DNA from: Paramecium tetraurelia
Taxonomy: Eukaryota
Direction of reading: 5' to 3'
DNA length: 64,000 nucleotides
Assembly (NCBI GenBank): GCA_000165425.1
Contig: CT867999.1
Coordinates: 62,001 to 126,000 of the forward strand
A program made the translations under genes and the position numbers. Below, piece by piece: positions 1 through 64,000 of the stretch (the first letter of the stretch is position 1; each line of letters opens with the position of its first letter). A model generated the notes under the pieces. It saw only the letters and a list, made by a program, of their open reading frames with translations. It made no database searches and was not told the origin of the DNA.

Positions 1-3000
1 TTCGATCAATCAGATATTGAACATTTCTGAAATCAATGGGTAATAAATAGCATCTTAATCACTAATTGAATTATGTAACAAATACGTCGCCAAATTCATC
101 CATCTAAGAGTCTAAGGTACCAATGAAAATATACAGAATAATAACAGCATCATCATTGAAAATGTGGCTAAATCAGTCCATTATAAATTATTGGATCCTG
201 CAATATGTTAAACATTCATGGATAATATTGAGAATATCAAAGAGAAGGATGAAGAAACTTTTAATAATTCCTCAAATTTAGAATAAATTTACACCCAGAT
301 TAAGTCTACTTATAGTTTGATAATGATCATCAATTCAATTACAATCAATAACTAAATCAAATTGGAATAACTACATTAGTATGCTTTTCTGTACTTCCAG
401 AAATCATTGAAGTATTTCGAAGATTAGCACCTCTCCCATCTTTTTGCAATTCATCATTAAACTACTCAAACAACAAAGAGATGAATTTGGAGGATGGCAA
501 TTGGATCTCATCCAAAAAAACAAGGTTCAATCTTTTATTAAGGAGATGTTTGAAGTGGTGGCCAACAATCTACATAAAGCCAGTATTCCCTAAATCTATG
601 AATTCTGCTAAGGATTAAAATACTTTAAATACTTGGGCTTTGATGTCTTGTATTCAATTAATTTCTATTTTATAATGCATGAATTACATTACAACTTTGG
701 TAGTTTCTTGTCTAAAGTACTCATTTAAAAACAGTAATTGTAATAGATAATTGATCATTAATTACTCTAAGAACTATTTCTAATTGAACAGAAACTGAAT
801 TACATCTTAAAATCCATTCAACATGTATTTGTTTAATCTTTTTATCATGAAGAAAATCAAAATAAAGTGATGAATGAAAGAAAGATTCATTAAATTGTAT
901 AGCTCTGGAATTCCTTTTTTGAAAATAGAACTGAATTTGTTCAATAGGATTATTTCAAATAAATGTCATAATTGATAAAGCTCAATTACAATAGCAACGC
1001 AAAAGAGGAACAATTGTTGAGGAGAATCTCATTCTTAAGATTGGCTAATACTTTCCTTTTAAGAGACAAGCAACAGGAAGTATCATTTAGTAGCAATGCC
1101 ATTATAGATTTGGTTCAGCCAAAATTGAATCTGTATTAAATTATACAATAAGTTCTATTGTAGTAGAATAAATAAGATAAACCAAACATAATGGTGATGT
1201 AATATATGATTAAGAGATTGTATCAATTCTACCTAAATTTGTTGGCCAATTTGAAGGATAAATAATTTAGAGAAAAGGCTCTAAAAGAACTATCAAAATC
1301 AATTCAATTATTTTTCGATGGAGATGATCTCTTCTCTCAGTCAAAAATTCAATAGAATGTTCTAGATTATATTGCTGATAAGATCTACACAAATTATTTC
1401 CTATGTGATACATAAGAACAGGTCTAATTTTTTATAGAAATAATGACTGTTGTGAACTAACAATTATTGAAAATTGAAGAAGAATTCTTGACTCAAGTAG
1501 AGTAATGTAAAGGTACATAGGAAGGGATGCGATCGTTGTCTCTATTCAGATAATTGGTTTAGAAAGCACAAGGTTAGAATTACCAAAATTTATCAATTGG
1601 ATCAATTCTTGAGAAGAAAGTGATAGATTATAAAAGGGTATTCCAAATAATACCTTTGTTATCTAAATGCAGTCAGATATTCAATGACTCATCGTAGGTT
1701 ATTGCTTAAAGATTAAAGGCTTAATAATTAATATCAGAATTTTGGATTTATATTACTTTGAATAACCCCTCTTTTTTCTTATCAAAGAAGGACGGGTAGA
1801 AAGAATAACTCACAAATGAGGAGGGTAAGCTCTTGAATGAATAAATCTAACCACTTAGGGAATTGTATAAAACAATGTGGTTGCCCTTAAATTTGATTGC
1901 ATTCCAAACTCCAAATCTATTAGCAGGTTCAAAAACGTCTTTGCTTGATTTAAAGATTATTATGAAATTAGTTGAAAACAAAGACACTTTCACATACAAT
2001 TTCTTTTATTTTAATAGTTTGGCAAGACAGATGAAGATCCTATTCAGGATTAAGAAAAAGGAGTTGAAGGATAAACATTTAGAACCTCAAGATCTAGTGT
2101 ATATTGTGACCTTGAATGATATACTTTAGAGATGCTAAGCTAATATCATTCAAGACATCAAGTAATTGTAGAAATAACAGTACTCTTATATTATGAAGTT
2201 GTTCAACTTTTTAAAGCAAACCAATGATGAAGAGGAATTATTATAAAATAAGGAAATCAATGGAATCAAGTTGACACATTAACAATTGCGGAATTAATTA
2301 AATAAATAGGTTAAATTCCAGTCTCTTTTGAAGGAATCAATCACAAGGGCTGCAGTTCAATACAATTCATTTCTATTAAATAGCAAAGGAACCTTAACAA
2401 AGGAAATCATATGCAAAGATTTTGTGTACCTGTTATAACAATCATGTTCAATAGAGAAGACCTTATCTGAATATGCAAGTGATATGGTAATTGATTTTAT
2501 CCGTAATTTCCCATTTGTTTGTTTTTCTCCGGAGGTGATCAAAGTATGTTCATATTTATTGACTGTGATATCATAGAAGATTGGAAGAGAATATGACTCA
2601 AAGTCTAAATAGGTGTTTAATGATTAGAAAGTGATGTTGAATACGGATTAGAAAATACTGACTTAGAACATAGTGTTCTTGATGAATTGCATGCTCAAGT
2701 TAATCTTTAGAGGGTTATACATAGACCATAACTTTGTAAAAGTGTTTTGTTTGCATTTGATAAGGTAGGAAACATCCTTGTTGTCTGAGTTGCCTTTCGG
2801 ATATAAATTCTTGAAATTCTTAGTCAATAGTTTTAAGGTTGATAAAGAAGCCATTGAAACATTCAAGGATTAAGCGGATCGATATAATCCTTACTTCTGG
2901 TTGGTGAAGGAGGTCGAGTTCGATACAAGAATCAGTTCATCTGACATGTCAATGTTTCTATCAGATAAGGGGTTGTTGAGATTGCAAAAGATTAACATTG

Positions 3001-6000
3001 AATAAAGGATTCCCTATGCCAGTGCTCAAGAGATCCTAAAATTAATTAACTATTCAATCAAAAATGAAATTGAATTTGATTTCCATGCTGAGGATTTACT
3101 ATAAATAAACTATGTGTAAGTGTTGAAGGACATTCAGAAATGTTGTTAAGAATTAAATATAATACACTTTATTTACAACAATAAATCGTAAGTGGCTTCA
3201 AAGTTGAAGGGACGTATGTAACAATTAAGAATCAATGTCCGTGAGAGTAATTACAAAAAGGCAAAGCAAGAAATTGTGAGAGAGATGTTACAACATGTCA
3301 CTTAATTGAAGAGTGTGATAATACATTCAGGTGCTTAAATTAAAACTTAGATCTTAACTAAACTCTTAGATATTTGTAAATTCTACTTGTAACCATAATT
3401 ATTAAAATACATTTTAATGAGATTGATACCATTTCTACATTCAATCTCTTAGAATTACTTTGATTCAACATTCTTTTTCCTTCTTGGAGAGATGCTTCAT
3501 TATATCATATATCAAATCAATAATTTAGGTAACTTGAAGTATGATAAAAAAATAAGTTCTTAGGATATATTTTAAATTAAGATCAACTATTTTAACCAGC
3601 TCTAAGACTTGGAAGCTGAGGAATTCACTGATTTCTATTTAAACAAACTGGAAGAACCCTACATTAATTTTATCAATTTGGCTTAGATTGGATATTACGA
3701 AATCAGGTGGTAATGCTTATGCAAATTACATCTGATTCTCATAAGATTCTTAAATGATAACATGTAAATTCATTTAGTCAAAAATGTTAAATTATCAATT
3801 ATTGCTAATATTTTGAAACATAACTTTATGACTGATCGTAAATTGGTAGAATTTATACCATTAGAGAATGTGTGTCAAGTACTGAAGGGATCTATTGAGA
3901 TCATTCAATTAATGAAGGAGTTTAAGGAGAAATTCAAGGACACTTAGGATTATGAAGTGAAAATTGGATAGAATAATTAATTGCATTCTATGTTGATGTA
4001 ATAAAATCTGGCTGTTAAATTTAACATTGAATCCTTCTATTACAAGACTCTGAAATTTGGATTGAGTCATTTTGCTAAGAATATCAACTTATATCATGAA
4101 CCACTCTTCATTTAATGTCAGAATCAATCTAGATTGATTAAAAGATATTAGTTATATTGTATTGTGTGTAAATACTTGGCAAAAGACAAGTTGAATGAAT
4201 TGAATGAGGATTCAAAAATACCCAAGATGAAGAGAGTCAAAAAAAGATTCAATTCTGTCATTTTTAAGAGTCATCGATAGATTAAGATGACTACCAATCC
4301 CAAGGAAGGGTAAGCTAGAGCATCTATTTTGATGTAAGGAAATACATCCTAGATATATCGAAAATTGCAAGCAGAAATTGCATACAATGGACAACAGACT
4401 TATGCCATCTCACTTCAAAAGTTGTAGGAACAAAGACCATTAGAAGTTAGACCTTATTATTTGAGGAAGGCCTTGTATTTCCTATTGTGTGATGAGATTG
4501 ATAAGATCAAGGCTTTTGCATCACGTTTATAAGATGAATTGTAGACTGACTATAGTTTGATGACTCAAAATAAGTTGAGTGACAATTTCATTCAATAGAT
4601 ATTAAATGAAATTCCAGACAAGAATTTAAATTTGGCTTACTACATATTGAAAAAACTATATCCCATAATGTAGACAGAACTATAATTGAATGATGTCCTA
4701 TACAAGTTTCTTGGACACAAGATCTCATCCAACATTCAGAATTACTATGATTGTTCCCATTTCTTTGACATCATTGTCACTCACAATATGTCGTAGATAG
4801 AGAATTACACCAAAATACTGTTGTATTGGAAACCACCTCATATATAATTACTCTTAAAATACATCACAGATCAATTTGAAAACTATCCTGATGTCCAATT
4901 GTGTTTCTCTAAGATCATGAAGAGATTACACAGCGAATAGATTATATTTTATCTGTCACAGATCTTACAATCCCTAGCCAGTAAATCTGGATAGTTGATA
5001 AAGACATTCCTCATAGAGTATGCTCAGTAATCAGTCTTATTTGCACATCAACTTTTGTGGTTAGCAAGGGTGGAGAGCAAGATAGATGTTGATCATAAGA
5101 GACCTCCTTCGCCTAAGAATAAGGGTCAACATTAAAATATATTAAGAACACCTGAATATTAATAATTTGTAAGGGACTTGTTGAATCAAGGTCGGATCCA
5201 AAGGAAATAGTATCAAATAAGTAAGGTGGCACCATTCATCATATCTAAAATCATACGGAATATGGATTCTGAATAGACATCCTTCTTTAAGAAGGTGGAT
5301 ACATTCTATGAGAGTGTGACTGCAATCTCTGGGTAATTGAGACCTCAGATGAGTAAGCCTGAGAAGAGAGATATAATTGCTAAGAAACTTAGAGAAATAG
5401 TATTAACGTAGGATATTTATATGCCAACTAACCCTAGATATCAAATAACTTCAATTAAATTAGATTCAGGAACACCTATGCAGAGTGCAGCTAAGTGTCC
5501 AATTTTGGTTAGTTTCCTTTGTAGGAAATATGAGGGGCCTGATAAATATTTTGAAAGGAAGTTGAAGGAGAAAAGGGAGTTTGGTAAGGCTTTGGAAATT
5601 GAATTGACTAAATAATTAAAGGAAGAGGATATCTAAAAGATGTTGATCATCTTTGAGTAAGATCCTTTACCTGATGATGAAGAGAAAGGATAATTGTTCA
5701 TAAATGAGTTGGTGAGACCATTAAGAAGCAATGGACAAATTTAAATAATGAGTCAAAGTATGCAATCCAATTACAAGGATTCTCGCATTCACAAGTAATC
5801 ACAATCCTTTGAAAAACACAGTTTCAAATAACCTACTCCCAGAGGAAGTCTTAAGAAACAAACAACCAATTATAACAATGCTGATTAACAACAGGAAATC
5901 AAGTCATGCATCTTCAAAGTATTTGATGATATCAGACAAGACAACTTGGCCTTATAAATAATCAGTATGTTTAAGGGTGTGTTTGAAAGGTGTGGATTGG

Positions 6001-6736
6001 ATTTACATGTCTTCCCTTATAAGACCATTTCTAATCGAACAGGTAAATCTCTGAATGTTGGAGGAATCATTGAAGTTGTACCTAATACTATCTCTAGAGA
6101 TCAACTAGGTAAGACCAATCGATGTACTTTATATGAGTATTTCATTAATAAGTTTGGTGCAGAAGACTCATTATAATTTCAAATAGCAAGAGAGAACTTC
6201 ATTAAGAGTTAAGCCGCTTACAGTATTATCAGTTATATCTTGCAAATCAAGGATAGACACAATGGCAACATTTTGATCAGCGATAAGGGACACTTGATAC
6301 ACATAGATTTTGGATTCATCTTCGATATTAGTCCTGGAGGTAATCTTAAATTTGAATCTGCCAATTTCAAATTGACCAAGGAGATGAGTCAAATTATGGG
6401 TGGAGAGGTATCCAATAACATGTTATCTTATTAGGCGTTTAATTATTATGTGGATCTAACAGTGAGAGCCTTCTTAGCCATTCGCCATTACTATGAGCAT
6501 TTCTATTATTTGGTGACTCTGATGACTAACTCTGGGTTGGGATGTTTTATGAAGGATTCAATGAAGAATTTCACAGAGAGATTTCAAGTAAATCTTAATT
6601 TGAATACTTTTAGCTAAAGAAGAATGACCTGGCTGCTGCGAAGTATATGTAGAGTATCATAGAGGATGCGAATGATAAAATAACGACAAGATGGTATGAC
6701 AACATTTAGTACTATTAAAATGGGATATCAAGATGA
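1..6736 (+). CDS. Phosphatidylinositol 4-kinase, type III alpha/STT4-like (5' end outside window)
   Basis: Code-6 frame with [71 protein letters not shown]. Introns 6408-6434 and 6588-6613; stop TGA 6734-6736. A frame change near 390-445 needs either a 22-nt intron (391-412) or a 1-nt indel. Confidence 0.93.
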
Positions 6737-6792
6737 TATTAAATAATACATAGTGTATATATATATATAATTAATTATTTTAAAACGGATCT

Positions 6793-7645
6793 ATGATCAC
6801 AGGAAATTTGGCTGAATTTGTATGGGGAAGTGTTGAGCTGGCTCTGAATGTTCTATTGTACTCCAGATTGAAATTGCCACAAAAAGTGATGTCTCCAGGT
6901 CTCTTACGTATGTCACTCGTTCGTGAATGCAATTACAACTTCGGGGTTGATACTAAGGTACATTTGAATGTACATTAGTTCCTAGATTGTCAGATATGTT
7001 GTTGCCTCCATACTGACTCCGAATATTGTTAGACACTTTCGTAATTCAAATGATTCTTATCACTTCATATACGGCTGCTTCATGTGCTTTGATGCCATGA
7101 TCGTTATGGACATCTTTCCTATGACAGACACCATCTACGCTATGATCCTCATTTTACGTTTGTTTCATCTTTTAGAAAACATATTCAAAATGGCCAAGGC
7201 TGCTTAATCAATAAAGATTCATATGAAAAAAGTGATAAAAATTTAATGCAATTCTGTGAATTAAGTGAACACTTCAAATTAGATGAGTATGGTTTCTAAG
7301 AAATTGGAAGTGTCTCCTCCAAATTCCTCATAAACTACGAATGCGAGTTCACTCAATGAGGTTGAGAGTAACCAAAAGAGTAAGAAAATACCTCAATTTC
7401 CTAATGTCTATTAAATCAAAATACAGACATCAAAAACAACGAAAATAGATATACTGATTGACGAACCTGATAAATTTGATCTACTATTCGATTAATAATT
7501 AAACATGGATAGAAGGATGAATCTTCAGATCAAACTGAATTTATGTGCTCAAGTGTATTAGACTTTGAAAAAACAATATCCATGCGAATGGCTGCTCAGA
7601 CAGATTGCTCAATATCAGGCCGAGTTGTTGCTTTTAGATTAATGA
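6793..7645 (+). CDS. Hypothetical protein with hydrophobic N-terminal half
   Basis: ATG 6793; long code-6 frame from about 6980 to TGA 7643-7645; joining intron(s) near 6900-6980 not resolved. Confidence 0.55.
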
Positions 7646-7676
7646 TTTTCTTTAACCCGTTTTTTTATTTTAATTA

Positions 7677-8921
7677 ATGAAATTGCTTGTGTTGCTTTGC
7701 ATTGTGACTCTCACATTTGCAGATTCAAGGATTGACTTTTTCAACAAGCTCAGTCAATCTGACTTCGGAAAAGACAATCTTACAAACAATTCAAGTTCAA
7801 GAGTACGTATTTATATTCAATCCCCAGAAACAATGTTGAACGTGTGCTATAGTTTATCAGACAATTACAAGTGGACATTAATGCAGCACAAACCGAACAC
7901 ACTACCTACTTACAAAACAGAAATGGACAAATCACATAATACATTACTGAAGCTGATTAAGCTCTCGCTAAAGCTAAATAACAAAAGGCACAAGATGAGG
8001 CATAGCGTATACTTATTATCCTAATTTCCTAATAGTTCCTTTGAAGGAGGAGGAACTCAATGATAAGAGAGCACAAGGCGAAACCAAATTTGCTGAAAAA
8101 TAAAGAAATTTAGATCGCATTGCTGCCCTTACTGCAGAAAGAGAAGAGACCAAAAAAGCCTATGATTAAAGAAGAACTGAAATCGTTGGTTTGTTGGCTG
8201 CATTGAATTAAGGCAAGAAATTGATCCAATAAATAAAAACTGGGTCTGTCTTCACTCAATAAGAGATCTTCGCAGATATCGAACATCATCACAAGAAATT
8301 CGTTCAAAGATTCCCAGACAGAAGAGGCTTCAATTCCTTAGTTTCCTTGTCCCTTGCTATGGCTCAGGATTCCACCCTAAAATCTGATCAATCTGCATTA
8401 GAGAAAGTAGTCTAAGTCATTGAAGATTTGGCTGATAGTCTATTTTAACTGTACAAATTATATTCGACATCATTTTAGATAGAAACAAGAAATGGAAGCT
8501 GATGATGCCAGAGAAGCAGCATTTTAATAAGCCATGTATGCATCAATTTCTATTATATAACAGTGCTCGACTTGAAATAGCTAATCAATCATTGGAAGGT
8601 GCTGTTGCCTACTTACACGCTCAGATCTTGAGATTAGAACAATCCCTCTTGGAATTGTAAAATGACATTGCCACTCAAGCTTAAGTAAATATTCTATTGT
8701 ATTTTATTTAGATGGTCGTTAACAAACAGAATGAAAAGGCTGACTGGTTGAACATTCAAAGAGATGAGACCAAATCCTACGGAAAGCAAACTGAGAATAG
8801 GTATGGCATTTGTAATTACTTTAGAAAATCCCAATTGGACTTGTTAGGAGAAACTGAAAATGTATTTAGCAAAGGCCCTTTGACACCTGAATAGCAATCG
8901 TTCTTATAACACTTAAAGTGA
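7677..8921 (+). CDS. Trichocyst matrix protein (TMP/granule lattice family) precursor; apparent +1 frameshift at about 7769-7772
   Basis: Signal peptide MKLLVLLCIVTLTFA, (F)GKTILQTIQVQ motif, coiled-coil body with ALEKVVQVIEDLADSL, several short GT-AG introns (e.g. 7803-7827), stop TGA 8919-8921. Confidence 0.8.
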
Positions 8922-8930
8922 TTAATATAA

Positions 8931-10901
8931 ATGAAAATTAATAACAATAATAACAACGATACGTAAAATTCTTAGGCATAAAAGAATTTTAATCAATAGA
9001 TCAAGCTAGAGGCAGATGATTTCAAGAGACAGTTCAAGTTTATAGACAAAGAGAAACTTTTCATGGAACTTCAAAATTACAAAATCGAAAACAACAATCT
9101 AAAAGAGGAGAACACCAAGTTACGTACGCGCATACAACAGACCGAGGTAAGCCAACCACATATGCTCAGAAAGAGCTCCTCAATTATGAGAGACTCTGCG
9201 AGAACATGACCGAGTAGACACCAAACAAGAAGAAGGCCAATGAGTTACTACTCATCCAACTCAAAAAACAGAACAAGGACCTCCAATAGTCACTCAAAGA
9301 ACGTACAGTCTAAGTTGACCACCTCAAAAAAAACACCAAAGTCACCAAATTTCAAGAGCTAGAGTGTGATCGCAAGGCCTATTTTGATGAAACCGTGCGT
9401 ATGCGTAAACTTATAGAAGAGAGTTAATCATAATTCTAATCTATGTTGAGGTACATCATCCTTATCCCCTAATTTATAGTAAATACAATCAAAGTCTTCA
9501 ACTTGAAAGTGAAGTTTAGAAGCTACTCAAAACAAATGAAAATCTGATTGCTGAAAATAAAGCACTCAATCAAAAGAGTCAGCAATCAGATGAAATGATG
9601 CGATAGCTCCAAGTATTTTGTCCATACATTTATTTAGCAATTGTACAAACTTAACCAATAGAAACAATAAACTTTGGACAAACATATCTAAGATCTAAAA
9701 AATCAAATAAAGAATTATAAACAGACAAAACCAATCTTAAATAGACCATTAAATAGATGTAGGAAGCACAATACTAGCATCTTCAATAACCACAACCAAA
9801 ACCAAAAAAAGACCCTACTCCTCGCCAACCCTAATTATCCAGTTTAATTTTAGATGAATTGAGATTCAAATTGATTTACCGAGCCATTACAGTCGAGTAA
9901 TTCGCTGAAATGTTGGAAGGCTTGAAGTAACAAGCACGAGAATAGAATGTGACAGTTAAAGTCGATGATTTAAGACATATCTTTGCTCAGTAAATAAATT
10001 TATACTCATTATAATTAGAGAGCCATTTACATACACAGATCCAAACAAAGTACAATCCATATTAAACTCACTTAATGGTCATGGCAACCAGTTAGTAGAG
10101 AATTTGAAATCCCTGATTGGAAATTACAAGACTTTCATGAATTTTCCAACTTTCGATTTTGAATAAGCCCAAATTAAGATGAAGGCCCAATTGAAACAAA
10201 ACGAGAAGAAGATACAAGAATTTTGGAGCAAGCAAAAAATTAAAGGAGATGTTGTCACCAAATCAGATGTTCGAAAGATGTTAAACTCCCTTTCTTTGAA
10301 TTGGCAGGAACCCGAGAATCTCTTCTATTTCCTATAAATATTTGAGAAATCAGGAGAAGACCTATAGCATATCCCAATAATTGATACTTATGACCCATTT
10401 ACTATAGATGATCCATCGCAGTAAAACCCAATGACTGGACACTAGAATATGAGAATATCTGAAGAATCAGATGAGGAATTGTTTGACAAATAGAGTCAAG
10501 ATTATTCGCTAGATGAGAATGCCGTCAAGAAGAAGAAAGAACAAGATCAGGGTATTGTATTCAGAGATGAGGGACATATTGTTTAGCAATAAGGACGGTA
10601 ATAATAGGAGTTTGATAAAGAGGAAAATGGAGATGAGAATGAAAATTATGATGAAAATGAGAATTACAATGAAAATGAAGATGAAAATTAACATGAGGAG
10701 GAGGATCATTAATAGAGAGGTTCTGAATAAGATAATGGAGATGGGAATGATCACTATGAATAGGACGAATATGAGTAGAATGAATAGGATGGATAATAGG
10801 AGGGACATCAGGAAAACGAGCAAGAAGATTAGAATTAAGAAAATGAGAATAATAATCATGAAGAATAATAAAATGAATATGAAAATGAAGAATTTGATTG
10901 A
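8931..10901 (+). CDS. Coiled-coil protein with acidic Glu/Asp/Asn/Gln low-complexity C-terminus
   Basis: ATG 8931; DKEKLFMELQNYKIENNNLKEENTKLRTRIQQ; several short introns; acidic tail 10480-10898; TGA 10899-10901. Confidence 0.75.
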
Positions 10902-10922
10902 TTTATTTAAAAATAATATGAG

Positions 10923-11040
10923 TACGCATTTAATTTTAATTACGCATTCTTTTTTAATTAAATTATAATTATAAATAATGAAGTGCGCACTTCTTATTGA
11001 TAAATACGCATTTATTAATAATTTGTAAAATGTATGCGCA
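10923..11040. promoter_or_regulatory. Cluster of five T(A/G)CGCA motifs upstream of INO1, including a 14-bp palindrome
   Basis: TACGCA at 10923, 10941 and 11005; TGCGCA at 10984 (inside GAAGTGCGCACTTC, 10980-10993) and at 11035, in otherwise very AT-rich intergenic DNA. Confidence 0.5.
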
Positions 11041-11095
11041 CTCGAATGTTTACAAATACTAATTTGTGTATATTTGTTAATAATTAATTCAATCA

Positions 11096-12631
11096 ATGAA
11101 AGTCTAATCAACCACAACATAATAAGATGATCACTTCTTAATCGCAGACTACGATTACAAGTCAACCAACATTGAAAAGAATGGAGACAAGTACATCGCA
11201 AAACCATAAATCACAAATTTCAAATTCAAGACTGACACTAGAATTCCAAAAGTAGGTGTTATGCTTGTCGGATGGGGTGGTAACAATGGAACAACCCTTA
11301 CTGGAGGTATATTGGCCAACAAATTCAATATTACTTGGAATAGCAGAAGAGGAACTCATTAACCAAATTTCTATGGTTCGCTTACATAAAGCAGCGTCAT
11401 TAAGATTGGTACATGCAATACTGAAGAAGTATTTGTTCCATTCAAAGATGTGTTACCAATGGTCAATCCATGTGATATAGTATTTGGTGGATGGGATATC
11501 AGTTCATTGAATTTGGCTGATGCTATGGGCAGAGCATAAGTTGTTGACTATGATTTGCAATAAAAATTGAGACCATATTTAGAGAAATTGGTTCCATTAC
11601 CTTCAATCTATTATCCAGATTTCATAGCAGCTAACTAAGGTGATAGAGCAGACAATGTCATTCCAGGAAATAATAAATTAGAACATCTTAACATCATTAG
11701 AAAGAACATTGCAGATTTCAAATAATAAAATAATTTGGATAAAGTAATCCTCTTATGGACAGCAAATACAGAGAGATTCTGTGTTGAAGACCCAAATGTT
11801 CATGGAACAGCCGAGAAATTAATGAAATCCATTGAATCAAGTCATCCAGAAATTAGTGCATCAACAATCTTTGCATGTGCTGCTTGTTTAGAAGGATGCT
11901 CATTCATTAATGGATCACCATAAAACACTATTGTTCCAGGAGTCATTGAATTAGCAGAAAAAGCTGGTGTCTTTGTTGCTGGAGATGATTTCAAGACTGG
12001 ATAAACTAAATTTAAGACTTGTTTAGTTGAATATTTGGTTGGTGCTGGTATTAAACCAAAAGCCATCATCTCATATAACCATTTAGGAAACAATGATGGA
12101 AAGAACCTTTCATAAGAATCATGCTTCAAAAGTAAGGAAAGAAGTAAGAAGACTTGTGTTGATGATATTTTGGAATCCAATAAAGTCTTATATCCCACAG
12201 AGGAGGAATTAAACATTGATCACACTATTGTTATCAAGTATTGTCCAGAAACTGGAGATAGCAAGAAGGCTATGGATGAATACATTGCTGAGATCTTCTT
12301 GGGAGGAAGATAAACCTTTGCAGTTTACAATGTTTGTGAAGATTCCTTATTGGCTGCTCCATTGATTATGGATCTCTTATTGTTATGCGAGTTATTCGAA
12401 AGAATCCAATTCTCAAAGGATTCCTCTGAATTCCAAAGATTTGATACAGTGTTGTCTTGGTTGAGTTACTTGATGAAGGCACCAAAATCAGAGAGTGGAA
12501 TCACCACTATCAATGCTTTGTCAAGATAGAGAGCTATGCTTGAGAATCTAGTTAAAGTATGTGCAGGATTGACAGTTGATGACAATCTTAGATTGGAAGT
12601 TAGATATGGTGCTAGTAGATTTTAATAATGA
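11096..12631 (+). CDS. INO1: Myo-inositol-1-phosphate synthase
   Basis: Intronless 511-aa code-6 frame with [55 protein letters not shown]. Confidence 0.97.
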
Positions 12632-12701
12632 TTTTTTAACTACATTTTGTTTATATCAAGTGAATTAATATATAATCAAATTGATTTAAATTCTCTCAAA
12701 A

Positions 12702-13131
12702 ATGAAAATAATTGATGATATCAAATAGTAAGTAGAGAAGGAAATGAAAAAGTTTGATCCTAGATTGGCAGAAAAGAAGTATATGAAGATTACTTAATCA
12801 ATTAAGGATTTGTTTCTTAAGGCAGTTGTTAGTGAAAAATAAACCATTAAAGCTGTATTTACCAATTTGAAACAAGGCTGCCCACTCTATTGGTATCAAT
12901 TACTCTTCAGCCAAAGCCATATGGGCTGAATTCAGAGCCAAACAAAAAATGAAGAAGAACAAAAAGGTTGATGGACATGACAAGCAAGCCTCCAGAGAAG
13001 TTGTGAAAAGATGTCAATACAAAATACTAAATGGGTGTAATAAGATTAAGAAATTATTCATGGAAATCAAATCTTCTGTTGCATAGCGTTTGAATTCTAC
13101 ATACATGATTTCCTTGGAGCAGCATATATGA
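12702..13131 (+). CDS. Small basic protein with probable helix-turn-helix motif
   Basis: KKYMKITQSIK...TIKAAAHSIGINYSSAKAIW after removing a 22-nt intron near 12855; TGA 13129-13131. Confidence 0.6.
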
Positions 13132-13146
13132 ATATTATTAATTAAA

Positions 13147-13590
13147 ATGAGCGGAAATATTAGAGTTAACTAGTATATTTCCATAATAAAATATTCAAAG
13201 TCCCAGTACTCTCAAATGTAGAGGATTGCAAACCGATATTCATACTCTCAAAATGCTAATGCAACATTCCGTTGATGATTGGCTAATTATGCACAATTTA
13301 TAAAACTCCCTCTTTACAGTTGGGATAAAGTCACATGCACTCGTTAACATAGAATTAAGTTAAATAGTAACCATAATTTCAGAAACTTATACTCAGATAC
13401 GATTAACCAAATTCAAACCAAACCTATAATATTAGAACATTAATCTTAAACATCCTATTTAGTTAATAAAACTAACTTAATAAATGTGAGAATATTGAAG
13501 TAGTTCATTTTCACTTTGCATGTATGGAACAAAGCAATAGATTTTGAATGGATAATTTTTAAGGAAAATCACTGCAAATGAACCCTATAT
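13147..13590 (+). CDS. Short hypothetical protein (exon structure and end uncertain)
   Basis: ATG 13147, candidate GT..AG introns, code-6 open stretches. Confidence 0.3.
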
Positions 13591-13648
13591 AAATCCTCTT
13601 TTTGTAATAATAATATAATATAATTTAATTTTATATTTATATATAAAT

Positions 13649-14324
13649 ATGGAAGAAATGAAATTTTCACATAGATCTTAATCATTAACTGATTTTTAAA
13701 GTGAAATTTACACTAGATTCCTCGATATGCACGAAGAATTGTCCAAATCTTCTAAAAACATCAACTATCTCATCAACCACAGTCTTAAACAATTAGAAAG
13801 CAATCAACAGGAGGCTAGATTTAGTTTTTCTGCAAACTCTTAAAATCAACAAGAACTAAATTCTTTTGAAGAAATGGTAATTGAAGAAGACTTGGATTTG
13901 GAAACTCAACCTTCTAATAATGAAAGAGAATAAATTTTAGAAAATAAAATTAAAATCTACGAATCTGCTCTTAATACATTTTAACATGAAAACTTCAAAA
14001 AAGATCAAGAAATTATCAGACTCACAAATTAGTAATGATTCTATCAATAACTATAGATTAAATGATTAAAATATATAGCACACTATTTAAAATCCAGATG
14101 AAATTTATTAAGAATAAAGTGTTATTAGACAGCAATTACAGATCCTTGATAAATAATAAGACTATTAATAAGAATAGAAAGACCTTCACAAAAAAATGAG
14201 AGAATGGGAGGACATAATCATTAAGCAATAGACCCTAATAAATTCCCAGAAACTGGAAATTAATCGATTAAAAAATATAAATTCATATTTGCATAAGTCT
14301 ATTGAAAAACTATAAACATTTTGA
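13649..14324 (+). CDS. Hypothetical coiled-coil protein
   Basis: ATG 13649, heptad-rich E/Q/K/L frame, intron near 14031-14056, TGA 14322-14324. Confidence 0.65.
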
Positions 14325-14352
14325 AAATATGATTATGCATATTAATTTAATT

Positions 14353-15803
14353 TCAGATTCTACATACATAGGAACTACTCTATGTAATATACCTCACCCA
14401 TCTATGAGGATTGGTAGTATTGCCTCTCTCCTCAATTCTCAAGTATTTGATTTGCAATCTGCTTACATTAAACATAGGTATTTCAAAGTTCATTGCAATA
14501 GGACCAATCTCTTTTCTTGCAGTGTGAGCAGTCTAAGTCGCCTATAGAGTCAATTTAATCTTAAAATATGTAAATATTTATTAATACTTTTAATGATCTT
14601 TCCTAACCACCACAAAGTTTCTTGATCTACCATTCGACCATCTTTTTATTTGAATCATATTCAGCAGTCTCCAATTAAGCATTCTTAACTAATTCAGGAT
14701 AGGCATTTGCAGTTTGTTTTGGAATGGGAATTCGAACATTTGCATAAGATGCAATTATTTTGGCATCAAAGCAGGCTTTCAATTTTATAGTAACTTCGAT
14801 TTTAGATGAGGAAACCTCTTCAATGATGGGAAACAGTCTAAAAGGAGCAGCATAATCTCCACTTATACGATAATTCATAACAACGAATTAACCATCAGGA
14901 GGTTGTATACGCAAGGTTTTATTCATATCCAATTCATTTGCATTAACACACTCATGGAAATTGCAATCATCCTTTATATTGTTATTAATTAATATATACC
15001 AAGGTGACTCCAGCTGAATATTACCCTTGTTATCTTCCAATTTGAAGATCTTCATTCAATGCCAATTTTAGAGGTGGATTTCCTTATAAAAATGATGTCA
15101 TTTGTATCTATTATATTGATAAGATAGATTACACATCCTTCAATACTCTAATTGATAACATATGCACTAGAATTAAAGAGAACATTGAGTTTTTCATAAA
15201 TATCAACAAAAATTTCATTTGCTTAATTTTTGTTTAATACCGATCGCTAGACTGCTTGACTTCCAATGGTGTTTGGAACAAAAATGTTGAACGTTTGAAT
15301 CTTTGGTCTCAGGGAATTCATGACTGAATCAGGTTAAGGCTGAATTGGGTCATTCACAATGAGTGGTTTGATTTATTCTGTAGCCATGAGTTGAGGGTAG
15401 CCAAAATCAAATGATTCATCTAGAATCTATGAAAAATAGGATATTGTTGACCTCGTAGATCAGGATGAAATTCTTTCTAAGGACTTCTTCATTGATGACT
15501 CCACAAAAATCTTTGATCTCTTTTGCTAATCGATCCAATAATTCTAATGACATAGCTGGTTGTAAGTTGAATCTGGATGTGCCAACAATGTACAATCCTA
15601 AATTAAAGTATGAGAAGAGAACCTCCTCTTTTGATATGAGCAAATTGGATGCAATCTACAGTAAATAAAGGATTGGCATCTCCTGAGTAGGTTTTAGCTT
15701 ATCTGAAGAAGGTTTCAGGTGTGGATTTAGGTAAATCCGATCTGAAATCCCGATTGATAATGGTGTCACCTCTGGGAGAGAGAATGAATATTTATGAAAA
15801 CAT
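14353..15803 (-). CDS. AP4M1: Adaptor complex medium (mu) subunit, AP-4 mu type
   Basis: MFSQIFILSPRGDTIINRDFR, LRKNFILIYE, DFGYPQ, NEIFVDIYEKL, DDCNFHECV, PPDGQFVVMNYR, RWVRYITQSSSYVCRI*. Confidence 0.88.
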
Positions 15804-15830
15804 TATTATATATATTTTATTTATGATGGA

Positions 15831-16701
15831 TCAAGCTCTTGCAAGGAATTCTTGTACATTATGAACTTCATTGATCTTCTTTAAGGCATTTTTAAATGCA
15901 CTTCTGTCAACCAATCTGTCATCAAACACATATTTGATTCTCTTTTCTCTACAAAGAACAGGAAGCCACAAATTTGTGTATCCGAAGAGCACTCCTTCAA
16001 GAACAAAACGTTTCAATTGTGAGTCTTAAGCAGTCAACACAGCCCATGTATTGCTTAATTTGAATGAGTGTTTAACTTGATCCAAATAATCGAATTACAC
16101 AGTTTCCCAACCATGGTAATCAATTGGCTGTAATTCCCAAAGAAATTCCTTACTCTTGATGCCAGTGAAAAATTATGACCAAAATCCAGCATCTTTATGG
16201 TCTTACAAACTAACGACTACATCCACGATGTTCTAAGTGGATAAATACTTAGCATTTCGTGATAAGTTTGACAATAAGATGTCTTTGTTCACATCTTTTA
16301 ATAAGGCATTATTTTAAATCACATACAATAATTGAGCGCTTGTCTCCACTTCCTATCCCCAGTTGTTATTTTGAATGAAGCCAATTGCCTCTTTAGCACA
16401 TTGAGCTGAAAATTGATAATTCAATTATGCTTCATCCTTCAAAGCATCTACTGTATTAAATTATTAAGCTTCATAGGTTAATGCACTTGCTATTTGAGCT
16501 AATGAGAATGCTGTTAATTCATGTCCTAATATCAAAATTATTTCTAATACCCTATGGTAATCCAGTATATCTATAAGAAGGATTGTAAAAGAGGTTTGCA
16601 GAATTAAAAGTCCATCTTGCTGGATTAATTATTAGTTTGTTAGCACTTGCAAATACTGAGGCACTCACAAACTTCGAATAATTTTTAAATAATCCTGACA
16701 T
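15831..16701 (-). CDS. Hypothetical protein, possibly mitochondrial
   Basis: ATG 16701 (MSGLFKNYSKFVSASVFASANK, presequence-like), short introns, ends VQEFLARA* at 15831. Confidence 0.65.
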
Positions 16702-17218
16702 TTATATTTATTTATTAAATTTTATATCATACATCCTTAATCAAATTCACAATCTCACCTATTATCTTATGTTAATCTTCCTTATTGTTCCAAGTCAGTA
16801 TCAATATGTACGCACTCATGCTCATAGATGTATTTTATACTAAGAGATTTTGTTAAATTTCCTATTTCTAATCATTTTGACAAGAAAGAGAATCTAATCA
16901 TGTTCATATCATTTTATTGAGATAAAGGCTATACTTTAAATAATGTTAATATCATTACAAAAACTTTTGTGAATTTTTAAACATATTTATAATCTAAATC
17001 TTATAACATTCTAAACATATCAAAATATCTAGTTCCAAATTATCAAATTTAGGATTTGATTAATCATTTAGACAAAATTAGTTATTAAATACTAGAATAT
17101 ATAAAGAGAGAAAAAGAATAGATTTAAATAAGATCTTATGTTGATCCTAGATTTATTTGAATATGTTAAATATTATTTAAATTCTAATTTATAATATACT
17201 ATAATTTATGCATTCTTG

Positions 17219-17718
17219 TCAGATAATTTCAACAAAAGCTTTTGGATGTTGGAATACTGTTGCAGCAGGCTTAACAATTTCTGCTCCTCTTGGTAAAACA
17301 GGTTATCTTTTGGTGGAAATGTGTTATTTCTTTTTATTAGCTTCTGTCTTCTTTTTATCGTTCTCTTAAACTCTTTTGACAAATTCTTCTCTGCATTTTG
17401 ATGGTCTCAAGTGATCAGCTCTCACATGAAATCTCTTCTCTACATATCTGCCTCTGACTCTTCTTTGTAATGAAACACCAATTCCTCTAGGATTCACATT
17501 GAAGACTCTTGCTGTTCTTCCATGATAATACTAGAAGGGTACACCTTTGTGTTATGCACCATCAACTAAGATGTCAACAAAGTCACCTATGATTAAGATT
17601 GATAGCAACCTCTTTTGAATGTTTAGAGTGTTTTACGGATACTGATATTACCATGACCTCTGAATGGCTTTGCAAATTTGCTTCTTGTTCCCTTCTTCAA
17701 TCCGTAACTATGAGTCAT
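17219..17718 (-). CDS. RPL21: 60S ribosomal protein L21 (eL21)
   Basis: MTHSYGLKKGTRSKFAKPFR..GDFVDI..QHKGVPFQYYHGRTARVFNV; 23-nt intron 17587-17609; 158 aa. Confidence 0.97.
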
Positions 17719-17755
17719 TTATTCAAGATTTAAAAACTTTTAAAATTAAAAACTT

Positions 17756-18236
17756 ATGCGTGCAATATTACATAAATTAATGTAATAACCTTTTGCTACC
17801 TTCTCAAAATAAGAACTCAAAAAAAGACTTAGTGACATATAATACAGAGTAACCCAAGAGGCAGGTACAATATCAATTTATTCTCTAGATACCGAACCAC
17901 CTTTCAAGAATGAATATTACAAATCCAAAGATCCTGGAGAATACTTCTGCATTGTTTGTGGAGATAAATTGTTTGGAGCTTAACACAAATACAACTCTGG
18001 ATGTGGATGGCCCGCTTTTTGGGGCTCTTATGACTCAAAAAATATAAAAGAGATTAGGTATATTCTTAAAATTATTTCATAGTGATTTCAGCCATGGAAT
18101 GAATAGAATTGAAGTTAGATGCCAGAAATGCAATGCTCATTTGGGACACAAGTTTGATGATGGCCCAGCAGAACACGGAGGCATCAGATATTGTATTAAC
18201 TCTGCTTCCTTATAATTTAAAAAGGAAAATAAATGA
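17756..18236 (+). CDS. msrB: Methionine-R-sulfoxide reductase (Cys form, Zn-binding)
   Basis: [48 protein letters not shown]; two short introns. Confidence 0.96.
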
Positions 18237-18258
18237 CTTATTATGAATCAATAATCAT

Positions 18259-18988
18259 TCATCCCATCCAATTGGTTTTATTCTTCATCTGAATCCTAAA
18301 CTAATTCCATTCCTAGTTTCTATCATGTTTCTGATCAATTAGTACATTTTTCATTGCAGCTTACACATTTATTGCTGTATCCGAAGTTGTAGGATATTAT
18401 TCTTATCACTAATATCTAATCACATTAGGATAGTCATCAACATATAAGTCCTTCCATTTAAATGATTTGATTCTTTCTTTGACTTAGTATTTTTTATAAT
18501 TCCTTATAAAGAATCTAATTAACAATAAATTAAATTACATACTTGTTGTGAATTTTGCACTTTTGTTACTTTAATAGATTTATATCATTGGTGACACATA
18601 AAATTTTATATTCTTTTGGATATCATAATATTCATGATATTCTTCTAATATAATCACTTTTGTTTATTTGTAAATTACATGAGTCAGTTAATCTCAAATC
18701 TTATAGAATAAGTTGCCATTTTTTATACAGAAGCCAATTGTTCCCATATTAATAAATATTTCTAATTTATTCTTGGTTATCTTCAATACCATTCAATCAT
18801 TATTAAAGCGTACAAATGCAAATATACGAGAATGGATAAATCTCTTTATAATTATTACTAAAAATACCCTTTCTTTGAACTTTAGATTTTATCTGACATT
18901 TAATTATAATTCTTTATCTCTGAAAAACCAAGGACTTTTCTTTTATATTTTAAATTAAATCAATATTCCTCTTTTATTTATCATTCAT
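18259..18988 (-). CDS. Hypothetical protein (multi-exon, boundaries approximate)
   Basis: Code-6 open segments separated by GT..AG 22-28-nt candidates; no recognisable motif. Confidence 0.35.
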
Positions 18989-19055
18989 ATTTTTGCTATT
19001 TTCACTATTGAATCAAAATCTATGGAAGAATTAAATTATTTTGATATATATATTT

Positions 19056-20550
19056 TCATTCTAATAATTAAATTATATGTTCAGCAGAAACTCTTAGCGA
19101 TGTAACTTTATGGAAATAAAATAATTCTTTTATTTAATTTAATTCAGAATTATTTATTAGTTATTTTGGATTCAGTTCTACGATTTCAGTTTTGACCACT
19201 AATTGTAATCAATACTTAATACCTGAAAATATATTTTCCAACCCTTTTAACATTTTTTCAAGTAATTCATTATCTTGCAGTTATTCAAACAAAATAGTGA
19301 AATTCGAAATAATTTGATTGTTAATAAGAACCAAAATAATATCTCTGTCTTTTGACAGTGTTAAATTTACAAAAGACTAGATAAAATTAGTATTTTTCAA
19401 CTACACTTATTTAAAAATTTCTTAAAAGACCATTTAATTTTCTATTAATAACTTTTACTGTTTCTCAGTTCCTTTACAAAGCAAAAGACAGCAAGTTAAA
19501 ACCTAAAATATAGTAAAAAATATTAACATCCATCTTTTTAATTCTAGAATTTTTATCTTTCAATAGTGTTTCAGCCACATCTAAAAATTTTAATGATAAA
19601 ATATGATCACACACTTAACCACCGCTCTCAAAAAGATCATAAAGGAACTCAAAAGATTTAATACTTATTTTTCTTTTTTAATTAACAACTAATCTTAATA
19701 ATTTAGGGACTATGTTGCTTTGTACAATATAAAGGCTTTTTTCATAAGTAGATGGTATTATTTCACACAAAAATACTAAACAAGTTTGAATTATAATTTC
19801 ATCATCATAATTATTTATAAAATTACATAACTACAGAATTATTTCTTTAACAGTCTCTTCTTTTAGATGAGTAATTCCGTCTGAACAGATATTGGTAAGA
19901 CTCCAGATACACTATTCAATAGTTTTAGGATCCTTCAATTTCGATAGTAGTCTAAGTATCGATTCAACCCCACCTTTCTACCTAACCTAATCTCTGCAAA
20001 CTTATTATAATTCTCCTTCAGTTGCTATGTTACCTAATGTCCAATTTGCTTATAATTAAATTTATTGATAAGTTGAATTCAAATATTGTAGAATAATATC
20101 AATACCATCATTTTAAATAATTAATTTATCGAACGCTTAGAATGTAGCTATATTACCAAGAATCCAAAGAACATCATATTAAATTAATGGAATCTCATTA
20201 GTTTTGATTAAATGAATCAATTTTGGAATAAGTATTTATGCGTTTAAAATATTCATATCATGGTCTTCATATTCTTCTAAGTTATACTTTGTTAAATATT
20301 TTTTTAAAATGAATAATTCAACATATAATGATATAATGTCCTCCGATTCCAATTTAATATTAAGTACATCGTTAGCAGAAACCTACATGAATTAGTGTGA
20401 TTCGATAATTTCTAAAAATTAATCAACAACTTATTTTGGGATAGTATTAGGCAACAATAATTTAGATGCTTCAATTTCTTCTGATAAACCTTAGTCCAAT
20501 TCTAAATTGTTTATTGTTTAGAATTAACCTTCTTAATTATGAATAGACAT
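19056..20550 (-). CDS. Divergent importin-alpha-like armadillo-repeat protein
   Basis: LIPKLIHLI..IQYDVLWILGNIA, QANWTLGNIATEG..RDQVRQKGGV, QCIWSLTNIC; ends HIIQLLE*. Confidence 0.78.
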
Positions 20551-20763
20551 TATTCTAAAATAATTATTAGCTCAGAAATGTACCAGATATTGACAAATTA
20601 AAATGAATGAAAAAAAATCAAAAATTTCATTACTACAATTCAATAATTTATTATAATGCTCAATTAATGGCTATAAAAATTCCCAATAGCTACTCTAGAA
20701 TTTCTAGTCATAGCAGATATTATTATATTCCAAATTAAAATAATTATTAATTACATAAATATA

Positions 20764-23700
20764 TCATTCCTTAAATTTTATTACACTAAAAAAAGGATAT
20801 GGATTTGCTTATATTGATTGCTTTTTTTATTTTTTACAAACTTTTTCGCTAATTTTACTTATTAAAGTATGAAAGGTTCCATATATTTGGATCAATAAAT
20901 TCACTAATAAAACTAGAAGTAACAATATAATATGAAACCAGCCTAGATTTATCTAGAAATTACTGCTTATTATTGTTTTAAAAGTGGTCCAATACATAGC
21001 AGATGTTAAGGTAAATATAAAGGCACTTCCTTCCATCATAAGTAAATTACAATAGTCCTATTGACTTATGGCTGGTTTGAATTTGATTGCATAAAAGAGA
21101 TATAAATTACATACAAATGTTAATAAGATTGTTTGAATTTACTCATTTTTTTGGAAGCATACTAAAATAAAAATGAAAATTAATTTTTTTAAAGTGAAAA
21201 ATAAATCCATTTTTGAAATCCAATAACTAAAACAATTTTGTTTGATTAATTCATTCTTATAAATGTATTATCTAAGTATTAACAAGCATCCATAAAATAT
21301 TAGATATGCGAAGAGTTAACAAATTATGGATCTAAATGTCGTATATGATTGTGATGATTTCAATTGTAAAAAGCAAGTAAAAAAAAGATCCCAACAATTT
21401 GCTATTAGAAATGCCTTAACCCCATCCTTTCGAAATTCTTTCTAATAGTTATAACACAATCTTCTTACTTAAATCAGTAGTTTATATCCATATTTACCAA
21501 TGAAAAGTAATGATTCTAATTTGATTGCATCTATAATAATTATAAGCAAAGCACAAGAATAATAAATGATAATTAAGATTATAATGAGAAATACTTAGGT
21601 TTAAATGTTAGTTAATAGATCAGCATTAATTTCATAAAATTTCAGTTTTTCATAAGATTCTATATATATTGAATCAAATGTTGGTGCCATTAAGGAATCA
21701 ATTTTAAAGAATTATAAAATAGGTTTCATAGTTATTATGTTACTTGCTTCAAAATAGATAAATAAATTAAAAGGAAATACAACATTAATAAATCTTAAAT
21801 AAGATTATTATTGTAAAACTTCCAAAATACTTGAAAAAATAAATGAATTTCCGAGGAAAAAAGCAAGTATGCCAATTCCTCCAACAGAATTCATCAAATA
21901 TTTATTTGCTTAATTTAAAGTAGCTGCTGCTTCTTATTTTTAATCATCCATATACCTAGGCTATTTTAATTAAATTTTATCATACTAATTAAAAAGTGTA
22001 TTATCTTCTGAATTATATAATTATTCATCTAAAGTAACTTCTAAGTAAGGACGAATAGATAAAGTTTAATTTATTTAAATTTCTATTATGTACTCAACAT
22101 TTTTTGGATATTCAACTGGTTCTTAAATAACAATCAAATTCAATTAATAGATATCAATGTCTATATCAATAAGATTCATTTATATGTATTTGGAATATAA
22201 ATCTTAATTTAAATACTTAACTTATTAAGTGAATAATAATGAAACATATTATTTTTAATCTCTTTCTTCTTTAAACTAAAGATAGAATCTTGGTTGTTTA
22301 GAATAAGTACATTATGAAAAACTTAATTCCTAATTTCTACATTGATAATCGCTTTCAATCTTACAAAATCTTGAACAACCATCTCCGTCCTCTTTATTCA
22401 TATCATCACATTCTTCTTCCTAGGAAACCATGCCATTACCACAATATGTTGGACATTAATTTAGAATAACATTTAATTCAAAACCTTATTCGCATAATTT
22501 ACATTTTCCTTAATCACATATTTCACAATTATCTGGACAATGAAATTTACATTTATAACATCCATCAGATAAATCATCATTTTAATCATCACAATCCTCT
22601 TCTTCAACTATTATACCATCACCACATCTTGGTAAACATTCATAATCCACTTCATAGTATCCAAACTCACACTTATCCTAACATATCCCTTTAATACATA
22701 ATTTACAATGCTCTCTACATTAGTAATTACAATTATAACAACCATCATAAGGTATTTCATTCATATCATCGCATTATTCATATCCAACAGTAACTAATCC
22801 ATCTCCACAAACTGGAATACAATATTAATCAATTAATGTAAAGGTATATTCACAATTATAACAATATCCATATACACAAAAATCGCAATAATGACAGCAT
22901 TCTATTTTACATTAATAACATCCATCAAATTAATCATAGTTAGAATCTTCGCATTCTTCATATGAAATCAAAGCAATTAGATTATCTCCACATTCAGATT
23001 CACAAATGAAATTATCAGTTAAATGCCAACCATATATACAATCTAAACAGATTCCTTTTTAACAATATGAACATTCTCTTTAACAATCATTTCTACAATT
23101 ATTACATCCATCAAATCTAATAGAATTCATATCATCACATTCTTCTTAACCTTAGATTGAATTATTTCCACAATCAGATTCACATTAGTAATTCTTTAAT
23201 TTCCATCCTGGAATACAATCATAACATTTTCCAAAATAACAATCAATACATTCATCTTAACAATCATATTCACATTAATTACAACCAAATGATGATTTAG
23301 TATATTTATTAATATCGCATTATTCATCACCTAATATAACAAGGTCTCCACAAATTGGAATACAAATATTTTAATTTATATCTAATATCCATCCATTTAA
23401 ACATTGGATACAAAATCCATTTGATTATAATTAACAACCTTGTTGTAGATCATAATAACATTAATGACATTTATCAAATGGTTGAAGATTGTAATCAGTA
23501 CATTATATATCATTAAGTATTAATTAATTTTAACATATAGATTCACATCTATTATTAATTAATTCATAATTTAATTTACATTATAAACAAATACCAAATT
23601 AACAAGATTTACAATTTGATGGACAAAAGAATTTTCCATTTAAACAAATCTCATATTATAATGTATCATCACATTCTTCCCAAATTTAATATTAAGTATC

Positions 23701-25025
23701 ATCTACAATTGGAATACATCTATTAAAATCTGAATAGAATATCCATCCAATATCACATTCAAAACAAATACCATCAATACAATTTGAACATCCTTCTACA
23801 CATGAATATTCACAATTAAAACATCCATCAAATGCATAAATATTACCGTCATCACATTATTCATCCGTTTCTTTCATTCCATTACCGCAATATTTTACAA
23901 CTCTTGAGAATATTTTAAAATCTCTTAAACCAAAGGATTCAGTAGTTGGGGACTCATCCAAGTTAGTTGTAAAATCGAATCTTATTATTGGGTTTGAGTG
24001 ATTTATTATTACTTCAAAATTTGGAAAAGTAATCATCATTTGGCAATCCACAAATATTTGTCATATCCGCTTAGTAAAAAAAATGTTGATGAGAGAAAAC
24101 TAAATTTCCATCTATATAAAGATAAAAGTATTCATTATCCCAAGTGTCCATAAAAGCAAAACGAAATCTAATGATAAGTTTTTAATGAGTCGGTAAATTT
24201 AATTACTTTGTTATTATACTATTAACACCGCATTTTTAATAACCACCAATTAATGGTATACCTATTTATAAAGCTATTTTTACTGCCACAATCGCTAATA
24301 CCTTAAATCCCGTTTACTATTTACCAACCTTCTTCAGAAAAAACTGAAGAGTTAATTTCTAAAAATGCCGAATCAAGTAGGCTCCATGAAATGCAATCTT
24401 TTTTGATATCATCATACGTACAGGTTACGCAATTAGAAGGACAGAGACTGAGAAACAGTTAAAAATCTCGAAACCCCCAAGATTCCTATATTTTTTAAAT
24501 CTTTTACGTTTGATGTAGGTTCATCAAGTGAAGAGGTCATGAGAATCAAAATTGATTAATATACGTGAGGAATTGACATTGTTATTGATAGTATTTCTTC
24601 TCCCCAAATATTTCCACATAATGAAGTACTTAGAATAGATGTATACTATTATGAGAAGGCTTATATCCCATCAATAAATATATAAAAATATTCATTGTCC
24701 CATGTGTCAATTCTAGGAAATAAATGAAATTTATGACTTCCAGAATCTCATTTTTATTTAAACTTCATAATGAGGAGGTAATTGAAGGAATTTCATAACT
24801 TTAGTTTGTTTACCAAATGTGTCGAAACCACCAAAGAGCTATGTTCCACCACAATCTGAGAAGCTTCCATAAGCATTAGTAGTTATCCAACCTATTTTTA
24901 AATATTTTATGTGATGTACCTTCCATTTGACCTAATGCTATTGATGAAAATGCCTCATAGAACAGAGTTTAGCATGATACATATGTAAGAATTAAAATAA
25001 GGAATATCAAAGGAAGGAATCTCAT
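20764..25025 (-). CDS. Cys-rich multi-TM surface protein, paralog A (apparent +1 frameshift at about 24025-24028)
   Basis: Signal peptide; two LPxH..(I/M)DTWDNE..CG..ES(W/F)GxR domains; about 7 CG(N/D)G..E(E/Q)CDD repeats (Myxococcus-type Cys-rich repeat); QQQSYLRFINV multi-TM tail ending NPYPFFSVIKFKE*. Confidence 0.85.
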
Positions 25026-28000
25026 ATCGCAATCTAATAAAATAAATACACTTTTTATAAGTTATTTGTCACTAATATTCTTAATTTTTTAATCCATATA
25101 CATTTATATAATTCAACATTTATCAATACATTAATTGAATTATTAAGAAAACTATTTCGAAAAGATTATTAAATTCCAAAAATATTAAATTAACATTAAG
25201 ACTTGTATATTGTTATAATATAAAGTAATTGATTATTTATATAATAATTATTTAAATTTTATAATGGTCTTTGATGAATTACAACAATTTGAATTTAATA
25301 AGAATTCTCTGGGAGATTTTAATTCTTTATGGCAAATTACACCATCAAATATAAATTATTATTACACAAAGATATTCTAATTAATTTTAATTCTCTTAAA
25401 ATTTATTATAAAGTTTGAAAATTAATATAAAGTTAATAGTTTGAAAATATCTTCTGTAGAAATAATTAATTCTCCATGCATTTAAATTAAAATTAGCCAT
25501 ATATTTTTATATTTTTTTAATTGAAAGCTATTTTGTTTTTATGTATTAAAATTTAGTGCTCCTTATTATGTTAATAAAATTATGAGTTTTCAAGGTTTAT
25601 GGTTAGAAAATATTAATAGATTAAACTTTTTGAAATCAGCCAAGCCCACAGAACATTATATATAAAGATATATAAGAAAGTAGATCAAAAAGAAATTGGT
25701 GGAAAAAGTTTTTCTAATATATTTTGCCATATAATTGAATTTTCTTAAGTAAATAATATTCTTGGTGCAGTAATTGTAGGAATACCTGAATCATCTTTTG
25801 AGTTAAGCATACCCAATAAGAAATAAATTGAAATTAATAAAATGAAAACCTGTTCTTTAGACGATATTCTCATTAAAGGAAAAATTGACATTTATGATCA
25901 TTTTAATATTAATAAATAAAATTTATCAAAATTTTTTATGATATTACTGAATTTCCTATCATTTTAATTATACATATTGCAATCATTGTTTACTTTTTAA
26001 TTTAATTAACAATTTTAATTGTAATTGAAAATATGATTAATAAACTCAATTCATATTGAATATAAACAGATACTTTTTTAATATTGATTGATTTGATTAT
26101 GGAGTTTATCAATAATGCTTAATTTAAATAAATTTAATAATGAAGCTAAATTCCGCCCATTAATAAGACTAATTTAAAAATTTTTAATTAGATTACATCA
26201 TCATGCACTTTTCCTTTATTTTTTTTCCCATATTTTCATTCCAAATGACTCTATACTATGAGGCCTTTACAGATCCTTCATTTATCACAAGTGAAGGTAT
26301 TTAGAAGTATTTTAATCTTAGACTGGGTTTTATAAAATGCTTTAAGTACTTATTCTGATTGCTCTGGAACAAGAATTTTAGGAGGATACAATGCCTTCGG
26401 ATATTAAGCTAAGGCTATGAAATTACTATTACTGCCTCCTCATTATATGATTTACATAACAATGTAATTCTGGAAGTATAATACTTTTTGTATATAGAAT
26501 TGATTCTTGGGATGGCGAAATATTATATATATACTTGGATGGAACTTTAAGTTATACAGCCTAATATAGTATAAGTGGCGTACAATAATGTGGTGCTACT
26601 TGGGGTGATGAAATGTATAGTCTAACAATTACACAGCCTCACGTGTTTTAGTCAGTAGTTATACTAATAACAACAAATCTTAGCTCTCTTCCAAATGATG
26701 TAATTTTATAGAAATATAAGAGGAATCTTGGGGTTTTAGAGAATTTAAACTCTATCTTGATTTATGCCCTCCTGGATGTAAATCTTGTTAGGCTAAGGAT
26801 TCAATTCTGGAATGCAGATCATGGACTCTCGCCAGTTCAGCATTTCTATCAGACCAGTTGCCTACCTTTAAAACAGAAGGATGGTCAATAACAAATGGAA
26901 TACAAGATACTACAGTTTGCTCTAGTAATATTATTAAGTTCTAAATAGGTATTCCTATTTTTGGCGGATATGGTAAATGCGGCGCTTCATCTGTAATCAC
27001 TGGAACTATTAGTATGCCTTAGCATTATTTGATTAAAATTAGATTTAGGATTGCATATATGGATTCCTGGGATACTGAAAAACTTTACTTTTACGCTGAC
27101 GGCAATTTAATATTTCAAAAATCTCATAATTATAACGCAGGTGGATTTAGAAGTTATTGTGGTTCTAATACTTATGATGATTACCTTCCAAATTATGAGA
27201 TAATAATGTTTCACACAAAAGAAAGTTTGGTTATAACATTTACTTCAACACTAAACGAAGGGTTTACAAATGAATCGCTTGGAATTAGAGACTTTGAAAT
27301 TTTTACATGTATTACATTGTATTATATTATAAAGATGATTGGGAGGATTGCGGTAATGGAATGAAAGAATCACAAGAATAATGTGATGACGGTAATATTT
27401 ATGCATTTGATGGTTGTTTTAATTGTGAATATTCATGTGTAGAAGGGTGTTCAAATTGTATTGATGGTATTTGTTTTGAATGTGATATTGGATGGATATT
27501 CTATTCAGATTTTAATACGTGTATTCCAATTGTAGATGATACTTAATATTAAATTTGGGAAGAATGTGATGATACATTATAATATGAGATTTGTTTAAAT
27601 GGAAAATTCTTTTGTCCATCAAATTGTAAATCTTGTTAATTTGGTATTTGTTTATAATGTAAATTAAATTATGAATTAATTAATAATAGATGTGAATCTA
27701 TATGTTAAAATTAATTAATACTTAATGATATATAATGTACTGATTATAATCTTCAACCATTTGATAAATGTCATTAATGTTATTATGATCTACAACAAGG
27801 TTGTTAATTATAATCAAATGGATTTTGTATCCAATGTTTAAATGGATGGATATTAGATATAAATTAAAATATTTGTATTCCAATTTGTGGAGACCTTATT
27901 ATATTAGGTGATGAATAATGTGATATTAATAAATATACTAAATCATCATTTGGTTGTAATTAATGTGAATTTGATTGTTAATATGAATGTACTGATTGTT

Positions 28001-30250
28001 AATTTGGAAAATGTTATGATTGTATTCCAGGATGGAAATTAAAAAATTACTAATGCGAATCTGATTGTGGAAATAAATCAATCTAAGGTTAAGAAGAATG
28101 TGATGATATGAATTCTATTAGATTTGATGGATGTAATAATTGTAGAAATGATTGTTAAAGAGAATGTTCATATTGTTAAAAAGGAATCTGTTTAGATTGT
28201 ATATATGGTTGGCATTTAACTGATCATTTCATTTGTGAAGCTGAATGTGGAGATAATCTAATTGCTTTGATTTCATATGAAGAATGCGAAGATTCTAACT
28301 ATGTTTAATTTGACGGATGTTATTAATGTAAAATGGAATGCTGTCATTATTGCGATGTTTGTGTATATGGATATTGTTATAATTGTGAATATACATTTAC
28401 ATTAATTGATTAATATTGTATTCCAGTTTGTGGAGATGGATTAGTTACTGTTGGATATGAATAATGCGATGATATGAATGAAATGCCTTATGATGGTTGT
28501 TATAATTGTAATTACTAATGTAGAGAACATTGTAAATTATGTATTAAAGGGATATGTTAAGATAAGTGTTAGTATGGTTATGATGAAGTGGATTATGAAT
28601 GTTTACCAAGATGTGGTGATGGTATAATAGTTGAAGAAGAGGATTGCGATGATTAAAATGATGATTTATCTGATGGATGTTATAAATGTAAATTTCATTG
28701 TCCAGATCATTGTGAAATATGTGATTAAGGAAAATGTAAATTATGTGAATAAGGTTTTGAATTAAATGTTATTCTAAATTAATGTCTAACATATTGTGGT
28801 AATGGCATGGTTTCCTAATAAGAAGAATGTGATGATATGAATAAAGAGGATGGAGATGGTTGTTCAAGATTTTGTAAGATTGAAAGCGATTATCAATGTA
28901 GAAATTAAGAATTAAGTTTTTCATAATGTACTTATTCTAAACAACCAAGATTCTATCTTTAGTTTAAAGAAGAAAGAGATTAAAAATAATATGTTTCATT
29001 ATTATTCACTTAATAAGTTAAGTATTTAAATTAAGATTTATATTCCAAATACATATAAATGAATCTTATTGATATAGACATTGATATCTATTAATTGAAT
29101 TTGATTGTTATTTAAGAACCAGTTGAATATCCAAAAAATGTTGAGTACATAATAGAAATTTAAATAAATTAAACTTTATCTATTCGTCCTTACTTAGAAG
29201 TTACTTTAGATGAATAATTATATAATTCAGAAGATAATACACTTTTTAATTAGTATGATAAAATTTAATTAAAATAGCCTAGGTATATAGATGATTAAAA
29301 ATAAGAAGCAGCGGCTACTTTAAATTAAGCAAATAAATATTTGATGAATTCTGTTGGAGGAATTGGCATACTTGCTTTTTTCCTCGGAAATTCATTTATT
29401 TTTTCAAGTATTTTGGAAGTTTTACAATAATAATCTTATTTAAGATTTATTAATGTTGTATTTCCCTTTAATTTATTTATCTATTTTGAAGCAAGTAACA
29501 TAATAACTATGAAACCTATTTTATAATTCTTTAAAATTGATTCCTTAATGGCACCAACATTTGATTCAATATATATAGAATCTTATGAAAAACTGAAATT
29601 TTATGAAATTAATGCTGATCTATAAACTAACATTTAAACCTAAGTATTTCTCATTATAATCTTAATTATCATTTATTATTCTTGTGCTTTGCTTATAATT
29701 ATTATAGATGCAATCAAATTAGAATCATTACTTTTCATTGGTAAATATGGATATAAACTACTGATTTAAGTAAGAAGATTGTGTTGTAACTATTAGAAAG
29801 AATTTCGAAAGGATGGGGTTAAGGCATTTCTAATAGCAAATTGTTGGGATCTTTTTTTTACTTGCTTTTTGCAATTGAAATCATCACAATCATATACTAC
29901 ATTTAGATCCATAATTTGTTTACTCTTCGCATATCTAATATTTTATGGATGCTTGTTAATACTTAGATAATATATTTATAAGAATGAATTAATCAAACAA
30001 AATTGTTTTAGTTATTGGATTTCAAAAATGGATTTATTTTTCACTTTAAAAAAATTAATTTTCATTTTTATTTTAGTATGCTTCCAAAAAAATGAGTAAA
30101 TTCAAACAATCTTATTAACATTTGTATGTAATTTATATCTCTTTTATGCAATCAAATTCAAACCAGCCATAAATCAACAGGACTATTGCAATTTACTTAT
30201 GATGGAAGGAAGTGCCTTTATGTTTACCTTAACATCCTCTATGTATTGGA
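20988..30250. repeat. Long inverted repeat: arms about 20988-23890 and 27349-30250, spacer about 3.45 kb
   Basis: Reverse complement of the left arm matches the right arm base for base with scattered substitutions, from TGCGGTAATGGAATGAAAGAA to CTATGTATTGGA. Confidence 0.93.
25264..26037 (+). pseudogene. Possible decayed or hypothetical gene in the inverted-repeat spacer
   Basis: Protein-like segments (MVFDELQQFEF.., APYYVNKIMSFQGLWLE.., ILGAVIVGIPESSF..) not joined into one clean frame. Confidence 0.3.
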
Positions 30251-30474
30251 GTTAGATGTCTAATTTATTTACTTATGATACACAAGTGTTATTGGGTTGG
30301 GGACATATTGTATTATTGCTATCGGTGTTAATCATCAATCTTCTTTTATAAATAATTACTCTATTTTAGTAATTAAAAATGTACGTAAAAAAAAAATTAT
30401 GGAAAACAGATTAGAAACATTTTATGAACTCAAACCCTTACCCATTAACTAATCTGATGGAATTCAAATTGTGA
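26203..30474 (+). CDS. Cys-rich multi-TM surface protein, paralog B
   Basis: Signal peptide; two DSWDxE domains interrupted by short introns; CGxG/ECDD repeats; multi-TM tail ending NPYPLTNLMEFKL* (TGA 30472-30474). Confidence 0.9.
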
Positions 30475-30578
30475 TAACAAATTTTTTTCATTTATTATAT
30501 ATTTAATTAAATTTAAAAACCAATTTGTTCTTAACATACTGAAATAACGTTGGATGTAAAATAAATTAATATTATATT

Positions 30579-31919
30579 TCATTAATTTTGTACTTTTTTT
30601 AAAGGTTTTTGATTTATTTCTTTTTTTTTTACTTCTAAAATTACTCCATAAGCTATCATATGACGGTTATCTACAATTGCTATTTTTCCTAATTAAGGAT
30701 AATCAAAATGATTTTCTAAAGTAATCTACTTTATAGGTTTAAATTCAACAACTCCTACATCTCCAGCTTTTAAATCCTAAGGATTCTCAATATTTTGATT
30801 TTAATCATTAAGACTTGTTTTTTATGAAATTTACACAATGCTACATTACATTCTTTTAGTTAGGAAATGTATTGTATAATACTACTTTGGCTTGAGTTAA
30901 TGCTTAAAGTCTTCCATGAGCTTTAATTTTACTACAAATGTTGCACATTCTAAAGCTGGATTATTATCAATGTCTGAAAAAACATATCCATTTTTAATAT
31001 CTTTGTGGGAAAGATTAGATAAATGAACTCCAATTAAATAGCCAGGAAATCCTTTGTTTAAAATAAAATGATGATTTTCAATTGCTTTTACACTTGATTT
31101 AAGTGGAACTGGAGCAAAGCTTAAAATCTAATTTGGCATCAATGTTCCATACAATAATTTTCCAAGAGCAACAGTGCCAACTCCAGGTATTTTAATACAA
31201 TCATGCATTACAAATCTGAGGGGCTTGCTAACTAAATCTTCTATATCATCAATTTGGATCTGATCTAGAGCTTCAATTAAGGTTGGACCCTTATACCAGT
31301 CCATATGTTATTTCTTTGTGTTGATATTTTCAGCATCTATTAAAGATATTGGAACAAAGGAGATTTATTTTGGATTTATTTCAAATTTTGCTAAACGCTA
31401 AGAGAAATCATTCACAACATATTCATAGCAATCTTATTGATATTCAACTAAATCCATATCGTTAATGGCACAAATGATGTGCTTTTTGCCCAAAGCCATC
31501 CATAATCGTAGTTGTAATTCCAGAGTGCTTTATCCTTTAAAATCTTACACATATTTTTCTTTAACTCCGCTCAATACAAAAACTGCAATCTCTCCATAAG
31601 CAATTCCAAGTTACATTTAGTTTATGTATTAATATTACCCCGGGATATTGATCAAAGTGTACTTTTTATTTGATATTGTAAAATGAAAAGTCGAAAATAT
31701 TTATGTTTGTTTTGTTTTACGCTCAGTTCTAAGACGATCCATCAAAAAAGCATATCTCAGATGAGGATTTTCTTAAACCTATGGATGTTCATCGATTCTC
31801 ACTAAAGCATATGGAGAAACATAATTTAATTCGTTGACTATTAGGCCAGCTACTGTTGATTTCCCTTAACCATGAGCTCCTAAAAGGACAACCAAATGAT
31901 TGCCTATTTCTTGTTACAT
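30579..31919 (-). CDS. Highly divergent eEF1A-like translational GTPase paralog
   Basis: Intronless 446 aa: GAHGQGKST, RYAFLMDRLRTER, FVPIS..ENI..MDWYKGPTLIEALD, KPLRF..IPGVGTVALGKL, domain III LKAGDVGVVEFKP..YPQLGKIAI. Confidence 0.9.
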
Positions 31920-32121
31920 AAATGCTTTACTTAAATGATAATGATACAAAATTGCTTTTATAAACACAATTTGATAATATAGAATAATCGTTTTGACAGA
32001 AACAAATTTATATTTATCAATACTTAGGGGAAAGTTGAAAGATATAAGATTGCTTTAAAAAAAGTAATTAATAAACAAAATTATTTTATTAAAATAAATA
32101 GGTTTATACTAACTTAAATAA

Positions 32122-33078
32122 ATGAATAAACAAAGCTTATAAGAATTTAAAGTAAATATCTGCTAAAACGCTTCATGTTAAGTAAGATAGGATCATGTTT
32201 TACCATTATAATAAATGATATAGTGTTAATATTATCACAATAATAGTGACAAAAGAAGAAACAGTAATAATTATAAGCCAATATACATATCTGATTCAAA
32301 TAATGAGGCGAATGACTTTTGCAATAATATTATTGAATATTTGTATCATCCTCGAATATATGGTACTCTGCCATGCAAATTTTAAAAGTAAAAATAAAAA
32401 TAAATAAAATAAAATCAGATCTTAGAATTGCAAAGCTCAACATTGTCCATTTAAGCATGATGAAAATTATATAAAATAAGCATTTCAATACAAAATATTC
32501 ACAAAATTAAATTAGATCTTGGAGAGCAAATCAAAGGAGAATGATGTATGATATATATTAAAATATTTAGTTAATATTTAATTCTAAAAAATACATTCAA
32601 CGAATAGAGATCGATTAATTTGAAGATTTGAAACACGAGTTTAAACAATTTAAGGAGATTCGAATGGATTTGATAATGAATTACATATGTGCTTTTTTGA
32701 ACTCTTAAGGCGGAATCTTATATATAGGAATCACAGATAAAGGAATAGCCTAAGGAATCAAAATGACAAGGAAGTAAAAGGACGACTTTCAAATTGAATT
32801 CGATAACATTCTGAGACACTTTGATCCAATCGTTCTACCATAGTAAGTTGAATTAATGTTTGTTCCTATTTACAAAGATGAGCTAATAATGATATAGGAT
32901 TTATTTGTTATTGAGATAAAAATTAATGTTGTAGATAAAAAATAATTATATTTCACTAATTAAAATGAAGCCTATATCAAGAGAAACGCAACGATTAATT
33001 AGTTGAAGCCTAAAGAAATAAAGTAATATTATTTATTGTATAAAAAGAGATTTAGTACTTCTTAAGTTGATGAGTTGA
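32122..33078 (+). CDS. Unkempt-type CCCH zinc finger + Schlafen/AlbA_2 domain protein (291 aa)
   Basis: LQEFKVNIC..C..H..CQYYH..DKRR; EYLYHPRIYGTLPC..C..HCPFKH; then FEDLKHEFK, YICAFLNSQGGILYIGITDKGIAQGI, FVIEIKI, AYIKRNAT. Introns 32388-32418, 32546-32570 and 33023-33047 keep frame. Confidence 0.88.
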
Positions 33079-33926
33079 TTATAAATATTGTTTTATTGTA
33101 CTAATTAAATCTTCTAATGACATGGATTATTTCTGTATCTTAAACAAATAAATTAATAAGATTTCATATATTAAATTTCACATTCAATTTTCAAGTTATC
33201 TTTCATCAATAATGGCTTCTAATTTTAATTATATCTTCATATTATTCATAATGACTGATTGTGCATCATTAATTTAAATGTCATAAAATTATATAGAATA
33301 AAGATATCTATTATAATATTATCTTGAATATCTACTTTATTAAGAAAGATAATCATAATATACCAAAGGAGCAAGAATCATAACAAATCTATTAAATACT
33401 TAACAAGATGCTTGGAAGAAGAAGCATAAATAAAAGTTTAATATATTTAAAATGGTAATAAATTTTGAGATTATTATTTTTATTAATTTGAGTTTCAAAA
33501 TAGAAATGATATATTAATAATTTTAGATTGGTTAGATTAAGTTAAAGATGGATCAATTTTTTTAATTTTTATCTATTTCTTAAATTTGGTTGGATTATTA
33601 CAGTATTTTCAGGCCATAAACTAGTTATTTAGAAGATAATAGTAATAAGAATTATGAATATTATATGATTATAATATTCTTTCTCCACATTGGAATATAA
33701 AACAAATAGTTATAAATTGTTATGTTATCTTGCTGTTTTAATCAAATGATATATTTGTATTGCTGAAAATTTTATGATCTACTCAGAACCGAGAATATAA
33801 TATGATGGATTCCCTTAAATTTAAGTATTCAAAATGCTTTATAAAAAAGAATAGAAAATTAATAATTTTAATATGTTTTCGTTTTAGAAAGTCATAATAC
33901 TTGAGCAAAGGCTGACAATTTAGATT

Positions 33927-35331
33927 TCAGCATAATTTACTTTTGGTAAATGAAACATTGATTTTTCTGCCCATTACTTCCTTACCATGAAGTAGAGCTG
34001 CTCCATTCAATGCTTCTTCTAATGATGATAGTCTTACTAATGCCATGTGCTTTTATCTAAATGCTAATATTTACTATACTTATCAATATGTATGAATTTA
34101 ATCGCCTAAACATTTCCAATTCCTTTGAATAATTCCTTAATGTAAGATTCTTCCTCACATATTTTACCTTTTATGTTACTTAAATGTAAGGTCTGACTTG
34201 GTGGATTGATGGAGATTGACTTTGATTCACTAAATCTAAATTAAGATTTTTGTGGCACAAACACTACAGTCTATGGTGATTGAATTGGTAGAGGTAATTA
34301 TATTTCTTAGTAATTCGAATAAAAGATTTTAAGCTTTGAGCCAAAAAAGACTTAATTGTTCAAATGATCTAAAGCATTTTAAGCATGGGAGAGTTTCTAA
34401 AATTGAACTAAGGCTGATGCTTTATGTTTAATTTAAATGATAGCTAACACATTTCCAAAATTGGACAATAAATTAAAAATGTTTAATGGTGTAATATTTT
34501 AATTAATGAGACCTCTTATATAAACTACTTTAGAGGGCTAATTTTCTCTAAGAAATTAAGGTGATACATAAGTATATGGATCTATGTCTTGGTTTTTTGT
34601 TTTATCTTCTACTTCTGGAATGGAAAACATGTAGGAATTCAGATATATATTTTTTTCAGATGAAAATGCAAGCATTATGTCTTCGTCGATGGGATCATGT
34701 TCATTATCATCACATTAAATAGATTTGTAGGATGAAAACTGATTGTATCTAGGAGAATCTCCATCATCAATAAATTCCAGCGAAGTTAATATTCTTGAAG
34801 GTTCCCATTCATTTTTTTATTCCTATAGTTCATATTTATCGTTTAAGCTAGCCCTCGTTCCTTCATTCCAGATACCGACAAAACTTTATTTGATATCTTA
34901 TTAATGCTAGAATATAGTAGGTTAACTAAATGTTTTGGAATGATAGTCATGCTCATAATTGTTAGTGGTTTTTGTAGAATTTCCCTGTCTAATCGATTTG
35001 TAATCTACACCCCCTGAATTATTGTTGAGGAAGGTGACATTCTACAATGTCGAATAATAACTAAAAGACTTAGACAATAAATTTACACATTCATGATTGT
35101 TTAATCATACAATTAACATCCATTTAATTATTACTAAGAAAACCTCGCTTATTATAAAGTGGCCATCTCAACAAAGCATTTCCATAGTTTGCCCTTCTCA
35201 AATATCAGAATTTTATCCACCTCTCCAAAATTAGAGAAGTATCGATAGAACAAGGAATGTGGTAGCATTATTGATTAAGGATTCTATACAATCACCAACA
35301 ATACTTTAGTTTACTCATTCTCAGATATCAT
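33927..35331 (-). CDS. PTB/hnRNP L-like multi-RRM RNA-binding protein
   Basis: KVLLVIV..YFSNFGEVDKILIFEK..CFVEM; PSKVVYIRGL..FNLLSNFGNV..ALVQF; PPSQTLHLSNI..MALVRL..INVSFTKS. Start could lie slightly further upstream. Confidence 0.85.
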
Positions 35332-35559
35332 TAATACAATAATAAATTATATATTTATATCGATTACATTTTAAATATTTCATAGATTCTTCTGCATATA
35401 TTACTTCTTGTGGAATAGTTTACTTCATAAATATCTTCTATTAGATCTTGGGTTACTCATAAAGTAGTTCCTCTTCAAAATAATCAAGCAGTTATTCATT
35501 TGAAATTATTAACCAAAAATTTAATATCAAATGTTATAAAAAATATTATAAAACTCAAT

Positions 35560-38500
35560 ATGCAAGTCTTAATTAATTCAATCTATGAATCATCTGGAGA
35601 CACCAGAATTGAATTAATTAACTTAATGCAAGAGGACATCAAAGCAAAAAAGGGAATTGTTCTGGGTGACTTAAGCAGAATGTTCATCATGATAAACCAG
35701 ATGCTCATGGATACAAATAAATAAGTGATCTTAGCTACTCATGGATTGCTGTCATCTGTATGTCTATTAACTTAATATGTCAAGCTAATTGATTACCTAT
35801 TACCAGCTGAATTAGAAGGAGGTCTAAAACACTTTGAAAATTAGCTTGTACATAATCTGGCTGACAGCGATAGACAGATAAGGAAATCAACCAAGGCCAT
35901 TTTCCTTAAATTCATTGCTAAGACTAGAAATTCAGAATAGGTTTTGGAACTATTAAGCGAATCCTTTAAAAATAAAAATTTTTATATTAGAGAAAGAGCT
36001 ATAAATTTAATCCCTGATATTTTTATAGCAGATAAGTCAATATTTTGCAATAGAACTGGGTAGACTTGTAAATTAATTTAGAATTAATGAAGTGAGAAAA
36101 GTTATTGAATCTATAATAATTCACTTAAACGACGTTAACGAATCTGTTCGAAAAGCAAGTAAGAAAGTGATTTAGAATCTCAAGAACATTGAAAATTTTG
36201 AATTAGTTTATAGAAGATTAGCAATTTAGCATTAAAATGTAGTTGATAAAATACAACAAGAAATGCCCCCAAAGGTTGATAAATTTATTGAATTGAATTT
36301 CAAGATCTAAGAACACACAGATCCACTGATTGATTAATTCGTACCCTTTGAGTTTATAGCAAAAACTAATCTAACTATAGATGATTTTCCCTATGATTTA
36401 AAGACATAATTATATTTTGGCTTTTTGCCAAAGGAGATACTCTAAGACACCTTGAATCAAAAAGATCTAGCGATTAGAGAAAAGGGAATTACAGAATTAA
36501 ACATGTAGTTTTTTGAAGATGAGAGTGAACCCTAAAATTATGACCAAAAAACAGTGGATAAAATAGTAAGGGGAAGCTTTATGCCATCATTCTTCAAATA
36601 CATCTCTTCCTTGTTTTTTAGTTAAGACAAGAAAATAATATTGATGATCCTAAATATTGTTGGCAAAGTTATGCAAGTTCCAGGAGTTTAAGTAAATGTT
36701 TATTTGCCCCTTTGTTTGCCCGGATTAATCTAATGTCTTAAGGATGAAAGAGTAGTTATCAGGTAGAAGGCACTGTTTCTGTTGAGGAAACTAACAAATT
36801 ACATCAGCAAGAAATAATATTTTTAAAACTTAATATATTTCTTAGAGTAAAATATGGACAATTGGCATTAGAAGGAAGAAATACTAAACTTGATTTCTTA
36901 TTTGGTGTTGATGATTCATCCAAGTGAATAATGGTTTTATGGAGTTGATTTGAAGGAAATGAATATAAAATAAGAAAAATAAGTTGAGGAATTGTCCTTT
37001 AATCTACGAGAAGTAGACTTTAAAAAGAGCTTGATTGCTATTGCTTCTTATCTAAATGATCCTATAGCTAAAGTTAAGTTTGCTTCTCTGGAATGTCTTA
37101 GTTTATTAGCTTATTTAGACAAGAAGCATCTGGAATACCTACATGAAGTTCTGAATAATTAAGTTTATGAAAAGTTGAATGATAAGGTAGACAATGGAAT
37201 TGTATATTTTATAAATGAAAATGGAAATTTGGAATTACCTTAATTTAATATCAAAAAATTAGAAGAACAAAAAATACAATCATAAATTAAATTGTCAATG
37301 GTTTAATCCGTGTAAAGTGAGCCTAAACCTTAAACTCCAGTAGAATCAGAAAAATCAGAAGAAAGTCGTTATAAAATAACCTATTACTATGATAAGTTTC
37401 AAATGTCATTGAATGATAAAATCATTAAATCAAATGCCTCAATTGATAGTTTGTTCGCTTCAGAGCACAAAAATAATCAAGGAACTAAATATGATATGAT
37501 AATTCCAATAGGATAATTTTAACAGACGAAAGCGAATGAGTAATTCAAATTAATCAACTCTAACATATATTTGGAAAAGGAAAAGGTAGATGATAACCCA
37601 TATGAAGATGAGGTTATGCATTCTGATGAAGAGGAATTGCAATCTATTGAATTTGAATACCCAACACGAACTCTGAAATATAGAGGCCATGCTCCAGATC
37701 AAATAACAAAATCTAAATATTAACCTATTGATGATATAAAGTCTAGGGTGTTTCATACAATTAAATAATTAAACGAGGACATCAATGTAGACTTACAAAT
37801 ACCTAAGGTTATTAAGGCTAACGTAGGAGCCTATTCTGGGTATAAATATGAAAATGAGGAGGAAGCAGATGATGAAGAAATATTTATTGATACAAAACTA
37901 ATAAAATAACAACATAAATTAACACAACCTACATAAGAAGAATCAATAGAATTTGAAGAAAAACTAGTTAAAGAAAACCTTGTGGATAATCAAATAGAAT
38001 ATGTTTAAGAAATAATAAAGAATTAATAATTGATTTACACTCCAGAATAAAGATATCAGAAAAGGTTAGATGAATTTCTCTTATCTTTTGAGTAAAGAGA
38101 TGGAAAAAATAAAGGAAGAAATGCAAGAAAATTAAAGAAGAAGCTTAAAGAGATTGCAAAATAGGAGGAATTACCAAGAGTGTTTGATATGCCTGTTTAT
38201 ATTGATAATGCTAGAGCAGAAACTGCTGCCTTGTTGATTAATTTATCCTCTTTAAATTTGGATTTATTGGCAATGTCACTACATAAGTTTAGAGTATTGT
38301 TATAGAATCATTTATCCGATGTATATGCCTCATAGGTTCCATTGTTATAAATTGTGAATGATGTATGCAGAATCTTGTCAACATAAAGTAATAATCCACT
38401 GTATGCTATTGATTATTCATAATATAAAAAGAATATACCTCCGTAGATAGTTGTGAGAAAAATAGTTTTTATTGCTCTTTAGACTTTGAGTATTGCAGTG

Positions 38501-39067
38501 CAAACTTTGAGAAGTACGTTAATTTAAGTCTAGAAAATGTTTACTGTTTGTGGAGTTTGGGTTTAGGATGAGAATAAATAAGTGAGTCAATAGGCTGAGC
38601 AAACTATGCTTGACATATTGAGATTTTGCGACGATTCTTAATTGTAGAACATATTACCAAATCTATATAACAAATAATCTTTTAATAGCAAAATCTATGT
38701 TGGCGTCCTCATTGAACATTTAATAATAAAGTATCAAAAAGAAATATTTAAATCAGTTCATTTTGTTAATATCATCTAATTGATATCTTAGATGGTCATA
38801 GATCAATCTTTTGATGTGAGAAGGATTGGAAAAAAAGTATTTTTTAAGATCTTAACTCTCGGAAAATATCAAATCGATGAAATTGTTATGTAAATGCATT
38901 TATAAGAGAAGAATCAGATGAAAGAATTAATGCAGAGATATGACGAATTAGTTACTGATCATTAAATTGGAATCTTCGATTAGGAGGAGTACATGGGATT
39001 ATAGGTGATGCCCCAAAAATTCAATTTTGAATATGAAATGATAGATGACCAAATATACATGAAATGA
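35560..39067 (+). CDS. TOG/HEAT-repeat protein (TOGARAM/crescerin-like)
   Basis: HEAT repeats (NLADSDRQIRKST, KNKNFYIRERA, LIQCLKDERVVIRQKA, LNDPIAKVKFASLECL, DQSFDVRRIGK) split by a charged linker; TGA 39065-39067. Confidence 0.72.
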
Positions 39068-39209
39068 TACTGAATTATATATATATATATTATATGTGTC
39101 AAAATACTATAAATGAATTAAATTTCCATAAGAATTGTGGATTATTGTGTTGAATTATATTGAAAATATAAATTTTTGTTTATAAAATTTGTTTAATAAT
39201 ATTTATTCC

Positions 39210-39891
39210 ATGTTGCAATGTTATTAGGTATATTATATAGACTTAATCCAAGATACTGAAAAATAAGAATGGAAGAGTTATTGTAGAGCTGGATGAATAA
39301 TTAATGGAAGAGATAATTAACGATTATAGCTTATGTCAATAGATTAAAAATGAATCATAATCCAGTCAATAAGATGAAAAGAAATTTCAAAGAAGAATTG
39401 TTCCCTTCTTCTTGAATTAGTTTAAACATTGGGCAAAGTAAATGGATTATAAGAAAGTTGAGTGTTATTTGAAAGTTATTCAAAGTCGTAAAACTTCAAA
39501 ATAACAAAAATGGGAATTAGGAGATTTGCAAAAAGTATTCGGTCCTATTAATCCGAGAACTAAATGTATATAGATTGAAACTCAATAAAGATGGAAAGAG
39601 TTCTTAGATTAACAGGCTGAAACGACTGTTATCATGAATAATAAAATAAAGGATTAACAAACAAAAGGGAAATATATAGACGCAATTCTGCAACTAAAAT
39701 AAGAGCTCTCTAAAAAAACTCCCTATTATAGATTTTTGAGTATCCCACCTAGCTTAACATGTGATTATAAAATAAACACAGAAACTTGTTTGGATGAGCA
39801 GAATTAAAATGATGTTGAGTGTTTTATTGAGAATTCCGATTAAGAACGATTATTCACTTCCTTTATCGAATAAGATAAAGAATCTAATTGA
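39210..39891 (+). CDS. Hypothetical protein
   Basis: ATG 39210, 25-nt first intron, long code-6 frame to TGA 39889-39891. Confidence 0.65.
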
Positions 39892-40480
39892 AAATATATA
39901 TATAAATGAATAATTTTAAAACTGTCATCTGACGTATTATTTATATATCAATAGTATTTTTTTTTAAAATAAAGTGAATTAATTCTTCATTAATCAATAT
40001 TTATTATATTTTAGGCAAACTGTAGGATATATCAGAAACATTTCTTATGGTTTTTTATAATACAAATATTAATTGTTCATTTTGATTTTCATTTAATTCA
40101 ACTTATTCGCTCAATGAAAAAATATTTAGTGTATCATATCCACATCTAACTATCCTATAAGAATCATTACATTTAATAAAAGAAATAATTTTATCTTTAT
40201 GAAATGGTTCAAAATATTTTTTACAGAATATTTAATAAATGTATAATACTAATTTTTTAATTGCAATAAATAAAATAAATTATTACTGTTTTATCAAAGG
40301 TCTAATAAAGTATTAAGCTAGAAGTGATATATAAATTTCAAGAATATTTTGATTTCGATAAACGTTTAGAAAGTTACTAATCAAACGAATTGGAATTCAG
40401 TAATTATTTAGAAACAATTATTAAGCAATTCAATATTTTCTCAAATATTTTTTATTTTGTAAATTAATTTTGATTACATC

Positions 40481-43400
40481 ATGATGCTTTTTAGATTAAT
40501 AATACTATCTATGAGTACTTTTTCATAGATTTTGTACCACGAAAGTTTTACTAGCAACTCATTCACAACTTCCGAGGGTATTAAATTATTCTAATTGAAG
40601 AATGGGTGTTGAAAGGATAAACTAATGTATATAGTGACTGTGGTACAGTAAGACTTCTGGGGGGATATGACGGATTTGGTAAAGGAGCTTCAGCTACTAT
40701 GTTTATTTAATTACCACCCCATCATACAATTCAGATAACCTTGGAATTTTGGAAGTAAGATTTTTTAATTAATATAGAATTGATACTTGGGACAGTGAAA
40801 TTTTTTTCATTTATTTAGATTAGGTTTCAGCCTTTTAATAAGCTTATATAATGGGAGGTACCTAAACTTGTGGAAAAATATAAGGTGAAACAATTCAACA
40901 AATAAGCATCACGAAACCTCACAACTTTTAATCTCTTTTTATTTTAATGACATCTGATATAGATGAGACTCCTTCAAATGTATTCGAATTTAATACTAAA
41001 ATTTAGGAATCCTGGGGGATCAGGGATTTTAAATTATATATATATCCTTGCCCAACTGGATGCTAAACTTGCATTTCAACAGACTCTAGAATAAATTGCA
41101 TAATTTGGAGTATTGTTGAAGAAAGTCTTACTAGTCTTGATATTAACACTTTTAAACCTGACGGCTGGACAATAGAAAGAGGATACAAATACACTAGTAA
41201 TTGCTTATGTAAGTCTTTTAAAGTATCTAGCTATTCCTCTACTTGGTGGCTATGATTACACTGGAGAAAATAGTTATATATACAAGAAAATTAATTTGCC
41301 TGCTCATAATCAAATCAAAATTAAATTTAGATTTATGTTCATAGATTCTTGGAATGCTGAAAATGCCTACCTATATGTTGATAATGTTTAGGTTTGGACT
41401 GATAGCTTTAATTACTAGAGCAGAGAAATATAGGATTTATGTGGATGGGCTTATGATGATATACCTCACAATTAAGAAATCACAGTATCTCACTCAAAAC
41501 AATCAATAACGTTAAAATTCACCAGTGATTTAGATTAAGTTCCAACAAACGAATCTTTTGGAATAAGAGATATATAAATATATATTCGTAATTTTTGCCT
41601 ATATTATTAGCTTGTGTATTTGGTTCCTCTTTTAGTTAAGCTTGTGGAACCGTTTGTGGTAATGGTGTAAAAGAATCACAAGAATAATGTGATGACGGTA
41701 ATATTTATGCATTTGATGGTTGTTTTAATTGTGAATATTCATGTGTAGAAGGGTGTTCAAATTGTATTGATGGTATTTGTTTTGAATGTGATATTGGATG
41801 GATATTCTATTCAGATTTTAATACATGTATTCCAATTGTAGATGATACTTAATATTAAATTTGGGAAGAATGTGATGATACATTATAATATGAGATTTGT
41901 TTAAATGGAAAATTCTTTTGTCCATCAAATTGTAAATCTTGTTAATTTGGTATTTGTTTATAATGTAAATTAAATTATGAATTAATTAATAATAGATGTG
42001 AATCTATATGTTAAAATTAATTAATACTTAATGATATATAATGTACTGATTATAATCTTCAACCATTTGATAAATGTCATTAATGTTATTATGATCTACA
42101 ACAAGGTTGTTAATTATAATCAAATGGGTTTTGTATCCAATGTTTAAATGGATGGATATTAGATATAAATTAGAATATCTGTATTCCAATTTGTGGGGAT
42201 CTTGTTATATTAGGTGATGAATAATGTGATATTAATAAATATACTAAATCATCATTTGGTTGTAATTAATGTGAATTTGATTGTTAAGATGAATGTACTG
42301 ATTGTTAATTTGGAAAATGTTATGATTGTATTCCAGGATGGAAATTAAAGAATTACTAATGTGAATCTGATTGTGGAAATAATTCAATATAAGGTTAAGA
42401 AGAATGTGATGATATGAATTCTATTAGATTTGATGGATGTAATAATTGTAGAAATGATTGTTAAAGAGAATGTTCATATTGTTAAAAAGGAATCTGTTTA
42501 GATTGCATATATGGTTGGCATTTAACTGATCATTTCATTTGTGAAGCTGAATGTGGAGATAATCTAATTGCTTTGATTTCATATGAAGAATGCGAAGATT
42601 CTAACTATGATTAATTTGATGGATGTTATTAATGTAAAACCGAATGCTGTCACTATTGCAATGCTTGTGTTTATGGATATTGTTATAATTGTGAATATAC
42701 ATTTACATTAATTGATTAATATTGTATTCCAGTTTGTGGAGATGGATTAATTACTGTTGAATATGAACAATGTGATGATATGAATGAAATTCCTTATGAT
42801 GGTTGTTATTTTTGCAATTACTAATGTAGAGAACGCTGTAAATTATGTATTAAAGGGATATGTTATGATAAGTGTGAGTATGGGTATGAAGAAGTGGATG
42901 ATGAATGCATCGCAATATGCGGAGATGGTATTGTAGTAGAATAAGAAGATTGTGATGATTAAAATGATATTTAATCTGATGGATGTTTTAAATGTAAGTT
43001 TCATTGTCCGGATCATTGTGAAATATGCTAATAAGGAAAATGTAAATTATGTGAATAAGGCTATGAACTAAATCGTATTCTAAATTAATGTCTCGCATAT
43101 TGTGGAAATGGTATGGTTTCAAAGGAAGAAGAATGTGATGACATGAATATAGAGGATGGAGATGGTTGTTCGTAACAGTGCAAAGTAGAAGTGAATTATG
43201 TTTGTAAAAACTATCAGTACTCCTTTACATAATGTACATATGAAAAGTACCCTTCTTTTGAAGCCGCGTTTATCAAATAAGATTATGAAATATAATACGT
43301 TTCCTTACATTTCGATCAGTAAGTAAAAATTCAGGATGATATAATATTTTCAGAGTACATCCAATTGAGTTTAAAAGAAATTGATCCGGAATTATATAAT

Positions 43401-44780
43401 ATAACATTGATCATAGTTTAAGAAGCTTATTAATATTGTACCTACGTAGAGTATATAGTGGAGATTGTTATTAATAGTACTCTTTCATCGCCACCTGTTC
43501 TTGAAGTTGTATTAAATGAGTAATTGTATAACGAGAATGACGCTCCTTTGATTAATTAAGATGGCAGTGTAAGATTGAATATACCTAAATACTTAGATGA
43601 TTAGAAGAAATAATCTGCATAAGTCTTAAAAAAAATGGGAACATATATAATGAATTCTATGGGTGGAGCAGGTTTTTTGGTTTTGCTTCTTGGTAACTCA
43701 TTTATTTTAAGAGGAGTTATTGAAGTACTCCAATAGCAATCTTATTTGAGATTTATTAATGTGATATTTCCACTTAATTTATTCATCTATTTTGAATCAA
43801 CTAACATCATAACAGTTTAACCTATGTTGGATTTCTTTAATTTCAATTATTTTTCGTCTGAATTAGTAGAACTGCCTTTTGTTGAATCCTATGAAAAACT
43901 AAAATTTTATGATATTAATGCAGATCTTGTGAATAATATCTAGGCCTAAATATTTTTGAGTCTGGCACTTTATTCTGTGTATATTGGATGCCATTTTCTA
44001 ATTGAAATTTTTAGGGTAATGGAAGTTCATCATTTTTTGTAATTTGGTGAAAGTGTTGCTTCACTTTTATTGAAATTTTTTAAGAGCCTTACTACACTAA
44101 AAAGAGAATTATAGAAGGATGGATTGAAGTAATTTTTATTGGCTAATTGTTGGGATTTATTGTTTATGTCCTTTTTATAAATCCGCTCATCATCCTTTAA
44201 GGACTTGAGATCCATATTCTCAGTTATTTTAGGCTATTCAATCATATACACATGTGCATTGATAATATCATGTTATTTTTTAAGAGAGGATCTAAGAATG
44301 CCTTTATTTTCTTAATATTGGATCAAAAAGTTTAATTTATTCTTAATCTTTAAAAAACTATTATTCATTGCTATTTTAGTTTTATTTTAGCAGAGTTAGG
44401 AAATTCAGTCTATGTTATTAACACTGGTTTGCCAAATATATTTAATTTACATCTTCTTATTTAGACCCTTTCAGAGTAAAACTGAGTATATCAATCTAAT
44501 AATTACAGAGATGAGCGTGTTTGTATTTTGTTTTACAGTAATCTTGTATTGGAACCAAATGGAATCCAGATTTGATTATGATAATTAAGTGATTCTTGGC
44601 TGGTTTCATATCGCTACATTGCTATCAGTCTTAATAATAAACTTGGCAATTCAGTTATACGTTGTCTTAGGTAAATTAACAAGTGTTGTTATGAAGAAAT
44701 TATAATAATCAATTAATCATCATTAAATTTAGTAAATGGATCCATATCCATTGAGAAATGTTATGGAATACAAACTATGA
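40481..44780 (+). CDS. Cys-rich multi-TM surface protein, paralog C
   Basis: Same architecture and similar 5' intron positions as A and B; ends DPYPLRNVMEYKL* (TGA 44778-44780). Confidence 0.9.
41669..42900 (+). repeat. Third near-identical copy of the Cys-rich stalk segment (direct repeat of about 27364-28595)
   Basis: Base-for-base match to paralog B from AAAGAATCACAAGAATAATGTGATGAC onward; similarity decays after about 42900 and is clearly lower beyond about 43170. Confidence 0.9.
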
Positions 44781-45024
44781 TTTTAGACTTTGATTTTATT
44801 GTGTATATTTCTATTTTATCAAAGTATTTCTGATTATGAAAATTATTACACTTTCTATTTAATTCTGAGTTGGTCAAACGAATTTAATAATAAATATTAG
44901 AAATAAGAGACAATGTATAATTTAATTAATTAATACGATCTAAAATTATGAAGGGATGTAAATCATAATGAGAATTCTTGGGATGTAGATTAATGATACA
45001 ATTTTTGAATAAATATATCTTAAA

Positions 45025-45659
45025 TCATTCTTTTATTTTCCAGATGCGGAATAGTGCAAATCCACTTAAAAACACAATTAGTAAGAAGATGATATCTTCG
45101 AATAATGCTAATACACCACAAAAGGGGAGACTAACAAAGTAGGGAGAATAAATTACTATTCAAAAAGTAATGACAATACGACGAATCCATTAAATCCAAG
45201 TATGTCAACAATGGAAAAGGTTATCCAACAAAGTATCAATATGATTTAGACCCATTTGTACAAAACCAAGAGGTATGGATCTGAAACTACACCCTTATAA
45301 CCTCGATAAAATATAAAACTCTAACTATGCAGAATATTTTACAATTAAATTGGGTTGAAGGAAAACAAGAACATAAAACTATACAATATGCGTATTCCAT
45401 CATTTCCATATCCAGCCTAAATACTATTATCAATGATATTTAAGAGAGTGTAGGCCATAATGAGTATGCTTGACAACCACAATGATCTTACCACCAATCT
45501 ATATTCCGGTTATACTTCTTCAATATTGTAATGAATAACTTTTATCAAGGGTGGGTAGTTGAAATCGTCCCAATTTATTTTTTATTTTGAGTCATTTTGA
45601 TTAGATTTGATTGATCTGATAGAATCATTCAAGACTGAATTAACTACATACGAAGCCAT
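45025..45659 (-). CDS. SCAMP-like four-TM protein
   Basis: FNYPPLIKVIHYNIEEV..VVRSLW, FIFYRGYK, GFNGF, four hydrophobic segments, two short introns. Confidence 0.65.
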
Positions 45660-45781
45660 ATTAATATTTATATAATTATTTTAATGTAGAAATTATGTGC
45701 TACATATTAATGTATATTAATTATCTCATTAGTGCACTATTCGTTCATTTCTAATTATTGAAGTAATATTATATTTAATTA

Positions 45782-46396
45782 ATGTAGAGGGAGATAATTA
45801 ATAGACTAAAACCCTAGGAACAGTTGAATTTAGTAGCTGTGATGAAGGAATTCATCATATTCGAAAGACAAATTGTTGATCTCAAGAATTTAATGTTGAT
45901 AACTCAAGACATAAGTTGGGAGGCAATTTCAAAATTAATAGGAACAAAGTTGAATTTTTAGGAATTTTTAGGTTTGCTCAAGAAATTCAAACATGACTGC
46001 AATGTTGAAGTGGCTAAAAGATTGTTCTCATGTTATGATAAAGAAGAGAAAGGGTTTTTGGATGAGTCGGATCTTAAGTTGATGATTCTCCCAAATTCTC
46101 TAATAACCTAAAATATCAATGATACTGGAGAAATCAAAATAGAAGTATTGAGCAAACTCTTCTAAGTGATATTAGAAGTGTAATTAAAATAGTTGAAATG
46201 TTTGAGAAATTATAAATTTAATGCAGAATTGGCTTTTAGGTTTTTGAGTTAAGGAAGATTGACAGTCAATCAAAATCATGTTAAGATGTTTTTGAAAACT
46301 AATGGTATTTAATGCACTAATAATGAATTGATGTTATTGCACCCTTTCGATTTGAGTTTATAATAATTTATTATTAAATATGAATGCAAAATCTGA
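45782..46396 (+). CDS. EF-hand protein
   Basis: LFSCYDKEEKGFLDESDL EF-hand loop; intronless frame to TGA 46394-46396. Confidence 0.65.
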
Positions 46397-48061
46397 TTTG
46401 CCATGTAGATTCTTCCTTTAAGGTATATGTAGAGAAGGGGATTAATGTAGATTTTCTCATGGCACAGATAGACTTAATATGGAGGGAAATACAGAAAGAA
46501 TACAATTAAACAAATAATTTGGATCTGATCAATAAACTAGTAGGTTTTCATTTCGTGGGAGATAACAGGGAAGAGAAACTAATGATAGAAACTAATTTGA
46601 AGGATTCGAAAGCAATTTTAAAGATTATTCAAATAATTACGATAAATCATATAAATTGAATAGAACAAAGTAATCTGATAATCTCGAAAACTATCAATAA
46701 ACATAAAATATAGACAGGCAATCACAACCATACAATTTTAATGATAATAGAAGTAAAGAATTCGAAAATTAATGATAGGATCATAATAGAGGGATAGAAA
46801 CAATGTTAATTCTGATCGATGGGATAAAATTTAGGAAAATGATGAGGATCAATAAAAAGATGTTAGAGAATTCTAATTTAGAAAAACTGGGAGAGGAAGA
46901 GGTAGAGGAAATTCACAATTTCTTGGTTAAAAGAGAGATTATGCAAACTATGGTCGAGGGAGTGGTAGAGCTGAATTCTAAAGGAATTATGATAATAAGG
47001 GGGATGCACAGGATGAGGCATTTAATGTATAAAAAAGAGTCAAGAGAAATGATGTAATTGTTAAAAAAAGAGCGAAAATCTTAAAATTAGAATAGAATTT
47101 AGAGATGTATGAATTTGTTAAGGTGCTTGGATATTATAATGAATAATTGATAATATTGAAGGCTAATCAAATTGAATTTTATAATATTCTATTCAAAAGA
47201 AATGGAACTGATATCTTAGATGACAGTTTAAGGACCAGTTTGGATCATTGGGGCAAGGTCTTTTTAAATGGTTGGGTTTAACAGAAATAGGATGGCACAT
47301 TGAATTTAACAATCGAGTTTTTGAACAAAGGTGAGACGATTAAAAACTTACTTATTTATCCAAATTTGTTGAAGTAATAAGCAAATTTGCCTATAAATGA
47401 TTTAACGCTAGAGTAATAATCTCATTTGCTCATAAATGAGGTAACGCTAAAGAATATAGTGTTTGTAGATCATGAATAGGATAGAATCTTAACATTTTGC
47501 TAAGATGGTTTGATTAGAATATTTTAATTAACTGGAGATCAATATAAGTACGTTTAGCATTTCAATTTGGAACTAACAATAGAGGCAGTGATAAAGGTAG
47601 GAAGTAATTACTTGATTGGTACAAGAAATTAAAAACTCTTATTGTTTGACGGATAAACAATACAGAAAATTAATTATTAATTTAATAAATTATGCACTTA
47701 AATGATTGTAGATTACAACAGAGTCATATTAAAAATGGATAATGAAAATGAAACATCCATCTTTATCTTAACATAGAATTTATAAGTGATTGGACCTATA
47801 CATACAGGATCCAAGATTAATAGTTTGGGAATTATTAGAAGTTATGAAAATGATAAACTATTCATTTTCAGTGTAAATAATACAATAGAAACATTTATAG
47901 AAATTGATAATGCGTTATACTAATTTAATAAGATTTCAGATTAGAGTATCTAGAATATCTAAAAGTTTGAGCTGACCAATGAAAATATGTTAATTTAAAA
48001 ATATATAATAGGGAACAATGGGTTAGATATTAAAATATTTAGCATTGTCCCTGAAGAGTGA
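46380..48061 (+). CDS. CCCH zinc finger + RG-rich region + WD40-like propeller protein
   Basis: CRFFLQGICREGDQCRFSH; 26-nt intron 46753-46778 removes a TGA; GRGRGRG; beta-rich C-terminus with ILTFCQDGLIRIF. Confidence 0.75.
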
Positions 48062-48477
48062 TTTTTATCTTATTTTAAATAATGTTATTCATCTTATTGG
48101 TTAATTCAAATTTATATTAAAGGCACTCTCAGATATATTTTTGTAAAATGTATCAAAGTTAATCATTTAGAATAGAATGTATATGTTGCAAATTTTCTAT
48201 CTTAATTTAAACAGTTTGTGGGTAATTATACTTTTAACTTTAATGTAACAAAAACAGATAGAATATATTTACTTAAAAAGATGAAATTAAAAACAATAAT
48301 AATCTAATTTAATTGAAGTTAATAAATTGAAAATAACCAAAATAATGATGATCATGGTTGCCAAGTTTGTTTCAATAAGAATTTTATTAAAGGCACTAAT
48401 CTTTTAGAAATATGTCAGATAGAATTAAGGAATTGATATAATTCTATCATGCAACTTTTTCAAGTAATTAATAATAA

Positions 48478-48900
48478 ATGTCTGAATTTTATATAGCTGA
48501 AGAATAGTTAGAGGATTATTGCGAATCAACTAAAATATAATAAGAATAAAACAACAAAAATAATAATAATAATAATACAAACTTATATCTAAATGAAGTT
48601 AAAGAGAAAAGCTAATTTGAAAATTAGTTAATAATTTATACAAATTTAGGAGAAAATTATTCAAGGAATCTTTTATTTCTACCGTTCTTTCATTATAAAA
48701 ATTTTGGTTCTAAAATAGTGCTATTAACTAAACATTCTTTAAATGTATTATCCTGTATAATTATTATTATTAGCAAGGAAGATTTATCAATAATAGCAGA
48801 ATTAATTTTTCTTTGATCCACTATTAATCACTCGGTGTTTCAACCAGTCAATAAAGTTCCACTAGTGATTAGTGAGTATTTTTAATATTTAAATAAACAA
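48478..48900 (+). CDS. Hypothetical protein (end uncertain)
   Basis: MSEFYIAEEQLEDYCEST.. with Asn run and candidate intron near 48746. Confidence 0.3.
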
Positions 48901-48959
48901 AATAAAAATTATTTTAAGTATTTATTTTTGAAATACCTTATTAGAGATTTTTTACTTAA

Positions 48960-49499
48960 TCAAACTTTGATTCCTATCTCAATGCATTTCCTGAAAAAAC
49001 AAGAATAGAAGTTCTTATTAATATTTTTATCATATACATTAGCCCAATTGTTTAAGAAAATTAAAAAAATGAGTGAAGTCTGATTAAAGGTAACCCCCAA
49101 GATTTTACCATAAAAAAGTGAATGATTATATGGTATTTCATCCTTGGTTTCAAAGTACTAATTCAATTCTTTCATATAATTGATTGAGTACTCTATCATT
49201 TCTTAATTTATCTTGGCATTCTTGAAAATTTGATATTCTAATAGCTTTCAATTTGTTTTTATAATTTGCATTTTTAATTTAGAAATTGGACCACGTAATC
49301 AACTACTTCTTTTTATGACACAAATTTCCAATAGATTTTTATATCCTTCTACTACAATATTGTTTAATTTAGATATGTGAAAATCATTTGGTTATTATTA
49401 ATCTTCAGATTAGTATTTCTATAATTATCTTATACAATTAAGGAATTGGGGACTCCCTTGTTCATCAACTTCGAAATCATCCCAATCTGAAGTACTCAT
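48960..49499 (-). CDS. Hypothetical protein (boundaries approximate)
   Basis: MSTSDWDDFEVDEQGSPQF start; frame joins need unresolved introns. Confidence 0.35.
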
Positions 49500-49573
49500 G
49501 TCAAAATTTGTAATCTTATTCTTATTTACACGTTATTGAATACAGATCTTCATCTTTGTTTATTATTTAATTT

Positions 49574-50309
49574 ATGAATCAATCTCTTATTTAAATTAGG
49601 CAATAAAGAAGAATTTTGCCAAACAATAAGAAATATACAAAACCATTACCCTCATTTGGATCTAAGCGCAATGCTACTCTTATATATGATAGATCAGTAC
49701 TAACTAATGAAAGAATAAACAAAAATCTAAGAATTGAGAAGAATATATTTGGTGAGTCAAGTTGTCATTGTGATTCCTGTGGTAAACGATCGACTCTAAT
49801 GAAGAAGATATTTCAGTTATATTAATTTCCTCAAACAAAGTATCATATTACTCTAAAAAAATAGCTAATGGAGAAAGTAAAAATAAATTCGCCGATTCAG
49901 AAGACTTATCCATTGTATTATCTTTATTATCAGATACAGAATTGTGAAAAGAATCAAAACAAAAAAGAAATTCACTATTAAAAAGGTGCTAACTAAATAA
50001 ACTATCAATGAACAACAATAATAAAAACCATCAACTATTTAGAGTGCAATTTTAGAACTGAAACAGATTATTAGAGTAGATTCCACTTAATAATCAAAGA
50101 GGAATAAGCCAAAAAGCAAAGATTCTAAAAATTCATACACTTCGTTACTTAAAGGAAGAAGGAATTTAAGATAATTATTTTTTATTCCCTAATTAGAGAG
50201 TCCAATCAAATAATTTATTATTAAAAATTCGAAACCAAATACTGTTCATCACTCTCCAATGTAATCATTGTACGATTTCAAAATTTCCTCCTCTTTTAGA
50301 GGATTGTGA
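49574..50309 (+). CDS. Hypothetical basic protein with CxCxxCG motif
   Basis: ATG 49574; CHCDSCGKR; end approximate. Confidence 0.55.
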
Positions 50310-50466
50310 TTATATTTTAATACAATTGAGTTTTTTTACTAACCTTATTAAAGCGCATATAAATCAAAGACCCAGACAAACATCAATGTGTAAAATTATT
50401 ATTTTGTTGGTTTAAGAGAATTAAAACTTGATCAGTCATTCTCTTTTTATAAATATTAATAAATTT

Positions 50467-51711
50467 ATGTAAGTACTTTAACCAATTAACGATCACTAAT
50501 AGCCCGTAAAAATTACAGCAGACTACTTGTTTCAAGATGCCCCTCAGACTCGATGTATCTATCATCCATAATACATACGTCATTTTTGTAAGGAACCATC
50601 TTGTTTGATGCCTTTGTGTCAAGATTGCATTTAGGTGCATCCACATTAGCATTCTCGATTTAGTATACCATAATTCAAATTTTATTAGTTGACTCAATTG
50701 AGAGTACATTAACATAAGTTTACAAAGGATATGCGAGTAGGGCAAATGAGATTGCTACTCATCAAACAGGCGATATCCTGTAAATCAGACAAGACTTACA
50801 CAAATTGATCGATATGATTGTAGATGATGTGTTGAATAAGGCAGATAAGAATTACTAATATGATTTGATTGTGTAATGGAGGAATCTGATAAAGAAACTA
50901 GAAAGATTAAAAGACCCAAATTACTGTTTAAAAGAAACGATACTATACTTTGCAGACCAAGAGAGTTAGAATCCTCAATTGAAATATTAAGGTGTGCCAA
51001 TCTAAGTGAATTATGAAGCATTGGAATAAGCAAAGTTCCATCTTCATCATCTATTCATGGTGACATTGGAGGATGGAGAATACTTTTTTAGACCTGGTGA
51101 AAGAACAGGTGATAATCCTATAAGAAGAGTATCAAGAATGGTATATGACCCTGTTTTATCCACTCATGCAGACTATCAACCATATAATTATAGTCCATAA
51201 AGGGTGATGGTTAGTCCACCTGTGTAGCCAATACCATAACAAATTATTTATCAAACTCAAGCCCCTCCTCCAGTGCCACCCCCAGTCTAATAGCCACAAA
51301 TAGTGCAAATAGTCCCTTAGGTCTAACCATATACACAAACTTTCATATAATAACCACAACAATTGACCTATACGTAGGCCCCACCTTAACCATAACCTAT
51401 TGTGATCAACAAACCCGAACCTCCTCAACCCTTAGTCTATTATCAAGAAAGCCCAATCAAAATGGTTTCACCAAAATAAGAACCTGTGATCTAATAAATC
51501 ACAGTACCACAACCAACGATTTAATAACAGATCCCATAACCATAGATCATCTAATATGTTCAACCTGTAGTTAGAGCACCATAATAGACCATTCCGACAG
51601 CTTATACAGTGTCAACAGCCAAACCTTTTGCTCCTTTATAAGTATTATATGTTGATGAATTCTTAGCAGAGTGGAGAATACTCACATCCATACCCATTAG
51701 TGCAGTAATGA
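50467..51711 (+). CDS. B-box-like zinc finger, coiled region and Pro/Gln-rich C-terminus
   Basis: CIYH..HFCKEPSCLMPLCQDCIQVH; P/Q/V-rich region about 51180-51640; two short introns; TGA 51709-51711. Confidence 0.75.
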
Positions 51712-51721
51712 TGTTATATGA

Positions 51722-52086
51722 TCAGAATGTTATTGATATTAACTCAATTTCCATGATTAATTTTTCATTGCTTGGGATTATGCCAGTCAATCCTTCTCTC
51801 TGATAGGCGAACTGGGGGGGGATTTCTGCTTTGACTTTTTCTCCGATGGTCATTTTATAAAGTATTTGTTGCAAGCCAGGAATAACGTCATCGACTCCTA
51901 TTTGAAACTCGAATGGGCGATCAGCATCTTTTGTAGTTTCGATCTTTTCTCCATTGGGTCTCTTGATTAAAAGGATTGATTAGATACGAAAGCTTCGAAA
52001 TGGATGCGCAGATGGTTTCCTTTCTTGGGATAGGTGATCTCGTCTCCTCTTTTTACGGTTGTTATGATAACTTGAGGTTTTTCCAT
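51722..52086 (-). CDS. FKBP12-type peptidyl-prolyl isomerase family protein (divergent active site)
   Basis: GDEITYPKKG..PFEFQIG..VIPG..MTIGEK..IPPQFAY..GIIP; one 26-nt intron. Confidence 0.9.
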
Positions 52087-52338
52087 TAATAAGATTAAAT
52101 AATATATAATATATAAATCAAGACAATATAGGTAGGCGTAAGTACGATATTTGATTAGAATTAGAGTGGGTATTGAGAGTCTGAAGAGGCAGGGGAGGAA
52201 GGAGTAGACAAAGGAGAGAAGTGTTGGGAGTGGATTCTGGGGGATGGGTGATGATGGTTTATGAATGAGAAAGGATTGATGTTTTATGATTTTGAATGTA
52301 TATTGAAATATTTAATCACTATTTATTTATTTGTTTTG

Positions 52339-55300
52339 ATGAGAAGATTGTTTTTGTTCATAAATTTGTATATCACAATGGAGTTATTGATTTGCAGGGA
52401 TGAGATGGGACTCACGTTGCAAATTGACAAATCTGTTTAGATACCGCAATACAATTGTACTCTGAATGTGAGCAACGAGAAATTAATGAATATGACATCT
52501 TCTGGGGGCTAACTTAAAGTAATTGGAACTGAATTGCTATTGACTTAAACTGTAATCCTGGCTGGATTCAAGGTTGTTGAGTTCTAGAACATCACTATAG
52601 ACACATTAACTGACACAATAGACATCATAGGTCCAGTTCTGCTTTCGAATGTGATTCTCCTGAGGAATTGTTAAATAAGAAGCACCACCATGTAGATTCG
52701 AGGGTCTTAGATGATAGGGATGACCTATTAAAACACGTCAGCATTTCAATCTCCCATGGAGATCGACGGACTCTACATTTCAGATTGCACTTTTTTCAGA
52801 AGCTAACTAAGTTCCCAGATGATCCAACTAAGAAACGTCATTATTGATTAAGTGAGTTTTATCAATTCCACTCTCTCCCCGCAAACCTAAGTGAACAGAT
52901 TAACTCTCAATAATTCATTTGTGGTTTAAAGCATTTTGATTGAGACAGATATATCGCAAGAAGTCACATTCCAAAATACCTACCTCACTCTCTCGACTGG
53001 AATTCTGGCCAAGGGAGCTCTCTACACCACCGTGCTCAACGTGACTCTCTCTCAAAGTGTTTTGATACAACTTCAAAGTGAAAACTAAATCAAGCTCTCA
53101 AGTTTGAAAATCAACAGAGTGATATCAGACTCGCAAGTGATCGTAGCCTCAAGTCAATATGTCTATTTGTATAATAGTACAATAACTGAAGTGGAGAGCA
53201 AGGCGTTCTTCAACATGGATAGTCAGAATATCTTTCTTCAGTAAATAATAATTTCCTCTTTGGTTGGACCCCTGTTGGTATCAAAATGCGATCAAACCAA
53301 CGTGATGCTTAATTACTTCACCATTTCCAATAGTCATCAAAGAGGCCTCTTTCAAATTAAGGGAGCCTTCTCACTCTCTAAAGGCAATTTCAATTCCATG
53401 TTTGGCCTAATAATCAATTCCCAAACGATCACGGAATTAAATGTTGATTAGGTGGAATTCAAATAAATTAACAATTCGATCCTGATCAACCTAAAAGAAT
53501 CTTCTCTTACTTAACTAACTAATGTTCTCATAGAAGACTGTTCCTCAATTCAGATAGCAAAACTAGAAACTGTTGTGTATTTGATGATCCGCAATCTCAC
53601 AATCAACAATTGCAATGAATGCAATTTCTTGACTTTGAACGCATCTTAGGCCGATCTCACTCACATCAAAATGTTTCAAATTAGCAACTTTCTTACCCCT
53701 CTAATTTAGGCGTTAGAAAGTGATATAAATGCCAAAGGGTTGTATTTGAATACTATCACTTTTAATAATAAGGAGTTGATAACTACACAGAATTGCTCAA
53801 AACTAGTATTAACCGACCTACAATTTACAAACATCGATTGTCCTTAGTGTAATGGTATCATAGTGATCAGATAGAGCACTCACATCGAGATATTCAAGTC
53901 AACATTCAAGAATACTCAAAGCTTCTCTGGATTTATAAGTGTCCAAGATTCGAACAATTTTATAGCTTACAATAGCACTTTCACCAATATTTCTGCCAAT
54001 CAGGGTTCTGCCTATGTAATATCCAATACAGCGATTAAGATCTATGGAAATCAATTCATCGACCTCACATCTCCAGAGGGAGGAGTGATCTACTTGAACC
54101 AATCATCAGGATTATCCCATTACATTCAATAGAATCTGTTCAACAATTGCTCAATGAAGACTGACAAGCACATCTTCATGCTCACTAGCGAGATAGTGGA
54201 ACCTGACATCTTAACCTATGTAACCGGCCCTGTGTATCTGGTTGTCAATAACGATAGTTATCTATTCGATAATCTGATCAAAAGAAAGGACATCATACAT
54301 AAGGAGAATTATAAGAGTGGATAGACATTGGAATTGAAGATAGCCATCTTGGATAGTGGAAGGAATAGGATATGCGATTTTAAGAACTACCTAGCCATAG
54401 AAGAGAAGATATTTGAGTTTGATGAATTGGAATGCCAATATGAAGTGTTCTATACACATTATCAACAACAACCGAAGAATGAGACAATCCAAGTTCTACT
54501 TGAATTTCAATCGCTTACGTTCTACAATGATACTTTTAAATTACCAATATACTTAAGTCTGATTCAATGTGAGATTGGAGAGGAATGGGAAAATCAGTCC
54601 TGTCTTAAATGTCCAGCTGGATCATACAGTTTAGACAATTTCAACCATTGCTAATAGTGTATCACCTCAATAGAGTCATGTCCTGGAGGTTCAGAATTAG
54701 TATTGAAATAAGGATATTGGAGAGCCAATAAGACTACTGACAGTATTGAGTATTGCCAGTCATCGGTGTCTCAGTGTTTAGGTGGATCTGAGGAATTCAC
54801 TTGTAGTTAGGGTTACACTGGAGCATTGTGTGATGATTGCGATTATTATGCAGAACATTGGAACAATTCATACACTCGTGGTTTTGGAGGGAATTGCACA
54901 CTATGTCAGAATGATGTCTTCAACATCTTCAAGATAATTCTCTCTTTCTCTTGGATCCTCATTGCTTTATTCATATCCATTAGAGGGAGTTTAAGATTGG
55001 TAAGAGCATAACTGTCTGCTCATTATCTCAGAATGATGGGCATATTCTTTGCCACCAGATCTACCATGGTGATCGATCAAACTGAAATCCTAATTAAGCT
55101 ATTCTCCAGTTACTTCCAATTGATATCAATCGTTTAAGTCATTGACTTTGATTTCCCCACTCCAATAGAAGTGATTGCATAAGCGATTGGCAATCCCCTA
55201 TCCACTTTGGGATACTCAATAGAATGTTTCTTATTGAATTCGTAATTGCAAATTGAAATTGTGTACTTGAGACAATTCTGGAACTTGTTTGTGTCCTTGT

Positions 55301-56560
55301 TGTTTGTGTTTTCATTTGTGTTCATCTACTCTCTGATTCAATTGTGCAAACAAAGTCAAATGGAGAACTCAATCAAAACCATCTTCATATCTTGTCTCAT
55401 CCAAGTGAACTTTTATTTCCAAGGCGATATCATCGAGGGTCTCCTGCAGTTGATGTTCTGCATCAAAGCCTCTGGACAATATTACATCCTGGCAGCCACA
55501 TCTTACATGTGTTACACTGAGGAATACTACCTTTACCTGAAGATACTCATCATCCCCACATTGATTTTGGTAGGAATAGTGTCTCCCCTCTTTTACATCA
55601 TCAAGCTCTACAGGAACAAGAACAAACTGTGGACTTGCCAATTGCGTATGCCTTACGGGTACTTGTATGTGGAATACAAGGACAATTACTACTACTGGGA
55701 GTTCGTGTGTTTCTTCATCAAGTCACTATTTTACCTACTGGAAACTCTGTTGATCCAAGACATCAAACTGATGTTCCTGTTCGCCATACTTATTCTGCTG
55801 GTCTACTTAGAATTGCTGAACAAGCATCACCCCTACATTGAGAAACAGTACAATTTTATTGATAAGATCTCCACTCAATTGGCAATGGTCACTTTGATTC
55901 TGTCATATAGTTAAGACAAGAACCCCTACACTTCATTGGTGTACATCCTATCAATATTGTGTTCAGTGCTCAATTTGCTCTATTGTACTTACATATTTTC
56001 CAAGATCATCAGGGAATACTTGTCGAGTCTAAAACAACAACACATCGAGAGAATTGTGAATCTTATTATTCGTTACCCTTGCATTAAATACTGCATTAAA
56101 AAACCCAAGAATTATTACAACAGGAGAAAGGCTTGTTTGTTGTGGAAGAAAGTCAGAGTGTATGTGATGGAGTTTATCGAGAAGCTGAAATTGCAGAAAT
56201 CGAACAACAACCTCAATTAAGATTACTAGTTACAATCGAGCACACACAGACCAAACACTTCATCAACCAACACTACCATCAGTCTCCTTAATTCAATGGC
56301 ACCTCAATTATTAAAATACATGTAAAGTCATTAATTAATGTGATAGAAAACACAACAGGAACAGTTCCAGAGTGCAACCAGAAACAGACAGTCGATCATC
56401 CAAAAAGAACTTAGATCAAAATGACTTCAACAGCGTGGTTTCAGCATACATTGATCCAAACAATAGTGTCGATGCCGAAACACCCTAGCTTCCCAAGAAG
56501 AGTACTGTCTCAAGCATTTTTTCTTATGTAGTCAATAATCATGGGTAAACCCCATTGTGA
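52339..56560 (+). CDS. Large membrane protein: beta-helix-like ectodomain, Cys-rich region, multi-TM C-terminus
   Basis: Single frame from 52339 to about 56321 linking the ORF-track pieces; CLKCPAGSYS, CPGG..GYWR..CLGG..GYTGALCDDC, YGYLYVEYKDNYYYWEFV; final 25-nt intron then TGA 56558-56560. Confidence 0.88.
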
Positions 56561-56708
56561 ATGTGAAATTAATTACTTAATATTATTTATTATAATTTGG
56601 AATTTAATTTCAAGTTGAAAATATTATAGACTAAGTAGATATTCGTATTGTTTAGTGATCTCTCATTTAATTGATGATATTTTAATTTGATTAATTTTAA
56701 TAATTAGT

Positions 56709-57868
56709 ATGAGTATATCAACAACTTGTGAATTCGATCATTCCAATAAAACTGTGCATCGGAAATTCAAGAGCTTACACTTCAAAACCAAATAAGATCC
56801 CCTTATCACTGTTAAACCATTCGAAACTCCAAATCACGGACATCAATTTCAACGCAATTTCTCTCATTACCTCAAAGGAGATCTCAATGTCTCCACTCTT
56901 ATCCAAACTCTCAATTATCCCAGACTGACTGCAGAGAAACTAAACCCACGCAAAGAGGAAGCATCTCTAAAAATGCGTCAGTAAACAGAATAGAGAAGGA
57001 ACTATTTGAAGAGTAAACTCCTAAAAGTTCGAAATCTCATCAAAGACAAAGTGGCCATCAAAAAACCCCGCAACGAAGAGATGCGCTAAGGAAATGCCCA
57101 GACCTTGGCCATCGTCTAGACTATATTGGACATTGCCAATCATAAGGAAAACACAATAACTTACCAAAAGAAATTGATGCCAAAATCAAAGAGCCTTAAA
57201 CAATACAGACTCAATTATGACGATGTCGAACCCATCTGCAAAATGCAACGAGACTTTATTGATGCCATCCCTCCCAGACAATATCTGAAGTCCGTCTTGG
57301 AGAATAATGCCTAGTTGTACTTATAGGAATTGCAATCCAGAGCAGAACAACACGAGAACAACATCAATAAACTAGTGCGATTAAACATCCAGAACAAGAA
57401 GAAAGACTTCACCTTGTTTCATAAAGCTGCCAAAACTGACAGGAGAAATCAAGATGGCATTCTCACCATTGGCGATGTGCAACTCTACGATTACCTCTAC
57501 AATAACACTTAAGGTGTTAGGATTGAAAAGCATCCCAAATACATTCAAAATGTAATCGACTCTGGAGTTGATTTTCGTTAGAATTTAACAAGACGACTCC
57601 TTAGCACTCGAAATAAAAAGACTCATTATAATCAAGATCCTCCAGAGAACTCGGATGACTCTTGCGCTTCTTCACTACAGTCGGCTTGCGAGATTAAGTT
57701 GGATAACTATTACGAAGAAACCAGGGAGTGGAAACGCAAACAATACTTACAATTACCCAGACGTATTAAATAATTGATCGCCTTGGAAGAATTAAATTAG
57801 TAATTATTATTTTATCAATTAGGAAGGCCGTCCAAGCAACAGTTAATAAATTGTAATCTAAATCATGA
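56709..57868 (+). CDS. Hypothetical protein
   Basis: Long code-6 frame from ATG 56709, one 3' intron, TGA 57866-57868. Confidence 0.7.
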
Positions 57869-57909
57869 TAATAATAATTATTCAATTCCTTATAACAATT
57901 AATTAATTA

Positions 57910-58260
57910 ATGATCTTCACACCTGAACATTCCTCTCTTCTAAAGTGTTCACTAATTAAAATAAGAGTGTCCAAAGAATAACATAAATTAGAACTAATGT
58001 ACTATCCAATCAACCATTCTAAATGCCTTACTAAAATGATTACGTGGTGGAACAAGAATTAATTATATAATTTATAATTTTACTCAAGTATTTTCAACCA
58101 CCAGTATTATATAATTAACAACCACAAAAAGTCATTGAATTACTCTTATTCACATAGTTCCTAGATTATAATTTAGTGAGATCTTTTTAATCAAATCAAA
58201 TTGTGGTATAAAACAACTATTTTTGTCTTCTACTTATGAAAATTAGTTTAGGTTAGCTCA
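57910..58260 (+). CDS. Short hypothetical protein (end uncertain)
   Basis: MIFTPEHSSLLKCSLIKIRV.. with candidate introns. Confidence 0.3.
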
Positions 58261-58320
58261 ATCTAATTACCTTAATAAATCTATTATTATTTTGTTACAC
58301 TATTTAATTATTGTTTAATT

Positions 58321-59192
58321 ATGAATCGGCTCTTGATTACATAAACAGGTGAATAATTAAGAAATGAAATGAAGTAATAAGTTTACTCAGAACGAACTGG
58401 TAAACAAGTTATCAAAAAGGAGAAGCGACTTCCAGAACTTGTTCGTTAACCAACCAATTTGTTTATTGATACTGAAAGAGATAATATATTGTATCAAAAA
58501 ACTTTGTCTGAAGTCGCCCTTTCCAATCTCAATAGAGTAGCCAGTCTGAGTTTGTTGGGTCAGAAAAGCAAAAATAAATTGGAAACTCACATAAGGGAAG
58601 AGTTGAATCTCCCTCATAATTTTTAGTATTTAAATTAGAATCTTGACAAGCAGGTCAACAAGATTCTCTCAGATAAGGGTATGTTCTACCTTATGTTAAA
58701 GATTTGAAAACCAAGAGAAAAAGACATCTTTTGACAGAGTTGAAACGAATCGAAAAAAAAAGAACAACTTCCCATAATGAAGATGTCTCACTCTTCTCCT
58801 CATGCATTGAAGAGTACGACAAAAATCAAAAGATGACTGCCATTATCAATGCAGAAGGCAAATTGGCCCAATTGACACGGAGATATAAGTAAAAAGAATT
58901 GAATGATTAAAAATTAAAGTTGAATCTAAATATAAGTCTAGAGAAAATGTAAGAGCATAAACATATGTTAATTGATGCTATTAATCCTCTAAGTCCAACA
59001 TAGATGAAAATAAACTCTTAGAGGTAATTCGATGACATGTTCTATGACAATTCAGAAGAAAGATTCCATAATCGATTACAAGAGAAACATGTGAAATCTA
59101 TTTGCTAGGTCTGGAATCAGTATCAATTTCCTAAATAAACAAAGCGTTGGACATAATTCATTGAAAATGCAAAATCATAAAAAAAATAGTGA
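58321..59192 (+). CDS. Hypothetical basic/coiled-coil protein
   Basis: MNRLLITQTGEQLRNEMKQ..; TGA 59190-59192; intron near 58678-58701. Confidence 0.6.
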
Positions 59193-59223
59193 GTTATTTA
59201 AAATTCCATTAAATACTAATATG

Positions 59224-60340
59224 TCAATAAAAATTTGGTTTATCTTTTGAAATCTTGGCAGCATCTTCTTACAGTTCCCCTTCATTCAATTCAACCAAAG
59301 ATTTCTAAAACTAATCAAGTAATTGCTCTTCTGAAATTGATTTCTCGATGTTGGTCTCCTCACCACTCTTGATAGCCTCTATCAAAGACAAACTAGTGTT
59401 TTTATCATACTCAATCATTCTGATTATCATTTGATAAAGGAATATTTTTGGATCAACTATCTTTTAAAATTCAGGATGTAGCATAATCGATGTCTGTATA
59501 ATAGAAAAGAAGGCATTGAACAACATATAAATCTATATGGCACATGGCCAATTGGCCAAGAATGGTAACCATAATATTAACAGAAACTAACCAACATTAC
59601 GCAATTTGGATGGCAAGGTATCTTTATTTTCTGGGGTGATGAATCTTTGAAGGTTGTAATAGTAACATATCACAGTCAAAGCAGGGACAATGAAGTAGGG
59701 ATCCATATTGGAGAGAGACTATTTAAATAAGGAGATTGATAATTACAGGTATCCAAAGGAAAGCAGTGGTTTTGAAGGATTCATCTATTAAAAGTCTACG
59801 GATGCTCCAAATTAAAGTAATAAGCATGGGTATATGGAATACATTGTACAGGAAGAGTCTCATCCATTTCAATCTCTATGAGTGGACAATCTTATATGAC
59901 AATCTCATCAAGGTGAAAAATTTCTTGGGTTTTGAATAATTGGTTTTGTCAATTAGTCTCTTCATTTGGGCAATGGCTGGAATAACAGTTGCTAATCTAG
60001 TTGTTCTTTTCATTTGCAAATATATCAGAGGAAGTAATGTAGATCTGGCAATTATACAAGTTAAGCTCAACACTCCAACCCAAGGAATGTGACAATCATG
60101 CAGATAGGTAAGTATTCCACTTCCAAAATCAACCACAGGATCAAACACTTATAAAGGACCTGGTAATGATGCCATGATATCAGGATCAAAAAATATCAAT
60201 CTATCAAAGAATGGTTGGTTTTATTCTAACGCCTCCATTTTTTATTAAATCTAAGGACTTGGTGCAATCGGACCCATTTATCCCACATGGAATCTAGGCA
60301 AGTAATTGAATCTCGGAGCCATCCTTAGAATTTTAATCAT
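59224..60340 (-). CDS. Oxa1/Cox18/YidC-family mitochondrial membrane insertase
   Basis: Presequence-like N-terminus; IPWVGVLSLTCIIARSTLLPL; FLWI..LSNMDPYFIVP; C-terminal TM segments. Confidence 0.8.
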
Positions 60341-61221
60341 TATAACTTTAATATTATTTGGGAAAAGGTTCAAAGTAAATAATATAAAAATAAAAATCAT
60401 TAGGAATATATATCTACTCTATCATAAGTTCTTTTTGGAACAGTAGATATTTTCAACACTATGAGAAGTCAAGGTTAAGTGATTTTACATATATTGCTCT
60501 AAACGATTCAGATTAATAATACATCATGAAGTTCAAAGAAATTAATATTTCATAGTCAGAAAATGCAAAATCATGATAAATATGAGATTTAATAAAGGTT
60601 ATAGAGTTTACGCCTATATTGCGGTCAATTGTGATACGGAACTATTTTCGTATAAAGTACAATAAGAAAGTGAAATAATAGAATAATCAATAATTTACAA
60701 ATAAGTTCTAATAAATAGGCAGATTATAAATGAAGACTTATTATGTTTCTAAGAACATTAGAGACTCTGATTAGAAATGCAAATAATTATATTAAGAAAC
60801 TCCAGAATAAGAACTTTATTGTGTAAATCAATAGATAATTAAGCAAAATAACTTACATACTGCATGTTCTTCAATAATTTGGACCTTAGAATTTTGAAGA
60901 AATGAAGCAAATTACCCACATTAAAAAAAGGTTTTAAATCTTTGTTTAAGGAGAAAATCTTCTCCCTTTTATGCTACTATTTCTACAAATACCCACCTTT
61001 TGGATCCACATATTTTTTAATTTAATGAAGTCTATCTATTAGACTTTATGGCCATTGGTAGGAGTGATAAATGATGATATCAATTATAAATAGAAATTAA
61101 ATACAAATGAGCCATTATTGGTTGGCAGTTGTTAAGAGAATATCTAAATTAGACAGTAAGTTGAGGTTAGTCGAGTTGTCGTAAATGAATATATATATTA
61201 TATATATATTTTAAAATTTTA

Positions 61222-61881
61222 ATGATTTAACTGTCTTCTGTGGAGAGAACAACCATGATAGAGTTGTTCTCTACATTTTTTGATCGCTTGAGTTCTCACA
61301 ATCCCTAGAGAGAGTAAATGCTAAAATCGTTATACTAATTTAAAGCATTACTATATGCAAACGATCCTGGAATAGAAAAATATTTACATGATCTATAAGG
61401 ATAGAAAGTCTCCACTCAAAAGGGATAATTCCTAAACCAAGAAATCTAGCAGTGTTAGAAAAGAACAAGAACCAATCATGCGTCATCCAAAGCGAAAAAC
61501 ATTAGGATGCGGACATGAAATTGATGTTGTAGATTCCTCAGGAGAATGTCTTGTATGCACAGCATAATCAGTAAATTCTAATATTCTAAATAGCCTTTTG
61601 ATGAATTTAAATCAAAATCTGCGAATGTCTTTAAAGTCTTGCAATCCTTAGACAATGATGATTTCTTTAGAGCCTTGCAATAACTAGACGTATTTCATAC
61701 AACTATTACATCAGGACCCTTTGACTATCTCTCTTTCCAAGTAAAGATGCTAATCCTCTACAGGGGAACTATTCAAAGACCCTATGAATTATTCGAGAAT
61801 GGCATTGGCAGAACAGCAAACCAACATCCAACAGATTATACGAAAATGTCTTCGATGCAATAAGGATATCTAAAATCATGA
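61222..61881 (+). CDS. Hypothetical protein with CGH..CxxC motif
   Basis: ATG 61222, two short introns, LGCGH..ECLVC, TGA 61879-61881. Confidence 0.55.
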
Positions 61882-62496
61882 TTCCAAAAATATTAGTTAC
61901 TTCTGTAATTCTTGCAAAAACTTTTGATTTTGATTTTATTTAGAATTAGTTAAAATATTTATTATTAAAATAAAATTTATTTATTAATCCATATAAATGG
62001 ATCCCATTAATATACTCGTTGTTAATCTTATGGTTGCTATAATTATCCATAGTTAGTGTCTTAATATATAATTCTACAATTAAATACTTCTCAAAATCTC
62101 AGTATATTTCTTAGATAGATCATATTTTTAAATTACTCATTTAGAAGTAAACTACAAAATTAGTCAAATTACCCTTTAATTTTTCATAATCTTTTTAGTT
62201 TTTGTTAGCAGAATACATAAATTTTTAAGATTTCCATTCTACATTAGATAAGGTATATTTTTCACCTAAGTAATTTCGCTTTCTTTATATATTCTACAAA
62301 AATTGTATTTTAATAATATTGTACTATCAATAATCAACTATAATAACTCATATATGTCTAAACTAAATTAGTTTGTTTAAATACTATATCCTATCAAAAT
62401 ATGTATAGGAATTCCTTACTCAAAGTTTTCAAAAACAAGAGAAGATTTAACAAGGGAATTCCTTGGAGATAAAACTCATTTAATTATTTATTAAAT

Positions 62497-62993
62497 ATGG
62501 ATGTCTTTTAAGCTTTAAATTGGAAATAAGTTAGAAATAAGTAGAACAAAAGATAATTTAAACTTTAAATATTGGGTAGAGCCCAATTAAAAAGGGAAGA
62601 ATAAAAGCAAGACTCTGTTTAGTATTTTACGATTAAGGATTATAATTTATAACCAAATATTCAAAGATATACACCACAAGGATGCTTGCAATTCTAAAGC
62701 AAAAGCAATAATAAAAGTTTGATAGATACGTCAGTTCACTTTGCAAGTGATAATGAACAATCTAGAACACGAACTCCTGATATTCGAGTCTTGAAGAGGA
62801 AGCAGAACGGGAAGGTTATATTTTAGACAATTCCAAAGATGAGATTTCCATAATAGCAGATCACATGTAAAATTGATTAAAACCTTGTAATTTAAAAATT
62901 GCAATTATAAACTCAATAAACTGTGAGGGTATTTGATATATGAATATAAGAAGGGTTTGTTCTTTTCAGAGAGAAATGGCAAAAGAAAGTGAT
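62497..62993 (+). CDS. Hypothetical protein
   Basis: Code-6 frame from ATG 62497; end depends on an intron near 62928. Confidence 0.5.
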
Positions 62994-63039
62994 TTGTTAA
63001 TAATAAATTTTATGGGTTTTAATATAATTATAAATTGTA

Positions 63040-63558
63040 ATGTAAGACTTGGAGGAACTCTTGAAAAAGCCTGAAATTTATGAAAATTTGTCTCTATTTA
63101 AGGAATTCTTGAAGGGAGTCAAGAAGTTATGTGATCAATTTGAGGAGAAAATTAAAATGATTCCTAAATAAGAAATTTAAGAGGATTTGGCAATTAGAAA
63201 GAAAATCGATAAGCAAATGTTGAAAAGGAAAAAAAAGAGAGATCAATAAAGCTAATCAGATACTCCAATCAAAGCATCCAAAAGTATATATACTGATTTA
63301 TGAAAGAATAGAGATAGTAAGCAATTGATGTCGATTAATTGGAAAAACTAAATGTAAGGCAGATATATAAATTTAATTTAGCTTAAAGATGGGTCTATGG
63401 TGGAAATCTAGGAACTAAATCAATCGTTTGAATTTCAAATGAACTCAAAAAAGTAGTCCAAAAGAATAAATTAAGATGTGAAAAGAGAAGAAGAAGATCC
63501 AAAAGGAATATAGGAGGAAGATTCCTTCGGTGGGAATATAGTATAAGAATATTAATGA
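63040..63558 (+). CDS. Hypothetical charged protein
   Basis: MQDLEELLKKPEIYENL..; short introns; TGA 63556-63558. Confidence 0.5.
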
Positions 63559-63616
63559 AATTAACAATAGGGATTATCAATTTTAAATTAATCATATAAA
63601 TATTTATTCCTGTATT

Positions 63617-64000
63617 CATTTTGGCTGAAGTCTATTTAAAAATATCGACTATCTGATGACAGGTTAAAGCTCTTGATTGACTGATCTCGGGCTTTGGATA
63701 TCATTCTTATCCTGATTGGCAATTATTTCATCTAAAGCAACTCTAACTTGAAATTAATTTTTAGCAGGATCAAATTTTCGTATCGATCCCTGGATGTCTT
63801 CAACTTACCTTGTTAACCGTAAAGGATTAGATAGGACTTCAGTAATATCTAAGAGTCGTTCTACTTTTTTTAAATAGTTAAAATAGGTAGATCTAGCTCG
63901 AGAATATCTTATAAGGTCTCTTATTCTTAACTTTGCAAATTTGGTTTGCGTATCTTTCTATTCTAGGTTTTCTAAGGTGGTGAATGTTTACTATTGATTA
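63617..64000 (-). CDS. 3' end of a hypothetical gene extending beyond the window
   Basis: Minus-strand frame ending ..NRLQPK* near 63617. Confidence 0.35.

Follow-up and report, generated by a model that had tools for sequence, protein, structure and literature searches.

A gene of Paramecium tetraurelia encodes, within a single small polypeptide, an Unkempt-type CCCH zinc-finger cluster followed by a Schlafen/SAMD9-type AlbA_2 domain that retains the E-x4-E-x-K motif of active Schlafen nucleases. It lies on the plus strand of the window, the 64,000-nt stretch of DNA that was analyzed. From the gene structure, its splicing into one RNA, the folds of both modules, and the conservation of their zinc ligands and catalytic residues, we infer RNA binding and nuclease activity for the product, GSPATT00029501001, together with the substrate and biological role discussed below. 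We consider it moderately probable that this protein is a metal-dependent endoribonuclease directed to RNA by its own zinc fingers.

The gene occupies positions 32122–33078 and, read in the ciliate code with three short introns removed, gives, as a sequence-only reading of this DNA had predicted from a three-intron model, a 291-residue protein (spliced CDS of 876 nt). It is letter-identical to annotated P. tetraurelia protein GSPATT00029501001 (XP_001426269.1; stored as P0159). In the spliced CDS, translated with table 6, glutamine is encoded by 15 TAA and 7 TAG codons, and there is a single TGA. Every motif quoted in that reading, from LQEFK to AYIKRN, could be mapped to a residue position. 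It had also called the three tiny introns canonical; all three are short, and TAG, the usual Paramecium intron acceptor, is used by one of them only.

Transcript evidence comes from the contigs of run X3, which we guess to be RNA, and from three raw oligo-dT RNA-seq runs, X21–X23, which were chosen by species label, their growth stage being unrecorded. Introns 1 and 2 are absent from the X3 contigs. Record 4 places 20 contig letters across the 51 genomic bases 32376–32426, leaving 31 bases out; the exact ends of intron 1 are taken from the P0159 match, as the mapper skipped a repeat-rich stretch there. Record 5 lacks the 25-nt intron and runs from codon 96, and so through C98 and H102 of finger 3, into the AlbA_2 domain, so that both domains are carried by one spliced RNA, one of the points on which the sequence-only reading had staked the fusion. 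The first mate of the raw reads on the gene lies on the minus strand in all three runs, and reads on the divergent neighbor gene show the opposite mate orientation. GSPATT00029501001 is a real, expressed macronuclear gene. A family HMM run against the 1182 six-frame ORFs of the window found no second AlbA_2 or finger copy, its match being this gene's two frames. The gene is present as two ohnologs in P. tetraurelia, the other being GSPATT00024817001.

Intron 3 is predicted, since its removal is needed both for the C-terminus DLVLLKLMS, common to six aurelia-complex proteins (some with one or two changes), and for identity with P0159. No read or contig crosses this site: X3 record 5 ends at 33010 and the reads end at about 33000. 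Read-through of 33023–33047 would lead to a TGA at 33252–33254 behind a low-complexity tail, and an acceptor at 33049 or at 33055 would not leave that read-through frame; these alternatives were rejected, and the annotated 25-nt intron is preferred because it alone restores the conserved C-terminal end KEIKDLVLLKLMS. A candidate fourth intron, the 42-nt in-frame GTA...TAG at 32182..32223 on the plus strand inside finger 1, was also rejected as coding. X3 record 2, which shows no gap between 32102 and 32280, retains it, and its translation, VRQDHVLPLQQMIQ, recurs in each of the six aurelia-complex proteins, differing at few positions.

Table 1 Features of the GSPATT00029501001 gene and its product, in window positions.
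Feature	Position	Strand	Evidence or note
Minimum 5' untranslated region	32102..32121	+	Start of X3 contig record 2 at 32102
Start codon ATG	32122	+	Translation
Exon 1: residues 1-88 and two bases of codon 89	32122..32387	+	P0159 match, contig coverage
Exon 1 content	32122..32387	+	CCCH finger 1, degenerate middle finger, start of finger 3
Finger 1 with lead-in and tail: FKVNIC14-x4-C19-x15-C35-x3-H39 ... DKRR46	32149..32259	+	Motif map, family alignment
Finger 3 with lead-in, across intron 1: EYLYHPRIYGTLPC85-x7-C93-x4-C98-x3-H102	32335..32458	+	Motif map, family alignment
Intron 1, 31 nt, GTA..CAG; interrupts finger 3	32388..32418	+	X3 record 4, P0159 match
Exon 2: remainder of finger 3 (C93, C98, H102) and start of helical linker	32419..32545	+	P0159 match, contigs
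Intron 2, 25 nt, GTA..TAG	32546..32570	+	25 bases missing from X3 record 5 at 32546; depth 24.2
Exon 3: end of linker and complete AlbA_2 domain	32571..33022	+	P0159 match; X3 record 5 spans 32438-33010
Schlafen/AlbA_2 domain, residues 149-276	32622..33005	+	Pfam PF04326, model, fold match
Putative catalytic motif E149-x4-E154-F-K156	32622..32645	+	Aligned with SLFN14 E-x4-EFK
D187, after GGILYIG strand	32736..32738	+	Aligned with second Asp of SLFN14 'GVDD'
Predicted intron 3, 25 nt, GTA..AAG	33023..33047	+	Annotation match and conserved C-terminus
Exon 4 with TGA stop at 33076-33078	33048..33078	+	P0159 match

Residues 1–108 form one Unkempt-type CCCH cluster. Its motifs run from LQEFK (from residue 6) through C14, C19, H25, CQYYH (35–39) and DKRR (43–46) of finger 1 to EYLYHP (72–77) and PC85..C93..C98PFKH102 of finger 3. 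Finger 1 aligns to the Unkempt motif YKTxPC...CxYYHxxxDRRRxP and finger 3 to Unkempt ZnF6. In an alignment of 29 family members, from which all conservation counts given here are drawn, the ligand columns of finger 1 read CCCH in 26 members and the four ligands of finger 3 are invariant. The window protein has all four ligands in fingers 1 and 3, two intact fingers against the three of an Unkempt cluster, and its middle finger is degenerate, with C67 alone among the tabulated zinc-ligand positions falling in that region. A subgroup of the family (P0014, P0017, P0026 and P0056) retains more cysteines there. The Unkempt-like fingers named by the sequence-only reading stand as a cluster, by family profile and by fold, with that reservation about the middle finger.

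The match to Unkempt is clearest at the level of the family. The family profile (A1) matches mouse Unkempt ZnF4–6 (5elk) with an E-value of 1.8e-13 over profile positions 8–113, and ZnF1–3 (5elh) with 1.4e-4. The window protein alone gives a weak match to 5elk (E 0.084) and reaches E 0.023–0.042 with Pfam zf-CCCH_AtC3H23; the two Pfam UNK finger models match 4 and 1 of the 29 members, and not the window protein. When an AF2 model is superposed with VIA-align, residues 1–108 fit 5elk with a Z-score of 11.4 and an rmsd of 2.5 over 97 residues. According to PMC12136788, the targets of Unkempt clusters are UAG or A/U-rich RNA. This specificity cannot be transferred to the window protein, as the C-x15-C spacing of its finger 1 is unusually long and the ligands of its middle finger are lost.

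The second module (residues ~136–291) is one Schlafen/SAMD9-type AlbA_2 domain. The AlbA_2/Schlafen assignment had already been made from the letters, and Pfam, a sequence search of the PDB, and the fold all agree on it. SLFN_AlbA_2 (PF04326) is matched at E 2.2e-20 (73.8 bits, the gathering cut-off being 25.3; profile positions 1–117 of 118), and at 2.3e-21 with the exon alone; besides AlbA_2, no Pfam family is found in the 291-residue protein at E ≤ 0.01. A phmmer search of the PDB matches SLFN14, SLFN12, SLFN11 and SLFN13 (E 2e-5 to 1e-3), aligning FEDLKHEFK with FTESTHVEFK and GGILYIGITD with GGYVLIGVDD. The AF2 model has a mean pLDDT of 84.6, rising to 89–97 over residues 141–280. It superposes in VIA-align on known members of the fold. 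The best match is the hSAMD9 domain (7ksp; Z 16.2, rmsd 2.2, 152 residues), and 7ksp and the rSAMD9 tRNase (9o0d; Z 15.9) cover model residues 134–291 with rmsd 2.2–2.4 over 152–153 residues. The C-lobes of SLFN5, 11, 12, 13 and 14 give Z 11.7–13.8, their alignments being limited to chain residues ~177–350 and model residues 134–291. Across the SAMD9, SLFN and bacterial DIP2311 AlbA_2 structures Z ranges from 11.2 to 16.2, and unrelated rows score about 5 or less.

A helix (105–125) and a disordered hinge (127–135) link this domain to the finger module, and at a pTM of 0.54 the model does not predict how the two are placed relative to each other. The two-lobed Schlafen horseshoe core is absent, as there is a single Pfam AlbA_2 stretch and residues 1–108 are the finger cluster. 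PMC9482658 places the Schlafen active site in the groove between two lobes and describes SLFN11 as working as a dimer, and the one lobe present here counts against the nuclease proposal. Homodimer prediction for residues 136–291 scored 0.00 in two runs made without controls, a result that counts on neither side of the question of dimerization.

The quoted motifs of the domain are FEDLKHEFK at 148–156, GGILYIGITD at 178–187, and AYIKRN at 265–270. E149, E154 and K156 align with the E-x4-E-x-K site of SLFN11 (E209, E214 and K216), whose three residues are essential, whereas D252A did not abolish activity (PMC9482658). The sequence-only reading had assigned the RNase site to both glutamates and the aspartate; the counterpart of D187 being dispensable in SLFN11, the retained E-x4-E-x-K is a stronger argument than D187. 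E149, E154 and K156 are all kept in 23 of the 29 family members and in the ohnolog, and the D187 position is D in 22. Taken as a set, E149/E154/K156/D187 reads EEKD in 21 members and EEKN in 2, and each of the remaining 6 has at least two substitutions. Among the six aurelia-complex proteins, 8 of 131 AlbA_2 positions vary, none of them one of these four.

These counts bear on whether the domain is catalytic at all. The protein might instead be a non-catalytic regulator of mRNA stability, localization or translation, whose two modules do no more than bind nucleic acid and which recruits other factors, as Unkempt does. AlbA_2 is a nucleic-acid-binding fold, and the hSAMD9 domain was crystallized on DNA (7ksp). 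Nuclease-deficient proteins exist within the fold, SLFN5 and mouse SLFN2 being so reported in PMC9482658, which also weighs against our proposal. Furthermore, eight of the 29 members are without the full E-E-K-D set, and the six with two or more substitutions still keep finger 3, which suggests that part of the family functions non-catalytically. Against this stands the retention of E149, E154 and K156 in the window protein, its ohnolog and most of the family. The losses in the six members are joint, as one would expect when a functional unit disappears in one piece, and because they are not single losses we argue that selection in most lineages is for catalysis. We judge a purely binding role unlikely and retain the nuclease proposal.

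The combination of fingers and AlbA_2 is not confined to this gene. The architecture recurs in other protein clusters, at least 27 of them, and all those with a named source are from ciliates, of three classes; word-index protein searches returned 4 and 6 matches, and the ESM Atlas only an AlbA_2 cluster without taxa. The family is uncharacterized and found across ciliates. Among close relatives, AlbA_2 of this type is also found joined to RRM (P0132, P0164), cold-shock, and zf-CCCH with WWE domains, as well as to modules of the MazF/PemK, HEPN_Toprim_N and NB-ARC/AAA_16 kinds. As a fusion domain AlbA_2 is promiscuous, with many partners, and those seen here are RNA binders and conflict-system modules.

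The latter partners raise the possibility of an enzyme that shuts off translation in the manner of SLFN11/13/SAMD9. Its AlbA_2 domain would cleave tRNA or rRNA and not the mRNAs bound by the fingers, and its CCCH cluster would serve for sensing or switching (in response to foreign or stress-related RNA, for instance) rather than as a targeting arm. Architectures typical of defense systems, with STAND NTPase, MazF or HEPN modules, contain relatives of the domain, the closest fold is that of the SAMD9 tRNase domain, and the nucleases of this fold characterized in PMC9482658 and PMC12331169 all cut tRNA. We regard this reading as rather unlikely. A role on DNA, binding or cutting single strands during macronuclear development or replication stress, is very improbable. 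It draws on entry titles only (hSAMD9 with DNA, 7ksp, and SLFN5 entries named as DNA/RNA binding proteins), and it is opposed by the RNA complexes 5elk and 5elh, the only solved relatives of the fused CCCH cluster, by the RRM and cold-shock partners of close relatives, and by the origin of the gene's reads in oligo-dT RNA-seq runs.

In the RNA-directed nuclease that we propose, the finger cluster would, by analogy with Unkempt, bind a short single-stranded RNA motif and so dock the protein on its target; the tethered AlbA_2 domain could then cut the RNA nearby in a divalent-metal-dependent reaction (for SLFN11 the metal is Mn2+). The outcome would be a self-contained binder and nuclease for RNA turnover, surveillance or defense. 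A bolder version, which we consider doubtful, is that of an old ciliate family of minimal single-lobe Schlafen nucleases, predating the heterotrich split, in which an Unkempt-like cluster closest to the UAG-binding ZnF4–6 directs the nuclease to cut mRNA or viral RNA in a sequence-specific way. If true, this would be the first Schlafen-type enzyme with specificity from a separable reader domain and a single-polypeptide equivalent of ZAP–KHNYN or Regnase-1, and a UAG-like or A/U-rich reader could be retuned for transcript surveillance in cells where UAA and UAG encode glutamine.

Both domains are known, and the protein is already public under automatic domain names; it represents neither a new fold nor a new principle. 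Among the matches listed in literature searches (Schlafen with ciliates, AlbA_2 with CCCH, and the gene identifiers), neither the fusion nor the gene is described, and nothing joins Unkempt and Schlafen. By title and abstract opening, the Schlafen and ciliate papers deal with other topics, one paper with Schlafen being on monkeypox genomics, and those for AlbA_2 with CCCH are nearly all on trypanosomatid or apicomplexan Alba proteins, with one on SAMD9L. The searchable literature yielded no biochemical or genetic data for any family member. Schlafen and SAMD9 nucleases are under intensive study in mammalian antiviral defense and cancer-drug response, and their choice of substrate is debated. 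These are large enzymes under heavy regulation; a 291-residue protein with a single AlbA_2 lobe, intact catalytic residues and a separable finger cluster, conserved across ciliates and found in a genetically accessible host, would be a small, tractable model of both chemistry and targeting, and would carry RNA-directed Schlafen-type nucleases over to free-living protists.

Compared with known systems, the Paramecium domain resembles the C-lobes of SLFN11, 12, 13 and 14 by significant sequence and fold matches (Z 11.7–13.5), and SLFN11 in particular by its E-x4-E-x-K motif and the Asp after the GGxxxxG strand. Unlike the Schlafens it has one lobe, without N-lobe, linker/SWADL region or helicase domain, and its fingers are a separate N-terminal cluster of RNA-binding type, whereas the zinc site of Schlafens is structural and lies within the core (PMC9482658). 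SAMD9 is closer in having a single AlbA_2 lobe, one that in the human protein is a tRNase in its own right, and in being the best structural match. As described in PMC12331169, SAMD9 is a protein of ~1600 residues (SAM-AlbA_2-SIR2-P-loop-TPR-OB), whose other modules are absent here, and its site is made up of acidic E184/E196/E218/D241 and basic K198/K214/R221. The acidic spacing differs (E184/E196 against E149/E154), and only the pair E196/K198 and E154/K156 looks analogous, by pattern. Identity between the two domains is ~20%, and SAMD9 is not matched in PDB sequence or profile searches.

With Unkempt the protein shares the lead-in, spacing and inter-finger layout YKTxxC...CxxxHxxxDxRRxP ... 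E(Y/F)xxHPxxYKTxxC...CPxxH. Unkempt orthologs are defined by two clusters (six fingers) and a C-terminal RING finger; here there is one cluster, a Pfam scan finds no RING, and the C-terminus is AlbA_2. The middle finger is without ligands, finger 1 carries a 15-residue insertion loop, and the effector is a fused nuclease-type domain in place of the recruiting peptide motifs of Unkempt. In Regnase-1/ZC3H12A (a PIN domain with a CCCH finger) and in ZAP–KHNYN (a CCCH sensor with a nuclease partner), an endoribonuclease degrades selected RNAs. Their PIN/NYN fold is unrelated to AlbA_2, and Pfam scans of the Paramecium protein find no PIN or NYN family; the likeness is therefore one of analogy and not of membership, in that a CCCH RNA-binding module is coupled to a nuclease in each, here a putative one.

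The gene at 32122-33078 on the plus strand lies in AT-rich DNA (G+C of the window 22-38%) and reads sensibly only under the ciliate code, its spliced coding sequence of 876 nt containing 15 TAA and 7 TAG codons for Gln and one TGA. The three tiny introns proposed by the sequence-only reading agree with the annotation: the spliced 291-residue product is identical to the database protein P0159 (GSPATT00029501001 / XP_001426269.1, Paramecium tetraurelia; UniProt title "C3H1-type domain-containing protein").

Features of the finger-nuclease gene and its neighbours (window positions)
Feature	Position	Strand	Remarks
DUF4215 cysteine-repeat protein	27298-30474	+	long ORF; eight repeats, then hydrophobic stretches
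eEF1A-family GTPase gene	30579-31904	-	divergent; GTP_EFTU, domain 2, domain 3, eEF1A C-terminal domain
Exon 1	32122-32387	+	starts at ATG 32122
Exon 2	32419-32545	+	
Exon 3	32571-33022	+	
Exon 4	33048-33078	+	
Introns of finger-nuclease gene		+	31, 25 and 25 nt, between the four exons
RRM protein gene	34007-35104	-	downstream neighbour; RRM_5 E 1.2e-14, RRM_1 E 1.7e-10
HEAT/CLASP_N protein	35729-39067	+	long ORF with HEAT/CLASP_N repeats

Evidence for transcription of 31800-33500 comes from three oligo-dT RNA-seq runs, with 41, 47 and 16 raw reads, and from the contigs of a run guessed to be RNA (X3). X3 record 5 spans 32438-33010 with a sole gap of 25 bases at 32546, showing that intron 2 is removed, and it carries the part of finger 3 from Q96 on, with C98 and H102, together with the AlbA_2 domain, so that the two domains share one spliced contig, as had been supposed. 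In record 4, 20 letters stand against 51 genomic (32376-32426), consistent with the 31-nt intron 1, whose exact ends come from the P0159 match because the mapper passed over this repeat-rich stretch. Record 2 is ungapped across 32102-32280, which places at least 20 nt of 5' UTR before the ATG and rules out as an intron an in-frame GTA..TAG stretch within finger 1, which is retained and thus coding. The first mate lies on the minus strand in all raw reads on the gene, and on the plus strand for the divergent upstream gene, which fits plus-strand transcription of the finger-nuclease gene. Coverage is absent from 33011 on: record 5 stops 12 nt before the proposed intron 3, raw reads end by about 33000, and the predicted end of the transcript, with its polyadenylation site, would lie beyond them. 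Intron 3 (GTA..AAG) as predicted rests on annotation and the conserved C-terminus DLVLLKLMS; a P. primaurelia model reads through its counterpart in frame and still ends in ...RDLVLLKLMS.

P. tetraurelia has a further protein of this kind, P0160 (GSPATT00024817001), which is 94% identical to P0159 and probably its whole-genome-duplication ohnolog, and the 90%-identity cluster of P0159 includes P. primaurelia, P. octaurelia and P. sonneborni proteins. Used as query in an exhaustive phmmer run, the AlbA_2 exon returned 1197 proteins at E ≤ 0.001 (180 at E ≤ 1e-10), with CCCH-type patterns upstream of AlbA_2 in at least 31 (31/150 among the representatives listed). Our family alignment of 29 members combines 27 of these 31 representatives with P0159 and P0160, leaving aside the nearly identical ortholog P0004, the N-terminally truncated P0028 and P0032, and P0057, whose fingers are of another type and which also has a WWE domain. 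Members with species names come from Paramecium species, Climacostomum virens (P0014) and Furgasonia blochmanni (P0072), which belong to three ciliate classes across the deepest split of the phylum. Two homologous models look irregular. One is a P. sonneborni paralogue model of 313 aa, P0154, with 60% identity and without the AFLNSQG segment; its residues about 55-130 resemble the finger region read out of frame, so that either the copy is decaying or the gene model is faulty. The other, the 567-residue P. bursaria model P0163, has no finger 3 and continues into an unrelated P34-Arc (PF04045) region; it is probably merged or mis-spliced.

The N-terminal fingers match known models weakly when the window protein is used alone (Pfam zf-CCCH_AtC3H23, E 0.023-0.042; mouse Unkempt 5elk, E 0.084), and the Pfam Unkempt finger models match 4/29 and 1/29 members. 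Decisive for the predicted Unkempt-type assignment is the family profile, which hits ZnF4-6 of mouse Unkempt (5elk) with E 1.8e-13 over profile positions 8-113 and ZnF1-3 (5elh) with E 1.4e-4, the alignment extending from a YKTxxC lead-in through CxYYHxxxDRRRxP to E(Y/F)xxHPxxYKTxxC...CPxxH. An AlphaFold2 model built from the family alignment (mean pLDDT 84.6) places residues 1-108 on 5elk with Z 11.4 and rmsd 2.5 over 97 residues, and the Unkempt-like fingers first noticed from the sequence alone are upheld. Finger 1 is intact (C14, C19, C35, H39), with a 15-residue loop between ligands two and three, and finger 3 (C-x7-C-x4-C-x3-H; C85, C93, C98, H102) is invariant in 29/29 members. The Paramecium middle finger retains C67 as sole ligand, one family subgroup keeping more Cys. 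Unkempt ZnF4-6 bind UAG and ZnF1-3 A/U-rich RNA, both short motifs (PMC12136788); with the middle finger degenerate, this specificity is not simply transferable.

At the C-terminus, Pfam SLFN_AlbA_2 covers residues 149-276 (E 2.2e-20; exon alone, 2.3e-21), practically the whole profile, and the domain is modelled at pLDDT 89-97. Significant PDB sequence matches are Schlafens only (SLFN14, SLFN12, SLFN11 and rat SLFN13, E 2e-5 to 1e-3), pairing FEDLKHEFK with FTESTHVEFK and GGILYIGITD with GGYVLIGVDD. Foldseek returned 36 PDB matches at E ≤ 0.001; those listed are all Schlafens, SAMD9, bacterial AlbA_2 proteins or Unkempt. In VIA-align, model residues 134-291 fit best to the tRNase domain of SAMD9, with Z 16.2 for the human and 15.9 for the rabbit protein (rmsd 2.2-2.4 over 152-153 residues), followed by the C-lobes of SLFN5/12/11/13/14 (Z 11.7-13.8), with unrelated folds at about 5 or less. 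The AlbA_2 domain call of the sequence-only reading holds.

The window protein carries E149-x4-E154-F-K156 plus D187. In SLFN11 the metal is bound by E209 and E214, and Mn2+-dependent cleavage of tRNA is lost in each of the mutants E209A, E214A and K216A but not in D252A (PMC9482658). Of the triad first put forward, the Glu pair therefore stands as the counterpart of essential residues, and the Asp corresponds to a position tolerant of substitution in SLFN11. The four positions read EEKD in 21 aligned members and EEKN in 2, the other 6 each having at least two substitutions; such joint rather than scattered single losses would be expected for one functional site kept by most lineages. Among six aurelia-complex proteins, 8/131 positions vary in AlbA_2 (148-278), 17/104 in the finger cluster (1-104) and 5/43 in the linker (105-147), with no catalytic residue or zinc ligand among them. 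Set beside this pattern, an RNA-binding regulator without catalysis seems unlikely. We lean towards a metal-dependent endoribonuclease brought to RNA by its own finger cluster: the fingers would dock on RNA and bring the nuclease to the bound site, and the helix (105-125) with a disordered hinge (127-135, pLDDT under 50) would give it reach around that site. The same tRNase relatives suit a translation shut-off enzyme acting on tRNA/rRNA, its fingers a sensor and not a targeting arm, which is possible though doubtful.

Of the 150 representatives listed, 136 were scanned against Pfam (two proteins of more than 1100 aa, P0004 and those past a limit on total residues being omitted), and 135 of them matched AlbA_2. 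Its partners were NB-ARC and/or AAA_16 STAND-type modules (7 proteins), PemK/MazF (4), HEPN_Toprim_N (2), DNA methylase (2), RRM (1, plus P0164 from a separate search), a cold-shock domain (1) and zf-CCCH plus WWE (1). Judged from these matches, the domain keeps the company of a nuclease that serves as effector of RNA-directed and of conflict systems; a role of the window protein directed at DNA appears very improbable. The 2337-residue P0005 has about 20 tandem AlbA_2 core motifs (EFK...AFANHQGGNVYFGI.DDG), with 20 matched stretches in phmmer.

The eEF1A-family gene starts about 217 bp from the finger-nuclease ATG; in the oligo-dT run X22, 7/7 reads have A for G at 31886 and again at 31887, probably a strain difference. 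From adjacency in a eukaryote we draw no functional link to the neighbours, and the 64-kb window holds no further copy of either module.

Both domains and the gene already bear automatic labels in public databases. Those apart, the literature covered (few subscription journals, supplements outside its scope) yielded no description of fusion, family or gene, no paper pairing Unkempt with Schlafen and no mention of the gene identifiers, in keeping with the initial impression of an uncharacterised fusion. What we describe is not categorically new: the folds are known, and it is their conserved combination, with the catalytic residues intact, that this literature does not describe and that is of interest to Schlafen/SAMD9 researchers and ciliate RNA biologists. 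Finger-plus-WWE pairing, which recalls ZAP/PARP12-type antiviral proteins, occurs in P0057 (405 aa) fused to AlbA_2, in the order two classical zf-CCCH fingers, AlbA_2, WWE. The proposed Schlafen core holds for the domain and its active-site pattern, which the window protein shares with Schlafens; but its single lobe, against their two, makes it no Schlafen in the strict sense, and the SAMD9 nuclease domain is closest to it in shape.
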